Assembly: GCA_964502785.1 (NCBI GenBank)
Contig: CAZCXW010000006.1
Span: 1-37,660, forward strand
From: an uncultured Methanosarcinales archaeon
Lineage (GTDB): Archaea > Nanobdellota > Nanobdellia > Woesearchaeales > GW2011-AR9
Direction: 5' to 3'
Length of the DNA stretch: 37,660 nucleotides
Shown here: piece after piece, positions 1-37,660 of the stretch
Numbering within the stretch: the first letter of the stretch is position 1
How the letters are laid out: every line of letters starts with the position of its first letter
Made by a program: the position numbers and the translations under genes
Notes under the pieces: model-generated
Told to the model about the DNA's origin: nothing
Database searches by the model: none
Seen by the model: the letters and a program-made list of their open reading frames with translations, nothing else

Positions 1-265
1 CATTGGTTTCTATTGTGTAAATTAGTCTCCAAGCATTAGGGAGATCATATTTCCAAAGATTTGTTATACTGTATTTTTGAATGTACTCTTTTGGCCAAAG
101 ATTTTTTTGAATTTTTATCCCGCAGGTTGGATCTGCTTTGAGATCATCGATCGCTCTGTCAATAAATTTGTAAAGTTGTTTGTCTTCAAATTTACCCTCT
201 TTAAGGGCTTCCCATTCCTGCTTAATTTTTGGAGTAATAAAAGCTACGTGGATTTGTTTGTTCAT
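1..265 (-). CDS. RelE/ParE-superfamily toxin, first 88 codons (gene runs off the window start)
   Basis: Absent from the ORF track because there is no stop in the window. My reverse-strand translation from the ATG at 265-263 is MNKQIHVAFITPKIKQEWEALKEGKFEDKQLYKFIDRAIDDLKADPTCGIKIQKNLWPKEYIQKYSITNLWKYDLPNAWRLIYTIETN. The NLWKYDLP..WRLIYTI block is typical of RelE/ParE toxins. There is an ATGA start/stop overlap with the upstream ORF. Confidence 0.6.
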   Translation of the reverse strand, partial: MNKQIHVAFITPKIKQEWEALKEGKFEDKQLYKFIDRAIDDLKADPTCGIKIQKNLWPKEYIQKYSITNLWKYDLPNAWRLIYTIETN

Positions 266-528
266 CGCACCATTAAATCCTCCCTAAGTAATCTCTTTAT
301 TCTTGCAGGATTAAACGTCCAAATAATACAACCCTCTTTATCTATAATTATTTTTCCTGATTGTTCAAGGTAATCTAAAATTACTTGGAATGTTTGATAC
401 ATCATTTTTTTAGGAAGCTTTTTCCAGAGTTGATACTTACCGAATTCTTGGCTATACTTTTGGATAGTTTCCTCTACCATAAAGACGGATTCTAGGGTTG
501 GACTATGTAAAATTGTCGCTTCTTGCAT
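262..528 (-). CDS. small putative antitoxin / winged-helix-like protein
   Basis: 88-aa ORF whose stop overlaps the toxin ATG (ATGA at 262-265). It sits directly upstream of the RelE-like ORF. The fold assignment is a guess from QTFQVILDYLEQSGKIIIDKEG. Confidence 0.4.
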   Translation of the reverse strand: MQEATILHSPTLESVFMVEETIQKYSQEFGKYQLWKKLPKKMMYQTFQVILDYLEQSGKIIIDKEGCIIWTFNPARIKRLLREDLMVR

Positions 529-595
529 GTTATATAACTATATATAAGAATTCTATTTAAAGCTTTTGCTTGTTTTTGTCAGATTTTGTGCTAAA

Positions 596-860
596 TTACA
601 ACTTTTGTAGTTCTTCAGAGGTATATGGTTTTTCTTTTTGCATTTTCTTAATTTTATTAATGATATACTTTAATGCAAAAACATCATCTTTATTATACCC
701 TTGAAGTTTTTTAATTACTTTTTTATTTTTAGATTTGATATACTCATTATAGATAAAAGGTGCATCAAAACCATTAGTATCTTGATGTTTCCACTGGAAT
801 CCCAAAAAATCACCAAGTTTTTTTAGTTTGTATGTTGATATGTGGAGTGACCCCCTAGTT
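596..860 (-). pseudogene. C-terminal remnant of an RNase H-like (YprB / RNase_H_2-type) exonuclease domain protein
   Basis: The stop-to-stop frame reads ..SLHISTYKLKKLGDFLGFQWKHQDTNGFDAPFIYNEYIKSKNKKVIKKLQGYNKDDVFALKYI.., matching only the last third of that domain (sysLK..lG, dG..a, YN.DDv.aL). There is no ATG, only a TTG, and an upstream in-frame TAA at about 861-863. Confidence 0.4.
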
Positions 861-1000
861 TAAGTTAAGTAGTATCTGAGTCAAGAACTATTTCATTTTT
901 TCTATTCGAAAGAAGCACTTTCCGTGACTTCTCGCTTTTAATCTCATCCATGAAACACAAAGCCTTTTAAAACCATAGATATTCCGTTGATGTAATGCCC

Positions 1001-1043
1001 ATGAAATCACTGTTTCACTGTGTGTGATGGGTGTTTTTGACAC
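1001..1043 (+). repeat. intergenic repeat family, 3' half copy (TTTCACTGTGTGTGATGGGTGTTTTTGACAC)
   Basis: Aligns with 5351..5388 and with the reverse complement of 2427..2464. A weaker match extends upstream to about 905. It ends about 20 nt before the site-2 protease ATG. Confidence 0.6.
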
Positions 1044-1064
1044 GAAAGAACTTTACTAAAACAT

Positions 1065-2168
1065 ATGAATGGAAACGCAACGTTATTCCGCATTTTTGGG
1101 ATTGAGATACGAATCCATTACAGCTGGTGGCTTATTTTCATTCTCCTGACATGGAGCTTGGCAACAGCCTTCTTCCCAGTGAATTTTCCAGTATCCAAAA
1201 TGCAGGCATGGATTTTAGGTCTCGTATCGGCTTTGCTTCTATTTCTTTCCGTACTTCTCCACGAATTAAGCCATTCGCTTGTTGCGAAAGCAAAAAAAAT
1301 TCGCGTGGAAAATATTACCTTATTTTTCTTTGGCGGCGTGGCTGGCATCACGGAAGAAGACATGCCTCCAGCATCAGAATTTGTCATGGCCGTGGCCGGA
1401 CCCTTATTCTCGCTCTTCCTCTCGGGCTTATTTTACATCCTTTTTAGGGCAAACATCCATTTATTCGTCACTGCCGCAGCTTTGTATTTATACCAAATAA
1501 ACTTCATGTTGGCAGTATTTAACCTTCTTCCGGGCTTTCCGCTCGATGGTGGAAGAGCCTTCCGCGCTCTTCTCTTTTCGTATTACCATGATCTAGAGAA
1601 AGCGACACGGATTGCCGCAAATGTAGGGCGGGCACTGGCAGGCGCACTTTTCGTTATTGGGATGATCAACCTTTTTCGGGGTTCAGGCAATAGTTTATGG
1701 CTCATTCTCATCGGTGGTTTTTTGTACTTCATCGCTGGAGTAAGTTATGAGCAAGTGTTGATTAAGAAAATGTTAGCGCCAATTTCTCTTCGTGAATTAC
1801 TGATAAAGATACCCGTTCTCAACCCGGAACTAAGACTTCAAGAATTTGCTGTAAAATGGAGGAAAAGCGAGAATTCTCTTTTTCTCGTCAAAAATAAAAC
1901 ATTTGCCGGAATTCTCGAAATCAACCAATTGCAGAGTTTTTCTCCAAAATTGCAAGAGGCAATAAAAGTAAAAAACATTTCCAAGCCTCTCGAGACATTT
2001 CCTCGTTTGCAAAAAAATGAAACAGCCTATAAAGCATTCCAGATTTTATCCAAACAAAGCGGCGATGCCTTGCCTCTCTTTGAGAAAAATCATTTTATTG
2101 GAATGGTAACCCGACAGCAATTGCAGAGACGATTGCAATGGGAATTGAAGTTCAGAGGGAAAAGTTAA
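1065..2168 (+). CDS. M50 site-2 protease with C-terminal CBS pair
   Basis: HELSH (HExxH) in a TM helix, the NLLPGFPLDGG motif, several TM segments, and C-terminal CBS-like repeats (FAGILEINQL, FIGMVTRQQL). Confidence 0.9.
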   Translation: MNGNATLFRIFGIEIRIHYSWWLIFILLTWSLATAFFPVNFPVSKMQAWILGLVSALLLFLSVLLHELSHSLVAKAKKIRVENITLFFFGGVAGITEEDMPPASEFVMAVAGPLFSLFLSGLFYILFRANIHLFVTAAALYLYQINFMLAVFNLLPGFPLDGGRAFRALLFSYYHDLEKATRIAANVGRALAGALFVIGMINLFRGSGNSLWLILIGGFLYFIAGVSYEQVLIKKMLAPISLRELLIKIPVLNPELRLQEFAVKWRKSENSLFLVKNKTFAGILEINQLQSFSPKLQEAIKVKNISKPLETFPRLQKNETAYKAFQILSKQSGDALPLFEKNHFIGMVTRQQLQRRLQWELKFRGKS

Positions 2169-2426
2169 TGGATTAAATCAAAAAAGCTACTCTAATCCTA
2201 CCAGATGAGGGCTATTTTCTTGTTTATCTTTTGCTCTTTCATATTTTGCTTTAATTGTTGTACAAACATCCGTATACAAAGTATCGAAGGTAATCGATTT
2301 TGTTATATCCTAAAAATCATTTGAAATCGAACATATTAATGATTTTTATATATATATAAAATGCGCTAAATAATGTTCGAATTCTAGCGTATTTTAGTAT
2401 ACTTTCTTTTGTGATTCTCGCCTTAT

Positions 2427-2514
2427 CTGTCAAAAACCACCCGTCAGACGCACAGTGAAACATAGATTTCACTGGCGCACAAGAAGCAGCGGCTTCTTTG
2501 TGGACAGGTGGCAT
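2427..2514 (-). repeat. intergenic structured repeat, best-folded 88-nt copy
   Basis: The reverse complement matches 5301..5388 at 73 of 88 positions without gaps (hand alignment). It folds as a closing stem CCACCUGUC/GACGGGUGG around two hairpins, followed by T5-GACA. Confidence 0.75.
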
Positions 2515-2546
2515 GACGTTCATAACGTCATGCAGAGTTTTTGAGC

Positions 2547-2746
2547 ACCCCAGAATTCCACTGGTGGAACACAAAGAAAAGGAAAAAAATCATGTCTTCA
2601 GAGAGGATATAACTGAAAGTTAATGCTTTTCTTGTGTCACAGAAATTCGCCTATCGATAAGAGCGTCTCTTTTCAAGTCATGCCTTTAGGGCATGGTAAA
2701 ATACTTTCGGCGAATTTCTCATGACACCAGTGGAATATCTGTGGTT
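2547..2746. repeat. nested inverted repeats (about 200-nt composite hairpin)
   Basis: ATTCCACTGGTG (2555-2566) and CACCAGTGGAAT (2725-2736) are perfect 12-bp arms. The inner arms are GTGTCACAGAAATTCGCC (2634-2651) and GGCGAATTTCTCATGACAC (2709-2727). The apex hairpin is CATGCCtttagGGCATG (2679-2695). Confidence 0.7.
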
Positions 2747-2820
2747 TTAAACCTTCAACCAATTTAAAAACAGGAAAACTTAAGTAGAAAATATAAAGTA
2801 ACGCTTTTTTTAGAACACTC

Positions 2821-3633
2821 ATGTACCTTGAGATAATAAAAATACTGAAAAAAAAGATCAATCATCATTATATTCATCTAACCTCCCGCGGCAATGCTGC
2901 CATAGAAACAGCCTTGTCTCTCCTGCCAAAAGGAAGCACAATCTTAGTTCCAGAAGAAGGCGGCTGGCTTACCTATAAAACTGCACCCCTGAAAATAGGA
3001 TTAAAAGTTGAAGAAGTAAAGTGCACTGATGCAAAACTCGAAATTGAAGATCTCCAAAAAAAATTACAATCAAAACAATATGCTGCTCTTCTCTATCAAA
3101 ATCCTGGCGGGTATCATGCTGAGCAGTCCTTTGAAGAAATCTATGAATTATGTCAAAGATATGGATGTTTAGTTATTCTTGATGTCTCAGGAAGCATTGG
3201 CACATCATTATGCGATGGAAGATTTGCAAATATCCTGGTGGGAAGTTTTGGCCGTTGGAAACCCGTAGATGCAGGAAAAGGGGGCTTTATTTCATGTAAA
3301 GAGAAAAGTATTTTCGAGAATATCCATACTCCAGAATTCAAAGACGAAATCATCTTAAAGAAAATCTATGAACAGTTACAACATCTTCCAGCTCGCTTAA
3401 AAATCCTAGAAGAAAAAAGAAAGAAAGTTCTAACAGACTTACGTGAATTTAAAATAATTAACACCGATAATTGGGGATTAGTTGTCATCATCGAATTTAA
3501 TTCCGAAGAAGAGAAAAATAAAATTATTCAATATTGTAAAGAACAGACATTAGAATGGACGGAATGCCCGAGGTACATTCGATTGAATAGGAAAGGCATC
3601 AGCATTGAAGTAAAAAGGATTGAAAATAAATGA
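2821..3633 (+). CDS. PLP-dependent (fold-type I, DegT/class-V-like) enzyme, short form
   Basis: LTSRGNAAIETALSLL..GSTILVPE resembles the S.GT.AL..AL..GDEVI.P pattern. The segment ILDVSGSIG..VGSFGRWKPVDAGKGGFI resembles the D-x-A and SF..K..GG lysine region. Confidence 0.5.
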   Translation: MYLEIIKILKKKINHHYIHLTSRGNAAIETALSLLPKGSTILVPEEGGWLTYKTAPLKIGLKVEEVKCTDAKLEIEDLQKKLQSKQYAALLYQNPGGYHAEQSFEEIYELCQRYGCLVILDVSGSIGTSLCDGRFANILVGSFGRWKPVDAGKGGFISCKEKSIFENIHTPEFKDEIILKKIYEQLQHLPARLKILEEKRKKVLTDLREFKIINTDNWGLVVIIEFNSEEEKNKIIQYCKEQTLEWTECPRYIRLNRKGISIEVKRIENK

Positions 3634-3944
3634 ATCCATTAGAATATATCCTGCAGCTGTACAAACGACAGCAAGAAGAAGGATTTGAAGAAACTTGTGG
3701 GCAGTTTGATATGATTACGAGTGATCCTCGGCCAAGTTATGCCGACGTTGTTTCAAAATTCCAAACTTTCGCCTTCACCCCGCTGGGGTTATATGTCATC
3801 TATGAGGGAATTGAAGCAATCGTGGAAGGGAATTCTAATTTAGGGAAAGGCGGGATAATTTTAGGCTTATATCTCGTTATCCGGGGGGCACTGCGAATTC
3901 CTCAGCAAATCCAGAGATATAGAAATTTCTCTGAACGGGAATGA
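3630..3944 (+). CDS. small membrane protein, unknown function
   Basis: ATGA overlap with the upstream gene and two hydrophobic segments (FAFTPLGLYVIYEGI, GGIILGLYLVIRGAL). Confidence 0.4.
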   Translation: MNPLEYILQLYKRQQEEGFEETCGQFDMITSDPRPSYADVVSKFQTFAFTPLGLYVIYEGIEAIVEGNSNLGKGGIILGLYLVIRGALRIPQQIQRYRNFSERE

Positions 3945-3998
3945 TCGTTCCTCCAAAAACCAAAAATATTTAAATCAGTTTTGTCATTCTATAGAATA

Positions 3999-4373
3999 AT
4001 GGCTTTTCGTATCCCTGAATCAATGAGCGAATGTTTGTATTTCACCAATAGAGGTGATACTCTTGCCTGGGTTTATCGTAAGGAGTGTCCAAAATGCCAC
4101 AAAGCAAAAATGGGCAAACCTGTCGTGAAAGGAAGTGTCAAAACAAGAGCTAAAGAGTACGTTTGCCCAAGTTGTGATTATGAGGAAAGTAAAGAGGTTC
4201 ACGAAGACAGTGTGCAAATCCAAGCCGTTTATACCTGTCCTAAGTGTGGAAAGAAAGGAGAATCAACAGCTCCCTATAAGAGGAAAAATTTCAAAGGAGT
4301 TCCTTCTTTTGTTGTTGACTGTCAGCATTGTGGTGAGAAAATACCCCTAACAAAGAAGTTGAAAGGGATTTAA
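3999..4373 (+). CDS. double zinc-ribbon protein, unknown function
   Basis: Four CxxC pairs (CPKC..CPSC, CPKC..CQHC). I prefer the ATG at 3999, with an AAATATTTAAAT TATA-like box about 25 nt upstream, over the track TTG at 3981. Confidence 0.5.
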   Translation: MAFRIPESMSECLYFTNRGDTLAWVYRKECPKCHKAKMGKPVVKGSVKTRAKEYVCPSCDYEESKEVHEDSVQIQAVYTCPKCGKKGESTAPYKRKNFKGVPSFVVDCQHCGEKIPLTKKLKGI

Positions 4374-4699
4374 TTTCTTTTCATAACATAAAGCATAGTT
4401 CTCACAATCTTTAAATGGTTACACTAAGAAACCAGAAAGCTCTGTGCTTTAGCACAGGGATGAACGGCTTTCTTTGTGTAAGAAAAAACTCTTGCAACAA
4501 CTAGATTCTCGGCAAGTTTTTAAACTCACTTCGTGCCACGTTGCACTTTCCTTACGCAGGCGAGTTATTTGATAGGATAATGTTACTCTCGTCTGCTTTG
4601 GTCAGGTCACTTAACAGCGATCGCATATGTTCAGTGAAATTTCTACTGGTGGGCATTTGAATAGATGTTTATATAAACTCATTCTTAATAGAGGTTACT

Positions 4700-5266
4700 A
4701 TGATTGAACCATTTGTTGCCGCTTTTACGCTGGCTTTAATATCTGAAATAGCTGATAAAACACAATTGGTCATTCTCGGATTAGCAATAAAATATAAATC
4801 TCCTTTCAGAGTATTTTCTGGAGCATTATTGGCTCATGCAGTTATGGATGGAATTGCTATTGTATTTGGTGCTTTTTTTGGTTTTTCATTATCATCAAGC
4901 TTAATCAAAAATGGAGTCGGTATTCTATTCATACTTTTAGGAATTTGGACTTTTGTTAAATCATATTTCAGGAAATCCAAGAAAGAAAACAAGGAAATTT
5001 TGAGCAAAACCATTTTAACAACTTCATTCCTAACAGTTTTACTTAGCGAATTTGGTGATAAAACACAAATAGCTTCTGGTTTATTAGCTGCCAAATATTT
5101 AGTGCCTATACCTATTTTTATTGGATTTGTTTCAGCGCTCGCAATAGCAATAGGATTAAATGTTTTTGTTGGCAGCAAAGTTGCAAGAGGAATTCCAAGA
5201 AAAACTATAAAAATTATAACGGCTATTCTCTTCATACTATTTGGAATATCTACCTTATTATTTTAA
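4700..5266 (+). CDS. GDT1/TMEM165 (UPF0016) family cation transporter
   Basis: Internal duplication carrying two E-x-(A/G)-D-K-T-Q motifs (SEIADKTQ, SEFGDKTQ), with about 6 TM segments. Confidence 0.85.
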   Translation: MIEPFVAAFTLALISEIADKTQLVILGLAIKYKSPFRVFSGALLAHAVMDGIAIVFGAFFGFSLSSSLIKNGVGILFILLGIWTFVKSYFRKSKKENKEILSKTILTTSFLTVLLSEFGDKTQIASGLLAAKYLVPIPIFIGFVSALAIAIGLNVFVGSKVARGIPRKTIKIITAILFILFGISTLLF

Positions 5267-5300
5267 CGTCCGCCCTTCGTAACTCTCGAAGAAAGATCAA

Positions 5301-5388
5301 TTGCCACCAGTTCACGAAGAAACTGCTGCTTCTTGTACGCTAGTGAAATTGCTGTTTCACTGTGTGTCTGACGGGTGATTTTTGATAT
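5301..5388 (+). repeat. intergenic structured repeat, second 88-nt copy
   Basis: See 2427..2514. It lies between convergent genes (GDT1 end at 5266, fur end at 5437). Confidence 0.75.
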
Positions 5389-5436
5389 TCTTAGGGATGC
5401 TGCGCTTTTGCTTCGCAAACCTTGCTTAACAGGAAT

Positions 5437-5835
5437 TTAGGGTTCGCTGCGTTTGGATATATTCTGTCTTTCAGCATATTTACATTCCCTGCAAATACCT
5501 TTGATATCAATTTGAAAATGACATATTTCCCCAGTTACAATCTCTTTGAGGAAATGCACATTCTTCAACGGCAAATGTTTCTTTCCGCCGCATTCTTCAC
5601 AGGTAAAATGAATATGGTTATTTTTGTTGAGAGAATATATTTTACGGTTTTCACAAAGATAGGAGTGAATTTCTCCTTTCTTTTCGATATCGTTGAGAAA
5701 ACGATAAACAGTGGCTATGCCTAAATGCAAATCTTTACCAGATATTCGGCTGTGAAATTCATAAGCATCAAAAAAAGTTGTCATTTTTTGCAATTCACCA
5801 TGCATAATTTTCTTTTGTTTTGTAAGTCGAGACAT
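5437..5835 (-). CDS. Fur-family metal-responsive transcriptional regulator
   Basis: N-terminal wHTH (IATVYRFLNDIEKKGEI) and two CxxC pairs (CEEC, CREC). It is divergent from a ZIP transporter. Confidence 0.8.
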   Translation of the reverse strand: MSRLTKQKKIMHGELQKMTTFFDAYEFHSRISGKDLHLGIATVYRFLNDIEKKGEIHSYLCENRKIYSLNKNNHIHFTCEECGGKKHLPLKNVHFLKEIVTGEICHFQIDIKGICRECKYAERQNISKRSEP

Positions 5836-5841
5836 CTTATT

Positions 5842-5860
5842 GATAATGAGAATCAGTAAT
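5842..5860. promoter_or_regulatory. Fur/Zur-box-like palindrome in the divergent fur-ZIP promoter region
   Basis: GATAATGAGAATCAGTAAT matches the classical Fur box GATAATGATAATCATTATC at 15 of 19 positions. It is directly followed by the TATA-like ATTTATAAAT (5861-5870), about 25 nt upstream of the ZIP ATG. Confidence 0.45.
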
Positions 5861-5891
5861 ATTTATAAATAGTTCTATCTGCATCAAAAAG

Positions 5892-6677
5892 ATGTCAGTT
5901 TTACTCTATACTCTTGTCAGTGTCCTGGTTGTTTCATTATTTTCGCTTATTGGCGTTACGGCATTGATTATCAGCAAGAAATCGTTAGAAAAATTTCTGC
6001 TCGTTTTGGTGAGCCTCTCTGCAGGAACATTATTTGGAGATGCGTTCATCCATTTATTGCCGGAAGCAGTGGAAGAACAAGGGGGATTCAGCTTTTTTTT
6101 AGCACTTATGACTCTGTTGGGAATTTTAGTGTTTTTTGTTATCGAACGCTTTATTCATCTGCAAAATACTTGTAAAGCGCCGCCTCTGCATAAACATGTA
6201 GAAGAATATCCTCTCCTTCACGAATCGCATAAGAAACATATCGGAGTTATGAACCTTGTCGGTGATGGATTGCACAACTTTACCGATGGTTTAATTATTG
6301 CTGTAAGTTATTTTGCAAGTATTCCTGCAGGGGTGGCGACGACATTTGCAGTTATCTTGCATGAAGTGCCGCAGGAGATTGCTGATTTTGGCGTTTTATT
6401 GTACGCTGGATTTTCCAGATGGAAGGCATTATTGCTGAATTTAGCTTCAGCGGGAACAGCAGTATTGGGAGCTGTTGTTGGGCTGGCTGCTGGAAAAGCT
6501 TCACACACTTTTATAGAATTTATATTGCCTTTTGCTGCCGGAGGATTTATCTACATTGCCGGCACAAATTTATTCCCTGAACTGCATAAAGAATGCAGCT
6601 GGAAAGATTCTTTCATTCATCTCCTTGCTCTCCTTGCTGGCATTGCGATTATGATTGCATTATTGTACATAGAATAA
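5892..6677 (+). CDS. zupT: ZIP-family divalent metal transporter (ZupT-like)
   Basis: HLLPEA, GDGLHNFTDG and LHEVPQEIADF motifs, with about 8 TM segments. Confidence 0.8.
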   Translation: MSVLLYTLVSVLVVSLFSLIGVTALIISKKSLEKFLLVLVSLSAGTLFGDAFIHLLPEAVEEQGGFSFFLALMTLLGILVFFVIERFIHLQNTCKAPPLHKHVEEYPLLHESHKKHIGVMNLVGDGLHNFTDGLIIAVSYFASIPAGVATTFAVILHEVPQEIADFGVLLYAGFSRWKALLLNLASAGTAVLGAVVGLAAGKASHTFIEFILPFAAGGFIYIAGTNLFPELHKECSWKDSFIHLLALLAGIAIMIALLYIE

Positions 6678-6907
6678 ATTCTATTTTTAATTTTAATACT
6701 TTTCTAAAGAGAACTTTGCAAAATTGATTTCCTGCTCTAAATTTACATGATTTTGCGAATAAATTGCAAAGTTATCTGTCAGAATTTTGAGTTTTTCAAA
6801 ATTCTCAATATTAAATTTTGACTGCTTTCACTTCGTATATCCTCCTCAGATCATTCTAAATCTCAAAAACTCTCGGTTGTTCTGATCTGCTTAATTTTTA
6901 GCAACAA

Positions 6908-7909
6908 ATGTTGGGTAAAAGAATATTCTTTAGTAACTTACTCATTGATTCTATGGTTCATACAAAATTAGAGTTGGAAGAAATTATTGAAATAGGTCAT
7001 CAATTTGGTTTAGATGTATTAACTGCCGTGCCTGCCAAAGAAGGGTTGCGTAACTCAAATTATATCATCAAAGCGTTCGATAGAAATTTTGATTCGATAG
7101 TCCAGCGTATCTTAAGAATATGTGAAGATCAATCTCCAGATGAAGCGGTACGCTTAGTTTCTGCATTACACTATTTGACAGAGAAAGGGTTTCCCACACA
7201 AAAACCTGAGATTCCATGGAACAGCCAATTAGTAATGCACAATAGCAAACCTGTTATTGCTCTTAAATATATCAGCGGAAAAACGATTCCTAATTTAAAT
7301 GGAGAACAGTTATCGCAACTTGGCCAACATATGGCACTTTTACATCAGCTTGATGTTCCAGACTTTCTACCACAAGATCATCCTTTTGGATTTGAAGCAT
7401 ATAAAACGAGATTTAAAGGAATTGAACATCCATATAGAGGGTGGCTCAATAACCGGAAACATTGTTTCTCTCATCTATTTTCAGAAGATCTTCCTAAAAG
7501 CATTATCCACGGGGATCTTTTTTCCGATAATGTTATTTATGATTGCGATAACGATAAAAAGCTTGTAGGAATTATAGATTTTGAAAGTGCATTTTATGGT
7601 CCGTGCATTTTTGATTTAGGAATGACAACGATAGGGGCATGTCGAGATGAGGGTATTTTAAATTATGATAAAGTGAGAGCGTTGGTGAAAGGATACGAAA
7701 AAGAACGCCCATTAGAACCACGAGAAAAAGAATTGCTAAAAGTTGGTGCATCACAGGCAGCAGCGGTAATATCTATTTGGAGATTTGATTACTTTAACTT
7801 ACGATGTAATGAGATTGATAACCTACGATATTTGGAAGCAGTAAAACTCTCGAATCATTTAGATAGCCTCTCAAACGACCAATTTATGGAATCTGTTTTT
7901 GGAAAATGA
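6908..7909 (+). CDS. APH/choline-kinase/homoserine-kinase-II family small-molecule kinase
   Basis: Catalytic loop IIHGDLFSDNVIY and IIDFE. The start could be the internal ATG at 6953. Confidence 0.7.
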   Translation: MLGKRIFFSNLLIDSMVHTKLELEEIIEIGHQFGLDVLTAVPAKEGLRNSNYIIKAFDRNFDSIVQRILRICEDQSPDEAVRLVSALHYLTEKGFPTQKPEIPWNSQLVMHNSKPVIALKYISGKTIPNLNGEQLSQLGQHMALLHQLDVPDFLPQDHPFGFEAYKTRFKGIEHPYRGWLNNRKHCFSHLFSEDLPKSIIHGDLFSDNVIYDCDNDKKLVGIIDFESAFYGPCIFDLGMTTIGACRDEGILNYDKVRALVKGYEKERPLEPREKELLKVGASQAAAVISIWRFDYFNLRCNEIDNLRYLEAVKLSNHLDSLSNDQFMESVFGK

Positions 7910-8487
7910 TTAAAGCAATTATTTTTGATTGGGGCGGTGTACTAGCTCCAGCTGATACAGAAATTGCCGCAATGAAACTCTCTAAACAATATAGTTGCGA
8001 CTTTGACCTTCTTAAACAGAAAATAAATGCTTATGAGAAAGAATGTTCTGATGGTGAAGATTATTCATTATTTTTAAAGAAGATTCAACAAGAATTTAGA
8101 ATTCCCTCTGCTGAATTAATCAAAGCTTTAGTTGAAATTCCTCCCGGAGAAGGTCTAAATATTGCTCGGCAGCTATCTAAAAGATTGAAAAAGTGTATTC
8201 TTTCCAACCAAATGCAATTTAAAGCTGATTATATTAAAATGAATTACGATCTTTCTTTTTTTAATCATGTTTTATTTTCAAGTGAAATTGGTGTTCAAAA
8301 GCCTTCAGAAAAAGCATTTAAAATCATTCTAGATCGATTAAATGAATTGCCGATGAATTGTTTGTTTGTTGATGATAAACTTGAAAATATCCAGATTGCG
8401 CAAAAATTAGGATTTCAAGTAATTCTTTGTAAGAATATTAATATTTTAGAGAATGGAATAAAAAAAGTTACAAAAGAATCTATTTAA
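7906..8487 (+). CDS. HAD-superfamily hydrolase (subfamily IA-like)
   Basis: IIFDWGGVL (motif I variant) and LFVDDKLENI (motif IV). ATGA overlap with the kinase gene. Confidence 0.7.
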   Translation: MIKAIIFDWGGVLAPADTEIAAMKLSKQYSCDFDLLKQKINAYEKECSDGEDYSLFLKKIQQEFRIPSAELIKALVEIPPGEGLNIARQLSKRLKKCILSNQMQFKADYIKMNYDLSFFNHVLFSSEIGVQKPSEKAFKIILDRLNELPMNCLFVDDKLENIQIAQKLGFQVILCKNINILENGIKKVTKESI

Positions 8488-9367
8488 CCACAATCTTGCT
8501 GTCCTGCGTGCTCATAATTCCATCAACAATAATACACGTTCCAGGTTTCGTAAATGTCCATTCGAATTTCTCTCCGGTTTTGAACGTTTTGCTGCGGACT
8601 TCACGGCAGCTGCGCACGCCAATAATCATCCCTTGCCCAACTTTTCCGGAACGGACAAGCTCCCAAGTAACCGTATCTCCTGCTTTAATCTCCAAAACTT
8701 TCGGATCAAAACCTATCTCCGTCATCATCACTTGATGTTTCTCCGTTCTTTTCGTTTCGGGAAGGACTCCCTCCGTTTCCTTTGTTTTTTCTTGCTGTTC
8801 TCCTTCCGTTTTCTGCTCTTCTTTTTTAACTTCTACAGATACTTTTTCCTCCGCGGGTTCTACTTTGGCGACAACATTACTCGTAATCGTGGATCCCTCA
8901 GAAGCCTCTTTAGAAGAAGTATCTTCTTTTTCTTTGGTAAAGAAACTTGTGACACGCAAGGCTAAAGAAGCGAAAGTAAATTTAATTTTATTTCCAAGTC
9001 CCATTACATTATATGTAATTTTTTTTGACTTTAATGCATCCTGGAAGGCGGTTAATGGATTTTCAGCACTCATAATTGTTTCAATGACAACTTGTTCCAC
9101 ATATACTTTTAATGTTGGCTTTTCCACTCCTTTGTCATTAACTTCAGCAAGAATTCCATCTTCCGTGACGATTCCATATGTTGATTCCTGGCCACCAGTC
9201 CTACTAATATAAATGTTAATGCGCTGATCCCCAAATAAAGGTCTGGCAAACGATGGCAATTCCGCTCCTTTCGCTATTTCTTCAGGCAAAAGTGTTTGCG
9301 GCGCTTCAGCAATCACAAAAGAGCTGATTATTATTATACTGAATATGAAAACGATTAATTTTCTCAT
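8480..9367 (-). CDS. secreted/anchored protein with C-terminal cupredoxin-like domain lacking Cu ligands
   Basis: I prefer the start MRKLIVFIFSIIIISSFVIAEA (signal/anchor) at 9367. There is an E/K-rich linker. The C-terminus LEIKAGDTVTWEL...FTKPGTCIIVDGIMS follows the cupredoxin pattern, but both His ligands are absent. Confidence 0.45.
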   Translation of the reverse strand: MRKLIVFIFSIIIISSFVIAEAPQTLLPEEIAKGAELPSFARPLFGDQRINIYISRTGGQESTYGIVTEDGILAEVNDKGVEKPTLKVYVEQVVIETIMSAENPLTAFQDALKSKKITYNVMGLGNKIKFTFASLALRVTSFFTKEKEDTSSKEASEGSTITSNVVAKVEPAEEKVSVEVKKEEQKTEGEQQEKTKETEGVLPETKRTEKHQVMMTEIGFDPKVLEIKAGDTVTWELVRSGKVGQGMIIGVRSCREVRSKTFKTGEKFEWTFTKPGTCIIVDGIMSTQDSKIVVK

Positions 9368-9441
9368 ATTGTTCTTGTAAGAAAAATAATGATTATAAAT
9401 GTTTCGATAGTCAGACTCTTTCACAGCAATCGAGATATAAA

Positions 9442-9915
9442 CTATGATGTGCTTTCTTCTTCCCCTTCATCTTCCCGGCGGATTACTTTTACAGCATCCA
9501 TTTTAACGGTGATGGGGATAGGCACTGCCGACTCCAATAATTCTACGACTATCTCTTCCTTTGGCTTATTGACACGCATAACTTTAGCATTTTCTCTCTT
9601 AAATGGACCGGAAATAATTTCGACGATGTCATTCTTATGGATATTCATCTCAACTTTTACTTGCTCAAGCATATGCTCAATTTCTTGGTAAGGGATTTCA
9701 GTAGGAAGCAAGCCTCGAGCGTAGGGTACACCCTGCAGGACAATTTCAGCATCAGCTTTCGCTGTGGCTTCAATGAAAATATATCCCCTCATGCCGTGCG
9801 GCCTAATGACGGCGACGATGCCTTTAGGCTCCTTTTGTAATTTAGAGATGAGATAATCTACAACTTGATCTTCTCGGTTTGCTGCCGTTCGGACGCTAAA
9901 GATATGTGTTTCCAT
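9442..9915 (-). CDS. spt5: transcription elongation factor Spt5 (archaeal NusG)
   Basis: NGN domain (IFSVRTAANRE..) plus KOW (GDIVEIISGPFKRENAKVMRV). It lies directly downstream of secE. Confidence 0.9.
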   Translation of the reverse strand: METHIFSVRTAANREDQVVDYLISKLQKEPKGIVAVIRPHGMRGYIFIEATAKADAEIVLQGVPYARGLLPTEIPYQEIEHMLEQVKVEMNIHKNDIVEIISGPFKRENAKVMRVNKPKEEIVVELLESAVPIPITVKMDAVKVIRREDEGEEESTS

Positions 9916-9917
9916 TT

Positions 9918-10109
9918 TTACCTAAATAATAGTTCTTTGCCAAGGAAAATGATGAACCCTAATAAGCCAATAAGAGCGATGCCAATTGCCGTTACTTTTA
10001 CGAGGCTCTGGTATTCTTCCTTGCCTGGTTTCTTTGTGATACGAATGACGCGAATCGTTTCTTTTATAAACCTTTTTACTTTATTTGGCTGGACTTCTTC
10101 TTGTTCCAT
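9918..10109 (-). CDS. secE: protein translocase subunit SecE / Sec61-gamma
   Basis: KPGKEEY followed by a single TM helix VTAIGIALIGLLGFIIFL. I prefer Met-30 of the track ORF (ATG at 10109, 63 aa), which removes the overlap with the divergent UDG gene. Confidence 0.8.
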   Translation of the reverse strand: MEQEEVQPNKVKRFIKETIRVIRITKKPGKEEYQSLVKVTAIGIALIGLLGFIIFLGKELLFR

Positions 10110-10181
10110 AGGGGTATCAACAAGGAAATGCTTTATAAAATTTTCTAAATACTTTTTAAATCTCCTTCTCTCTAGGTTGAG

Positions 10182-10769
10182 ATGGACCCTTTTCATTCTT
10201 TGCGTGAGGAGTATCGTTTTTGTCAGCGCTGTCCAGCTTTAGTACAAAATAGGACACAAGTCGTCTTTGGTTCCGGCAATCCTCTCGCAAAAGTTCTTTT
10301 TATCGGTGAAGCGCCAGGCTTGAACGAGGATAAGCAAGGAGTGCCATTTTGCGGGATGTCAGGGAAGGTGCTTCAGGAATTGCTTGCCGCTGGTAATATT
10401 TCTCGTGAAGACATTTTCATCACGAACACAATTCTTTGTCATCCTCCAGCCAATCGGAATCCAGCTCGGGAAGAAGTAGAAAATTGTCATGATCGTCTTG
10501 ATAATCTAATCAAAATTATGCAGCCGAAAGTCATTGTAACGATAGGTAATTTTGCCACGCAGCGTATTTTAGGCAGAAATGGCGTCACGACGATTCATGG
10601 ACAGATTTTTACCGCATTAATTCGCGATCAAGAAATAAAAGTTGTGCCTATCATTCATCCAGCTAATTATCTTTACTCTGGAAGAAATCCTAAGTTGCTG
10701 CAGCAAATGAAAGATGATTTTACAGTTATCACAAAATTGATGCAAGAAAATGGGCTTGTTCGGGGTTAA
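10182..10769 (+). CDS. udg: family-4 uracil-DNA glycosylase
   Basis: CQRC near the N-terminus, GEAPGLNEDKQGVPFCGMSGKVL, and the C-terminal HPANYLY motif. Confidence 0.85.
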   Translation: MDPFHSLREEYRFCQRCPALVQNRTQVVFGSGNPLAKVLFIGEAPGLNEDKQGVPFCGMSGKVLQELLAAGNISREDIFITNTILCHPPANRNPAREEVENCHDRLDNLIKIMQPKVIVTIGNFATQRILGRNGVTTIHGQIFTALIRDQEIKVVPIIHPANYLYSGRNPKLLQQMKDDFTVITKLMQENGLVRG

Positions 10770-11566
10770 CTTCTGGGAACTTCTGAAAGACGCCATAGTG
10801 GAAACGATGAACTACAGCTTTCTCCTTCCAGTCTTGCTACAGTATTTTCAAGAGTTCTCTTTTCATTGCGAAGATATTTCCGTAATTTAGAAAAAACAAT
10901 GGCGGCCCTTTCATACAAGATTCGCGGTGTTGCCTCCGAGAAATCCTCAATATTTGTTATCGGACCATTACAATACTCCTGTAAAAATTCACGGAACCCA
11001 TTCTGTTCTTTTTTGGAACCAAAGCCTCCGATCCGCTGATGCTGAGGAACACGGACATAATTATCCCTGAGTGGCACTTCTGCGGTAGCGATGATTTCTG
11101 GATCAGGAAAATCATCTTTAATGTCTTCCGAATCAATTAAAGCATAGTACGCCGAAGGGGAACTGCAGATTTCAAATGATTGATACGCTAAGGGATGCAC
11201 GTAAGCCAGCGTAAAATACACTCCATTCATTCCTTCTGTTTGAGGAAGATAGATTCTTTTTGCGAGTGTGAGAGCGGCATCTTGATAACCATTGTTATTT
11301 TGAGTGAGCTGCTCAGCAAGTGTCGGCGAGTCAAGTATCTTTTTCACCAACAATCCTTGTAAAGAAGGCAATTTGGGAAATTCAAAAAAAGGCTGGCGGA
11401 TAATTTTGATTCTCTCAACTAAGAAAGATACTAAATCTTCTGCTGTTGGCGCTCGATATTTCCCGATAACCAGAAGGGAAATAAGATTATGAGGATCCAT
11501 GCCGGCGATTTTAGAGGCATAAACACCAGAACAAATTTCCTTGCAACCAGCTGATGATATGTCCAT
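10766..11566 (-). CDS. hypothetical protein, tandem paralog A
   Basis: 266-aa ORF that shares blocks with 11613..12437: GVYA..I, ISLL..G.Y..PTA, FTLA..HPLAY..F, Y.AID and a C-terminal PR(S/G). I recognise no family. Confidence 0.6.
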   Translation of the reverse strand: MDISSAGCKEICSGVYASKIAGMDPHNLISLLVIGKYRAPTAEDLVSFLVERIKIIRQPFFEFPKLPSLQGLLVKKILDSPTLAEQLTQNNNGYQDAALTLAKRIYLPQTEGMNGVYFTLAYVHPLAYQSFEICSSPSAYYALIDSEDIKDDFPDPEIIATAEVPLRDNYVRVPQHQRIGGFGSKKEQNGFREFLQEYCNGPITNIEDFSEATPRILYERAAIVFSKLRKYLRNEKRTLENTVARLEGESCSSSFPLWRLSEVPRS

Positions 11567-11612
11567 TCTTTATTTAGAGGAGGCTATTTTTAAAAATATT
11601 TCTAAGAAATTC

Positions 11613-12437
11613 CTATCCACGGGGGATTCGTCCGTGCGTCAAGACATGGTTGAAAGCTTGTCCCTCACCGAGAATTTGTTTCGTAGCTTCTCTAAAAGAG
11701 CGGGATCTGCTCTCCTGCTCGGAAAAGCTGATGTAATTGTTTAGCTGAGGTAAAACCTCCATCATTCTTTTTTTTAATACTCTCTCCGAAGCATCAGGAA
11801 GTTTTTGGATGTCGCTTGCCGTGATTATACCTGAAAAATATTGAGTAAGCAGAACCTGTAACCTTTGCTTTTCTTTTAAAGGTCCATCCCCTTGAAGTGT
11901 TAATTTATCGGGAATGGAGAGGGAACTTGTTCCGAAGAGAACTTCAGCAGAGGTTATTTCTCCATATTTCTCAAAAGTTTGTTCATCAATCGCGCGATAA
12001 AAAGTAGCAGGGTTTCTAGCCGTTTTAATAAATGCCAAATAAGCAAGAGGATGAATCCTGGCCAACGTAAAAAGAACCGCTTTTGACCCATTTCTCTCTA
12101 TTGGATACTTTTTTTCAAGATATGAAATCGCCTCCTCTCGCTCATCGCGGTGGTTGAAGGTTATCCTTTGCGCTAAACCAGTATATTTTGGCAGCTGCTT
12201 TTCCGCTTCTTTTTCCAAAGTGGATATGTTTTTTCTTTTTGATAGAATTGAATGCGGATTATGAGAATCAAACTTAGAAATCTCTTGCATCATAAATTCT
12301 AGGAATTCAACGGCAGTCGGTTCTTGGTATTGTCCCATCATCAGTAAAGAGATGGGCAATAATGGTTCAGCCGTTCTAATTTCCGTAGCGTAGACTCCTG
12401 GAAAAATGGAAGTATATCCCTTAATTACAGGCAGCAT
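11613..12437 (-). CDS. hypothetical protein, tandem paralog B
   Basis: 274-aa ORF, paralogous to 10766..11566 (see that entry). Confidence 0.6.
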   Translation of the reverse strand: MLPVIKGYTSIFPGVYATEIRTAEPLLPISLLMMGQYQEPTAVEFLEFMMQEISKFDSHNPHSILSKRKNISTLEKEAEKQLPKYTGLAQRITFNHRDEREEAISYLEKKYPIERNGSKAVLFTLARIHPLAYLAFIKTARNPATFYRAIDEQTFEKYGEITSAEVLFGTSSLSIPDKLTLQGDGPLKEKQRLQVLLTQYFSGIITASDIQKLPDASERVLKKRMMEVLPQLNNYISFSEQESRSRSFREATKQILGEGQAFNHVLTHGRIPRG

Positions 12438-12530
12438 TCACTTTTCGTCTTGGAAGTTATCTATTTAAGTTTTATGATGATAGACAGTTAACTTAAAGGC
12501 AGCCAGACTGAGGTATTATAAAGATTCATT

Positions 12531-12596
12531 TATACTAAAATGCGTTAGAATGTCAAAAATCACCCAGATATTTGATATCTAATGATTTTTAGTATA
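12531..12596 (-). repeat. mini-copy of the intergenic repeat with 10-bp terminal inverted repeats
   Basis: TATACTAAAA (12531-12540) and TTTTAGTATA (12587-12596) flank TGTCAAAAATCACCC. The reverse complement GGGTGATTTTTGACATTCTAACGCATTTTAGTATA matches 25846..25886. Confidence 0.6.
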
Positions 12597-12633
12597 CAAG
12601 CAACTTATAGTGAGAGCTTTTTCTATTTCTGTT

Positions 12634-15600
12634 TCACAGTTTCTCTCTCTTTTTCTTGAGGTATGATACATAAAATCCTGCAGACATCAATAGTATAAAA
12701 CTTCCAAATAAAGACCAAAATTGCCAGGAACTTATGACTTGCTCACGGACAGTTTTAAGAACTGCCGCTCCCGTCAGCGCATTGCTTTCTTCCGTTTCAT
12801 TAATGACATCTGTTACCGCCGCTGTGGTAATGGCAGAACCTTCCGTATTTTCTGTTGCGCCTTCTGCACTTTCATCCGTTTCTTCACTACCGGTAATTGA
12901 TAAATCGCCTTCGTTAACCGAAGCTTCCGCTTCAGAGCTATCCAGCTGGGCTGCAGACTGTGAAGAACCACCAGCTCCTCCTGATGCACCGCCTCCCGAA
13001 CTACCCCCAGTAGATCCACCAGCGCTTCCGCCAGAAGAACCTCCTGAACTATTACTGTTAGCATTACAAGCAGCGCAAGATCCTCCGCAATCAACTCCTG
13101 TTTCATCACCGTTCTTGAGCGTGTCAGTGCATGATGTAACAAGGAAACTCATAAATGTCGTATTGAGGTTTTTGAGAGGAGAATTATCCCGTATTTCAAT
13201 AGAGACGCTTTTATTCCCTTCCGTGAAAGCGCCAAAAGACCATTGGCAATCCATGTTTGTCGTATTGGATGAACAACTGCCGCTGATAGGATTATTTTGA
13301 AATAATAGAGTAGTATTATAAATTCCAGACTCATCAACGAAAGAACTATTAATTCTCATGGTTGTTCCATCCCGCTGGATGTGAAGTTCTGCAGGATAAA
13401 CCACGCTGATAAAGCGAGGGGCAGTTGTATCCGAAGAATTAATTGAAGAATTCACAACGTTGAAATAAAATGGTGTTGTCGTGGCCGCAAGACCATCGCT
13501 TACGGCAAGAGAGCCGCTAACATTGGCAATGGTCAAGAAATTTTTTGTAAATGCTGTTGTCGTGTAACTTGTTCCATCGCTAAAAATCCAAATATAAGAA
13601 AGGGAATCTCCATCATCATCCAGCGCGCTCACATTAAATAATAAAGAAGATCCAAGGGGCATGCTGCTGTTTAAAGCAGGAGAAATAACGGTGACTGCCG
13701 GCGGTCTATTTTGCACGGTAAAATTGAAATCAGGCGATTGCTGCGTATTTCCAGCGCGGTCTTGCGCGGTGAAATAATAATCGATTCTTTTTTGATTGGA
13801 AAGATTTGTTTTTCCTGCAAGAGTATACGTAAATGATCCTACTAATCCGGAGAATACGAATGTGTTCATTGCATACGAAATCCAGATACCGCTCACGTTA
13901 GAAACAAAGAAAACTGTGGAATTACTTGGAAATAAATCAGTAACATCTAAACTCAGCATAACCGAATCATTATTGTGAACAATAGCAGGAGATTGCTGGA
14001 AATTGGAAAGGACAGGTGCACTTCTGTCAATGTAAAATTCCTGTGCCAAAGAAAAAGGATACCCTAAAGAATCGTTGCCGATAACGGTTAAAGTATAATT
14101 TCCTTCAGCAATATTAATGAGTTCTGCCCACGTAAAGTCAGTTACATTTGCCAAAAGAGTGCTATTCTCTTGGATTGTTGCTCCAGATTGATTTGCTACA
14201 CTATAAGAAGAAAACAATAGCCCGTCCATGTCAGAAAGGGAAATATTAAGAAGGAAAGTAGTATTGTAAAATGCGGCAGCCTGCGGTGAAGTGATGGTAA
14301 TTATTCCATTGCTATTCACAGATGCATTTGATGAAGAGGTGTTTGAGGGGATGATTGAAAGATTAAATGTAAGCAATTCTGTGCTGTTGCTTCTATTGTT
14401 TAAATCGAACAGAGTTACTTTTACATCGTATGTTCCTGTCGTTAAATTTGTTTTCGTTAACAGTGCAGAGTTGCCTATAATATTCATGCTTTCATTAACA
14501 TCATTCCATTGAAGAATTGCTCCTTGTAAAGGTTTATTTGAAGCGACATTGATCGTAATATTGGAAAAATTTGAAATGGAATTCTGGAGCGGCGTAGGAT
14601 CGCTGAAAGCCACGGCGGGGGAAGTATCGTCTAACGAAAGCAACGCATTGAGAACATCAATTCTGGAATATTGTGAGACTGGCGAAGTTGCGCCATCAAG
14701 AATAGTTATCCCTGTTGTCGCAAAAACTTGTTGAGCTTGGAGAGGTTCTAAAGGAAAACCTTTTGTTATTTTCATAAACTGCTGCAGGAGCGCCAGAGCG
14801 CCGGAAACATGGGGAGTGGCCATGGATGTTCCTGATCTTGTTAAGACCCCCCCGTTCAAGTTTAACGAATGAATTGATGAACCTGGAGCAACGATAAGGT
14901 TATTAAACGAAGGATAGCGGAAAGCATAGGAAGCCATCGCATTAAACTTGTTTGTAGCTGTTACAGCAGTAGAGTTTTGAATGCATGCTGGGGAAGCAAT
15001 CCCGGCAGTTGCATTGGGATAATTTGGATTGGTATTGCCGCTCGCAGCAATAACACTAATGTTTTTTGCCACAGCAGCGTTAATGAAAGGAGCTAAAATA
15101 TCATCGTTACAATAGGATGAACTCTGTCCACCACCTAAGCTCATGCTGATGATTGATATATTATATAATGTTGAATTACTAATACACCAATCGAGACCGG
15201 CAATGACATCATTATCATTGCAATTGCCGTTGCTGTCGCAGACTTTAATAGCGATAATTTTTGCACGAGGGGCAACTCCTTTAAATATAGCATCTTCAGA
15301 AGCGATGATTCCTGCAACATGTGTTCCATGTCCCTCATCATCTAAAGGGTCTTGATCGTCATTAGAATAATCATACCCATTGATCACTTTTGCGCATGCG
15401 CCGTTAAGAAATGAAGATGTGGAACAGTTTCCTAATGCCGGGTGTTGATAATCAACTCCCGTATCCAAAACGCAAACCGTTTCGCCGCTGCCGTCTATCG
15501 GGATATTGTTGTATGTAAAATTCCATACTGTTGTTGCATTCATAAGAGGCACTGATTCATTTAAGAAAATTTTTTTGATGCCATTCAGCACAATTTTTTC

Positions 15601-15951
15601 GACGCGCGGGTCATTCGTTAATTCTTGCAGTCCTTTTTGAGAGATGCTCCCGGCTAGAGCAGGAATTGAGGTATACTGCTGCTCAACCCTAAAATCGTCC
15701 TCCACGCTCTGGAGCAGGTTATCTTTTTTATTGACTGTATTTAATAACGCTTGTTGTTTTTCTGCAATCCCTTCTTTTCTGGATTCTTCATTCGCAGTTT
15801 GCGTTACAGCATCTTCTTTAAGTATAACAATTACAGAGACAGCAGAATCATACTTTAAAGCTTCATGGATGGCGGAGTCGGTATCTACAGCGGCCACAAC
15901 AAGAGGCAAACAAAATAATAATAAAGCTCCTAATAATATCTTTTTCCCCAT
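12634..15951 (-). CDS. giant secreted S8 subtilisin-like protease with Ig/PKD-like repeats and C-terminal TM anchor
   Basis: Signal peptide and catalytic triad motifs DTGVDYQHPAL, HGTHVAGI and GTSMATPHVSG. PKD-like DDDGDSLSYIWIFSDGT and a Cys motif CTDTLKNGDETGVDCGGSCAAC. A Gly/Ser linker, a terminal TM helix plus KKKREKL, and many N-x-S/T sequons. Confidence 0.9.
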   Translation of the reverse strand: MGKKILLGALLLFCLPLVVAAVDTDSAIHEALKYDSAVSVIVILKEDAVTQTANEESRKEGIAEKQQALLNTVNKKDNLLQSVEDDFRVEQQYTSIPALAGSISQKGLQELTNDPRVEKIVLNGIKKIFLNESVPLMNATTVWNFTYNNIPIDGSGETVCVLDTGVDYQHPALGNCSTSSFLNGACAKVINGYDYSNDDQDPLDDEGHGTHVAGIIASEDAIFKGVAPRAKIIAIKVCDSNGNCNDNDVIAGLDWCISNSTLYNISIISMSLGGGQSSSYCNDDILAPFINAAVAKNISVIAASGNTNPNYPNATAGIASPACIQNSTAVTATNKFNAMASYAFRYPSFNNLIVAPGSSIHSLNLNGGVLTRSGTSMATPHVSGALALLQQFMKITKGFPLEPLQAQQVFATTGITILDGATSPVSQYSRIDVLNALLSLDDTSPAVAFSDPTPLQNSISNFSNITINVASNKPLQGAILQWNDVNESMNIIGNSALLTKTNLTTGTYDVKVTLFDLNNRSNSTELLTFNLSIIPSNTSSSNASVNSNGIITITSPQAAAFYNTTFLLNISLSDMDGLLFSSYSVANQSGATIQENSTLLANVTDFTWAELINIAEGNYTLTVIGNDSLGYPFSLAQEFYIDRSAPVLSNFQQSPAIVHNNDSVMLSLDVTDLFPSNSTVFFVSNVSGIWISYAMNTFVFSGLVGSFTYTLAGKTNLSNQKRIDYYFTAQDRAGNTQQSPDFNFTVQNRPPAVTVISPALNSSMPLGSSLLFNVSALDDDGDSLSYIWIFSDGTSYTTTAFTKNFLTIANVSGSLAVSDGLAATTTPFYFNVVNSSINSSDTTAPRFISVVYPAELHIQRDGTTMRINSSFVDESGIYNTTLLFQNNPISGSCSSNTTNMDCQWSFGAFTEGNKSVSIEIRDNSPLKNLNTTFMSFLVTSCTDTLKNGDETGVDCGGSCAACNANSNSSGGSSGGSAGGSTGGSSGGGASGGAGGSSQSAAQLDSSEAEASVNEGDLSITGSEETDESAEGATENTEGSAITTAAVTDVINETEESNALTGAAVLKTVREQVISSWQFWSLFGSFILLMSAGFYVSYLKKKREKL

Positions 15952-15952
15952 T

Positions 15953-16900
15953 TTAAATCATCACCATTTTATTAAAATCTTGTATAAACATTGAACCGAT
16001 TCCTCTCCCCATCTGGAAAGAGAAAGTATTTGTAACCCCTGTCAGAAATTCAAAAAATCCAGGCTCTTTTTCATAGACTGTAAAAGAAGGCTCTTTGATA
16101 CCCTGCTGTTCTAAATAAGACTTTACAGTATCTTTATTGCCGAGCACATCAACGAGACCAAGCTTTTTCGCTTCCACACCAAGGAAAAATTCTCCTGTTG
16201 CCGATTCCTGCACCTTTGCTAATGGCAGTTTTCGGTTCTGAGCAACCTCTTCGATAAAAAAGTCATGAATTAGATTTAATTTTCCTTGCAAAATTGTTCT
16301 TTCATCATTCTGGAGCTTGCGGAAAGGCGTTCCTATATCTTTGTACTTCCCAGCAATTAACTTTTCATACCCAACACCATATTCGTCCATTAGACCGCTG
16401 AATTCTAAATAAGAGGAAATAACACCTATGCTTCCGGTGATAGACATCCTTTGCGCAACAATATAATCTGTCGAAGAAGCGACCCAGTATCCTCCGGAAG
16501 CGCCGACTTCACGGATATATGCAACAACAGGCTTGCTGACACTCTTAACTGCCGTCGCAATTTCATCAGAAGCGACAGCGGAACCTCCCGGCGAGTTGAT
16601 CTCCAAGACAATCGCTTCAATCTGCGCATCTTTACTCGCTTCTTCAATAAATTCGATAATTGTTTTGGAAGAAGCTGTAGGCTGGCCAAAGTATTGCGTA
16701 CCATCCGTAGTAATGACACCTTCGATGGGAATAAGAGCAACATTGCCGGTTTGATAGTCTTTTATTGAGGGAGATGTGAATGACGCAATAAGAAAAAATA
16801 AGCCTATGGGAAGGACGATGAAGAAGAAAAGAAAAACACCAAGGAGAGTGTATAATATGACCTTCCCCGTACTGGCGGCAGGCTTGTCTCCTTTTTGCAT
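15953..16900 (-). CDS. sppA: signal peptide peptidase SppA (S49)
   Basis: VGASGGYW nucleophile motif and an N-terminal TM segment. I prefer the start MQKGDKP at 16900. The stop lies 1 nt from the subtilase start. Confidence 0.85.
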   Translation of the reverse strand: MQKGDKPAASTGKVILYTLLGVFLFFFIVLPIGLFFLIASFTSPSIKDYQTGNVALIPIEGVITTDGTQYFGQPTASSKTIIEFIEEASKDAQIEAIVLEINSPGGSAVASDEIATAVKSVSKPVVAYIREVGASGGYWVASSTDYIVAQRMSITGSIGVISSYLEFSGLMDEYGVGYEKLIAGKYKDIGTPFRKLQNDERTILQGKLNLIHDFFIEEVAQNRKLPLAKVQESATGEFFLGVEAKKLGLVDVLGNKDTVKSYLEQQGIKEPSFTVYEKEPGFFEFLTGVTNTFSFQMGRGIGSMFIQDFNKMVMI

Positions 16901-17029
16901 GGGGAAAAGAAAATGAAGAAATTTATAAAGATTGTTGTTTGGGACGTGGGAAGTGAAATGATTAGTACTTGATGTACATACTCCCTCTATGTACAAAGGC
17001 AGATGCAAATAAATAGAAATCTACATTCA

Positions 17030-17290
17030 TTATCGACTTGTAAAGTATGAATCAACTATTTTCGCCAATTGAGAATCTTCAACTCGTAATGTTACTAACT
17101 TGCCACGTCCTGATACTTCAAAAGTAGAAAACCGGCTACAATCATCAAAACCAGAAGAACTTCCATCGTCAATAGTATTAACATTCATTCCGCGATACCC
17201 ATGAGTATGATATTTACCTTCTTCTATTAAATGTTCAACAAGTGCATCAAATTCTCCTCTAAGCAGTTGATATTCAACGATTCTTTTCAT
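17030..17290 (-). CDS. hypothetical small protein
   Basis: 86-aa ORF co-oriented with sppA. No recognisable motifs. Confidence 0.35.
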   Translation of the reverse strand: MKRIVEYQLLRGEFDALVEHLIEEGKYHTHGYRGMNVNTIDDGSSSGFDDCSRFSTFEVSGRGKLVTLRVEDSQLAKIVDSYFTSR

Positions 17291-17381
17291 ACAACTATTT
17301 TCGTGGTGATACTATTTTAACATTTATATCTTAAGAAATAGATAACAAGAAACAAGAGAGCGTCCGTTTATTTGGTTAGTA

Positions 17382-17605
17382 CTGTCAAAGAAAACCGTCC
17401 ACCACCGGTCAGAGACCTGGTGGCACAAAGAAATGTTCGCATTTCTTGTGCAAGAAATCAACAGATTTCTTTGCATGCTCGCTTTGCTCGGGGCGGTTTT
17501 CTGACTCACAAAAACATTGTTTTTGGATCCAAAAGCCAGAGCTTTTTGGCTCCCAGAATTTTCCAAGATGAAACCACCTGTCTAAGACTGGTGGAAAATT
17601 CTGTG
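17382..17605 (-). repeat. hairpin-cluster copy of the intergenic repeat family
   Basis: Shares in the same order with 2427..2567: CTGTCAAA, CCACC(G/C)GTCAGA, a CACAAAGAA..TTCTTGTG hairpin, CCCAGAATT and ACTGGTGGAA. Six hairpins were read by eye (17402-17423, 17424-17450, 17451-17473, 17529-17549, 17554-17603 enclosing 17574-17594). Confidence 0.65.
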
Positions 17606-17714
17606 ATTTTAATATTACAAACAGTGCTTAGAATGAATTATGTCTAATTTAGAAATCCCGAGATTGATAAAATAGAGATAGATACCATGTTCAATTTAAG
17701 AGCCCGAGTAATAT

Positions 17715-18104
17715 TTATGCACAACCTAAAAATAACACTATGTTCCCATTCTCATTTACATCAAACTGAGCCTTTCCACTAGTCTGGTCTTGTTCAGAGA
17801 AATAAGAATAAGTTACAGTCCAATATTTTATCCCCCTATATAATCTCTGGGAATTTACACTTTCAATTTGCCAATCAGTGCCCATATTCCATAAAGTAGA
17901 GTTTTTATTATCTTTCGACCAAGTTATAAACTCATTAGAAACTGCTAAAACATCTGTTTCATTTCCAACACTCATTTCAGAAGAAAATATTATTGGAACA
18001 TCAATGATGCATTCTTCTATCTCTGTAAATTCATTTTCTGTTTTACATCCACTGTTCATAAGTAAAAAGACTGCTAATCCCATAAAGATAAGTATCTTAT
18101 TCAT
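17715..18104 (-). CDS. putative lipoprotein/secreted protein
   Basis: Signal peptide with a lipobox-like LMNSGC. No other motifs. Confidence 0.5.
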   Translation of the reverse strand: MNKILIFMGLAVFLLMNSGCKTENEFTEIEECIIDVPIIFSSEMSVGNETDVLAVSNEFITWSKDNKNSTLWNMGTDWQIESVNSQRLYRGIKYWTVTYSYFSEQDQTSGKAQFDVNENGNIVLFLGCA

Positions 18105-18298
18105 ACTATCTGAGAATAAATGAGGGTCTTTTTAAGTATATTGAACACTTTTATTGAAATTGAAGCATTGAAGTTGAAGCGTTAAAGCGAGGGCTCCTGA
18201 ATTGAATATAACACTAATTAACTTCAATCATGTTCCATGCTCGTGAATAAGCAATTTTCAGCAACATTTTTATAATGTCGTTAAAATTCTGAAAAATA

Positions 18299-20548
18299 AT
18301 GGTCGAATTAATCATAACTGAAAAGCCATCTTCGGCACAGAAAATCGCGGAAGCTCTCGGCGAAGATAAGCTTGTGAAGAAGAAAAGCAAGCAGAGTTCT
18401 TATTATGAATTGCAGTTTGGGAAAAAGAAGATTCTTGTTACGTCTGCCGTTGGTCATCTCTTTGGGCTTGCGGAGGAAGAAAAGAAAGGGTGGAATTATC
18501 CTGTCTTCGCTATCAAGTGGGAAGCTTCGTATAAATCTTCGGGTGATTTGAAGTACATCAAAGATTATATTGATACGATTGCCATGCTCGCGAAAAATGC
18601 AGATGAATTTACTATTGCCTGCGACTACGATGTTGAAGGAGAGGTTATTGGCTGGAACGTCATTCGTTTTGTTTGCGGGCAGAAAGATGCGAACAGGATG
18701 AAATTTTCAACTCTCACCAAGCCGGATCTTGTAGAAGCATACCAAACTAAAATACCTCATTTAGATTGGGGACAGGCATATGCCGGGGAAACACGGCATA
18801 AGTTAGATTGGTTTTATGGGATCAACCTTTCACGCGCTCTTACCGCTTCCGTAAAAGCGGCGGGTTCTTTTAAGGTGATGTCCGCCGGCCGCGTCCAAGG
18901 GCCAGCGTTAAAGATTCTCGCGGACAGGGAGTTGGAAATCAGCAAATTTAAGCCGCAGCCATTCTGGGAAATTATTCTGCAAGGAGAATTTCAGAAAACA
19001 GATATCGAAGCGCTTCACGAAGCAGGAAAAATGTTCGAAAAAAAGAAAGTAGAGGAAATTCTGCAGAAAGTCAGAGGTGAAAAAGAAGTGCTCGTGAACG
19101 ATGTAAAACGCACGCAACGCCAGCAGGCGCCGCCCACGCCATTTGATCTGACGACACTGCAAACAGAAGCGTACGCCATTTTTAAATTTAGCCCAAAACA
19201 GACACTGGATATTGCCCAGTCACTATACTTGGCGGGACTTACTTCTTATCCTCGAACTTCTTCTCAAAAATTGGATCCTAAAATTGGCTTTGCGAAAATT
19301 CTGAAAGACTTAAGTAAGCAGACCGAGTATCAACAACTTACACAGCAACTGTTATCTCAAAAGGAACTTAAGCCAAATAATGGAAGCAAAACTGATCCAG
19401 CGCATCCTGCGATTTTCCCTACAGGTGTTATGCCCAAGACACTTAAACCCCAAGAAAAGAAAGTGTACGATCTTGTCGTCAAGCGTTTTATGGCCACGTT
19501 CGCTCCTCCTGCTCTGCGGGAGACAATGGATGTTTTTCTGGATGTCAAAAATGAAAAATTTATCGCGAAAGGAACAAGAACACTGGAAGCCAATTGGCAT
19601 CTCTTTTATTCTCCCTACGTGAAAGTTGATGAATTGATTCTGCCTAATCTGAAAAAAGGAGATATCATTAAAATAAAAAAATTGGATAAAGTGGATAAAG
19701 AAACACAGCCGCCTAATCGCTACAACCAATCTTCGATTATAAAAGAACTGGAAAAACGGAATCTTGGCACAAAAGCAACAAGAGCTGATATTGTTGAACG
19801 CTTGTATCAACGAGGATATGTTGAAGGCATGCAAATTAAAGTGACAAAGTTTGGCTTGGAAACGGTGCTTATTCTCGATAAATACGCGCCGACCATTTTA
19901 GACGAAAAACTAACTGCCGACTTTGAAGAAGACATGGAAAAAATCCGCGAGGGAAAACAAAAACAAGAAAAAGTATTAGAAAAAGCAAAAACATTCCTGA
20001 CATCTTTGCTTGCTGACTTTCACAAAAAAGAGCAGATGATTGGCAAAGAACTTTTGAAATCGGTCCGTGAAACACAGGATGAACAGAATTATATCGGGCA
20101 ATGCCTGAAATGTAAAGAAGGAAAGCTTATGATCCGCTACGGCAAATTTGGCCGTTTTATTGCCTGTGATGCCTATCCTGCCTGTACGACAACATTTAAA
20201 ATCCCAGCGGCGGGAATGATCAAGCGTTCAGAAAAAGAATGTCCGCATGATAAATATCCAATGGTGGAAATCAGAATGAAAGGCAAACGCCCGCATGTCA
20301 CGTGCATCAAGCCTGACTGCCAAAGCAAAGTTTCCCGTGAAGAAGCACAGGAGGCTAAAAAAGTTCAAAGGCATGAAATCGAAAAAAAATGTCCTCAATG
20401 CGGCAAAGAATTAAAAATCCGTAAATCATTTTATGGTGAATTTATTGGCTGCAGCGGTTTCCCGGCTTGTAAATATATAGAACAGTATAACACAAAGACG
20501 CATCAATTCCAGCAGCCGGAACGAACATCTAAAAGTAGTAATAACTGA
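18299..20548 (+). CDS. topA: type IA DNA topoisomerase (archaeal TopA / Topo III-like)
   Basis: Toprim domain (LIITEKPS, CDYDVEGE), active-site region GLTSYPRTSSQ, and C-terminal CxxC zinc ribbons. Confidence 0.9.
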   Translation: MVELIITEKPSSAQKIAEALGEDKLVKKKSKQSSYYELQFGKKKILVTSAVGHLFGLAEEEKKGWNYPVFAIKWEASYKSSGDLKYIKDYIDTIAMLAKNADEFTIACDYDVEGEVIGWNVIRFVCGQKDANRMKFSTLTKPDLVEAYQTKIPHLDWGQAYAGETRHKLDWFYGINLSRALTASVKAAGSFKVMSAGRVQGPALKILADRELEISKFKPQPFWEIILQGEFQKTDIEALHEAGKMFEKKKVEEILQKVRGEKEVLVNDVKRTQRQQAPPTPFDLTTLQTEAYAIFKFSPKQTLDIAQSLYLAGLTSYPRTSSQKLDPKIGFAKILKDLSKQTEYQQLTQQLLSQKELKPNNGSKTDPAHPAIFPTGVMPKTLKPQEKKVYDLVVKRFMATFAPPALRETMDVFLDVKNEKFIAKGTRTLEANWHLFYSPYVKVDELILPNLKKGDIIKIKKLDKVDKETQPPNRYNQSSIIKELEKRNLGTKATRADIVERLYQRGYVEGMQIKVTKFGLETVLILDKYAPTILDEKLTADFEEDMEKIREGKQKQEKVLEKAKTFLTSLLADFHKKEQMIGKELLKSVRETQDEQNYIGQCLKCKEGKLMIRYGKFGRFIACDAYPACTTTFKIPAAGMIKRSEKECPHDKYPMVEIRMKGKRPHVTCIKPDCQSKVSREEAQEAKKVQRHEIEKKCPQCGKELKIRKSFYGEFIGCSGFPACKYIEQYNTKTHQFQQPERTSKSSNN

Positions 20549-20609
20549 AAACAAATAAATTTTTTGGTCACTACATTTATTAACAGAGATAAGCGCTGAA
20601 GAAATCAAG

Positions 20610-21560
20610 ATGGGGCGGAAGGAGCTTATTCTTAGCGGATTAATAGCTACTGTGGTTACTCTTTTTTCATGCTGGTGGTTATATCATCGCGTGGACGATG
20701 CTCTCTCTACAATTTCAGAATATAGAGTAAATTCCTTTCCTGAAGCATCACCCTTTTCAGAAGAAGATTATAAGTCTGGTTTTCCTATAAGGAAAAATCG
20801 TTCTCTCTTCTCTTCAGTTCCGGAACATAGACAAATATTAGGGACTAAAGAGAACGCAGGAGCGGACTACGCAGCATGGAGAACGGAAGAAATGCTCACT
20901 GGAATTGAGCGTTCTCTCTTATGTATCACTGCTGATGATTATTTTGATTATGCAGAGGGGGTGGATTACAGCAAAGAAGAACTAGAAGATCCTATCAATG
21001 CTCTACATCAAATGGAGAATTGCACTTCGGAATTATTAGATGAAGCAGCGATAAATTTAGTGGAAGCCTGCCAGTACATTGCTGACCATCCTTTGATTTT
21101 ACAAGAAAAAGAGGGGATAAGGAGAAATCTCATTGTTGCCTTTTGGTATCGAGAACGAATTTTAAATGCCGCTAATACGACTCATGGCCAGATGGAAGCT
21201 GCCCATGCTTGTTCCAGAAATGATTATGATTTGCCTGAAGAAGATCCCCTTCTTCAAGGATACCTTGATTACTGCAATCAAAATCAGCTTAATTTTAGAC
21301 GGACTTTAATTGATTCTTGTGCAGAAGCAGTGAGCTATCTTCCTTGCGGCAATGATCTTAATGCTGTCGCGGTAAGGGCCTACGCGCAAATTTTTTTATC
21401 TCAGGAACCATCCTCTCAATCGATAACAGATATTTTAAACAGCTGTCCAATGTATGGGCCTAAAGAAGTCTTTAACCTTGTAAAATGGATGGCTGGTGAT
21501 CCGGAACAGCGTAGTGATTATAATGAAGTATTAACCAAGTTGCTAAAAGAAGACTATTAA
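20610..21560 (+). CDS. N-terminally anchored Cys-rich hypothetical protein
   Basis: 316-aa ORF with a single N-terminal TM segment (LILSGLIATVVTLFSCWW). No recognisable family. Confidence 0.5.
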   Translation: MGRKELILSGLIATVVTLFSCWWLYHRVDDALSTISEYRVNSFPEASPFSEEDYKSGFPIRKNRSLFSSVPEHRQILGTKENAGADYAAWRTEEMLTGIERSLLCITADDYFDYAEGVDYSKEELEDPINALHQMENCTSELLDEAAINLVEACQYIADHPLILQEKEGIRRNLIVAFWYRERILNAANTTHGQMEAAHACSRNDYDLPEEDPLLQGYLDYCNQNQLNFRRTLIDSCAEAVSYLPCGNDLNAVAVRAYAQIFLSQEPSSQSITDILNSCPMYGPKEVFNLVKWMAGDPEQRSDYNEVLTKLLKEDY

Positions 21561-21616
21561 CTCTTTTTTGAAAATGATTCCAATATTTTATATATTACAC
21601 TATTTCTTCTTCACTC

Positions 21617-22468
21617 ATGAACGAGCCGTTTATCTTGTTAATGGTCACGACGTTAATCGCTTTGGCCATTTCTTCGTTCGTGGATATAAAAAAGAGGGAA
21701 GTGCCAGACTGGATTAGTTACGGGCTGCTTGTTTCCGCATTTGGGATGAGAGCCATCATCTCTGTGGATTCTGGCTGGGAAATATTTTTAAATGGAATTT
21801 TTGGGTTTTTGCTATTCTTTTTATTAGGATCTTTTTTTTATTATACTAATCAATGGGGCGGGGGAGACAGCAAGCTGTTGATGGCCATGGGTGCAGTTAT
21901 TGGAATCGCTTACCCATTTAATGCAGAGAGTTTTTCTCTCGTCTTCTTTTTTCTTTTATTGCTGCTCAGCGGCGCTGTCTGGGGCATCGCCTGGATGGTC
22001 TATCAAGCATTTCACAACTACGAAACTTTTAAAAAAAAGTGGAAAGAAATGCTTCAAGAGCATAAGAGCATGCAATGGATATTTTTAAGCTTCTCCATGG
22101 TATTTTTGCTCTCTATTTTCTTGATTCCTTTTTTTGCTTACATATTCTTCCTGCCATTGCTTACTTTTTATCTAATTTTGTTTGTGAATACGGTAGAAAA
22201 AAGCTGTTTTTATCATTTTCTTCCTATTGATAAATTAACGCCAGGAGATTGGTTAGGAAAAGATATTATTGTAAAAAGAAGAATGTTCATGAAACGGCGC
22301 ACTTTAGATGAAAAGGATATAACCGCTCTAAAAGCCTTGCAAAAAAAAGGAGTAATTTCTTCCGTGCTCATCAAAGAAGGTGTTCCTTTCATTCCTAGTT
22401 TTTTTATTTCTTATGCCTTACTATTACTGAGCCAAGACGCAATCTCGCAATTTTTAATAGGGCTGTAA
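21617..22468 (+). CDS. A24-family prepilin/preflagellin peptidase
   Basis: DIKKREVPD (first Asp) and GGGDSKLL (GxGD second Asp). Polytopic membrane protein. Confidence 0.8.
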   Translation: MNEPFILLMVTTLIALAISSFVDIKKREVPDWISYGLLVSAFGMRAIISVDSGWEIFLNGIFGFLLFFLLGSFFYYTNQWGGGDSKLLMAMGAVIGIAYPFNAESFSLVFFFLLLLLSGAVWGIAWMVYQAFHNYETFKKKWKEMLQEHKSMQWIFLSFSMVFLLSIFLIPFFAYIFFLPLLTFYLILFVNTVEKSCFYHFLPIDKLTPGDWLGKDIIVKRRMFMKRRTLDEKDITALKALQKKGVISSVLIKEGVPFIPSFFISYALLLLSQDAISQFLIGL

Positions 22469-22586
22469 ATTCTCATCCAGGGGATCACGAAGCCTTCTTA
22501 GACGACTTTCGTATACGTTTTGCGAATCCCTGATTTCAAGAAAAGAATCAGTGAACATAAAGAATAAATGATTTATGAGGTATAGA

Positions 22587-22703
22587 ATGGACAAAGAACT
22601 TCAAAAATTAATTGATGAATCCCAAGAGCTTATCGACAAGCTTTGTATGGAAATAGTTGTAGTAGAAGAAGGGATGATTAAAATTCCGGTGGAAGCAGAA
22701 TGA
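22587..22703 (+). CDS. 38-aa ORF, unknown
   Basis: MDKELQKLIDESQELIDKLCMEIVVVEEGMIKIPVEAE. ATGA overlap with the next small ORF. Below the track length cutoff. Confidence 0.25.
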   Translation: MDKELQKLIDESQELIDKLCMEIVVVEEGMIKIPVEAE

Positions 22704-22837
22704 CCGAAGACATTAAACACGTTAAAAAAGAACTGAAAGAGCAAAATGAATTCCTACATTCTATGTTGAGGTCTTTTGAGGATATTAAGAAAGGAAGGGT
22801 TAAAAAGTTTGAGTTCTCGAAGAAGTATTCTGCGTAA
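22700..22837 (+). CDS. 45-aa antitoxin-like ORF
   Basis: MTEDIKHVKKELKEQNEFLHSMLRSFEDIKKGRVKKFEFSKKYSA. The S.EDIKKGRV tail resembles the C-terminal motif of small type II antitoxins. No toxin partner lies downstream. Confidence 0.3.
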   Translation: MTEDIKHVKKELKEQNEFLHSMLRSFEDIKKGRVKKFEFSKKYSA

Positions 22838-22855
22838 ATCCTAGTTGAGTTCAAT

Positions 22856-23228
22856 TCAAATTGAAATTATGGGAAGTATTAAATAAATCATTTTTCCCAT
22901 GAATTCTGCATTTCTTAACGGTGGAACACCTAAAATGCTTTCAGTTCTTTGAGTATAAATCTTTAAATTTTCTTCATCATGAACAGCACGTGGATAATCA
23001 TAAAATTGTTGATTTGGAAATTCCTGTTTGTACGTTGCAAAATCAACACCAACTATCTCTCCCGCCAATTTAGCCAAAAACAAAAATCTACCCATTGCTA
23101 TTTCGGTGTTTGCTTCTCCCAATGTATGTAAACAACCAACATACGCTTTTAGATCATATCTTCGAGAAAGTTCTCTCGTAATATCGTCAACATAAAAAGT
23201 ACTCTCATTAAATCTTTTTTTTTTCCAT
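22856..23228 (-). pseudogene. hypothetical protein interrupted by a frameshift in an A10 homopolymer
   Basis: The track ORF starts at a TTG, but its frame stays open 35 codons further upstream with no start codon. An ATG at 23228-23226 is one base out of frame across the T10 run at 23215-23224. Nine A would give MEKKKRFNESTFYVDDITREL... Confidence 0.45.
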
Positions 23229-23401
23229 ATCTATCAATCTATAAATTTAGGTTCTAATTTAAAAACTGTGATTCCACTATTTTTAATTTGTTTGAAATCG
23301 TAATAGTGATTGGGAGAACGGCAATTCATATCCGTTTCAGGATGGTTAGTAATATTATTGTCCGTAATAATATATATATCTCTTCTTTATCTCAGGTTAT
23401 T

Positions 23402-24031
23402 ATGTCGGAAGAATTCCCTAACGAATTAGTGGTCTATACTGACTTTGATAAAACTATGACTAAGCAAAATACTCCCCTGCATTTTTTAGCGAAACTCTTT
23501 TTTCGACAGCCAGGGAGAACGTTGCGGGGTGTGCTCATCGCCTTTCGCCGGTATGGTCTCAGCGGCCGAGGTTTTGTCTCGGCGTTATCTGCTGTGCCCG
23601 AATCTATGTGGAATGGAATTGCAAATGAAGTTGTAAAGAAACTTACCATCCATCCGCGATGGGCTGCTCATGTACAACTAATCTTACAAAAATATCCTAA
23701 TATCTTTTCTCTTCGGTTGATTATCATTACAAGAAATCTTCGTCTCATTCCAGAGTTATTCCTGAGAGTTTATGGTGGTAAAATATTGAGATTGTGCAAT
23801 GGAAAATTACGTCTGAATAGGACAGTGATCATCAGCAATGAAAATATTAATAACGTTGGACTTTACAGAGAGTCTTACAGGCCGCTGATGCTTGCAGACA
23901 TCATTGATAGAAGCGAAGATAAAATTCGTTTCATCCGCAGTAAAAATGCTTTCTTTATCGGAGACAAAGAAGAGTATGAGGCGCTGGTAAGCAAAAAATT
24001 ATTGAGGAAGTTGCATTTTTATGAAGTTTAG
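23402..24031 (+). CDS. HAD-IB-like hydrolase
   Basis: VYTDFDKTMT (DxDxT motif I), IIITRN and FFIGDKEE. I prefer the ATG at 23402 (MSEEFPNE). Confidence 0.5.
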   Translation: MSEEFPNELVVYTDFDKTMTKQNTPLHFLAKLFFRQPGRTLRGVLIAFRRYGLSGRGFVSALSAVPESMWNGIANEVVKKLTIHPRWAAHVQLILQKYPNIFSLRLIIITRNLRLIPELFLRVYGGKILRLCNGKLRLNRTVIISNENINNVGLYRESYRPLMLADIIDRSEDKIRFIRSKNAFFIGDKEEYEALVSKKLLRKLHFYEV

Positions 24032-24051
24032 AGAGTTTTGATAAGTTCTCT

Positions 24052-24794
24052 TTAGATAATGATGAAAGTTTCTTTATCTACATTTCTTACCCCAGCAACA
24101 AAATGCGGTAATTCTAAGTTTCTCTGATAGCGACAGGCAATCAAAATATCCTCCTGACTAAAACCTTGGGCAAGGGGTTTGGATTGCGGGTGAACATGAT
24201 AATAACCAATTACTCTTTCTTTTTTGAAACGTGCTTTTTCATCGTTTAGGAAGTCTGGAACAAGATGATCGTGGTAACAGAACTGTGGGCCGTAGATGTC
24301 TGGCGTTGGATTTGCCGCAATTTTTCTGCGGTTGCCGGTTTGATTAGTCCTCTTTCATTCAAAAAACAACTCATTCCCTGAGGGAGCTTAAATCGTCCTG
24401 ACTGGTGATTTTTTTCGGTATAGCTTCTTAACTCATTTTCTACGCATAATTTCAAGAAAAAATGAAGTATATCAGTTGCCGCTCTTGCTAACAATCCTTC
24501 AGGCTTTGGACGCGATAATTCTCCTAAAGAATGACTCACCTCTATAAGAGTATCATGCACTTCCAGTGTATATCTTTCAGGAGGAACATAAAAAAAAACG
24601 GCTCGGGAAGAGGCATTAATAGGATCTAAGAAATGGGTAATCATAGCTTCATCATTTTTGATTTCTCCGCATAAAAAAAGGTCCTGTTCAACGCCGTATC
24701 GTTGACTTCTTTTTCTTACTCCTTCCAGTTCTTCTCGTACAGCATCATTGATATTTATAATAACTTTTCTTTGCAAGTCTATGTTGCGTGTCAT
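24052..24794 (-). pseudogene. JAB/MPN-type metalloprotease gene disrupted by a -1 frameshift
   Basis: The 182-aa N-terminal ORF (VEQDLFLCGEI, Glu region) stops at 24246. The -1 frame is open from 24354 to 24052 with no usable start. It encodes ..ERVIGYYHVHPQSKPLAQGFSQEDIL.., an HxH..S..D JAMM motif. Confidence 0.5.
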
Positions 24795-24929
24795 GAATTA
24801 GGTCTTAAAGAAGAGGATTTATAAAACTTTCTTTACTATTTAGTGATTAATACTTTATTTAACTTTTATGGCTAAGTGGTTATGTGAATCACCACAAATT
24901 TTAAATAATTCTTCTTCTTGAATGGAAAT

Positions 24930-25637
24930 ATGTTTGAAAAATTGATTCATATTGGACTTACGGCTACCGAGGCAAAGATTTATGTCGTGTTGCTGGACAT
25001 CACAAAGGCTCAGGCGGGTGTCCTTTCTCGCAAGACGGGAATCCATCGCAGGAGTGTTTATGATGCTTTAGACCGTTTAATAGAGAAAGGGCTTGTAAGC
25101 TATATTGTGGAAAATGGCAAGCGCTATTATGTGGCCGCCGATCCAAAGCGGGTACAGGATTTAATTGATGAAAAACGTCAAGAAATTTATGATCTTCTCC
25201 CAATGCTCCATGCCAAATTTTTTGAACATAAAGAGAAACAAGAAACTGTTTTTTATCGTGGAAAAGAAGGAATTAAAACAGTCTATGACAATCAAATCGC
25301 TACGGGCAAGGCGATTTACATCATCGGCGCCCGCGAAGAGGAACAAAAAGTATTTCCATCTTATTTCCTTCATTTTACAAAGAGGCGTCTTGCAGCGAAA
25401 ATAAAGATTTATGCCATCTGCTCCGGTTTGAAGTGTCAAAAGACACTGCCTCTTCTAGAAGCACGTTATCTTCCTGCTTCTTTTTCTACTTTAGTGTCGA
25501 CAGCAATCTATGGGCAAAAAGTGGCAATCATACTTTGGCTGCCTCACGATCCTGTTGTAATTGTAGTTCAACAACAGGATATTGCCAAAACTTTTCAGAA
25601 TTATTTTGATTTGTTGTGGGAAGTAGCGGAGAAATGA
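24930..25637 (+). CDS. TrmB-family transcriptional regulator
   Basis: GLTATEAKIYVVLLDITKAQAGVLSRKTGIHRRSVYDALDRLIEKGLV is a typical TrmB N-terminal wHTH. I prefer the ATG at 24930. Confidence 0.8.
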   Translation: MFEKLIHIGLTATEAKIYVVLLDITKAQAGVLSRKTGIHRRSVYDALDRLIEKGLVSYIVENGKRYYVAADPKRVQDLIDEKRQEIYDLLPMLHAKFFEHKEKQETVFYRGKEGIKTVYDNQIATGKAIYIIGAREEEQKVFPSYFLHFTKRRLAAKIKIYAICSGLKCQKTLPLLEARYLPASFSTLVSTAIYGQKVAIILWLPHDPVVIVVQQQDIAKTFQNYFDLLWEVAEK

Positions 25638-25689
25638 GGTAGTTTTTGACACAGTCTAATAATTATTAATAAAGAACAATTATTAATTA

Positions 25690-25781
25690 CGAGCCTGCCC
25701 GGATTCGAACCGGGGTTTGCGGGTGTCTTTAAGCTTAGCTTTCCGAAGCCCGCCGTCCTATCCAGGCTAGACTACAGGCCC
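25690..25781 (-). tRNA. tRNA-Arg (anticodon UCG) with an 18-nt intron at position 37/38
   Basis: Hand-folded cloverleaf. Acceptor stem GGGCCUG/CAGGCUC, D stem GUCU/GGAC, anticodon stem GCGGG/CCCGC with loop CUUCGG^A, and T arm CCCGG-UUCGAAU-CCGGG. Discriminator G and no encoded CCA. The intron is at 25725-25742 (AAAGCUAAGCUUAAAGAC). 74 nt plus 18 nt gives 92 nt. Confidence 0.85.
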
Positions 25782-25826
25782 ACAAAAGGTATAATTAATG
25801 GGCGTTATAAAAAACTTTTGATTCGT

Positions 25827-25886
25827 TGTGTGATACTTGCTATTTGGACATTGATTTTTGACATTCTAGTGCATTTTAGTATATAT
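25827..25886 (+). repeat. partial copy of the intergenic repeat (3' tail plus TTCTAGTGCATTTTAGTATATA)
   Basis: TGTGTGATAC...CATTGATTTTTGACATTCTAGTGCATTTTAGTATATA matches the reverse complement of 12531..12567 and the tails of 5361..5388 and 1021..1043. Confidence 0.55.
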
Positions 25887-25977
25887 AGTATAGTATTGGT
25901 CTATTATTGTTCGATTATTATTGTCTGACACTATCCGTCGATTTAATTGTCTCAAAGAAAACTAATCATCACTATAT

Positions 25978-26724
25978 TCAGCGAGCTGTACGTCGTTTCG
26001 GCGGGGGCGGTAAAGGTAATTCTTTTTCTATGGAGAGTAAAGTTTGCTGCTGAGGCTCCTGAAAAATGAAGGTATGATGCACTTCACTAACTTTGGAATC
26101 TTTTGATAAAGGAAGAAGTGAGGAAGAAGAACTAACAGAATGAAATCCTCTAATTTTTTGCTCCAGCCCATTAATTTTGAGCGAAATATTGTTAATTTTT
26201 TCTGGACTGGCGGTCATTTTCTGCAAATTTAAGGACTGTTTTAAGGCATCAAGGCGATAGCGAAGGGCGCGTAATTTTGTTTCAGTATCAGCTATTCTTA
26301 TCGGCTGCTCTTTTTCTTTTACTATTGCTTCTTGTAAAGCAACATCTTTTTTAATGTCTCTCTTCGCCACGCACTCGGCTAATAAATGATGTAATTTATC
26401 CACTTTTTTTTGCAAATCTTTATCTTCAGTGGCAGTTAATTTTTTCTGTAAGAATTTAATTTGTTGTTTTAATGAATTCACTTTTGCCGATTCTTTTCTC
26501 TTTTGTTCAGTCAATGCTTTTTCCACTTCAAATATCCCCTGAAGAGTATTTTCCAGATGAATGATCTCTTTGCGCAAACTTAATTTAGGGATTTTTTTTT
26601 GAGCGGAAAGATACTTAATCTCGTTGATTTTTTTAACAATCTCCTGTCTAGATACAACCATTTTCTGCTGTTTATAGAGATTTGCGGCAGCAGTTAACAA
26701 ATGGAGAGCATTAAAAGAACTCAT
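25978..26724 (-). CDS. coiled-coil protein with Pro-rich basic C-terminus
   Basis: 248 aa, with heptad-rich K/E/L/Q composition, ending in EKELPLPPPPKRRTAR. ATGA overlap with the upstream ORF. Confidence 0.55.
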   Translation of the reverse strand: MSSFNALHLLTAAANLYKQQKMVVSRQEIVKKINEIKYLSAQKKIPKLSLRKEIIHLENTLQGIFEVEKALTEQKRKESAKVNSLKQQIKFLQKKLTATEDKDLQKKVDKLHHLLAECVAKRDIKKDVALQEAIVKEKEQPIRIADTETKLRALRYRLDALKQSLNLQKMTASPEKINNISLKINGLEQKIRGFHSVSSSSSLLPLSKDSKVSEVHHTFIFQEPQQQTLLSIEKELPLPPPPKRRTAR

Positions 26725-27269
26725 TTGAAAATTCCACCATGCTTCTTGCCAGGCGGACTTGGCGGAGGCGGTGGCAAATCAATTCCACTCCTGGGAGAAG
26801 AAAAAGCTGGATTTAGAGAAGGACGGGGCGCGTTACGCTCAATTCCGGGCTGTGGCAAGCCTATTGTATGTCTTATAGGAGTTGTCAGGGATGACTCGGG
26901 AATCGGCGTTGTACGCATCGGCGTTTCCATCCTTGGAATCGCAGTTTGCTTTGCCATGAAATCCTCAAGCTTATCGGAAATGGCAATCATCCCTTTAGCA
27001 ATAGTTTCATTCTGAGAAATGACTGATTGAGTTTTTTCCTGAAGATTTTTCATCGTCTTAGCTATACTGTCGTCACCTTTCACTTCCTCCAATGCTTTTT
27101 GAAAAATAACACTTAATTCATGGATTGAATCTTTGACACTCTCAATTTCTAAAATAAGTTCATTTACTTTTGCATCCGGCTCGGAAAGTTTTTTTTTCAA
27201 TGCTTCTACATCATATTTTAAGTCGGCCAGCAACTGGTGGGGAAGAATTTCATAATTATCATCAGCCAT
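26721..27269 (-). CDS. coiled-coil protein with Pro-rich basic C-terminus
   Basis: I prefer the ATG at 27269 (MADDNYE). A helical N-terminal half is followed by a Pro/Thr-rich tail ending in GIDLPPPPPSPPGKKHGGIFK. Confidence 0.55.
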   Translation of the reverse strand: MADDNYEILPHQLLADLKYDVEALKKKLSEPDAKVNELILEIESVKDSIHELSVIFQKALEEVKGDDSIAKTMKNLQEKTQSVISQNETIAKGMIAISDKLEDFMAKQTAIPRMETPMRTTPIPESSLTTPIRHTIGLPQPGIERNAPRPSLNPAFSSPRSGIDLPPPPPSPPGKKHGGIFK

Positions 27270-27470
27270 GCATATCACCACATTTTTAATAGAGGGTAAA
27301 AATCAAATCAGGTTTATAAATGTTTTCCCGAGGTGTCCGAGCTGGTGCTTATTCTACAAAAAAAACACGCCGCCAGGTTATAATAACAAGTGAGTTCCGT
27401 GTGTGTTAAGGCAAAATTTATAAAGAACCTCATTCCACCGAAAGGAATATATTTTAAAAGGTGGTTGCTA

Positions 27471-27902
27471 ATGACAATTGTGAAAATAAATGTGCATAAA
27501 GTTCATGCGAGCCGAGAGTTAAACGCGAAAAACGGGCAGGTTAAGATTAATAATAATGTTTCTCTTAAAGATTTAGAAGAAATGGACTTTTCTATAGAAG
27601 GAAAAAGAGGACTAAAATTTAATTTTGCATTCGTCTGTAATTATGAACCCGATTTGGGAAAGATTGAAGTTGAAGGTCAAGTCATTTATGTAAATGATGA
27701 ACAAAAAATTAAAGAAATCAAATCCAACTGGGACAAAGAAAAGAAAGTTCCTGCGGATGTCATGGAACAAGTCATTAATGCTGCTTTGCATAAAGGGAAT
27801 ATTCAAGCTATTAAGATTAGTGAAGATGTAAGTCTTCCAAGCCCATTGCCATTGCCCAAAGTCAGGCAGGAAGAACCAGCTCCCATGCAGAAAAAGAAAT
27901 AA
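27471..27902 (+). CDS. hypothetical protein (possibly SecB-like fold) with Pro-rich basic C-terminus
   Basis: I prefer the ATG at 27471, which has a GGTGG SD-like element and an upstream TTTATAAA. The beta-rich core (KINVHKVHASREL..FNFAFVCNYEP..IEVEGQVIYV) is loosely reminiscent of SecB. The tail is LPSPLPLPKVRQEEPAPMQKKK. Confidence 0.45.
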   Translation: MTIVKINVHKVHASRELNAKNGQVKINNNVSLKDLEEMDFSIEGKRGLKFNFAFVCNYEPDLGKIEVEGQVIYVNDEQKIKEIKSNWDKEKKVPADVMEQVINAALHKGNIQAIKISEDVSLPSPLPLPKVRQEEPAPMQKKK

Positions 27903-28026
27903 AGAAGTTTTTTTATATTTTTCACTTTATTGACATTTATTGATAATTACCACAATATTTATATGTCAGAATACCGCTTAATCTCCAACTGGTGGAAGAT
28001 TTCCCGCTTCATTCAAATTCACGAAC

Positions 28027-30324
28027 ATGAATAAACCGCAAATTAAGTTAAAAGTCATGGAAGCTGTACAGGACGACGTTAATAGAGGTATTGTGAAGAT
28101 TGATTCCAGCTACATGAAACAAATCAATGTTAATACAGGAGACGTCATCCTGGTCAAGGGAGAAAGAATGACCGCTGCCCTTGTCGACCGCGCCTATCCG
28201 GGTGATATTGGATTGAATATCATCCGCATGGATGGAAATACGCGTCGTAATGCGAGAACTTCTATTGGTGAAATGGTTACCGTTGAAAAAGCAGAAGTAA
28301 AACCTGCAAAGAAAGTAGTTATTGCTCCGGCGCATCAAGGGGTTTTGATCAAAACTTCCCCTCAATTGTTTAAGCAAGGCCTGTTTAGAAAAGCTCTCGT
28401 AAAAGGTGATATTGTTTCGTTAGGGAAAAGTGGACGGCGCCGCGTGGATTTTCAAGGCCAGGAAATCACTGATATTTTTGCGATGATGGAAGAACAATTT
28501 GCCGGCTTTGGCTTCGGAGATTTAAAGTTCATTGTTGTTGATACCGTTCCAAAAAAAGAAATCGTTGTAGTTACAGCCGAAACGCAGGTAGAATTTAATC
28601 CGCAGGCTATTGATGTCAAAGAAGAAGAAGGAATCAGTTTAGGCATTAACTATGAAGATATTGGTGGTTTAAGCGAAGAAATTAAAAAAGTCCGAGAGAT
28701 GGTGGAATTGCCATTAAAACATCCAGAAATTTTTGAACGCTTAGGTATCGAAGCGCCCAAAGGAGTTTTATTGCATGGCCCCCCTGGAACAGGAAAAACG
28801 CTTTTAGCAAAAGCGGTAGCTTCAGAAACAAATTCTCACTTTATTCTTATCAATGGCCCGGAAATCATCAGCAAATTTTATGGAGAAAGTGAACAAAATC
28901 TCCGTAAGAAATTTGAAGAAGCGGAACAAAATGCCCCTTCCATTATTTTCTTTGATGAAATTGATGCCATTGCTACAAAACGAGAAGAAACACGCGGCGA
29001 TGTTGAAAAAAGAGTTGTAGCTCAATTGTTAGGATTAATGGATGGTCTTAAATCCAGAGGAAAAGTTATCGTTATTGCCGCTACAAATATGCCCCATCTT
29101 CTCGACCCTGCATTACGCAGGCCGGGAAGATTTGACCGTGAAATTGAAATTGGCGTCCCCGACAAGGATGGCCGTTTAGAAATTCTTAAGATTCATACGC
29201 GGAATATGCCTTTAGCTAAAAATGTAAATTTAAAAGATATTGCCAGAGTAACTCATGGTTTTGTTGGTGCTGACCTTAATTCTTTAGCCAAAGAAGCAGC
29301 GATGATTGTTTTACGAAATATTCTTCCTGAACTCAAAGCGCAGGGCATTGAAGAAGGAGAAGCTATTCCTAAGGAAATTCTAGAAAATATCATGATCTCC
29401 CAAAAAGATTTTCTGGAATCCTTAAAAGTTGTTCGTCCTTCAGCAATGCGAGAAGTCCTTGTAGAAACACCTGATGTATCCTGGGATGATATTGGCGGCT
29501 TAGAGGATGTAAAAGATAAGTTACGAGAAGCTGTGGAATGGCCATTAAAGAAACCAGAAGTTTTTAAGCGTATCGGCATCAGACCTCCTCGCGCTATTTT
29601 ATTGTACGGCCCGCCTGGAACAGGAAAAACACTTTTAGCAAAAGCGGTTGCCAAAGAAAGCGAAGCCAATTTTATTCTCGTCAATGGCCCCTCATTACTC
29701 AGCAAATGGGTGGGAGAATCAGAAAAAGCCGTGCGGGAAATCTTCCGTAAAGCGCGGCAAACTGCGCCCACTATTTTGTTTTTTGATGAAATTGATTCAT
29801 TAGTGCCAAAAAGATCAGCGTCCAGCGCTGATTCTCATGTGCAAGAAAGAGTCGTTAATCAAATGCTGACAGAAATGGACGGCTTAGAAAGTCTGAATGA
29901 TGTCGTGATCATCGGCGCTACCAACAGACCTGATATTGTCGATCCCGCTTTCTTACGGCCTGGAAGATTTGATCGCCTTATTCTCACATCCGTGCCGAAT
30001 GAAGAAGGAAGAAAACGAATTTTCCAGATTTATATCTCTAAGATGCCGATTGCAAAAGATGTGGATCTAAGTTATCTTGCCAAGAAAACAGAAGGATACG
30101 TAGGAGCAGACATTGAAGGGGTCTGTCGAGAAGCAGGAATGATCGCCTTGCGTGAAGATATCAAAGCGAAAGAAGTTTCCAAAGAGCACTTTGAAAAAGC
30201 CATGCAAGTTGTTCGCCCTTCCGTTGACAAAGAAATCGAAGAAATGTATAAACAGTTGGATACTTATTTCAGCACGGCAAGAGCGAAGAGCATGAAAGAT
30301 GATAAGGTTGCTTATTTTGGATGA
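28027..30324 (+). CDS. cdc48: CDC48/VCP-type double AAA+ ATPase
   Basis: CDC48 N-domain, two Walker A motifs (GPPGTGKT twice), Walker B ([16 protein letters not shown]), and second regions of homology. Confidence 0.95.
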
Positions 30325-30343
30325 AGAGATGTTATTTGGTTTT

Positions 30344-30399
30344 ATGCAAAAAATTTCGCAGGGTTTAAAACCCCGTCCTTTAGGGCGAAATTTTTGCAT
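30344..30399. other. 15-bp-stem hairpin
   Basis: ATGCAAAAAATTTCGC (30344-30359) pairs with GCGAAATTTTTGCAT (30385-30399) with a one-base bulge. The loop contains GGGTTTAAAACCC. Confidence 0.7.
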
Positions 30400-30402
30400 G
30401 CT

Positions 30403-30479
30403 AAAAATGCGTAGTTGAGAAACCGCCTCTTTTGAAACCTCGCCATTTATGGCGAGGTGAGGCGGTTTCACGCATTTTT
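30403..30479. other. 77-nt nested hairpin with 29 perfect base pairs
   Basis: The three paired segments are AAAAATGCGT/ACGCATTTTT, GAAACCGCCTC/GAGGCGGTTTC and ACCTCGCC/GGCGAGGT. It lies between the convergent cdc48 and aminopeptidase genes. It could be a terminator, an sRNA or a MITE. Confidence 0.7.
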
Positions 30480-30588
30480 ATCATTTCTGGATATTGTAAC
30501 ATTTTGATAATAATCATATAATTAAAACCACGTGTGTTTCTGTTTAGGTTCTAAAAAAACACATGGCTTTCTGGTTTCTTTGTGTAAT

Positions 30589-31602
30589 TCAAACGCAATA
30601 TTTCCCATCCTCAAACACTTTTGTCTCACCGATAAATACCCTCCTCACTAAACAAAATATGTCCAAATGGTACTTCTGCAGCACTTTCTTGCTTATCTTC
30701 TTCCGATACATTGCATGCTTCAGACCAAGGGAAAAATGCATCCCGCAGAAACGTTCAAAGGCAGTAGGTTCATTGATCCGATGATTAAATCCAAGAGCAC
30801 GATTCAGGCCAAAACCAATTTCACGAACCTGTACTTTTCCTCCTTCCTCACCACGAATCATATCAATTATTCTTGCAAACTCATCAGGTCCGCTATGATC
30901 AACTAAACACCCATCTTTAATTGTTACAACAAATGGTTGGCAAAAATGTGTTTGATGGTCAATTGTGGGAAAACCAAAAACAACAACAGAACCATTTAAT
31001 CCTTCTAATGATTTCGCTTCCGTAAATAATTCTCCAATGGGAAAACCGCTCGATGCACTTACACTCTGCGAAAAATCTCCCGTATTTTTTATTGGTTTTT
31101 CAAATTCCGATGAAATCGTGAGAAGTTCATCTTTTCCAGATTCAACTCGAACAACAGTATTCATTGCCAATAATTTCTCTACTTGTTCGCAGGTTGAAAC
31201 ATAATAAGGCGTATCATAGCGTAAAGAATTTACATAATTTTCTATTTGTTCAGGAGTATTGTAAGATAAACGCGCATGCTCAATTACCCGATGTCCCATC
31301 CTAAATAAATCGGCGCGTAAGCGATACTTGGTTGAACGAAACGACAGACTCTCTACTAAAATAATAAGAGAATGAGCAGGGAGAGCAGAAAAAGTTTTGA
31401 TCAAATCATCTTCTGTGATAATATCAAAATCAATTGCTTCAAAAGAATATCCTTGCAGAGCAGTACGATATCCTTCTTCCATAAGTTTCGACAGTGGACT
31501 TTCCCGATCATAAACTAATAATGCAAATTGTCCTGCCTTAAATTGGTAATTTTTCTCAATAATATATTTAAGGTGTTGCTGCAAGGTGCTTTGTAAATCC
31601 AT
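30589..31602 (-). CDS. M29 (AmpS/aminopeptidase T-like) aminopeptidase
   Basis: GFPIGELFTEA..LNGSVV, REIGFGLNRAL, ERFCGMHFSLG and HLDIF...IGETKVFEDGKY follow the M29 pattern as I recall it. Confidence 0.6.
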   Translation of the reverse strand: MDLQSTLQQHLKYIIEKNYQFKAGQFALLVYDRESPLSKLMEEGYRTALQGYSFEAIDFDIITEDDLIKTFSALPAHSLIILVESLSFRSTKYRLRADLFRMGHRVIEHARLSYNTPEQIENYVNSLRYDTPYYVSTCEQVEKLLAMNTVVRVESGKDELLTISSEFEKPIKNTGDFSQSVSASSGFPIGELFTEAKSLEGLNGSVVVFGFPTIDHQTHFCQPFVVTIKDGCLVDHSGPDEFARIIDMIRGEEGGKVQVREIGFGLNRALGFNHRINEPTAFERFCGMHFSLGLKHAMYRKKISKKVLQKYHLDIFCLVRRVFIGETKVFEDGKYCV

Positions 31603-31653
31603 GGAAGAAAAAAGAAGCGATTATTTATAAATGTATAAAATAAAAAAATCACT

Positions 31654-34314
31654 TTAGGAGTTCGCATTCTCTTCTTTCTTCTGCCAATTTTGAACGATCC
31701 GATACAGCTTATGCATCAACAATAAAATCAGCGATACAAGAATTATAACTCCCCAATCAGCTAATTCCAAAGGTATGGTCTTAAATATAACATTCAGAGG
31801 AGTGTAAATAGCTGCTAATTGTAATAACAACGAACCAATCACAGCTAAAACTAACCATTTATTGCTAAAAATCCCAATTTTATAATTGGAACGAATCATA
31901 TACAATCGCACTACTTCAAAAACGACAAGAGAAGTAAAGACCATAGTCTGTGCTTTCTCCAGCGGTGATTTTTGGTAGAGCCAGAACAGCACTATCGTCC
32001 CCAAGCCGATGAGGATCCCAAAAATAATAACATCTCTCCGCAGTTCTTGGGAAAGAATATTTTCTTTAGCGGGACGCGGCTTGCGTTTCATGATATCCTT
32101 TGCTGCAGGGTCTAACCCTAATGCAGTTGCCGGCAGGCCATCAGTGATGAGATTAATCCATAACAATTGAATAGCCGTTAATGGCAAAGGCATCTGCAGT
32201 AAAGATGCAAATAAAATTGTAGCCACTTCTCCTAAATTGCTTGATAGAAGGTAATTCACAAATTTACGAATATTATCAAAGATTCCCCTTCCTTCTTCCA
32301 CTGCATTAACAATAGAAGCAAAATTATCGTCAGTGAGAATCATATCAGCAGCTTCTTTCGCGACATCCGTCCCTGTGATTCCCATCGAAATTCCGATATC
32401 AGCTTTCTTTAACGCCGGGGCGTCATTCACACCATCACCAGTCATCGCCACAACATGATTTTGACTCTTAAGCACTTTCACAATTTCTAATTTATGCTCC
32501 GGATTCACACGAGCAAAGACGCCAATGTCGTGAATTTCTTGTTCTAAATTAATATGCTCCATCTCATCTCCAGTAATCGCATTGCCTTTAATTCCCAATT
32601 GCATGGCAATAGCTCTAGCCGTGGCAATTTGATCTCCGGTAATCATGATGACACGGATTCCCGCTTCATGGCATTTCTGGATTGCTTCCTTCGCTTCTCC
32701 CCGGGGAGGATCAATCATCGCTTGCAAACCCGTGAAGATCATATTTTTCTCTGCATCTTCTGGTTTCTTAAATCCTTCATTATATGCCATTGCTAAAACG
32801 CGTAAAGCTTGATTTGCAAAAGTTTCATTTTGAGTTGCAACTTCTTTCAGCATTTCCCGCGTTAGACGAACAACTTTTCCATTCAAAAGAATCCTATCGC
32901 ATTTTTTAAAGATAACATCCGGCGCTCCTTTCGTGAGAGAGACTAATCCTTTCTTTCCTTTATGAATAGTCGTCATCATTTTCCTTTCAGAAGAGAAAAC
33001 AATTTCATTCACGCGAGGCTCTTCTCTGAGTAGATCCGCTTGCGACATCCCTGCTTTTTCGGCTGAAATGAGAAGTGCTGCTTCAGTTGGATCGCCAATA
33101 ACTTCCATGCTGTCATCCTTGCCGCGGAGCCTGGCGTCGTTGCACAAGAAACCTATTTTTAAGAGCTGATGAAACGAATGAATGTCAGCAGGTTTTTGAT
33201 CATTCAAAAATGTTCCATCAGGAGAATATCCAGAACCGGTAACATCATAAACTGTATTATTTGCCCACAATTTGATGACCGTCATTTGATTATGCGTTAA
33301 TGTGCCTGTTTTATCCGTGCAAATAACGCTCACACTGCCAAGAGTTTCTACGGAGGGCAAGCGGCGGATAAGAGCATGCCTTTTAATCATCGTCTGCACG
33401 CCGAGAGCCAAAGAAATCGTAATCACTGCCGGCAAACCTTCAGGTATAGCTGCTACCGCGAGAGCAAGGGAAGTCAAAATCATGAGAGTGACATCTTGTC
33501 CGCCAAAAATCCCCGCTAAGAATACAATAACTGCAATAACAACCACACCCAGCGTCAGCAGTTTTCCTAAATCCGCGAGTTTTTTTTGCAGTGGGGTATT
33601 TTTTTCATGCGCTTCTTGAATTAAGTGAGCGATTTTTCCTACCTGAGTTTTCATCCCCGTATTGACAACCACCGCTTTTCCTCGGCCGCTGGCAACAATG
33701 GTTGAAGAATAAACCATATTTTCCCGATCCGCTAAAGGTGTATTTTCAGGAAAAAGAAGAGGCTTTTTGGTTACCGGCTGAGATTCGCCAGTAAGAGGCC
33801 CTTCTTGTGTATGAAGGCTATGGATCTCTAAAAGACGTGCATCAGCAGGCACTTTGTCACCCGTTTCCAGAATAATTATATCTCCTGGAACGACAAATTT
33901 ATTGTCAATTTTCAATTCCTTTCCTTCGCGGATAACGGTGGCTTTTAATGAAGTTAATTTCTGCAACGCTTCGATTGAACGTTCAGCGCGATATTCTTGA
34001 ATAAAACCTAATACTGCATTAAGAACAATGATAACAGCAATGACCGTGCCATCCACTTTCTCGCCTAAAAAGAATGAGAAAACCAATGCAATAAGAAGTA
34101 TCCATACCAGAGGAGAGGCAAACTGCTCCAGAAAAATCTTAAGAGGACTGATGGGAATTTCCCCTTGCAGCTCATTAAACCCAAATTCATGCAGACGTTG
34201 TTCCACTTCCTGAGGAGATAACCCTTTTTCACGGGAATGAAGAATACTTAAAACATCTTTCTCTGAAAGAGCATGATATATTGGTTCTTTCTGCAACTGA
34301 GGAAGTCCAGACAC
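31654..34314 (-). CDS. P-type (type IIA, SERCA/PacL-like) Ca2+-transporting ATPase
   Basis: TGES (LTGESQP), the phosphorylation site ICTDKTGTLT, MITGD and TGDGVNDAPAL. About 10 TM segments. Confidence 0.9.
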   Translation of the reverse strand: MSGLPQLQKEPIYHALSEKDVLSILHSREKGLSPQEVEQRLHEFGFNELQGEIPISPLKIFLEQFASPLVWILLIALVFSFFLGEKVDGTVIAVIIVLNAVLGFIQEYRAERSIEALQKLTSLKATVIREGKELKIDNKFVVPGDIIILETGDKVPADARLLEIHSLHTQEGPLTGESQPVTKKPLLFPENTPLADRENMVYSSTIVASGRGKAVVVNTGMKTQVGKIAHLIQEAHEKNTPLQKKLADLGKLLTLGVVVIAVIVFLAGIFGGQDVTLMILTSLALAVAAIPEGLPAVITISLALGVQTMIKRHALIRRLPSVETLGSVSVICTDKTGTLTHNQMTVIKLWANNTVYDVTGSGYSPDGTFLNDQKPADIHSFHQLLKIGFLCNDARLRGKDDSMEVIGDPTEAALLISAEKAGMSQADLLREEPRVNEIVFSSERKMMTTIHKGKKGLVSLTKGAPDVIFKKCDRILLNGKVVRLTREMLKEVATQNETFANQALRVLAMAYNEGFKKPEDAEKNMIFTGLQAMIDPPRGEAKEAIQKCHEAGIRVIMITGDQIATARAIAMQLGIKGNAITGDEMEHINLEQEIHDIGVFARVNPEHKLEIVKVLKSQNHVVAMTGDGVNDAPALKKADIGISMGITGTDVAKEAADMILTDDNFASIVNAVEEGRGIFDNIRKFVNYLLSSNLGEVATILFASLLQMPLPLTAIQLLWINLITDGLPATALGLDPAAKDIMKRKPRPAKENILSQELRRDVIIFGILIGLGTIVLFWLYQKSPLEKAQTMVFTSLVVFEVVRLYMIRSNYKIGIFSNKWLVLAVIGSLLLQLAAIYTPLNVIFKTIPLELADWGVIILVSLILLLMHKLYRIVQNWQKKEENANS

Positions 34315-34370
34315 AATACCACCTATTTTTTTAGATAAGTAAAATTATTAGTTATATAAAATGTTCTGTT

Positions 34371-34562
34371 ATGATTATTAATGTCATCATTCTTTTAAAG
34401 AACGAAGATTTTCAGAGTTTAATGAGAGTTTTAGAAAGTGTAATGCCGATAATCGAAGTGGATCGGATAGAAAAAGAGAAGGCAATTCAAGAAACTAAAG
34501 ATTTGCTTCGTTTGATAGACAAAGCGCACGGCATAAAAACACAGAAAGGCAAATGGGAATAA
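34371..34562 (+). CDS. 63-aa hypothetical protein
   Basis: ATG-initiated ORF 6 nt upstream of the nuclease-like ORF. No motifs. Confidence 0.3.
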   Translation: MIINVIILLKNEDFQSLMRVLESVMPIIEVDRIEKEKAIQETKDLLRLIDKAHGIKTQKGKWE

Positions 34563-34568
34563 ATTAAA

Positions 34569-35027
34569 ATGCATCAAAACTTCCATATTTATCATGAAGC
34601 TGAAAAAATCGCGTGTGAGATACTTAACTCTCCAAATTTACCAATACCTTCTCCCAGTTGGAAGAAAGATTTTAAGCGAGTGGATCATAGTGATTATGAT
34701 TTAGTAAATAGTCAATGTAAGCGTATTGAAGTTAAATCAACCTTACAGTGGAAGCAGTTCTCAGCGAACGCAACAAGGTTTAATTCAGAGTGGCAACGGA
34801 TCCAAGTCATAATGAAACAATTGTTAGATAGTGATGGTAAAGTACTGATGTTTAAATTTGTTATAAAACAGAAAGAGAAATGGTATAATGCCACCCAGTT
34901 AGTACTAGGAGAAGGTCCTTTGTATGAAAATTCTTCAGAGATGAGAATACCTTATATTGCTGTGCGAAGAGATGCACAAAATAATTTTACTTTTGATATG
35001 AACCATTGGTGGCTTTTTAGAACCTAA
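34569..35027 (+). CDS. PD-(D/E)xK nuclease-fold protein (Hjc/restriction-endonuclease-like)
   Basis: An N-terminal helix with Glu (HEAEKIACEIL), then DYDLVNSQCKRIEVKS, which fits D-x(11)-E-x-K. At 152 aa its length and layout resemble archaeal Hjc-type resolvases. Confidence 0.4.
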   Translation: MHQNFHIYHEAEKIACEILNSPNLPIPSPSWKKDFKRVDHSDYDLVNSQCKRIEVKSTLQWKQFSANATRFNSEWQRIQVIMKQLLDSDGKVLMFKFVIKQKEKWYNATQLVLGEGPLYENSSEMRIPYIAVRRDAQNNFTFDMNHWWLFRT

Positions 35028-35046
35028 ACAGAAACATTAAGATTCT

Positions 35047-35484
35047 TTGAATTATATTTCAAATTCTCATCTATCACATTTCCCTTCTTTTCGAGACGAA
35101 TGGAAGTATGGAGAACAAAAAATAGAATTTAACAAGCGGGCCCAATTGCTTGCTGCGAATTTAAGTTATAAAGTTGGTCATTTGAGTAACGTAGATCAGT
35201 TAACTGCCTGTGCAGATTATAAATTACCACAGGTATTACGACGGCATGGAATTTTACAATACGATGAGGAACTACAAAGAAAAATTAGACATCTCAAAGA
35301 AATTCCTGCTGGAAGTGGCGAGGAAATAGAAATTCGCGCTCACACCATCTACGCTGTCGAATTAATTAAAGAGGAAATAAAATGTTTAACCTCTTCACAA
35401 ATAAATGATTTATTGTGGCTTGAAGGACAAATTAAAATGCGCACAGATGAGCCTTATCATCGGACAAGAACGATAGCATACTAA
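35047..35484 (+). pseudogene. queuosine-salvage QNG1 (DUF2419) family, C-terminal about 45 percent only
   Basis: FPSFRDE..FNKRAQLLAANL..ADYKLPQVLRRHGILQYDEEL..EIEIRAHTIYAVELI..HRTRTIAY parallels the C-terminal half of human QNG1/C9orf64 as I recall it. It has a TTG start and an in-frame TAA 2 codons upstream. Confidence 0.55.
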
Positions 35485-35534
35485 TTTCTCACTTTCACCT
35501 AAATCTTTATTAGCCACTATCTTCTTTCTAGGAT

Positions 35535-36164
35535 ATGGTGAAATCTTTACTTCAAGACTGGCTCGAAGATTCATATCTGAAAACAAAACCAGAAACATTA
35601 CAGCAAACATTCCATTCAGCTCAACCTTTTCCTCATCTTGTGTTGGCTGATTTCTTCAAAAAAGAAAAGATCATTCTCGTCCTTAAAGCTTTGGCGCAAG
35701 AAAAGTTTATCCTTAAAGACGCGGATTTATTTACTTTCTTGCAAACGGATGATCTCGTGAGCAGTCAAAATAAAACTCTACAAGAGTTTCGTTCTTTCTT
35801 GGCATCAACAGACTTTACTGCGTGGTTATCATCAATCACTGACATCCCCTTAAAATCTCAAAGTATCGACATTGCTGGCACAGTCTATGAAAGTACGCAT
35901 TACCTTCTTCCACACGACGATCAATTGGAAGGAAGAAAAATCGCTTATTTTCTGTATCTTTCAAATCTTACGGAAAAAGAAGGAGGGGCTTTAACTCTGT
36001 ACTCATCTCAAGATAAGCAACCTACAACGATCACAAAAAAAATTATCCCGCAGTTTAACACTTTTTCATTCTTCCAGGTTTCCACGATTTCATTTCATCA
36101 AGTTCAAGAGATTCTGAGCGACACGCAACGCATTACCGTCAGCGGGTGGTTTCATGGAAATTAA
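35535..36164 (+). CDS. OGFOD1/Tpa1/Ofd1-like 2OG-Fe(II) prolyl hydroxylase, catalytic DSBH domain
   Basis: ADLFTFLQTDDL, LLPHDDQLEGRKIAYFLYL (HxD, His at 35913-35915), GGALTLY, SFHQVQEI (distal His) and RITVSGWFHG. Confidence 0.75.
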   Translation: MVKSLLQDWLEDSYLKTKPETLQQTFHSAQPFPHLVLADFFKKEKIILVLKALAQEKFILKDADLFTFLQTDDLVSSQNKTLQEFRSFLASTDFTAWLSSITDIPLKSQSIDIAGTVYESTHYLLPHDDQLEGRKIAYFLYLSNLTEKEGGALTLYSSQDKQPTTITKKIIPQFNTFSFFQVSTISFHQVQEILSDTQRITVSGWFHGN

Positions 36165-36726
36165 TTCCACTTATTTACAACCTAAAATTAGAATGAATAT
36201 CCAGAAGAGTTTTCATCTACTGAAAGATCTTCCTTCGGTAGCGCTTTTTGATTTCTGGGAACCTCTTTTTTATACCAAATTTCAACAACAAATTAAGACT
36301 CTAGATTTTCAACAGGAAAAAATCATTTTATCTCATTCCTTTGCTGAAGCTAAGTCTTTCTCTCCGATGCAAGAAACTTTTGATAAGAAAGATTTTCTCG
36401 AGTTTTTATCTTTAATTTTAAGTAAAAAAATAAAAAATATTGCTCCGCAAATTCTATCATTCCAGCATCGCGATTATACTATCCTTAATGACGCAACTGA
36501 AGAAAGAGCAGGAATCGATTTAATTTTTAATCTTGCTGATAACTGGAATGACGACTGGGGTGGTTATGTTGTTTATGCCACCGGGGATGGGGATTATATT
36601 CCTATAACTACAAAAGGAAATACTTTAACCATCATTTCCAGAAAAAAAGGAATAAACAAATTTGTCAAATATGTTAATCATAAAGCAGGAAAAGAAAAAA
36701 TGTATTTTGTAATGATTACTGTTTAG
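36154..36726 (+). CDS. OGFOD1/Ofd1 C-terminal degenerate DSBH domain (Ofd1_CTDD-like) as a separate ORF
   Basis: FQHRDYTILND, GIDLIFNL, WGGYVVYA and NTLTIISRKKGINKFVKYVNH parallel the C-terminal domain of OGFOD1 as I recall it. It overlaps the upstream ORF by 11 nt in the +1 frame. Confidence 0.65.
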   Translation: MEINSTYLQPKIRMNIQKSFHLLKDLPSVALFDFWEPLFYTKFQQQIKTLDFQQEKIILSHSFAEAKSFSPMQETFDKKDFLEFLSLILSKKIKNIAPQILSFQHRDYTILNDATEERAGIDLIFNLADNWNDDWGGYVVYATGDGDYIPITTKGNTLTIISRKKGINKFVKYVNHKAGKEKMYFVMITV

Positions 36727-36778
36727 CTAAAATCAGTACATATGCTGAAAAACATAAACATCTAAGAAAACCACCTAT

Positions 36779-37660
36779 TCATGATCTCCCAAGATAAGCT
36801 TTTTTCTGGATACCATAAAGTCCTTCAAACATATCAATGAGTTTCTGTTGATCATATTCTCTAAATAATTTACTTACTCCTGATCCATCTTGGAATTTCT
36901 CTTTTGATGTGCCTTGAATGAAAATGTTTAACCCTTCGCCTTTAAACATTGCTCCAACAAGATGTTGTTTAATCGTGTCATAACTTGTTGTATGTGGGAT
37001 TCTTGTCATTACTCTGGCAACATCTCTATTAAAGTACGGAGCTTCTAATCTTAATCCATAATGAGCAAATATTTTCCCCATTCTCGCAATAGCGTGTTTT
37101 GGTAGCCCCCCTCTTCCTAATTGCCTATCAATTTTCTTTAATCCAAATGTTAATGCTTCTCTAAAGTTAATGTCTCCCTTATCTTCGGTAGGATAGCCTG
37201 AATCACGAGGATTATAGCCATAGTCGTTAATCATTTCATTTGGTCCTTCTCCACAGAAAACTGTTTTTATTCCTTCAGCTGTAATAGCTTGACCTATCAA
37301 ATACATTGCAGCAGCACAAAATAAGTTATCTTTCTTAGGATTTCCGCTTATTTTTAATGATTCAAGTATAACCTCATCTAAATTTATACCATCTGCAATT
37401 TTCTTCATATAAAGTAAATTATTTGTAGGCTTATATCTTTGTAGCGTAATAGATAAACCAGAATCATCTTGATCTATTTTAACTTCTGATAAATCAATGT
37501 TGAATCTTTTAGCGAGTTCCCTGCTTTTTACAACATCTTGGTCATTTTCATCAACTTTCAATGTAAATGCAGTAACTTTCCTATCTTTAGCTCTTGAAAG
37601 TAAATATCCTACACTCATACTATCCAATCCACCTGAAAGAAGTAATCCAACTTCAGAATC
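36779..37660 (-). CDS. asparagine synthase-like PP-loop ATPase domain protein (5' end beyond window)
   Basis: The frame stays open to the window edge. DSEVGLLLSGGLDSMSVG carries the SGGxDS PP-loop, followed by CGEGPNEMINDYGY. Confidence 0.7.
   Translation of the reverse strand, partial: DSEVGLLLSGGLDSMSVGYLLSRAKDRKVTAFTLKVDENDQDVVKSRELAKRFNIDLSEVKIDQDDSGLSITLQRYKPTNNLLYMKKIADGINLDEVILESLKISGNPKKDNLFCAAAMYLIGQAITAEGIKTVFCGEGPNEMINDYGYNPRDSGYPTEDKGDINFREALTFGLKKIDRQLGRGGLPKHAIARMGKIFAHYGLRLEAPYFNRDVARVMTRIPHTTSYDTIKQHLVGAMFKGEGLNIFIQGTSKEKFQDGSGVSKLFREYDQQKLIDMFEGLYGIQKKAYLGRS

Follow-up and report, generated by a model that had tools for sequence, protein, structure and literature searches.

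A 652-nt spacer in a DPANN archaeon best explained as a pile of nested short mobile elements

Overall organization of the locus

The stretch of DNA analysed here (37,660 nt, hereafter the window) belongs to a genome whose nearest named records are Candidatus Nanoarchaeia MAGs, and its host is a small DPANN archaeon. That the genome is archaeal is indicated by an intron-bearing tRNA gene on the minus strand at window 25690-25781 (21-nt intron, Rfam 50.4 bits), which was missed by ARAGORN in bacterial mode. A site-2 protease (S2P) gene is followed in the window by a gene for a PLP-dependent enzyme, with a spacer of 652 nt (2169-2820) between them (Table 1). The two proteins share 57% (S2P) and 64% (PLP enzyme) identity with those of the syntenic genes in G001, a genome of the same genus. 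No credible ORF was found in the spacer; the ORFs at 2317-2574 and 2673-2861 on the minus strand have no Pfam match and span repeat copies.

A BLAST search against the genome's own 1.32-Mb assembly revealed that blocks 2306-2401, 2425-2566, 2624-2725 and 2725-2757 each recur at many loci, and that the remainder of the spacer (2169-2305, 2402-2427 and 2752-2820) is single-copy even under relaxed settings. The repeated part consists of three elements, termed E1, E2 and E3, of which E3 is nested in E2. The initial annotation had described a gene-free region with four repeat structures, and had read it either as a structured minus-strand transcript of about 340 nt or as a pile-up of nested MITE insertions. 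The region is real and all four structures are present where it placed them, with some changes in detail. The inverted pair of modules exists, although the pairing of TATATAAAATGCGCTA (2353-2368) with TAGCGTATTTTAGTATA (2385-2401) is the stem of one module of about 49 nt. The perfect hairpin at 2511-2533 extends over 10 bp instead of 8 bp (GCATGACGTT/AACGTCATGC, 2511-2520 and 2524-2533). In the composite hairpin at 2547-2746, the perfect 12-bp outer arms (2555-2566 and 2725-2736) and the apex hairpin were confirmed, whereas the inner arms (2641-2651 and 2709-2719) pair perfectly over 11 bp and can be extended to about 16 bp, short of the 18 bp proposed.

Self-comparison of the 1.3-Mb genome yielded 176 short repeat islands, each with at least three other copies, amounting to 19.5 kb. 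Only 29% of the island bases fall inside ORFs of at least 120 aa, compared with 85% genome-wide. No repeat nest in the assembly is larger than the one at 2298-2725. Copies of the elements adjoin the starts of genes as well as their stops, with no constant spacing, and no multi-copy full-length insertion sequence was found in the genome.

Table 1. Features of the spacer and its flanking genes (window coordinates).
Feature	Position	Strand	Evidence
Site-2 protease gene (S2P; Peptidase_M50 with CBS tail), upstream flank	1065-2168	+	Pfam PF02163, E 2.8e-21
Unique, non-repeated spacer piece 3' of the S2P stop codon	2169-2305		Relaxed BLAST against the genome: no further copies
E1, 96-nt doublet of two inverted foldback modules	2306-2401		Genome copies; ends TAT(c)CTAAAA and TTTTAGTATA
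E1 module a	2306-2352	+	
E1 module b	2353-2401	-	
E2, 5' part	2428-2570	+	Copies on contigs C1, C11, C9 and C69
E3, 155-nt non-autonomous IS200/IS605-type element (PATE-like; putative), nested in E2	2571-2725	+	E2 empty sites, family alignment
E3 left end	2571-2635		
E3 right-end long hairpin	2636-2725		
E3 guide CAAG (predicted)	2674-2677		
E3 apical hairpin	2679-2695		
E3 terminal TGAC	2722-2725		
E2, 3' part: right arm of the 12-bp hairpin and terminus ...ATATCTGTGGTTTTAAA	2726-2751	+	Directly follows the left part in C9, C11 and C69
Unique spacer piece before the PLP gene; likely promoter of the PLP gene	2752-2820	+	Single-copy
PLP-dependent aminotransferase-fold enzyme gene, downstream flank	2821-3633	+	Pfam PF01041, PF00155; syntenic homologues in relatives

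The syntenic spacer in related genomes

The S2P-then-PLP gene order is conserved in five relatives, namely G001, G010, G002 and two named MAGs. The spacers in these genomes measure 89 nt (G001), 234 nt (G010), 67 nt (G002), and 44 and 50-74 nt (the two MAGs), and none contains the repeat structure of the window. No copy of E1, E2 or E3 is present in G001. Ordinary syntenic spacers of 44-234 nt without the structure are what the initial annotation had named as a refuting result, and they speak against the single-RNA reading. In a further relative, G004, the homologue of the PLP-enzyme gene (G004:C20:10812-11591, locus L033) contains one in-frame TAA.

A TATA-like box, AAAATATAAAG, occurs at 2788-2798. 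The initial annotation had proposed this box, near 2796, as the start of a minus-strand transcript. It is located about 25 nt upstream of the ATG of the PLP-enzyme gene (2821), where a promoter of that gene would be expected, and because of this position it more probably serves the PLP gene than a minus-strand transcript.

Structure of E1

E1 is built from foldback modules of about 47 nt, each consisting of TATACTAAAA, a stem, a loop (TAGAAWTCGAACAT...), the complementary stem and TTTTATATA; the ends of the family are TATACTAAAA/TTTTAGTATA. At least 12 full doublets occur in the genome with 87-93% identity, and an nhmmer search revealed about 55 modules genome-wide. These fall into five stem types (ATCATT, TGCGC, GCACT, GGCAATT and one longer), among which the termini and the loop are conserved and the stems vary in compensating fashion. 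The end sites are strongly enriched, with 32 for TATACTAAAA and 35 for TTTTAGTATA against 5.9 expected. The modules are found singly or in arrays of two (94 nt, the commonest), three, four, and five to six. Adjacent modules always overlap by exactly TA, and all copies are flanked by TA.

E1 has terminal inverted repeats and many short copies, as MITEs do. We infer that E1 is a TA-targeting MITE, for which the TA shared at the junctions suggests a target duplication, and no empty E1 site was found. Stacking of the modules occurs at TATATA junctions.

The search for a source of E1 yielded no parent. The IS630-type transposase domain PF13358 is absent from the genome of the window (G000) and from G007 and G022; the IS630 locus of the relative G021 stops at a contig edge, where its ends are unreadable. 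The genes between the only two E1 ends that lie far apart (C1:29365-31994) are ordinary ones, no long element with E1 termini was found, and an autonomous E1 was rejected.

One full E1 doublet (C8:29790-29883) lies about 68 nt downstream of the RNase P RNA gene (C8:29392-29722). The E1 and E2 families evidently exchange parts, because a 66-nt chimera at window 12531-12596 carries the E1 ends (TATACTAAAA...TTTTAGTATA) around the 5' terminus of E2 (TGTCAAAAATCACCC).

E2 and the insertion of E3

E2 is a composite element with a full length of 169 nt, formed by 2428-2570 together with 2726-2751. Its 5' part holds an 88-nt sub-module (2427-2514) that folds as a three-way junction, the 10-bp hairpin and the left arm of the terminal hairpin. 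Four other copies of E2 were found, at C1:36339-36490 (99% identity), C11:19279-19420 (98%), C9:18109-18250 (97%) and C69:3008-3145 (93%). The 88-nt element of the initial annotation is real. Solo copies stand at window 5302-5385 (86%) and, on other contigs, at C12:12161-12233 and C47:9548-9608, and near window 995-1060 there is a short element with the same ends. The ends of E2 are short imperfect inverted repeats, AAAACCAC/GTGGTTTT, with no conserved flank and no visible duplication; as neither flank is conserved, an IS200/IS605-type reading of E2 was rejected. Stop codons directly adjoin three of the five E2 copies, and two of these copies lie between convergent genes. The copies at C1:36310-36484 and C11:19243-19417 occupy the gaps between convergent ORFs almost exactly, reaching to within about 5 nt of both stops. 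E2 was detected solely in the genome of the window, with the genomes of relatives also searched, and is amplified only there.

Comparison of the E2 copies revealed the nesting. Just 3 nt separate the left arm ATTCCACTGGTG from the right arm CACCAGTGGAAT in the copies on C9, C11 and C69, and the 99% identical copy on C1 reads GGTGGAACACCA where the window has 155 nt more. The window reads GGTGGAAC, the 155 nt and ACCAGTGG, and the empty site given by the uninterrupted copies is GGTGGAAC|ACCA. Because ACAC is repeated, the boundary could be placed up to 4 nt away; it was fixed by homology to other E3 copies. E3 therefore sits in the terminal 12-bp hairpin of E2, where the loop meets the 3' arm. 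The composite hairpin of about 200 nt arises from this nesting, as its outer arms are those of E2, and its inner arms and apex those of E3.

The 3' 100 nt of E3 match about ten other loci at 80-84% identity, and full-length matches were found at two loci (about 70%). The copy in the window is atypical, with GAAC instead of TTAC as target, only 6 of 8 pairs in the left hairpin and a broken middle stem in the right end. It is 80-84% like other E3 copies, whereas the E2 around it shares 97-99% identity with its sister copies. This disagreement may mean that an already divergent E3 copy inserted recently, or that precise excision and copy correction have blurred the history.

Relatives of E1 and E3 are patchily distributed in other genera of the family, with 23 matches in G007, 34 in G022 and 3 in G020. 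Five E3 copies of these genomes (L067, L068 and L069 in G007, L073 and L074 in G022) carry an insert of about 53 nt with two hairpins in the apical loop of the right end, with the junctions CATT|CCCTGAAAAATACC...CTGCGGA|TATGG, a second case of a small element in a hairpin loop. Further E3-type left ends, both preceded by TTAC, occur in the window from 4423 onward (GGTTAC|ACTAAGAAACCAGAAAG) and near 30583 on the minus strand (AATTAC|ACAAAGAAACCAGAAAG). In addition, a sister family of E3 (window 30392-30486, C13:1349-1441 and C2:4397-4492) shows the same nested-hairpin layout with every stem changed compensatingly (AAACCGCCTC/GAGGCGGTTT). From the guide-like GAAA of this family a TCNT end is predicted, and TCAT is the end of two of the three copies.

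The ends of E3

The ends of E3, ACAAAG... and ...CATGAC, form no terminal inverted repeats; the flanks vary between copies and a target duplication is absent. However variable the flanks, 16-18 of about 20 copies with a long left end (G000, G007 and G020) directly follow TTAC, as do three variants with a short left end. Among metagenome copies whose left end was recognized by pattern, TTAC precedes 9 of 10; to these is added L081, identified by eye. The flanks other than TTAC are TGAC, TTGC, GTAC and the GAAC of the window. At the other end, 22 copies finish in TGAC.

Both ends contain hairpins. AAAG is located directly 5' of the left hairpin and AT follows it, and the stems of this hairpin covary among copies (CCCTGTGC, CCTCGATC, TCCTAATC and AACCAAAC). 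The right end is a long nested hairpin of 33 pairs, with CAAG directly 5' of its apical hairpin. In an alignment of 15 right ends, 90.2% of the cells are paired, compared with 82.5% after shuffling and 38-48% when the partners are slid, and 13 pairs are changed on both sides; none of 500 shuffles was as good. This 90-nt hairpin stops exactly at the transposon boundary, and its compensatory changes extend across genera.

In IS608, the left target and cleavage site TTAC is read by the guide AAAG, and the right cleavage site TCAA by the guide GAAT (PMC3201880, PMC5934647). A16:T-3 and A17:T-4 pairs are reported, as are base triplets formed by an AT located at the 3' foot of the left hairpin (PMC3201880, PMC5934647). 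From these published guide/cleavage pairs follows a rule in which guide positions 1, 2 and 4 pair with cleavage positions 2, 1 and 4, respectively. Both ends of E3 obey this rule, as AAAG fits TTAC and CAAG fits TGAC. Similar to IS608, E3 has a TTAC target, hairpins at both ends, 4-nt guides and AT after the left hairpin. It differs in the distance between TGAC and the hairpin foot, about 25 nt compared with 10 nt in IS608, and in that each end is buried in a far longer nested hairpin. Unlike the known IS200/IS605 systems compared, E3 resides in a DPANN archaeon, with no matching autonomous IS found.

E3 also shares features with PATEs (palindrome-associated transposable elements), with a conserved 5' tetranucleotide outside the element and subterminal imperfect palindromes at both ends, and like PATEs it is short, gene-less and multi-copy (PMC3119063, PMC10055086). 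From the sequence features of its ends we conclude that E3 is most probably a protein-less IS200/IS605-type element of the PATE kind, for which a transposase and present activity are presumed. E3 would move as single-stranded DNA ('peel and paste') through a Y1 HUH transposase supplied in trans, and would normally insert 3' of TTAC. Its ends would be recognized through the subterminal hairpins and the 4-nt guides, AAAG on the left and CAAG on the right.

Y1 transposases and the search for parental elements

The genome contains two Y1 transposase genes. The one at C2:2473-2835 on the minus strand (locus L016, 1462-1890) is an intact IS200-type ORF of 142 aa with the HUH motif DHLHMVV. A glycine is found where the catalytic tyrosine of the ISDra2 transposase aligns (WSDGGHI versus WNPSYCI), and this transposase may be inactive or domesticated. 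The second gene, at C21:20759-21070, is cut by the contig end; it encodes the HUH motif and, as expected, a tyrosine within an RGYY context. Repeated IS copies left unresolved by the assembler are typically truncated in this way. The C21 protein is the best candidate for the enzyme that would move E3.

Neither Y1 gene of the genome has E3-like ends, and no copy of E1 or E3 was found in the flanks of both genes or of the Y1 loci of relatives. Y1 genes are present in 13 of 41 related genomes, and G022 and G020, which carry relatives of E1 or E3, have no Y1 match; no clean co-occurrence of Y1 genes with the repeats was found across the 41 genomes. An autonomous parent of any of the families was found neither in the genome nor beside the Y1 genes of the genome and its relatives. 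None of 14 metagenome loci carrying the E3 right end contains an E3 parent with an ORF, and viral contigs contain no E1, E2 or E3 and no autonomous parent.

Alternative explanations

Based on these comparisons, we propose that the spacer is an accumulation of three short mobile elements without coding capacity, of which one is nested in another, and not a structured RNA gene, with a probability of about 0.88. The spacer would have grown from a normal length, about 45-90 nt in most relatives, to 652 nt by the piling up of elements, each of which would have brought its own hairpins.

The stability of the fold is what could suggest a single RNA. Region 2400-2780 folds with -128 kcal/mol on the plus strand and -131 kcal/mol on the minus strand, compared with means of about -88 and -91 kcal/mol for shuffled sequences (z of -7.8 and -7.3, or about -7.5 on both strands), and none of 100 shuffles folds as stably. 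The G+C content of the region (0.41-0.45) is above that of the spacer on either side (0.27-0.35), and a credible ORF is lacking. A structured minus-strand non-coding RNA of about 340 nt, running from the TATA box near 2796 to a T5 tract near 2431-2435, would account for these features. However, every structured block of the region is a multi-copy repeat, and the proposed transcript breaks up into three independently repeated elements, with copies elsewhere in unrelated contexts. The structure is missing from the syntenic spacers of all five relatives. The T5 tract, taken as the transcript end, is part of the conserved 5' terminus of E2, TGTCAAAAACC, and the TATA box occupies the promoter position of the PLP gene.

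Known RNA families do not explain the region either, as the initial annotation had expected. A scan of the full window with Rfam 15, which includes models for SRP RNA, RNase P RNA and snoRNA-like sRNAs, gave no match in the region at the gathering threshold, and a scan of 2150-2850 at E<=10 gave nothing beyond chance level, the top score there being 18.6 bits (E 1.2); ARAGORN detected no tRNA-like sequence or tmRNA in the region. The RNase P RNA (C8:29392-29722, 122 bits) and the SRP RNA (C47:9194-9463, 111 bits) of the genome are encoded on other contigs, so the region is neither of these, which also argues against its being one RNA gene. An omega-RNA of TnpB or IscB was likewise rejected, with the TnpB gene absent from G000, G007 and G022; the domain PF07282 gave no match in G007 and G022 and just one weak 17-bit match in G000. 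Taken on the sequence comparisons, the reading as a single RNA is close to refuted and very improbable.

The hairpin modules might instead be REP/BIME-like or act at the RNA level, as terminators, mRNA stabilisers, sRNAs or an omega-RNA-like scaffold, and be kept by the host for their structure. The stems are indeed kept by compensatory changes across genera, E2 copies abut stop codons in three of five cases (two between convergent genes), and the E1 modules resemble REP doublets in a genome that has Y1 genes. Compensatory stems are, however, equally expected if a Y1 transposase reads the hairpins as single-stranded DNA. The copies adjoin starts as well as stops without a fixed position, the repeats flank neither Y1 gene, TnpB is missing from the genome of the window, G007 and G022, and the same-genus relative lives without any of these elements. 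Host-kept function is thus unlikely, though less so than a single RNA. There is a slimmer chance that the modules are more than junk in that the right-end hairpin of E3 is transcribed as an omega-RNA-like or other trans-acting RNA and that, separately, small elements target extruded single-stranded loops. A misjoining of repeats in the metagenome-assembled genome is another way to obtain such a nest, and the assembly does comprise 95 contigs with many repeats and a Y1 gene cut by a contig end. Against it, both flanking genes are the syntenic neighbours of relatives, the halves of E2 are complete and in register around E3, and each unique piece of spacer between the repeats occurs just once in the genome. 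Nesting is also found elsewhere, in the E3 loops of G007 and G022 with their insert of about 53 nt. We regard such an artefact as highly improbable. The pile of mobile elements, which the initial annotation had offered as its alternative, is supported by the copy structure, the nesting and the syntenic spacers.

Comparison with known repeat families

TA-targeting MITEs of the IS630/Tc1-mariner type include Stowaway-like elements and the SM-type MITEs of Sulfolobus. E1 resembles them in its perfect 10-bp terminal inverted repeats, its TA flanks, its length of 47 nt, its high numbers and its stacking at TA. The terminal inverted repeats together with the stacking through a shared TA make E1 similar to the IS630/Tc1 type of targeting. 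It differs from these MITEs in being a single-hairpin unit, in which the inner stem varies by type and the loop is conserved.

REP/BIME elements and REPIN doublets are mobilized by RAYT (Y1) transposases in bacteria. Similar to these, E1-type modules are short extragenic palindromes that occur singly, as inverted doublets and in clusters, in a genome that encodes Y1 proteins; the ends of E1, by contrast, look like classical terminal inverted repeats. A REP/BIME system with RAYT was rejected, since the repeats do not border the Y1 genes and the repeat-rich G022 has no Y1 gene.

A survey of MITEs in DPANN archaea reported about 105 conserved MITEs per Mb in one Woesearchaeal genome (PMC11602168). 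The genome of the window is similar to such MITE-dense genomes, with its 176 islands in 1.3 Mb, mostly intergenic; the E1, E2 and E3 families and their nesting are not described in that survey (PMC11602168). PATEs are known from haloarchaea and bacteria (PMC3119063, PMC10055086). Because MITE-rich DPANN genomes and PATEs are already on record, E1-E3 are a set of new members of recorded kinds.

Implications

The main value of the analysis is a correction, in that an apparent large new structured RNA is most probably a set of nested mobile repeats. For this reason we advise against following up the region, or its many sister loci in the genome, as RNA genes. As a protein-less IS200/IS605 derivative that follows the guide/cleavage code of IS608 at its ends, E3 would add a clean case from the archaea (DPANN), and this code makes the predicted TTAC target and changes of the guides directly testable. 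Hairpin-bearing elements nested in each other can mimic complex RNA folds. A normal spacer, which measures 44-89 nt in four of the five relatives with this synteny, may be extended to 652 nt by such elements, with the promoter region downstream left intact.

Follow-up and report, generated by a model that had tools for sequence, protein, structure and literature searches.

Structured non-coding sequences between genes have been described in several forms, some of which come close to the element considered here. The bacterial REP, BIME and REPIN sequences are short imperfect extragenic palindromes that often lie just past stop codons, in both orientations; their units are combined in varying orders into mosaics, and they can stabilise or terminate upstream transcripts. 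MITEs, such as the Correia, ERIC and BOX elements and the SM elements of Sulfolobus, are likewise small, non-coding, structured and intergenic, are missing at the orthologous sites of relatives, occur as internally deleted or truncated derivatives, and can carry terminator or promoter activity. Further points of comparison are the hairpin plus oligo-U terminators together with the oligo-T terminators of archaea, in which a stable helix and a run of U mark a transcript end; the archaeal sRNA genes, whose predicted start is preceded by a TATA box at a distance of about 26 nt and whose structured body lacks a credible ORF and ends in oligo-T; and the attC sites of integrons, imperfect palindromes immediately 3' of an acquired gene.

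The window, i.e. the whole stretch of DNA that was analysed, is one contig of 37,660 nt from an uncultured Woesearchaeota-type (DPANN) archaeon. It contains an 88-nt module in two full copies (A and B) and one partial copy (C), and the features listed above can be found at these copies to differing degrees. Copy B is an imperfect palindrome 3' of an apparently acquired gene (GDT1) and lies in sense orientation to it, copy A ends a putatively promoter-bearing unit that converges on the gene for an M50 site-2 protease, and in both the predicted closing stem is followed by U5, with nothing in between in A but with one additional base in B (A at 5378). However, the element differs from REP and BIME sequences in that it resides in an archaeon, has no RAYT-type transposase in sight, is visible in few copies, shows no sequence similarity to them, and forms a three-way junction instead of a single hairpin or hairpin pair. 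Unlike MITEs, it has neither clear terminal inverted repeats beyond a 9-bp stem nor a target-site duplication or partner transposase, one of its copies carries a host promoter, and the copies are clustered. When compared to terminators, the 80-nt junction is far larger than a terminator hairpin, and copy C resides in a 5' leader; archaeal terminators are U4-U7 tracts that need no hairpin (PMC8716108), and most genes of the window have bare T-runs. In contrast to archaeal sRNA genes, the element lacks homologs, both among relatives and in Rfam, as well as covariation, and its palindromes are equal on both strands. With respect to attC sites, the R''/R' cores and IntI are absent, and GDT1 occurs in seven other contigs without such a site.

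The element, real but overstated in its first description, is best filed with the small structured intergenic repeats and terminator-like modules. It does not look like a conserved RNA family but like locally duplicated, hairpin-rich non-coding DNA of one DPANN lineage, and the reading that we tentatively prefer, with a probability of about 0.4, is that of local DNA duplications of a lineage-specific non-coding unit, the 88-nt module being its structured oligo-T 3' end.

The 88-nt repeat and its copies

Since the best homolog of the M50 protease of the window is 57% identical (annotated as Candidatus Woesearchaeota) and none of eleven other window proteins on record has a 90%-identity cluster mate, no close relative of this archaeon is on record. 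In genes of the window the ATG is typically preceded by a TATA box at about 26 nt, a spacing that is consistent with leaderless mRNAs. Bare T5-T7 runs, located 4-30 nt past the stop codon, form the ends of many genes, and most genes of the window stop at such runs without any hairpin. Among the predicted proteins of the window (37.6 kb, Pfam scan) no product of a transposase, integrase, reverse transcriptase or orc1/cdc6 gene was found.

A preliminary description had reported that the reverse complement of 2427-2514 (copy A) corresponds to 5301-5388 (copy B) at 73 of 88 positions without gaps, and this was reproduced in full (15 differences; E = 6e-20, i.e. about 1e-20, by BLAST within the window; 84 nt at 86% by repeat search). 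Also recovered was the three-way junction as first drawn, the MFE fold of copy A comprising a 9-bp stem and two hairpins and then UUUUUGACA (Table 1). The homology between A and B runs beyond the closing stem through TTTTTGAYA, and in B 11 nt further; all copies end with GGGTG-N-TTTTTGAYA. Only copy A has a significant fold, with z ranging from about -6 to -7.6 (-50.3 kcal/mol and z = -6.1 in a 116-nt context), whereas the fold of copy B does not stand out from that of shuffled sequences (z = -1.2 to -1.4). Three of the differences between A and B fall into the loop of hairpin 2 and one into the AAA run in which hairpin 1 has its bulge, as had been claimed; the second stem, said to be identical, is not quite so, its first pair being C-G in A and U-G in B.

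A covariance model (R1), built from A and B and used to scan the window with filters off, gives 115 bits for A, 106 bits for B and 18.7 bits for copy C (939-1045), and nothing comparable in the other 33 kb. Copy C is also detected by BLAST (E = 1e-5 and 1e-6 in two runs) and consists of two pieces, of which 966-997 matches 2751-2720 (32 nt, 84%) and 997-1042 matches 2476-2428, so that C equals A minus 2719-2477 (243 nt). It folds no better than background. Repeat search, BLAST and covariance model all show a homology of A, B and C that chance would not produce by a wide margin. The three copies are confined to 4.4 kb, a clustering that, with one contig of the genome searched, may be a sampling effect.

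Six further copies had been listed originally, of which 1001-1043 is real but partial (997-1042), whereas the remaining five are other things. At 17382-17605 only short hairpin modules are common to the element (about 14 bits for two adjacent hairpins at 17422-17476, E about 0.04); 12531-12596 and 25827-25886 match the 3' flank (GGGTG-N-TTTTTGACA plus the TATACTAAAAT motif) and not the junction; 25636-25654 is merely the 9-mer TTTTTGACA; and 4631-4668 belongs to the conserved upstream region of GDT1, for which seven foreign contigs have a homologous counterpart although none of them contains the element. The similarity of copy B to this upstream region amounts to matches of 12-13 nt and was judged to be due to chance.

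Copy A is the 3' domain of a larger unit that extends over about 290-315 nt on the minus strand (2741/2722 to 2428) and is composed almost entirely of nested Watson-Crick hairpins. The whole unit reaches z = -10.9 and -9.7 on the two strands (about -10 on both), and 341 nt of the minus strand (2420-2760) fold at -126 kcal/mol with z = -8.1. Ordinary DNA between genes, both in the window and in seven related loci, has z values from +2 to -3.5, and the only outliers are the A unit, 17382-17605 (about -6) and 30325-30588 (about -7). As judged from position, a TATA box upstream and the T5 end enclose a non-coding body in which no ORF has homologs. The promoter module of A is a copy of that of M50 (965-997), to which it is 84% identical over 32 nt (966-997). 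From the TATA centre to the ATG the distance is 26 nt in A as well as in C, a spacing that is common at window genes.

Table 1. Coordinates of the repeat copies, of the unit around copy A and of associated features in the window
Feature	Position	Strand	Details
Copy C locus	965..1064	+	BLAST, covariance model, alignment with relative L001
Copy C, putative native M50 promoter	965-972 (TTTTAAAA), ATG 995-997	+	
Copy C insert, 67 nt	998-1064	+	hairpin-2 remnant, GAUGGGUG, T5 1034-1038, GACA, TATACTAAAA-like motif
Palindromic TATACTAAAAT-type motif pair	2303..2401		3' flank of copy A; M50 and the A unit converge on it from either side
Copy A, three-way junction plus T5	2432..2511	-	MFE fold, z = -7.6 (80 nt), covariance model 114.8 bits
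Copy A closing stem	2511-2503 / 2445-2437	-	9 bp, CCACCUGUC/GACGGGUGG
Copy A hairpin 1	2502-2478	-	CACAAAGAAGC-cgcu-GCUUCUUGUG
Copy A hairpin 2	2474-2453	-	CAGUGAAAU-cuau-GUUUCACUG
Copy A T5	2436-2432	-	GACA 2431-2428 just outside
10-bp perfect hairpin GCAUGACGUU-aug-AACGUCAUGC	2511..2533	-	directly 5' of copy A; not in B or C
A-tract UCAAAAAC	2537..2544	-	predicted pairing with T-tract GUUUUUGA (2437-2430), enclosing the 3' domain (MFE)
5' domain of unit	2551..2741	-	16-bp helix 2741-2725 / 2566-2551 around nested hairpins; z = -6.8 / -8.2
Putative promoter module	2720..2751	-	TTTAAAA 2751-2745; ATG 2722-2720, 26 nt after TATA centre
Second TATA-like box TTTTTAAAT	2770-2762	-	
Copy B, degraded	5304..5387	+	covariance model 106.2 bits, z = -1.4
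Copy B closing stem	5304-5312 / 5370-5378	+	
Copy B hairpins	5313-5337 and 5341-5362	+	
Copy B T5	5379-5383	+	GATA 5384-5387
Flank motif as 72-nt palindrome	12528..12599		about 70 nt after stop of 1105-aa gene
Hyper-structured gene-free stretch	17382..17605	+	224 nt, -83 kcal/mol, z = -6.2; gene-free interval 17009-17714
Two-copy inverted repeat	4419-4450 / 30556-30587		
Two-copy inverted repeat	6689-6723 / 24036-24070		
Two-copy inverted repeat	30535-30562 / 35009-35036		spans gap between ORF 34569-35027 and 145-aa ORF

Tests for selection on the fold

The pattern of differences had been described as one that a structure-constrained RNA or a hairpin-dependent mobile element would show. Structural constraint is not borne out by the comparison of A and B. 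Among the seven substitutions in stems none is compensatory, three are wobble-compatible and four break a pair; of the 28 pairs of the junction not one is changed on both sides, and all four breaks are in B, in a comparison of two sequences that has low power. Because about half of random helix transitions give wobble pairs, three wobble-compatible changes out of seven equal the neutral expectation. The two strands of the A junction fold about equally (-35.7 versus -39.0 kcal/mol), and the stems are therefore Watson-Crick palindromes without the signature of an RNA strand. Differences between A and B affect 12.5% of the paired and 25% of the unpaired positions, a contrast which, with n = 15, is not significant.

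In line with the remark that the element could be assigned to no known RNA family, a search of Rfam 15 with the window at gathering thresholds returned only a tRNA at 25690-25781, and at permissive E values of up to 10 positions 1-6000 yielded noise, the best match being that of copy B to mir-194 (16 bits against a threshold of 52). A scan with R1 of nine Woesearchaeota loci (114 kb in total), the syntenic sites among them, gave no hit, and BLAST of the whole unit against four of the related loci (L001-L004) was empty. Exact core patterns had no occurrence in genome contigs, in metagenome contigs (two patterns) or in viral contigs (two patterns), the first of the genome scans having missed even the copies of the window itself, and a phage and plasmid search returned only one 47-nt chance match.

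That the element is non-coding and intergenic was upheld, as the overlapping ORFs have no Pfam hit that passes the curated cut-off and an 85-aa ORF has no homolog. A coding or pseudogene origin, for which there are only two weak Pfam hits (E = 0.08 and 0.21), was accordingly rejected. Three further candidates were also discarded: a hammerhead or other small ribozyme (core motifs absent, no Rfam match), the TR/VR pair of a diversity-generating retroelement (the 15 differences affect all base types and not adenines in particular, most of them being C/T and G/A transitions, and the window has no reverse transcriptase), and an integron attC site (RYYYAAC and GTTRRRY cores absent in A and B, no integrase in the window).

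A functional sRNA family, in which the junction is kept by selection and A, B and C are paralogs, either sRNA genes or sRNA-like 3' UTRs, with a role in trans or as ligands of a protein, could draw on the exceptional stability of A, set against the z values of other intergenic regions (+2 to -3.5), on its upstream TATA boxes and T5 end, and on hairpin 2, which is nearly unchanged between A and B while its loop holds 3 of the 15 differences. Nevertheless, given the lack of compensatory changes, the four pairs broken in B, the background-level folds of both B and C, the statistically indistinguishable rates of difference at paired and unpaired positions (15 changes), the absence of G-U-rich or strand-asymmetric stems, and the empty searches of Rfam and of 114 kb of related loci, we regard it as decidedly unlikely. 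It is also rather doubtful, and in our estimate quite improbable, that the unit of about 300 nt is a genuine new structured ncRNA, one of at least three hyper-structured RNAs (with 17382-17605 and 30325-30500) built from shared hairpin modules; were this so, modular RNAs would be built de novo and duplicated in a DPANN archaeon, with B and C as recent gene fragments.

Origin of the copies and a possible course of events

Related loci were collected by alignment of the M50 protein, with mostly bacteria among the matches listed and at least about seven usable Woesearchaeota loci. The spacer between M50 and the DegT-like gene (2821-3633 in the window) is 652 nt long here as opposed to 0-125 nt in five relatives, which identifies the A unit as a lineage-specific insertion. 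The 5' module common to A and C, TTT(T)AAAA with an ATG 26 nt on, has the same layout as the leaderless M50 promoter and start in the relative L001. Since the similarity of C to L001 includes bases upstream of the TATA box, whereas the homology of A to C reaches no further up than the TATA box and, after an interruption, sets in again at hairpin 2, the promoter is native at C and A carries the copy. The actual ATG of M50 is at 1065, 67 nt further on, behind the remnant of copy C. Of note, the gene at 8480-9424 (minus strand) is a homolog of the 286-aa gene that precedes M50 in L001, and its placement implies that the block from M50 to 8487 is inverted with respect to L001, with one breakpoint at the M50 promoter.

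The GDT1/TMEM165 gene together with about 62 nt of upstream promoter (4635-5277) has 86-91% DNA identity to seven contigs (L085-L091) that come from other groundwater samples and represent at least three gene contexts, none of which has the element. From its sequence, GDT1 looks like a recently transferred single-gene unit that has replaced a 65-aa gene of L001. Copy B lies 24-33 nt beyond the end of the shared segment (631-643 nt, promoter plus ORF), in the lineage-specific flank; it starts 37 nt past the GDT1 stop codon, and its T5, the first T5 run there, starts 113 nt past the stop. All three copies thus reside at lineage-specific junctions, namely copy A in the enlarged M50-DegT spacer, copy B at the edge of the acquired GDT1 segment, and copy C at the M50 promoter beside the inversion breakpoint. 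An origin as att duplicates of an RNA gene was rejected, as B and C both have the opposite orientation to A and the synteny of the intervening genes is conserved.

This distribution is also what functionless filler would leave, i.e. hairpin-prone DNA copied into rearrangement junctions by template switching in repair or replication, the fold of A then being that of a young palindrome; the near-perfect Watson-Crick stems, equal on both strands, and the decay of B and C would fit as well. However, the T5 and its flank are kept in three copies and occur again at 12551-12565, A is still fully paired while B has gained four breaks, and three hyper-structured units in 37 kb are many for chance by-products, which makes such an origin quite unlikely.

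According to the preferred reading of local duplication, the copies would have arisen via local DNA duplication or repair and not through selection on a conserved RNA fold. At first, the unit would have separated the M50 start codon from its native, leaderless promoter; promoter and unit might then have been copied, in inverted orientation, into the M50-DegT spacer to give copy A, the original unit might have lost 243 nt internally to become copy C, and the last 84 nt might have been copied beside the horizontally acquired GDT1 to give copy B, which would now be decaying. The order of these duplications and the deletion is inferred, the steps that lead to A and C being the simplest history.

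With respect to function, the sequence points to a structured, T-tract-terminated transcript end as the most likely nature of the element. It had been remarked that the T5 follows the junction, and this applies to all three copies, in the orientation of an archaeal transcript end, with a TATA box upstream in A and a stop codon upstream in B. The promoter and terminator roles of the A unit are suggested by position: RNA polymerase recruited to the duplicated TATA box would transcribe the unit from near 2722, or from 2740 if the second TATA box is used, the transcript would stop at the U5 of copy A, and the three-way junction upstream of it would leave a compact, nuclease-resistant 3' end. In copy B, the module might supply the first oligo-T stop for GDT1. 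Since the archaeal polymerase stops at U4-U7 without a hairpin, the role of the structure would be to modulate the 3' end or to shield it, but not to cause termination, and as most window genes stop at hairpin-free T5-T7 runs, the junction is not needed for termination. It is awkward for this reading that copy C puts a T5 between the M50 promoter and the M50 ATG, if T5 terminates efficiently.

If the reading holds, the locus would be a worked example of the growth of intergenic DNA in a reduced DPANN genome, in which a hairpin-rich unit entered the junction of promoter and start codon, was duplicated together with the promoter, and lent an oligo-T end to an acquired transporter gene. This would be of use for the annotation of terminators and promoters in such genomes but would introduce no new principle; it would carry more weight if the genome had many copies, which would make the element a repeat family of a type that, to our knowledge, has not been described in DPANN archaea, or if transcript data showed a stable RNA of about 300 nt.

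Recurrent hairpins and flank motifs in the window

The hyper-structured stretch at 17382-17605, for which Rfam has no match, is composed of modules (CCACCGGUC-aga-GACCUGGUGG, CACAAAGAAAUG-uucg-CAUUUCUUGUG and CCACCUGUC-uaa-GACUGGUGG) that are partly those of the element. The closing stem (CCACCNGTC/GACNGGTGG) recurs there as simple hairpins at 17402-17423 and 17574-17594, and the CCACCNGTC motif is enriched in the window (18 matches versus 7.0 ± 2.5 expected). The stem of hairpin 1 (CACAAAGAA/TTCTTTGTG) can be found at A, B, 17424-17473, 2570-2578, 4470-4478 and 30576-30584, with six of seven exact CACAAAGAA matches in gene-free structured DNA. Because the stems recur separately, the junction is a mosaic of palindromic units, and in the CCACCNGTC and CACAAAGAA stems the window does have recurrent extragenic palindromic units in mosaics as known from REP and BIME sequences. 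None of these hairpins occurs in 84 fetched loci.

The main rival of the preferred reading, and a serious one although we consider it unlikely, is a mobile palindromic element of MITE or REP type, or a BIME-like mosaic, whose transposase is encoded elsewhere, which lands between genes in either orientation and whose promoter or terminator effects are incidental. In addition to the enrichment of CCACCNGTC and the recurrence of the hairpin-1 stem, it would account for copies that lie in both orientations, always in non-coding DNA, variously truncated and with a common 3' end, for their absence from the syntenic sites of relatives, for the equal folding of both strands, as expected of DNA palindromes, and for further small repeat families in the window; the closing stem (CCACCTGTC/GACGGGTGG), which also stands alone at 17402-17423 and 17574-17594, could be a 9-bp imperfect terminal inverted repeat, past which, however, the homology of the copies continues. 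Against this reading, there is no transposase or integrase in 37.6 kb, no target-site duplication at A or B and at C only a possible 3-nt ATG repeat (995-997 and 1065-1067), the homology of A and C takes in a host promoter that a transposon with fixed ends would not carry, the copies are two full ones and one partial within 4.4 kb, and the exact-pattern scans of genome, metagenome and viral contigs are empty. More specifically, the window proteins contain no RAYT/Y1 transposase domain as would go with REP or BIME sequences, and neither TnpA nor TnpB of the IS200/IS605 type; a 130-aa protein has a weak zinc-ribbon match to Cas12f1-like_TNB (E = 0.003, below the cut-off). For local duplication, in turn, the recurrence of the CCACCNGTC and CACAAAGAA stems is a difficulty, as a dispersed repeat family fits it at least as well.

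Extremely improbable, by comparison, is a protein-binding site at the DNA level, e.g. an ORB-like site for Orc1/Cdc6 with cruciform-forming palindromes. Its appeal lies in TTCCAGTGGAA-like cores at 786-798, 2555-2568 and 2725-2738 that resemble the mini-ORBs of Pyrococcus (sequences for comparison from PMC1904270), three exact CCAGTGGAA matches standing against about 0.3 expected by chance according to our own estimate. However, Pfam reveals no orc1/cdc6 among the window proteins, the spacing from dyad to G-string of full ORBs is not kept, a single helix accounts for two of the three cores, which are simply its arms, no AT-rich unwinding element lies between the cores, and the cores are outside the 88-nt element. 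A replication origin was rejected on the same grounds (orc1/cdc6 absent, ORB spacing wrong, cores of mini-ORB-like type only). The first of these cores, TTTCCACTGGAAT (786-798), a near-perfect match to Pyrococcus mini-ORB cores, lies within a 69-aa ORF (596-805, minus strand) that matches only the C-terminal third of RNase_H_2 (PF13482) and is probably a gene fragment.

The 3' flank of the element has a distribution of its own. The palindrome at 12528-12599 encloses GGGTGATTTTTGACA (12565-12551, minus strand), which equals the last 15 nt of the element. A motif family, TATACTAAAAT(G/A)CG(C/T)TAGAAT, is present at 2303-2401, 12528-12599 and 25852-25886, mostly as palindromic pairs just past stop codons and joined to TTTTTGACA; one arm near 25789-25812 overlaps the promoter of a tRNA gene. 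This gene (25690-25781, minus strand) is 92 nt long with an intron, scores 50.4 bits in Rfam, was missed by ARAGORN, and has TTTTTGACA on either side.

A third hyper-structured stretch, at 30325-30500, has z of -7 to -10 and consists of nested palindromes flanked by A- and T-tracts; it lies between a CDC48-like gene and the gene at 30589-31602, which converge. Finally, there are three more two-copy inverted repeat families in or beside intergenic DNA (28-35 nt, 80-93% identity; Table 1), and the 145-aa ORF beside the repeat at 35009-35036 matches only the C-terminal half of a queuosine-salvage domain.

Follow-up and report, generated by a model that had tools for sequence, protein, structure and literature searches.

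The hairpin cluster at positions 17382-17605 of the window, by which we mean the whole 37,660-nt stretch of DNA analysed here, is best explained as a 223-nt non-autonomous element of the IS200/IS605 type (PATE- or MITE-like), with ends derived from a parent insertion sequence (IS) that encodes a divergent transposase hereafter called Y1-W; we put the probability of this reading at about 0.8. As such, the cluster counts as selfish repeat DNA rather than an RNA gene. Homologous ends, the lack of inverted termini and of target duplications and a seamless insertion are hallmarks of the single-strand 'peel and paste' transposition of IS200/IS605 elements, and we infer the transposition chemistry itself from the established mechanism of IS608 and ISDra2. 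With this explanation, two spurious ORFs and one candidate ncRNA are removed from the annotation, and several hairpin-rich intergenic repeats of the genome, including those at 2427-2567 and 5302-5385, are explained as a single transposon family.

Anatomy of the hairpin cluster

An earlier note had listed six hairpins lying in a 424-nt gap between two minus-strand genes. The gap is confirmed, as it is left by the minus-strand ORFs 17030-17290 and 17715-18104, and all the listed hairpins were located in the window sequence at 17382-17605, and the predicted fold of the cluster contains them as well. As plus-strand RNA, the cluster folds at -84.9 kcal/mol (z -5.56 against 200 dinucleotide shuffles); the minus-strand RNA gives z -4.67 against as many dinucleotide shuffles, and the minus-strand DNA of 17384-17611 reaches z -7.96 (200 shuffles). 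Since none of the 200 shuffles equalled the native energy in any of these three runs, the hairpin content of the cluster is far above chance and the six-hairpin cluster is borne out. Regarding known RNA families, Rfam returned nothing at the cluster at the gathering score, and only chance-level matches (E 0.87 and 3) over 17200-17800 when E values up to 10 were allowed. The sole Rfam match within the window is a 92-nt tRNA gene at 25690-25781 on the minus strand.

Two short ORFs lying on the element, which the note had regarded as spurious, have no Pfam match, and a 1-nt indel in a hairpin loop puts the N-terminal parts of both out of frame in the other two full copies. As their N-terminal halves stand in different frames across copies, these ORFs are not conserved, in support of that judgement. 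The two small proteins flanking the element have no Pfam match either. Besides the element, the surrounding 1.25-kb stretch (17009-18258) comprises two ORFs, one of 86 aa and a lipoprotein-like one of 129 aa, and exact-protein look-up found the 86-aa protein on no other contig. The entire stretch is missing from the same-genus genome G001, in which S49 peptidase and topoisomerase genes lie ~140 nt apart; with the stretch absent and its DNA only ~70% identical to that of the window's genome, G001 is uninformative as an empty site.

The limits of the element were placed at 17384-17606, at most 2 bases from the coordinates first proposed, at the points where the full copies on contigs C6 (the window), C9 and C20 part from their flanks (the C6 and C9 rows of the three-copy alignment were used), and a second basis for them is a related mini element, the nested and seamless insertion of which is described below. 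The element reads on the minus strand, with its left end (LE) at 17606 and its right end (RE) at 17384, and it is laid out as a LE hairpin TTTTCC-CCACCnGTC..GACnGGTGG followed by a RE module ..GCGAGCATGC..CCACC..GGTGG..TTGAC. Directly 5' of the LE, and outside the element, stands the target-like pentanucleotide TAAAA (17607..17611; TTTTA on the plus strand). The LE subterminal hairpin CCACCAGTC-TTA-GACAGGTGG (17574..17594), preceded by ATTTTCC, is surrounded in predicted folds by an extended stem CAGAATTTTCC / GGAAAATTCTG (17554..17603), at the position of which other subfamilies carry CTGCTTTTTCC / GGAAAAAGCAG, both versions being complementary. Two extra hairpins come next, namely CCAAAAGC-CAGA-GCTTTTTGG (17529..17549), absent from the C46/C39/C21/C43 types, and CAAAAAC-ATT-GTTTTTG (17507..17526); both are found only in the subfamily formed by the three full copies.

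The RE module (17384..17505) is closed by an outer stem GTCAGAAAACCGCCCC / GGACGGTTTTCTTTGAC, which contains a conserved GAGCAAAGCGAGCATGC segment, two inserted hairpins and the RE hairpin, and it exists in 6 copies in the window's genome and 3 in genome G016 at ~76% identity. Its subterminal hairpin CCACCAGGTC-TCT-GACCGGTGG (17402..17423) corresponds to the CATG-CCACCnGT..ACnGGTGG found immediately 3' of Y1-W genes. CATGC is separated from the RE hairpin by an insert of ~50 nt (17424..17473) with two related hairpins, CACAAAGAAATG..CATTTCTTGTG and CAAGAAATC..GATTTCTTTG, and with CA on each side of its site; this insert is also carried by the 184-nt copies on C46, C39 and C21, and it is missing from every parent IS right end as well as from C43:2921-3068, a copy that is colinear in other respects. 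The element finishes with TTGAC (17384..17388; GTCAA on the plus strand), the predicted right-end cleavage motif, exactly after which copy-to-copy similarity ends. The LE and RE subterminal hairpins are alike, and the same pair flanks Y1-W genes.

Copies, distribution and growth of the family

The genome to which the window belongs (G000; 1.32 Mb, 95 contigs, 94%-complete, the window being contig C6) contains, according to BLAST, two further near-full copies at 92-94% identity, C9:5976-6195 (94%) and C20:9554-9775 (93%). To judge by a CDC48 gene, the host is an archaeon, and its genome is that of an uncultured member of the Woesearchaeota (DPANN). On C46, C39 and C21, the first 123 nt of the element are joined to a different second half, and the C43 copy is devoid of the two inner hairpins. 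Family members starting with the head (T)GTCAAAGAAAAC form a size series of 28-53, 108-148, 184 and 223 nt, with TGTCAAAGAAAACAGACCACCAGTGAATACACTGGTGGAAAGAGCAGATTCTA as an example of the shortest form; they have in common the head, a CCACCnGT..ACnGGTGG hairpin and the tail, and are distinguished from one another by insertions or deletions of whole hairpins. A BLAST census with seven representatives gave at least 38 family loci in this genome, among them the window elements at about 2427-2567 (2425-2580 in the census) and 5302-5385, and all 38 are intergenic. Between gene pairs running in the same direction, ~11 elements lie along the gene direction and 10 against it, and this lack of orientation bias tells against the family being primarily one of promoters, terminators or RNA genes. 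A terminator or promoter module, for which the T-tracts and an adjacent TATA-like motif were considered, was accordingly rejected as primary nature, the orientation to genes being random. By eye, a C/D-box sRNA was dropped for want of a C box, and a CRISPR repeat because the copies are dispersed and not arrayed.

Outside this genome, a pattern scan of species-representative genomes found the minimal form only in the Candidatus Woesearchaeota groundwater MAG JACPNA01, in at least 21 copies; genome G283, which belongs to a different genus than G000, is taken to be this MAG on account of identically matching loci. For the head 12-mer GTCAAAGAAAAC, the counts are 30 in G000, 47 in G283 and 0-8 in the 112 other genomes of the family (5-8 in seven of them and only 2 in the same-genus G001), with control level across 200 genomes of the order. 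Judged from these motif counts, the patchy occurrence with independent bursts fits mobile DNA and not a conserved RNA.

These observations bear directly on the proposal, made in the earlier note, of a distinct ncRNA gene. A family of small genes for structured RNAs, or of cis-regulatory RNAs, with hairpins acting at the RNA level, would agree with the strong RNA fold of both strands and with stem complementarity being kept between subfamilies. Yet three near-identical copies and further partial ones, always intergenic and in mixed orientation, leave the gene unsupported, and no conserved promoter or fixed orientation to neighbouring genes goes with the copies, which differ by the gain or loss of entire hairpins. 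With a patchy distribution among related genomes, both ends homologous to IS ends and no Rfam family even at E up to 10, an RNA-level function as the nature of the cluster is very improbable.

The cluster had also been proposed to be a rearranged relative of the repeat at 2427-2567, with the same order of sequence blocks, and this relationship is well supported. The block order is real: both elements start with (T)GTCAAA..ACC, end with ..ACTGGTGGAA and include a CACAAAGAA-type hairpin. The closing stem of the module is also, as described, collapsed in the cluster, where CCACC.GTC/GAC.GGTGG pairs as a simple hairpin and two others stand next to it; the corresponding stem encloses two hairpins in 2427-2567. 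Within the right-end hairpin loop of the 2427-2567 family sits a hairpin CACAAGAAGC..GCTTCTTTGTG, which is related to the extra hairpins of the cluster.

Of the suggestion that the cluster might be a longer or ancestral version of the repeat, the first part holds and the second does not. The window subfamily has four extra hairpins, two in the ~50-nt insert and two at the internal junction, and as the extra hairpins are absent from the minimal 28-53-nt members, from the 123-148-nt members and from the ends of the parent element, the cluster is a derived composite. In the gene-less copies, both end stems are lengthened as far as the termini. These lengthened stems and the four extra hairpins are secondary additions that left the ends undisturbed, and because each type of hairpin-bearing copy numbers at least three, the spread came after the hairpin gain. 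When reverse-complemented, the internal GGAAAAAGCAGG|GTCAGAAAACC agrees almost exactly with the RE-LE junction ..GGTTTTCTTTGAC|TCTGCTTTTTCC predicted for the excised circle, a resemblance in sequence that suggests fold-back or the formation of an inverted dimer via a palindromic hairpin. This junction is present in the long forms C46:7287-7486 and C43:2921-3068 of G000 and at 17505-17554 in the window. We also observed, in the parent IS, a hot spot of small hairpin insertions at the loop of the right-end hairpin (metagenome loci L086, L093, L097, L099 and L102), which is the same phenomenon as in the window element 2427-2567.

Element ends and the Y1-W insertion sequences

Y1-W is a divergent Y1 (HUH) transposase of 143-148 aa, which a family-wide Y1_Tnp search revealed as low-scoring Y1 genes near head motifs in related Woesearchaeales genomes. 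It also occurs in about 70 metagenome contigs, and a metagenome scan returned 80 Y1-W loci. In alignment with canonical IS200 TnpA, residues H63 and H65 (HUH), W108, Y125 and Q129 (Y..Q) are invariant. The protein scores 34-35 bits on Pfam Y1_Tnp (cut-off 23), stays below the NCBIfam IS200 cut-off and gives no match to NF047646, the NCBIfam model for REP-associated tyrosine transposases. Among solved structures, it comes closest to the TnpA proteins of ISDra2, IS608 and Sulfolobus; this match is strong if the profile includes a canonical member and weak (E 0.035) if Y1-W is searched by itself.

The sequence that follows the Y1-W stop codon, GCGAGCGACC-CGAGCCCGCAGGCGAGCATG-CCACCAGTG..CACTGGTGG-TGGTCGCTCGC-TTTGAC, runs colinearly with the first half of the element once this is reverse-complemented, the string then reading GTCAGAAAACCGCCCC-GAGCAAAGCGAGCATGC-[two inserted hairpins]-CCACCAGGTC..GACCGGTGG-TGGACGGTTTTCTTTGAC. 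With the repeat form of G283, blastn found 33/34 identities, colinear, to this 3' flank in G283, G024 and G007, and the same right end is present in most of the ~60 metagenome Y1-W loci with enough downstream sequence, the shared architecture being counted at ~70 metagenome loci. The right ends of the parent ISs mostly finish in TTGAC, with TTTTAC or TTGAT in diverged subgroups, and the G000-type string CCCCGAGCGAAGCGAGCATGC occurs exactly in metagenome loci L076 and L086 and with one substitution in L093. Across 20 diverged loci, double compensatory changes affect 8 of the 19 predicted pairs of the right-end structure, mostly in the outer stem.

On the other side of the gene, 35 of 53 metagenome loci show TTTCC with a CCACnGGT..ACCnGTGG hairpin at a distance of 134-243 nt before the Y1-W start codon, and a LE-type hairpin is likewise found upstream of Y1-W in the genome loci. 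The upstream hairpin is preceded by TAGAAGCTGAGC or TATAAT.., and the repeats of G000, on the same strand, begin TAGAA|TCTGCTTTTTCC-CCACCAGTG..; the two left ends thus compare as TAGAA|TCTGCTTTTTCC-hairpin in the gene-less repeats and TAGAA|GCTGAGCTTTCC-hairpin in the IS. From these matches at the right and the left, both ends of the repeat family are the ends of the Y1-W insertion sequence.

In the bacterial REPIN/RAYT systems, hairpin doublets are long-lived, inherited vertically, kept by a single-copy domesticated Y1 transposase and of service to the host, for example as terminators or in mRNA stability. Some traits of the present family conform to this: the long forms consist of two extended hairpins, the arms of which co-vary between subfamilies, T-tracts adjoin the hairpins, the copies are strictly extragenic and the transposase is of the same Y1 superfamily. 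However, Y1-W is multi-copy, with six matches and several paralogues in G283, and within the family it is restricted to 14 of the 114 genomes, G000 not being among them; it occurs in 16 of a phylum sample of 301 genomes, 15 of these being in the same order. Moreover, the protein is 79-92% identical across five genera in which housekeeping DNA is ~70% identical. Because of its multiple paralogues, its patchiness and this excess of identity, Y1-W behaves, as far as sequence comparison goes, as an active insertion sequence and not as a domesticated single-copy gene. With, in addition, no match of Y1-W to NF047646 and repeats that are nearly absent from the same-genus G001 and show no orientation bias to genes, a system of the REPIN/RAYT kind is improbable.

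The parent IS encodes the Y1 gene only. In two places, L049 (G283:C5) 1-1000 and G283:C4:6480-7634, Y1-W genes stand in tandem with paralogues of ~50% identity, the next paralogue beginning ~60 nt past the right end of the first. PATEs of the IS200/IS605 family often encode omega RNAs (PMC10055086), and a multi-hairpin unit of ~220 nt that ends at the right boundary would suit a guide RNA serving a TnpB or IscB nuclease in trans. Against such a function, the TnpB zinc-ribbon domain PF07282, which was the domain covered for TnpB and IscB, was not found in a six-frame search of G000 when 8 of 14 control genomes were positive, and the parent IS itself has nothing to offer beyond Y1. We therefore give a guide-RNA element almost no weight.

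Some observations speak against the non-autonomous element of the Y1-W type that we favour. In the 94%-complete G000 assembly, no homologue of Y1-W was found (best tblastn E 7.8). The absence of the cognate transposase bears on the present-day mobility of the element and not on its classification; incompleteness of the MAG and the poor assembly of repeats may, on our assumption, be the reason for the missing gene. G000 has two canonical IS200-type Y1 genes, C2:2473-2835 (-) and C21:20759-21064 (-), with 97 and 83 bits, the latter truncated at the contig end; both were rejected as cognate partners, as their flanks share no hairpin with the family. Across genomes, any Y1_Tnp gene is present in 8 of 9 repeat-rich genomes versus 35 of 105 others (Fisher p 0.0017), and Y1-W specifically in 3 of 9 versus 11 of 105, a weak and not significant difference (p 0.08).

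Insertion, mobility and comparison with known systems

The termini of the element are not complementary to each other: the left one starts TCACAGAATTTTCC.. (TCTGCTTTTTCC.. in other subfamilies) and the right one finishes ..GGTTTTCTTTGAC. No target duplication was found beside 25 copies in G283 or 16 in G000. As the ends are unrelated and duplications absent, we rejected a MITE of the typical kind, which has inverted termini and is flanked by duplications. The left flank is TA[GAT]AA (TAGAA, TAAAA or TATAA) in each of the 16 copies that the LE pattern picked up in G000 and TCAAA or CAGAA in variant copies read by hand, and the transposase-bearing ISs have TAGAA or TATAA at this position. T-N-R-A-A, which summarizes G000 and most IS copies, is a loose motif inseparable from the first bases of the element.

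A single event, the sole filled/empty pair in G000, displays a seamless insertion. An unrelated repeat of ~105 nt (CCCTTTTTGTGCAAGAATTTTCTGCTTCAAAGAAGAGAAGTTCACCACCAATC..) is intact on C33, C10 and C3 and interrupted on C9 and C15 by a 67-nt mini member of the family, which is devoid of both CCACC hairpins and sits, after TGAAA, exactly between ..TTTTGAAA and AACTC.., with no base duplicated or lost. This ~105-nt repeat has at least five copies (C9:7260-7440, C15:15085-15265, C33:9495-9675, C10:22805-22985 and C3:41460-41640). A second palindromic repeat family, also unrelated, occurs at 2303-2402, 12521-12606 and 25852-25886 of the window as well as genome-wide; its arms are TATACTAAAATGCGCTAGAATTCGAAC..GGCGCATTTTATATATA and TACTAAAAATCATTAGAAATCGAAC..TAATGATTTTTATATATA, with arm motifs present 28 and 23 times in the genome, and its ..TAGAA ends often abut the left end of the hairpin element.

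By analogy with IS608 and ISDra2, a Y1 transposase dimer supplied in trans would recognize both hairpins on one single-stranded DNA strand, here the minus strand, and cut 5' of the left end and after TTGAC. A single-stranded circle would be excised and then pasted elsewhere, 3' of a target pentanucleotide. The T-rich hairpins of the minus strand may, as a by-product, halt or insulate transcription between the flanking genes.

One may also imagine the family as the first archaeal counterpart of a REPIN-like system; REPINs are, according to one report (10.1101/2021.07.10.451892), undetected in archaea. The family would persist without a resident transposase and grow by an undescribed process, with end stems extending exactly to the termini and small hairpins added stepwise, and a use by the host would be possible. 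Were this reading true, which we hold to be unlikely, the copies would be long structured DNA or RNA, which might serve the host, with its very compact genome, as bidirectional terminators or insulators.

With the Y1-W-derived transposon family as the preferred reading, a previously uncharacterised clade of Y1-only insertion sequences, spread through Woesearchaeales, is defined with both of its ends. Clean ends (T-N-R-A-A | ... TTGAC) and a small transposase make the system easily testable in vitro. The nested growth of hairpins, the only oddity left in the finding, bears on how gene-less elements of the IS200 type evolve.

DPANN genomes are small and usually considered poor in mobile DNA, and our full-text literature search returned no description of the element in Woesearchaeota or other DPANN archaea. 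Among archaea in general, IS200/IS605 is reported to be the most widespread IS family (PMC13343696), and gene-less PATE derivatives moved in trans are documented in Haloquadratum and Geobacillus (PMC3119063, PMC10055086). In a survey of complete genomes, archaeal Y1 transposases were only of the canonical subclass 1.1 (PMC6006769).

With the bacterial REP/REPIN-RAYT systems, the family shares short extragenic palindromes in tens of copies, a link to Y1 transposases, hairpin doublets and co-varying arms. Unlike the RAYT genes, Y1-W is multi-copy, patchy, apparently horizontally mobile and without a match to the RAYT model. The elements have a left end distinct from the right one, unlike a REPIN, in which a single REP is present in two inverted copies. 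Pneumococcal BOX elements are modular, with variable internal hairpin-forming units between conserved end modules, as is the case here; BOX is not known to be related in sequence to the window family or to have a cognate transposase, whereas the present ends trace to an IS.

Compared with IS200/IS605 elements, the family differs by the divergence of the Y1-W clade (motifs NHVH, WN and YLDQQ), by a right-end hairpin placed inside a second, covarying outer stem, by gene-less copies with both end stems extended to the termini and with nested small hairpins, and by its setting, a DPANN archaeon (G000) in which the cognate transposase was not found. The likeness is nonetheless extensive: as in IS200, IS608 and ISDra2, the parent has a gene for a Y1 HUH transposase in which the HUH and Y..Q motifs are kept, and its ends are non-inverted and carry similar subterminal hairpins on both sides; there is no target duplication, and insertion would be beside a short motif. 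As with PATEs and IS200-type MITEs, the gene-less copies retain only the ends and are more numerous than the autonomous ones.

Follow-up and report, generated by a model that had tools for sequence, protein, structure and literature searches.

Two overlapping genes in the 37,660-nucleotide stretch of archaeal DNA analysed here (the window) match, domain for domain, the eukaryotic prolyl hydroxylases OGFOD1, Tpa1 and Ofd1. The pair, a two-gene operon, probably specifies a two-subunit enzyme of this type, produced by overlapping-gene expression, assembled as a heterodimer and directed at a proline of the ribosomal protein uS12. Together with its relatives, the locus runs counter to published statements that the OGFOD1 subfamily is confined to eukaryotes (PMC4396695), and that protein hydroxylation by 2OG oxygenases, in particular by ribosomal oxygenases, is absent from archaea (PMC4543633, PMC5862935). 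Literature searches on prolyl hydroxylases and DPANN, on OGFOD1 and Asgard archaea, and on OGFOD1 and archaeal lineages yielded no description of archaeal members. One paper matching both Tpa1 and archaeal uses this name as the abbreviation of a transporter.

The preliminary description of this DNA reported two ORFs sharing 11 nt, the second of them in the +1 frame relative to the first, and these coordinates are correct. The features of the locus are as follows.

35506..35512, + strand: TATA-like box TTTATTA, 29 nt 5' of the ORF1 start, read from the sequence
35535-36164, + strand: ORF1, putative catalytic subunit of 209 aa, a 2OG/Fe(II) oxygenase and ortholog of the OGFOD1/Tpa1 N-terminal domain
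35913..35921, + strand: codons of H127-D128-D129, predicted HxD of the Fe(II) triad, aligned to His155 and Asp157 of OGFOD1
36096..36098, + strand: codon of H188, predicted distal Fe(II) ligand, aligned to His218 of OGFOD1
36129..36137, + strand: codons of R199-I200-T201, predicted RxS/T motif for the 2-oxoglutarate C-5 carboxylate, aligned to Arg230-x-Ser232 of OGFOD1
36144..36149, + strand: GGGTGG, Shine-Dalgarno-like, formed by Gly-Trp codons of ORF1 and ending 4 nt before the ORF2 ATG
36154-36726, + strand: ORF2, putative non-catalytic subunit of 190 aa, ortholog of the OGFOD1/Ofd1/Tpa1 C-terminal domain with a degenerate double-stranded beta-helix
36154..36164, + strand: 11-nt overlap, in which CAT-GGA, the His-Gly codons of ORF1, contains the ORF2 ATG; ORF1 stop codon TAA at 36162-36164

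A chimeric or contaminated contig, which the preliminary description had considered as a threat to its reading, is not indicated. The contig is archaeal in appearance, the window containing Cdc48, TrmB, a tRNA with an intron-like insert and leaderless-type promoters, and no compositional break is seen at the ORF1/ORF2 locus. The uS12 gene is absent from the window. A TATA-like box located at -27 to -31 of the start codon also precedes about 12 other genes of the window, and transcription of the two-gene operon probably depends on the box upstream of ORF1, giving an mRNA with a short leader or none, from which ORF1 would be translated.

ORF1 contains the sequence blocks that had been recognised as those of the OGFOD1 catalytic domain, namely DLFTFLQTDDL, LLPHDDQLEGRKIAYFLYL, GGALTLY, SFHQVQEILS and SGWFHG. 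It matches Pfam 2OG-FeII_Oxy_4 with an E-value of 1.5e-28, and a sequence search of the PDB returns human OGFOD1 (6.4e-37) and Tpa1 (6e-15), followed by a next match at 8e-3. NCBIfam gives only a weak sub-threshold match, YhhC, which was set aside. Structurally, the AlphaFold model of ORF1 (pLDDT 96.3) most closely resembles OGFOD1 (Foldseek TM 0.88) and Tpa1 (0.89), with a range of 0.87-0.90, while the next-best structures, PolD, PasI, PPHD and PHD2, reach at most 0.75. ORF1 and the human catalytic domain share 36% identity in the Foldseek alignment. Its best matches, in both sequence and structure, are thus to OGFOD1/Tpa1/Ofd1 and not to generic bacterial P4H-like oxygenases. The protein terminates in the GWFHG motif, which coincides with the domain boundary.

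The residues required for catalysis in the eukaryotic enzyme have counterparts in ORF1. OGFOD1 coordinates the metal through His155, Asp157 and His218 and carries its 2OG motif at Arg230-x-Ser232; mutation of L95, Y96, L152 or R162 lowered uS12 hydroxylation in cells (PMC4396695). Of these, Leu152 sets 3-hydroxylases apart from PHD2, and the hairpin with L95/Y96 sits at the interface between the N-terminal (NTD) and C-terminal (CTD) domains (PMC4396695). The counterparts of the mutated residues are L65/F66, L124 and R134, with a conservative exchange of Y96 for Phe. Across 22 ORF1 homologs, H127, D129, H188, R199, L65, F66, L124 and R134 are all invariant, while position 201 varies between T, S and A. 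Judged by these residues, ORF1 is predicted to be an active prolyl hydroxylase dependent on Fe(II), 2-oxoglutarate and O2.

ORF2 shows the blocks DYTILND, IDLIF, WGGYVVYA and NTL...FVKYVNH, the last of them part of a conserved motif, FVKYVNH.A. A significant match to Pfam Ofd1_CTDD (PF10637) had been set beforehand as the test of its identity, and ORF2 matches this profile at 6e-14 with 52.6 bits, against a cut-off of 27. It also matches the C-terminal domain of OGFOD1 (chain positions 463-547, E 2.3e-8), and a profile of the ORF2 family finds eukaryotic C-terminal domains with per-domain E-values of about 1e-9 to 2e-34 and whole-protein values of 1e-14 to 1e-38. The best Foldseek matches of the ORF2 model (pLDDT 95.9) are OGFOD1 (TM 0.87), the Ofd1 C-terminal domain 6e0t (0.81) and Tpa1 (~0.8). 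The families of ORF1 and ORF2 are homologous to one another (hhalign probability 99.2); among the eukaryotic domains, the N-terminal ones score high with the ORF1 profile and low with the ORF2 profile, and the C-terminal ones show the opposite pattern. The reported loss of the iron ligands from the second domain is borne out: N112 and A114 occupy the positions of H127 and D129 (hhalign), V171 lies at the position of the distal His in our own alignment of strand register and motifs rather than a tool alignment, and a complete metal triad occurs in none of 82 family members. This second subunit alone makes for a large family, with 1013 clusters at 50% identity. Among the best 150 of these clusters, 146 are stand-alone proteins of ~110-225 aa.

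At least 78 archaeal species retain the split arrangement. We scanned 80 species-level loci, of which two end at a contig edge; in all 78 evaluable loci, each from a different archaeal species (DPANN, Poseidoniales), the two genes lie next to each other, and nearly always ORF2 is in the +1 frame. The other loci are far from being copies of this one, their ORF1 proteins being only 38-57% identical to that of the window. In five exceptions (L017, L025, L044, L061 and L077) the genes lie 4-768 nt apart or in another frame, and both are still there. The carriers are genome assemblies of Woesearchaeota, Nanoarchaeota and Poseidoniales. Beyond the pair itself, no conserved neighbour genes were found, with TatD, DNA ligase and dCTP deaminase each present in 12-13 of 77 loci. 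The pair adjoins the exosome operon and SBDS in one lineage and not in most, so gene neighbourhood lends a role in translation weak support.

At the junction, the start of ORF2 is embedded in the last codons of ORF1. The public annotation begins ORF2 at Met14 (36193). However, N4 and Y7, which lie upstream of this methionine, are conserved in the family, and the overlapping ATG at 36154 is therefore the better start. Overlaps of 8 nt (54 loci) and 11 nt (15) prevail in a count that includes a few near-identical contigs from the same organisms. At 70 of 77 junctions, the codon following GW(F/Y/L) is CAT, TAT or AAT and is succeeded by G, so that the ATG is kept though the amino acid varies (H, Y or N). 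The choice of NAT over NAC in 71 of 75 junctions (67% background, p 5e-9) and of GGG for the Gly codon of the GGGTGG motif in 48 of 77 loci (background 11% across these genes, binomial p 1e-26) are both far from expectation, with p-values that take no account of shared ancestry. This codon usage indicates that the internal ATG of ORF2 and the GGG codon are under selection at synonymous sites. With a start and a ribosome-binding motif placed inside the end of ORF1 and under selection, the ORF pair has the characteristics of translationally coupled overlapping genes. ORF2 would initiate separately, at the ATG contained in the final His-Gly codons of ORF1, behind GGGTGG, and the overlapping start would favour joint production of both proteins.

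The split at the domain boundary, with ORF1 ending at GWFHG, had been correctly described, and a frameshifted fusion was among the three origins proposed for it. An 11-nt overlap in the +1 frame is indeed the expected product of a 1-nt indel, as would arise if a single OGFOD1-like fusion gene had been broken by a sequencing or assembly error or by a recent pseudogenising frameshift. This explanation is refuted, because the split is kept in 78 species' loci at the low identities given above, mostly in the +1 frame, and because the start and the ribosome-binding site at the junction are selected. A second assembly (Logan, run SRR12113424) provides 1099 nt spanning the junction that are 100% identical, the junction contains no homopolymer, and the archaeal genes are devoid of the linker found in fused forms; we attach practically no credence to an indel. 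The near-constant +1 relation and the highly conserved junction sequence could also be read as a programmed +1 ribosomal frameshift close to the end of ORF1, giving rise to a fused two-domain protein. The elements that are conserved, however, are an ATG and a GGGTGG 4 nt upstream of it, which are initiation signals, with no slippery or hungry-codon site, and the exchange of H, Y and N still leaves the ATG. In addition, the five exceptional loci have their genes apart or in another frame, and a linker-less fusion would be unlike all known fused members. Programmed frameshifting is therefore very improbable, and separate initiation of ORF2 is the reading we retain.

Human OGFOD1, Drosophila Sudestada1 and S. 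pombe Ofd1 are uS12/RPS23 prolyl 3-hydroxylases, and both of their domains are matched one-to-one by the archaeal pair. Common to all are the HxD...H triad, RxS/T, the 3-hydroxylase Leu and the beta4-beta5 hairpin residues, as well as a degenerate second double-stranded beta-helix with the motif FVK(Y/H)(V/I)NH. In contrast to these single-chain proteins, the archaeal form consists of two polypeptides from overlapping genes, has neither the ~30-residue proline-rich linker nor the acidic disordered insert, and possesses a compact C-terminal module of 190 aa. Since the archaeal genes contain no counterpart of the eukaryotic linker, the separate subunits look native. S. cerevisiae Tpa1, a uS12 prolyl 3,4-dihydroxylase, adopts the same two-domain fold, but it is less similar in sequence to ORF1 than OGFOD1 is (6e-15 vs 6e-37) and has features of its own, comprising a 95-residue helical linker, dimerisation inserts, Ett1 bound via the C-terminal domain, and double hydroxylation. 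All of the Tpa1 inserts are absent from the archaeal pair. Bacterial PPHD (from Pseudomonas) and generic P4H-like proteins (COG3751) resemble ORF1 in being prokaryotic stand-alone proteins of ~200 aa with the same fold and cofactors. PPHD-type enzymes nevertheless show much weaker similarity to ORF1 (Foldseek TM 0.66-0.67, 12-14% identity), have no partner of Ofd1_CTDD type, and differ in finger loop and substrate. Members of the OGFOD1 subfamily carry both domains in one linker-joined polypeptide, whereas the archaeal domains are split and linker-less in the 78 loci; for this reason we regard the pair as a variant of the subfamily and not as a plain member.

We postulate that ORF1 and ORF2 pack against each other as a heterodimer in the manner of the two domains of OGFOD1. 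The surface buried between NTD and CTD in OGFOD1 is modest, at ~700 square angstroms (PMC4396695), and two separate chains would thus not necessarily form a stable complex. When O2 is present, the complex would hydroxylate the conserved prolyl residue of uS12 at the decoding centre, the equivalent of human RPS23 Pro62. This substrate is suggested by homology, and the complex may also affect translation. The target proline is, to our knowledge, conserved universally in uS12, and its presence would therefore not discriminate between readings. Many DPANN archaea are regarded as anaerobes, an awkward setting for an O2-dependent enzyme.

Two further explanations accept the pair as a real enzyme and differ on its target or its origin. 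A genuine two-subunit oxygenase of the OGFOD1 lineage might have a target different from uS12, for instance a small molecule or a further component of the translation machinery. Enzymes with this fold differ in substrate, since the bacterial relative PPHD acts on EF-Tu (4iw3) and PolD and PasI act on small molecules, and in most lineages the genes around the pair are uninformative. Set against this are the degree of identity between ORF1 and the human catalytic domain, the retention of the residues that matter for uS12 in mutagenesis, including Leu124 (= Leu152), and the retention of the family-specific second domain. The decoding-loop sequence of uS12 is, moreover, highly conserved between archaea and eukaryotes. 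A different substrate is, on balance, unlikely, though it carries more weight than the other alternatives considered here, and uS12 remains our preferred target. The second explanation, also raised in the preliminary description, holds that a eukaryotic OGFOD1 was transferred to archaea, split in two and spread among DPANN and Poseidoniales. It would suit the patchy archaeal distribution (the 80 loci retained include DPANN lineages and Poseidoniales but no Asgard archaea), the equal similarity of ORF1 to eukaryotic and Poseidoniales sequences, and the apparent mobility of the family, in which one fused form (L088) groups with eukaryotes yet lies on a bacterial-looking contig. The trees argue otherwise. 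Archaea and eukaryotes separate at bootstrap values of 99% (NTD) and 90% (CTD), and in paralog-rooted trees the eukaryotes are monophyletic (99% and 79%) and the archaea are not (2%). Eukaryotes form one clade within which archaea are not nested, and this makes a recent passage of the gene from eukaryotes to archaea less likely. The transfer scenario also requires a fission event in which the linker was lost and the coupled start arose, and we consider it improbable. An ancient transfer from a stem eukaryote may still apply, because these are neighbour-joining trees with a eukaryote set dominated by opisthokonts and amoebozoans and with a long branch leading to the paralog root.

Among the three origins put forward in the preliminary description, an old archaeal two-gene form is the best reading. 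As the eukaryotes are monophyletic in the rooted trees and the archaea are not, the root falls inside archaeal diversity. We tentatively extend this to a scheme in which the two-gene operon is ancestral to OGFOD1, with the domain duplication and O2-dependent hydroxylation at the decoding centre being archaeal, and the eukaryotic chain arising by fusion and gain of a linker; this is a possibility that we hold with less than even confidence. If archaeal ancestry is true, oxygen-linked control of translation predates or coincides with the origin of eukaryotes. The locus also bears on the origin of the eukaryotic enzyme, through fusion of genes or through fission. It would further imply that many DPANN and marine Group II/III archaea meet enough O2 for an O2-dependent modification of the ribosome. 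The split form also constitutes a natural experiment on the enigmatic non-catalytic domain, as each half can be expressed and mutated on its own. Compact fused forms of 409-419 aa on long contigs were suspected to be prokaryotic, and the one that was checked (P0386) resides on a eukaryotic contig.

The OGFOD1-type locus comprises two overlapping genes:

35535-36164, + strand: ORF1, catalytic-domain gene, 209 aa (Pfam 2OG-FeII_Oxy_4, 1.5e-28)
36154-36726, + strand: ORF2, non-catalytic-domain gene, 190 aa (Pfam Ofd1_CTDD, 6e-14; 52.6 bits, cut-off 27)

The genes share a strand and overlap by 11 nt, with ORF2 in the +1 frame. Both lie where the preliminary description had placed them, and both Pfam families that it named were recovered. 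Compared with all PDB sequences, ORF1 has its best match in human OGFOD1 (N-terminal half, 6.4e-37), followed by yeast Tpa1 (6e-15), and ORF2 matches positions 463-547 of the OGFOD1 chain, a part of the C-terminal domain (2.3e-8). The AlphaFold models of ORF1 and ORF2 have pLDDT values of 96.3 and 95.9, respectively. In Foldseek searches, the ORF1 model matched OGFOD1 (TM 0.88) and Tpa1 (0.89) ahead of the next best structures (0.75 or below), among them PolD, PasI, PPHD and PHD2, which argues against a generic bacterial P4H-like oxygenase. The ORF2 model matched OGFOD1 (0.87), the isolated C-terminal domain of S. pombe Ofd1 (6e0t, 0.81) and Tpa1. Pfam, PDB-sequence and Foldseek matches agree on the OGFOD1-type identity of both ORFs, which had been the main interpretation. 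The junction region is identical over 1099 nt in a separate Logan assembly (run SRR12113424), and the gene pair is real, far beyond chance.

Every functional residue of OGFOD1 described by Horita et al. 2015 (PMC4396695) is retained in ORF1. The metal triad consists of H127, D129 and H188, with R199-x-T201 and Y141 for 2OG binding. L124 aligns with OGFOD1 Leu152, which sets 3-hydroxylases apart from PHD2, R134 aligns with Arg162, and L65/F66 align with the Leu95/Tyr96 hairpin, which is required for activity and located at the NTD/CTD interface (PMC4396695). These positions are invariant across 22 archaeal homologs, except for T201 and Y141, the latter being Tyr in just 15 of the 22 aligned sequences. 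ORF2 lacks the iron ligands, as first read from the sequence: His and Asp are replaced by N112 and A114 (hhalign), and the distal His by V171 in a manual alignment of strand register and motifs (the hhalign alignment ends before that strand). No complete metal triad was found in 82 ORF2-family members. The FVKYVNH.A motif is invariant in ORF2 and common to eukaryotic C-terminal domains.

The nearest relatives of ORF2 are all stand-alone proteins of about 170-190 aa, and every contig that carries one has a 2OG-FeII_Oxy_4 gene directly upstream, overlapping by 8-14 nt. A survey with the ORF1-family pattern against one genome per prokaryotic species yielded 80 loci, most of them from Woesearchaeota or Nanoarchaeota assemblies and some from Poseidoniales, Thalassarchaeaceae and other marine Thermoplasmatota; no Asgard sequences were among the loci kept. 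An ORF2-family gene follows ORF1 in 78 of the 80, and the remaining two end at a contig edge. In 54 loci the genes overlap by 8 nt and in 15 by 11 nt, a tally that takes in a few near-identical extra contigs. Five loci (L017, L025, L044, L061, L077) have non-standard junctions and retain both genes. In L061 the genes lie 768 nt apart; in the other four, a gap of 4-10 nt separates the ORF1 stop from ORF2, or the two share 1 nt (TAATG). At one locus (L016, 4148-4939) an archaeal PCNA gene adjoins the pair, so this contig, whose record is titled 'MAG: bacterium', is archaeal and mislabelled. The pair also occurs in L010, binned as Candidatus Buchananbacteria, where the neighbour genes are uninformative.

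At the junction, the loci follow the consensus GG(G) TGG TT(T/C) NAT GGN (NNN) stop. For the ORF2 ATG, a CAT, TAT or AAT codon supplies the AT and the following codon its initial G, and the ATG is kept whether the ORF1 residue is His, Tyr or Asn. At the third position of the codon following GW(F/Y/L), T is used instead of C in 71 of 75 cases, compared with 67% elsewhere in the same genes (p 5e-9, shared ancestry ignored). Similarly, GGG encodes the Gly preceding Trp in 48 of 77 loci, compared with a background of 11% (p 1e-26, shared ancestry ignored), and the resulting GGGTGG is a Shine-Dalgarno-like motif ending 4 nt 5' of the ORF2 ATG. These biases indicate that synonymous sites are under selection for the junction arrangement, and their direction is clear. 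N4 and Y7 of ORF2 are conserved in the family, and both lie 5' of the publicly annotated start. Together with the synonymous-site selection, this indicates that ORF2 starts at 36154 and is translated separately, coupled to ORF1.

The comparison across archaea indicates that the two-gene split is genuine and old. A frameshifted fusion, one option of the preliminary description, is refuted by the conservation of the split in 78 loci and by the internal start signals of ORF2 with their synonymous-site selection. Moreover, the archaeal genes lack any equivalent of the ~30-residue linker, so a 1-nt repair would not yield a normal fused enzyme.

The TATA-like box at -29 of ORF1 fits a putative promoter, with ORF1 leaderless and ORF2 dependent on a Shine-Dalgarno motif. 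Such A/T-rich boxes occur 27-31 nt 5' of about a dozen starts in the window (e.g. 2821, 5892, 10766, 18299, 21617, 24246, 30589, 35535), and Shine-Dalgarno-like motifs are rare there, a pattern suggesting that, as in many archaea, most transcripts lack leaders.

Against eukaryotic OGFOD1 proteins, the ORF1-family profile matches N-terminal domains strongly and C-terminal domains weakly, and the ORF2-family profile does the reverse. The two families are homologous to each other (hhalign probability 99.2). This specificity and homology indicate that the duplication yielding both domains took place before archaeal and eukaryotic forms diverged. In neighbour-joining trees, a simple method applied here with a long paralog branch and with eukaryotes that are mostly opisthokonts and amoebozoans, archaea and eukaryotes are split at 99% (NTD) and 90% (CTD) bootstrap, and a Poseidoniales clan has 100% support. 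With each domain serving as root for the tree of the other, monophyly is recovered for eukaryotes (99% and 79%) and not for archaea (2%), thus placing the root inside archaeal diversity. The paralog-rooted trees argue against a recent eukaryote-to-archaeon transfer, which had been offered as one origin; the archaeal origin offered beside it is compatible with them, with fusion occurring later in eukaryotes.

The ORF1 family counts 143 matches in a word-indexed search. Nearly all are 190-230 aa long and stop at GWFHG or no more than a few residues from it; three instead carry a ~13-residue tail. With clustering at 50% identity, the ORF2 profile matches 1013 clusters, 698 of them with E-values of 1e-10 or lower, and long proteins make up only four of the best 150. 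Judged by sequence, the first resembles a misassembled animal OGFOD1 and another, metagenomic, looks protist-like; a third belongs to the fungus Rozella. The fourth, P0203, is a compact fused OGFOD1-like protein of 426 aa on a bacterial-looking contig (L088, 8001-9281; 23 kb, Logan SRR6202010), gene-dense with DsbD, AhpC, radical SAM, GT2 and pyruvate kinase. It is ~40% identical to eukaryotic sequences, clusters with them, and probably represents a eukaryote-to-bacterium transfer.

The contig itself gave no signs of chimerism or contamination from its neighbour genes, tRNA or GC, in line with the archaeal setting described before. The neighbours include Cdc48 with N-domain, TrmB, a type IV prepilin-like peptidase, topoisomerase IA, a P-type ATPase, an M50 protease, ZIP and GDT1 transporters and a UDG-family protein. 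GC at the locus (0.32-0.38) does not depart from the values across the final 10 kb of the window (0.32-0.44). The tRNA is consistent with an archaeal-type intron:

25690-25781, - strand: tRNA gene (Rfam 50.4 bits, missed by ARAGORN), with a 21-nt insert in the anticodon-loop region

OGFOD1-subfamily enzymes have been described as eukaryote-only and prokaryotic prolyl hydroxylases as single-domain (Horita et al. 2015, PMC4396695). A 2015 review (PMC4543633) describes hydroxylation of proteins by 2OG oxygenases as common among eukaryotes and in many prokaryotes, archaea excepted, and a 2018 paper (PMC5862935) describes ribosomal oxygenases as apparently missing from archaea. Our literature search found no paper on archaeal members of the OGFOD1 subfamily. 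Public labels of ORF1 homologs read "2OG-Fe(II) oxygenase family protein" or are generic Tpa1-like, and the sole named ORF2 homolog is a "hypothetical protein". Compared with the eukaryotic family, the locus has every tested defining feature but two: it encodes two chains instead of one, and it is archaeal.

We postulate that the operon products are made together and probably form a two-protein assembly resembling the two OGFOD1 domains, a heterodimer in which ORF1 would be the hydroxylase and ORF2 its non-catalytic partner. The strict pairing without any other conserved neighbour (none was found in the gene-neighbourhood comparison), the coupled translation, the conserved interface hairpin (L65/F66) and the missing linker all argue for this assembly. 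By homology, the complex may act on the decoding-centre proline of uS12. The window contains no uS12 gene; its presence would not discriminate, because the uS12 PNSA loop is universally conserved. In one Woesearchaeota lineage (L002-L007; GCA_016181345.1 and relatives), the pair is divergent from an exosome operon (Rrp4, Rrp41, Rrp42, RpoK), with SBDS two genes from the pair, an arrangement without parallel in other lineages and a weak hint of a ribosome link.

Adjoining the hydroxylase pair, the ORF at 35047-35484 (145 aa, TTG start) matches just the C-terminal half of Pfam Q_salvage (QNG1/DUF2419; profile positions 134-285 of 285), and the ORF directly upstream (34569-35027, 152 aa) has no family match. 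In the region 34569-35484, a queuosine-salvage gene, of a family not expected in an archaeon, thus seems to have been truncated or interrupted.
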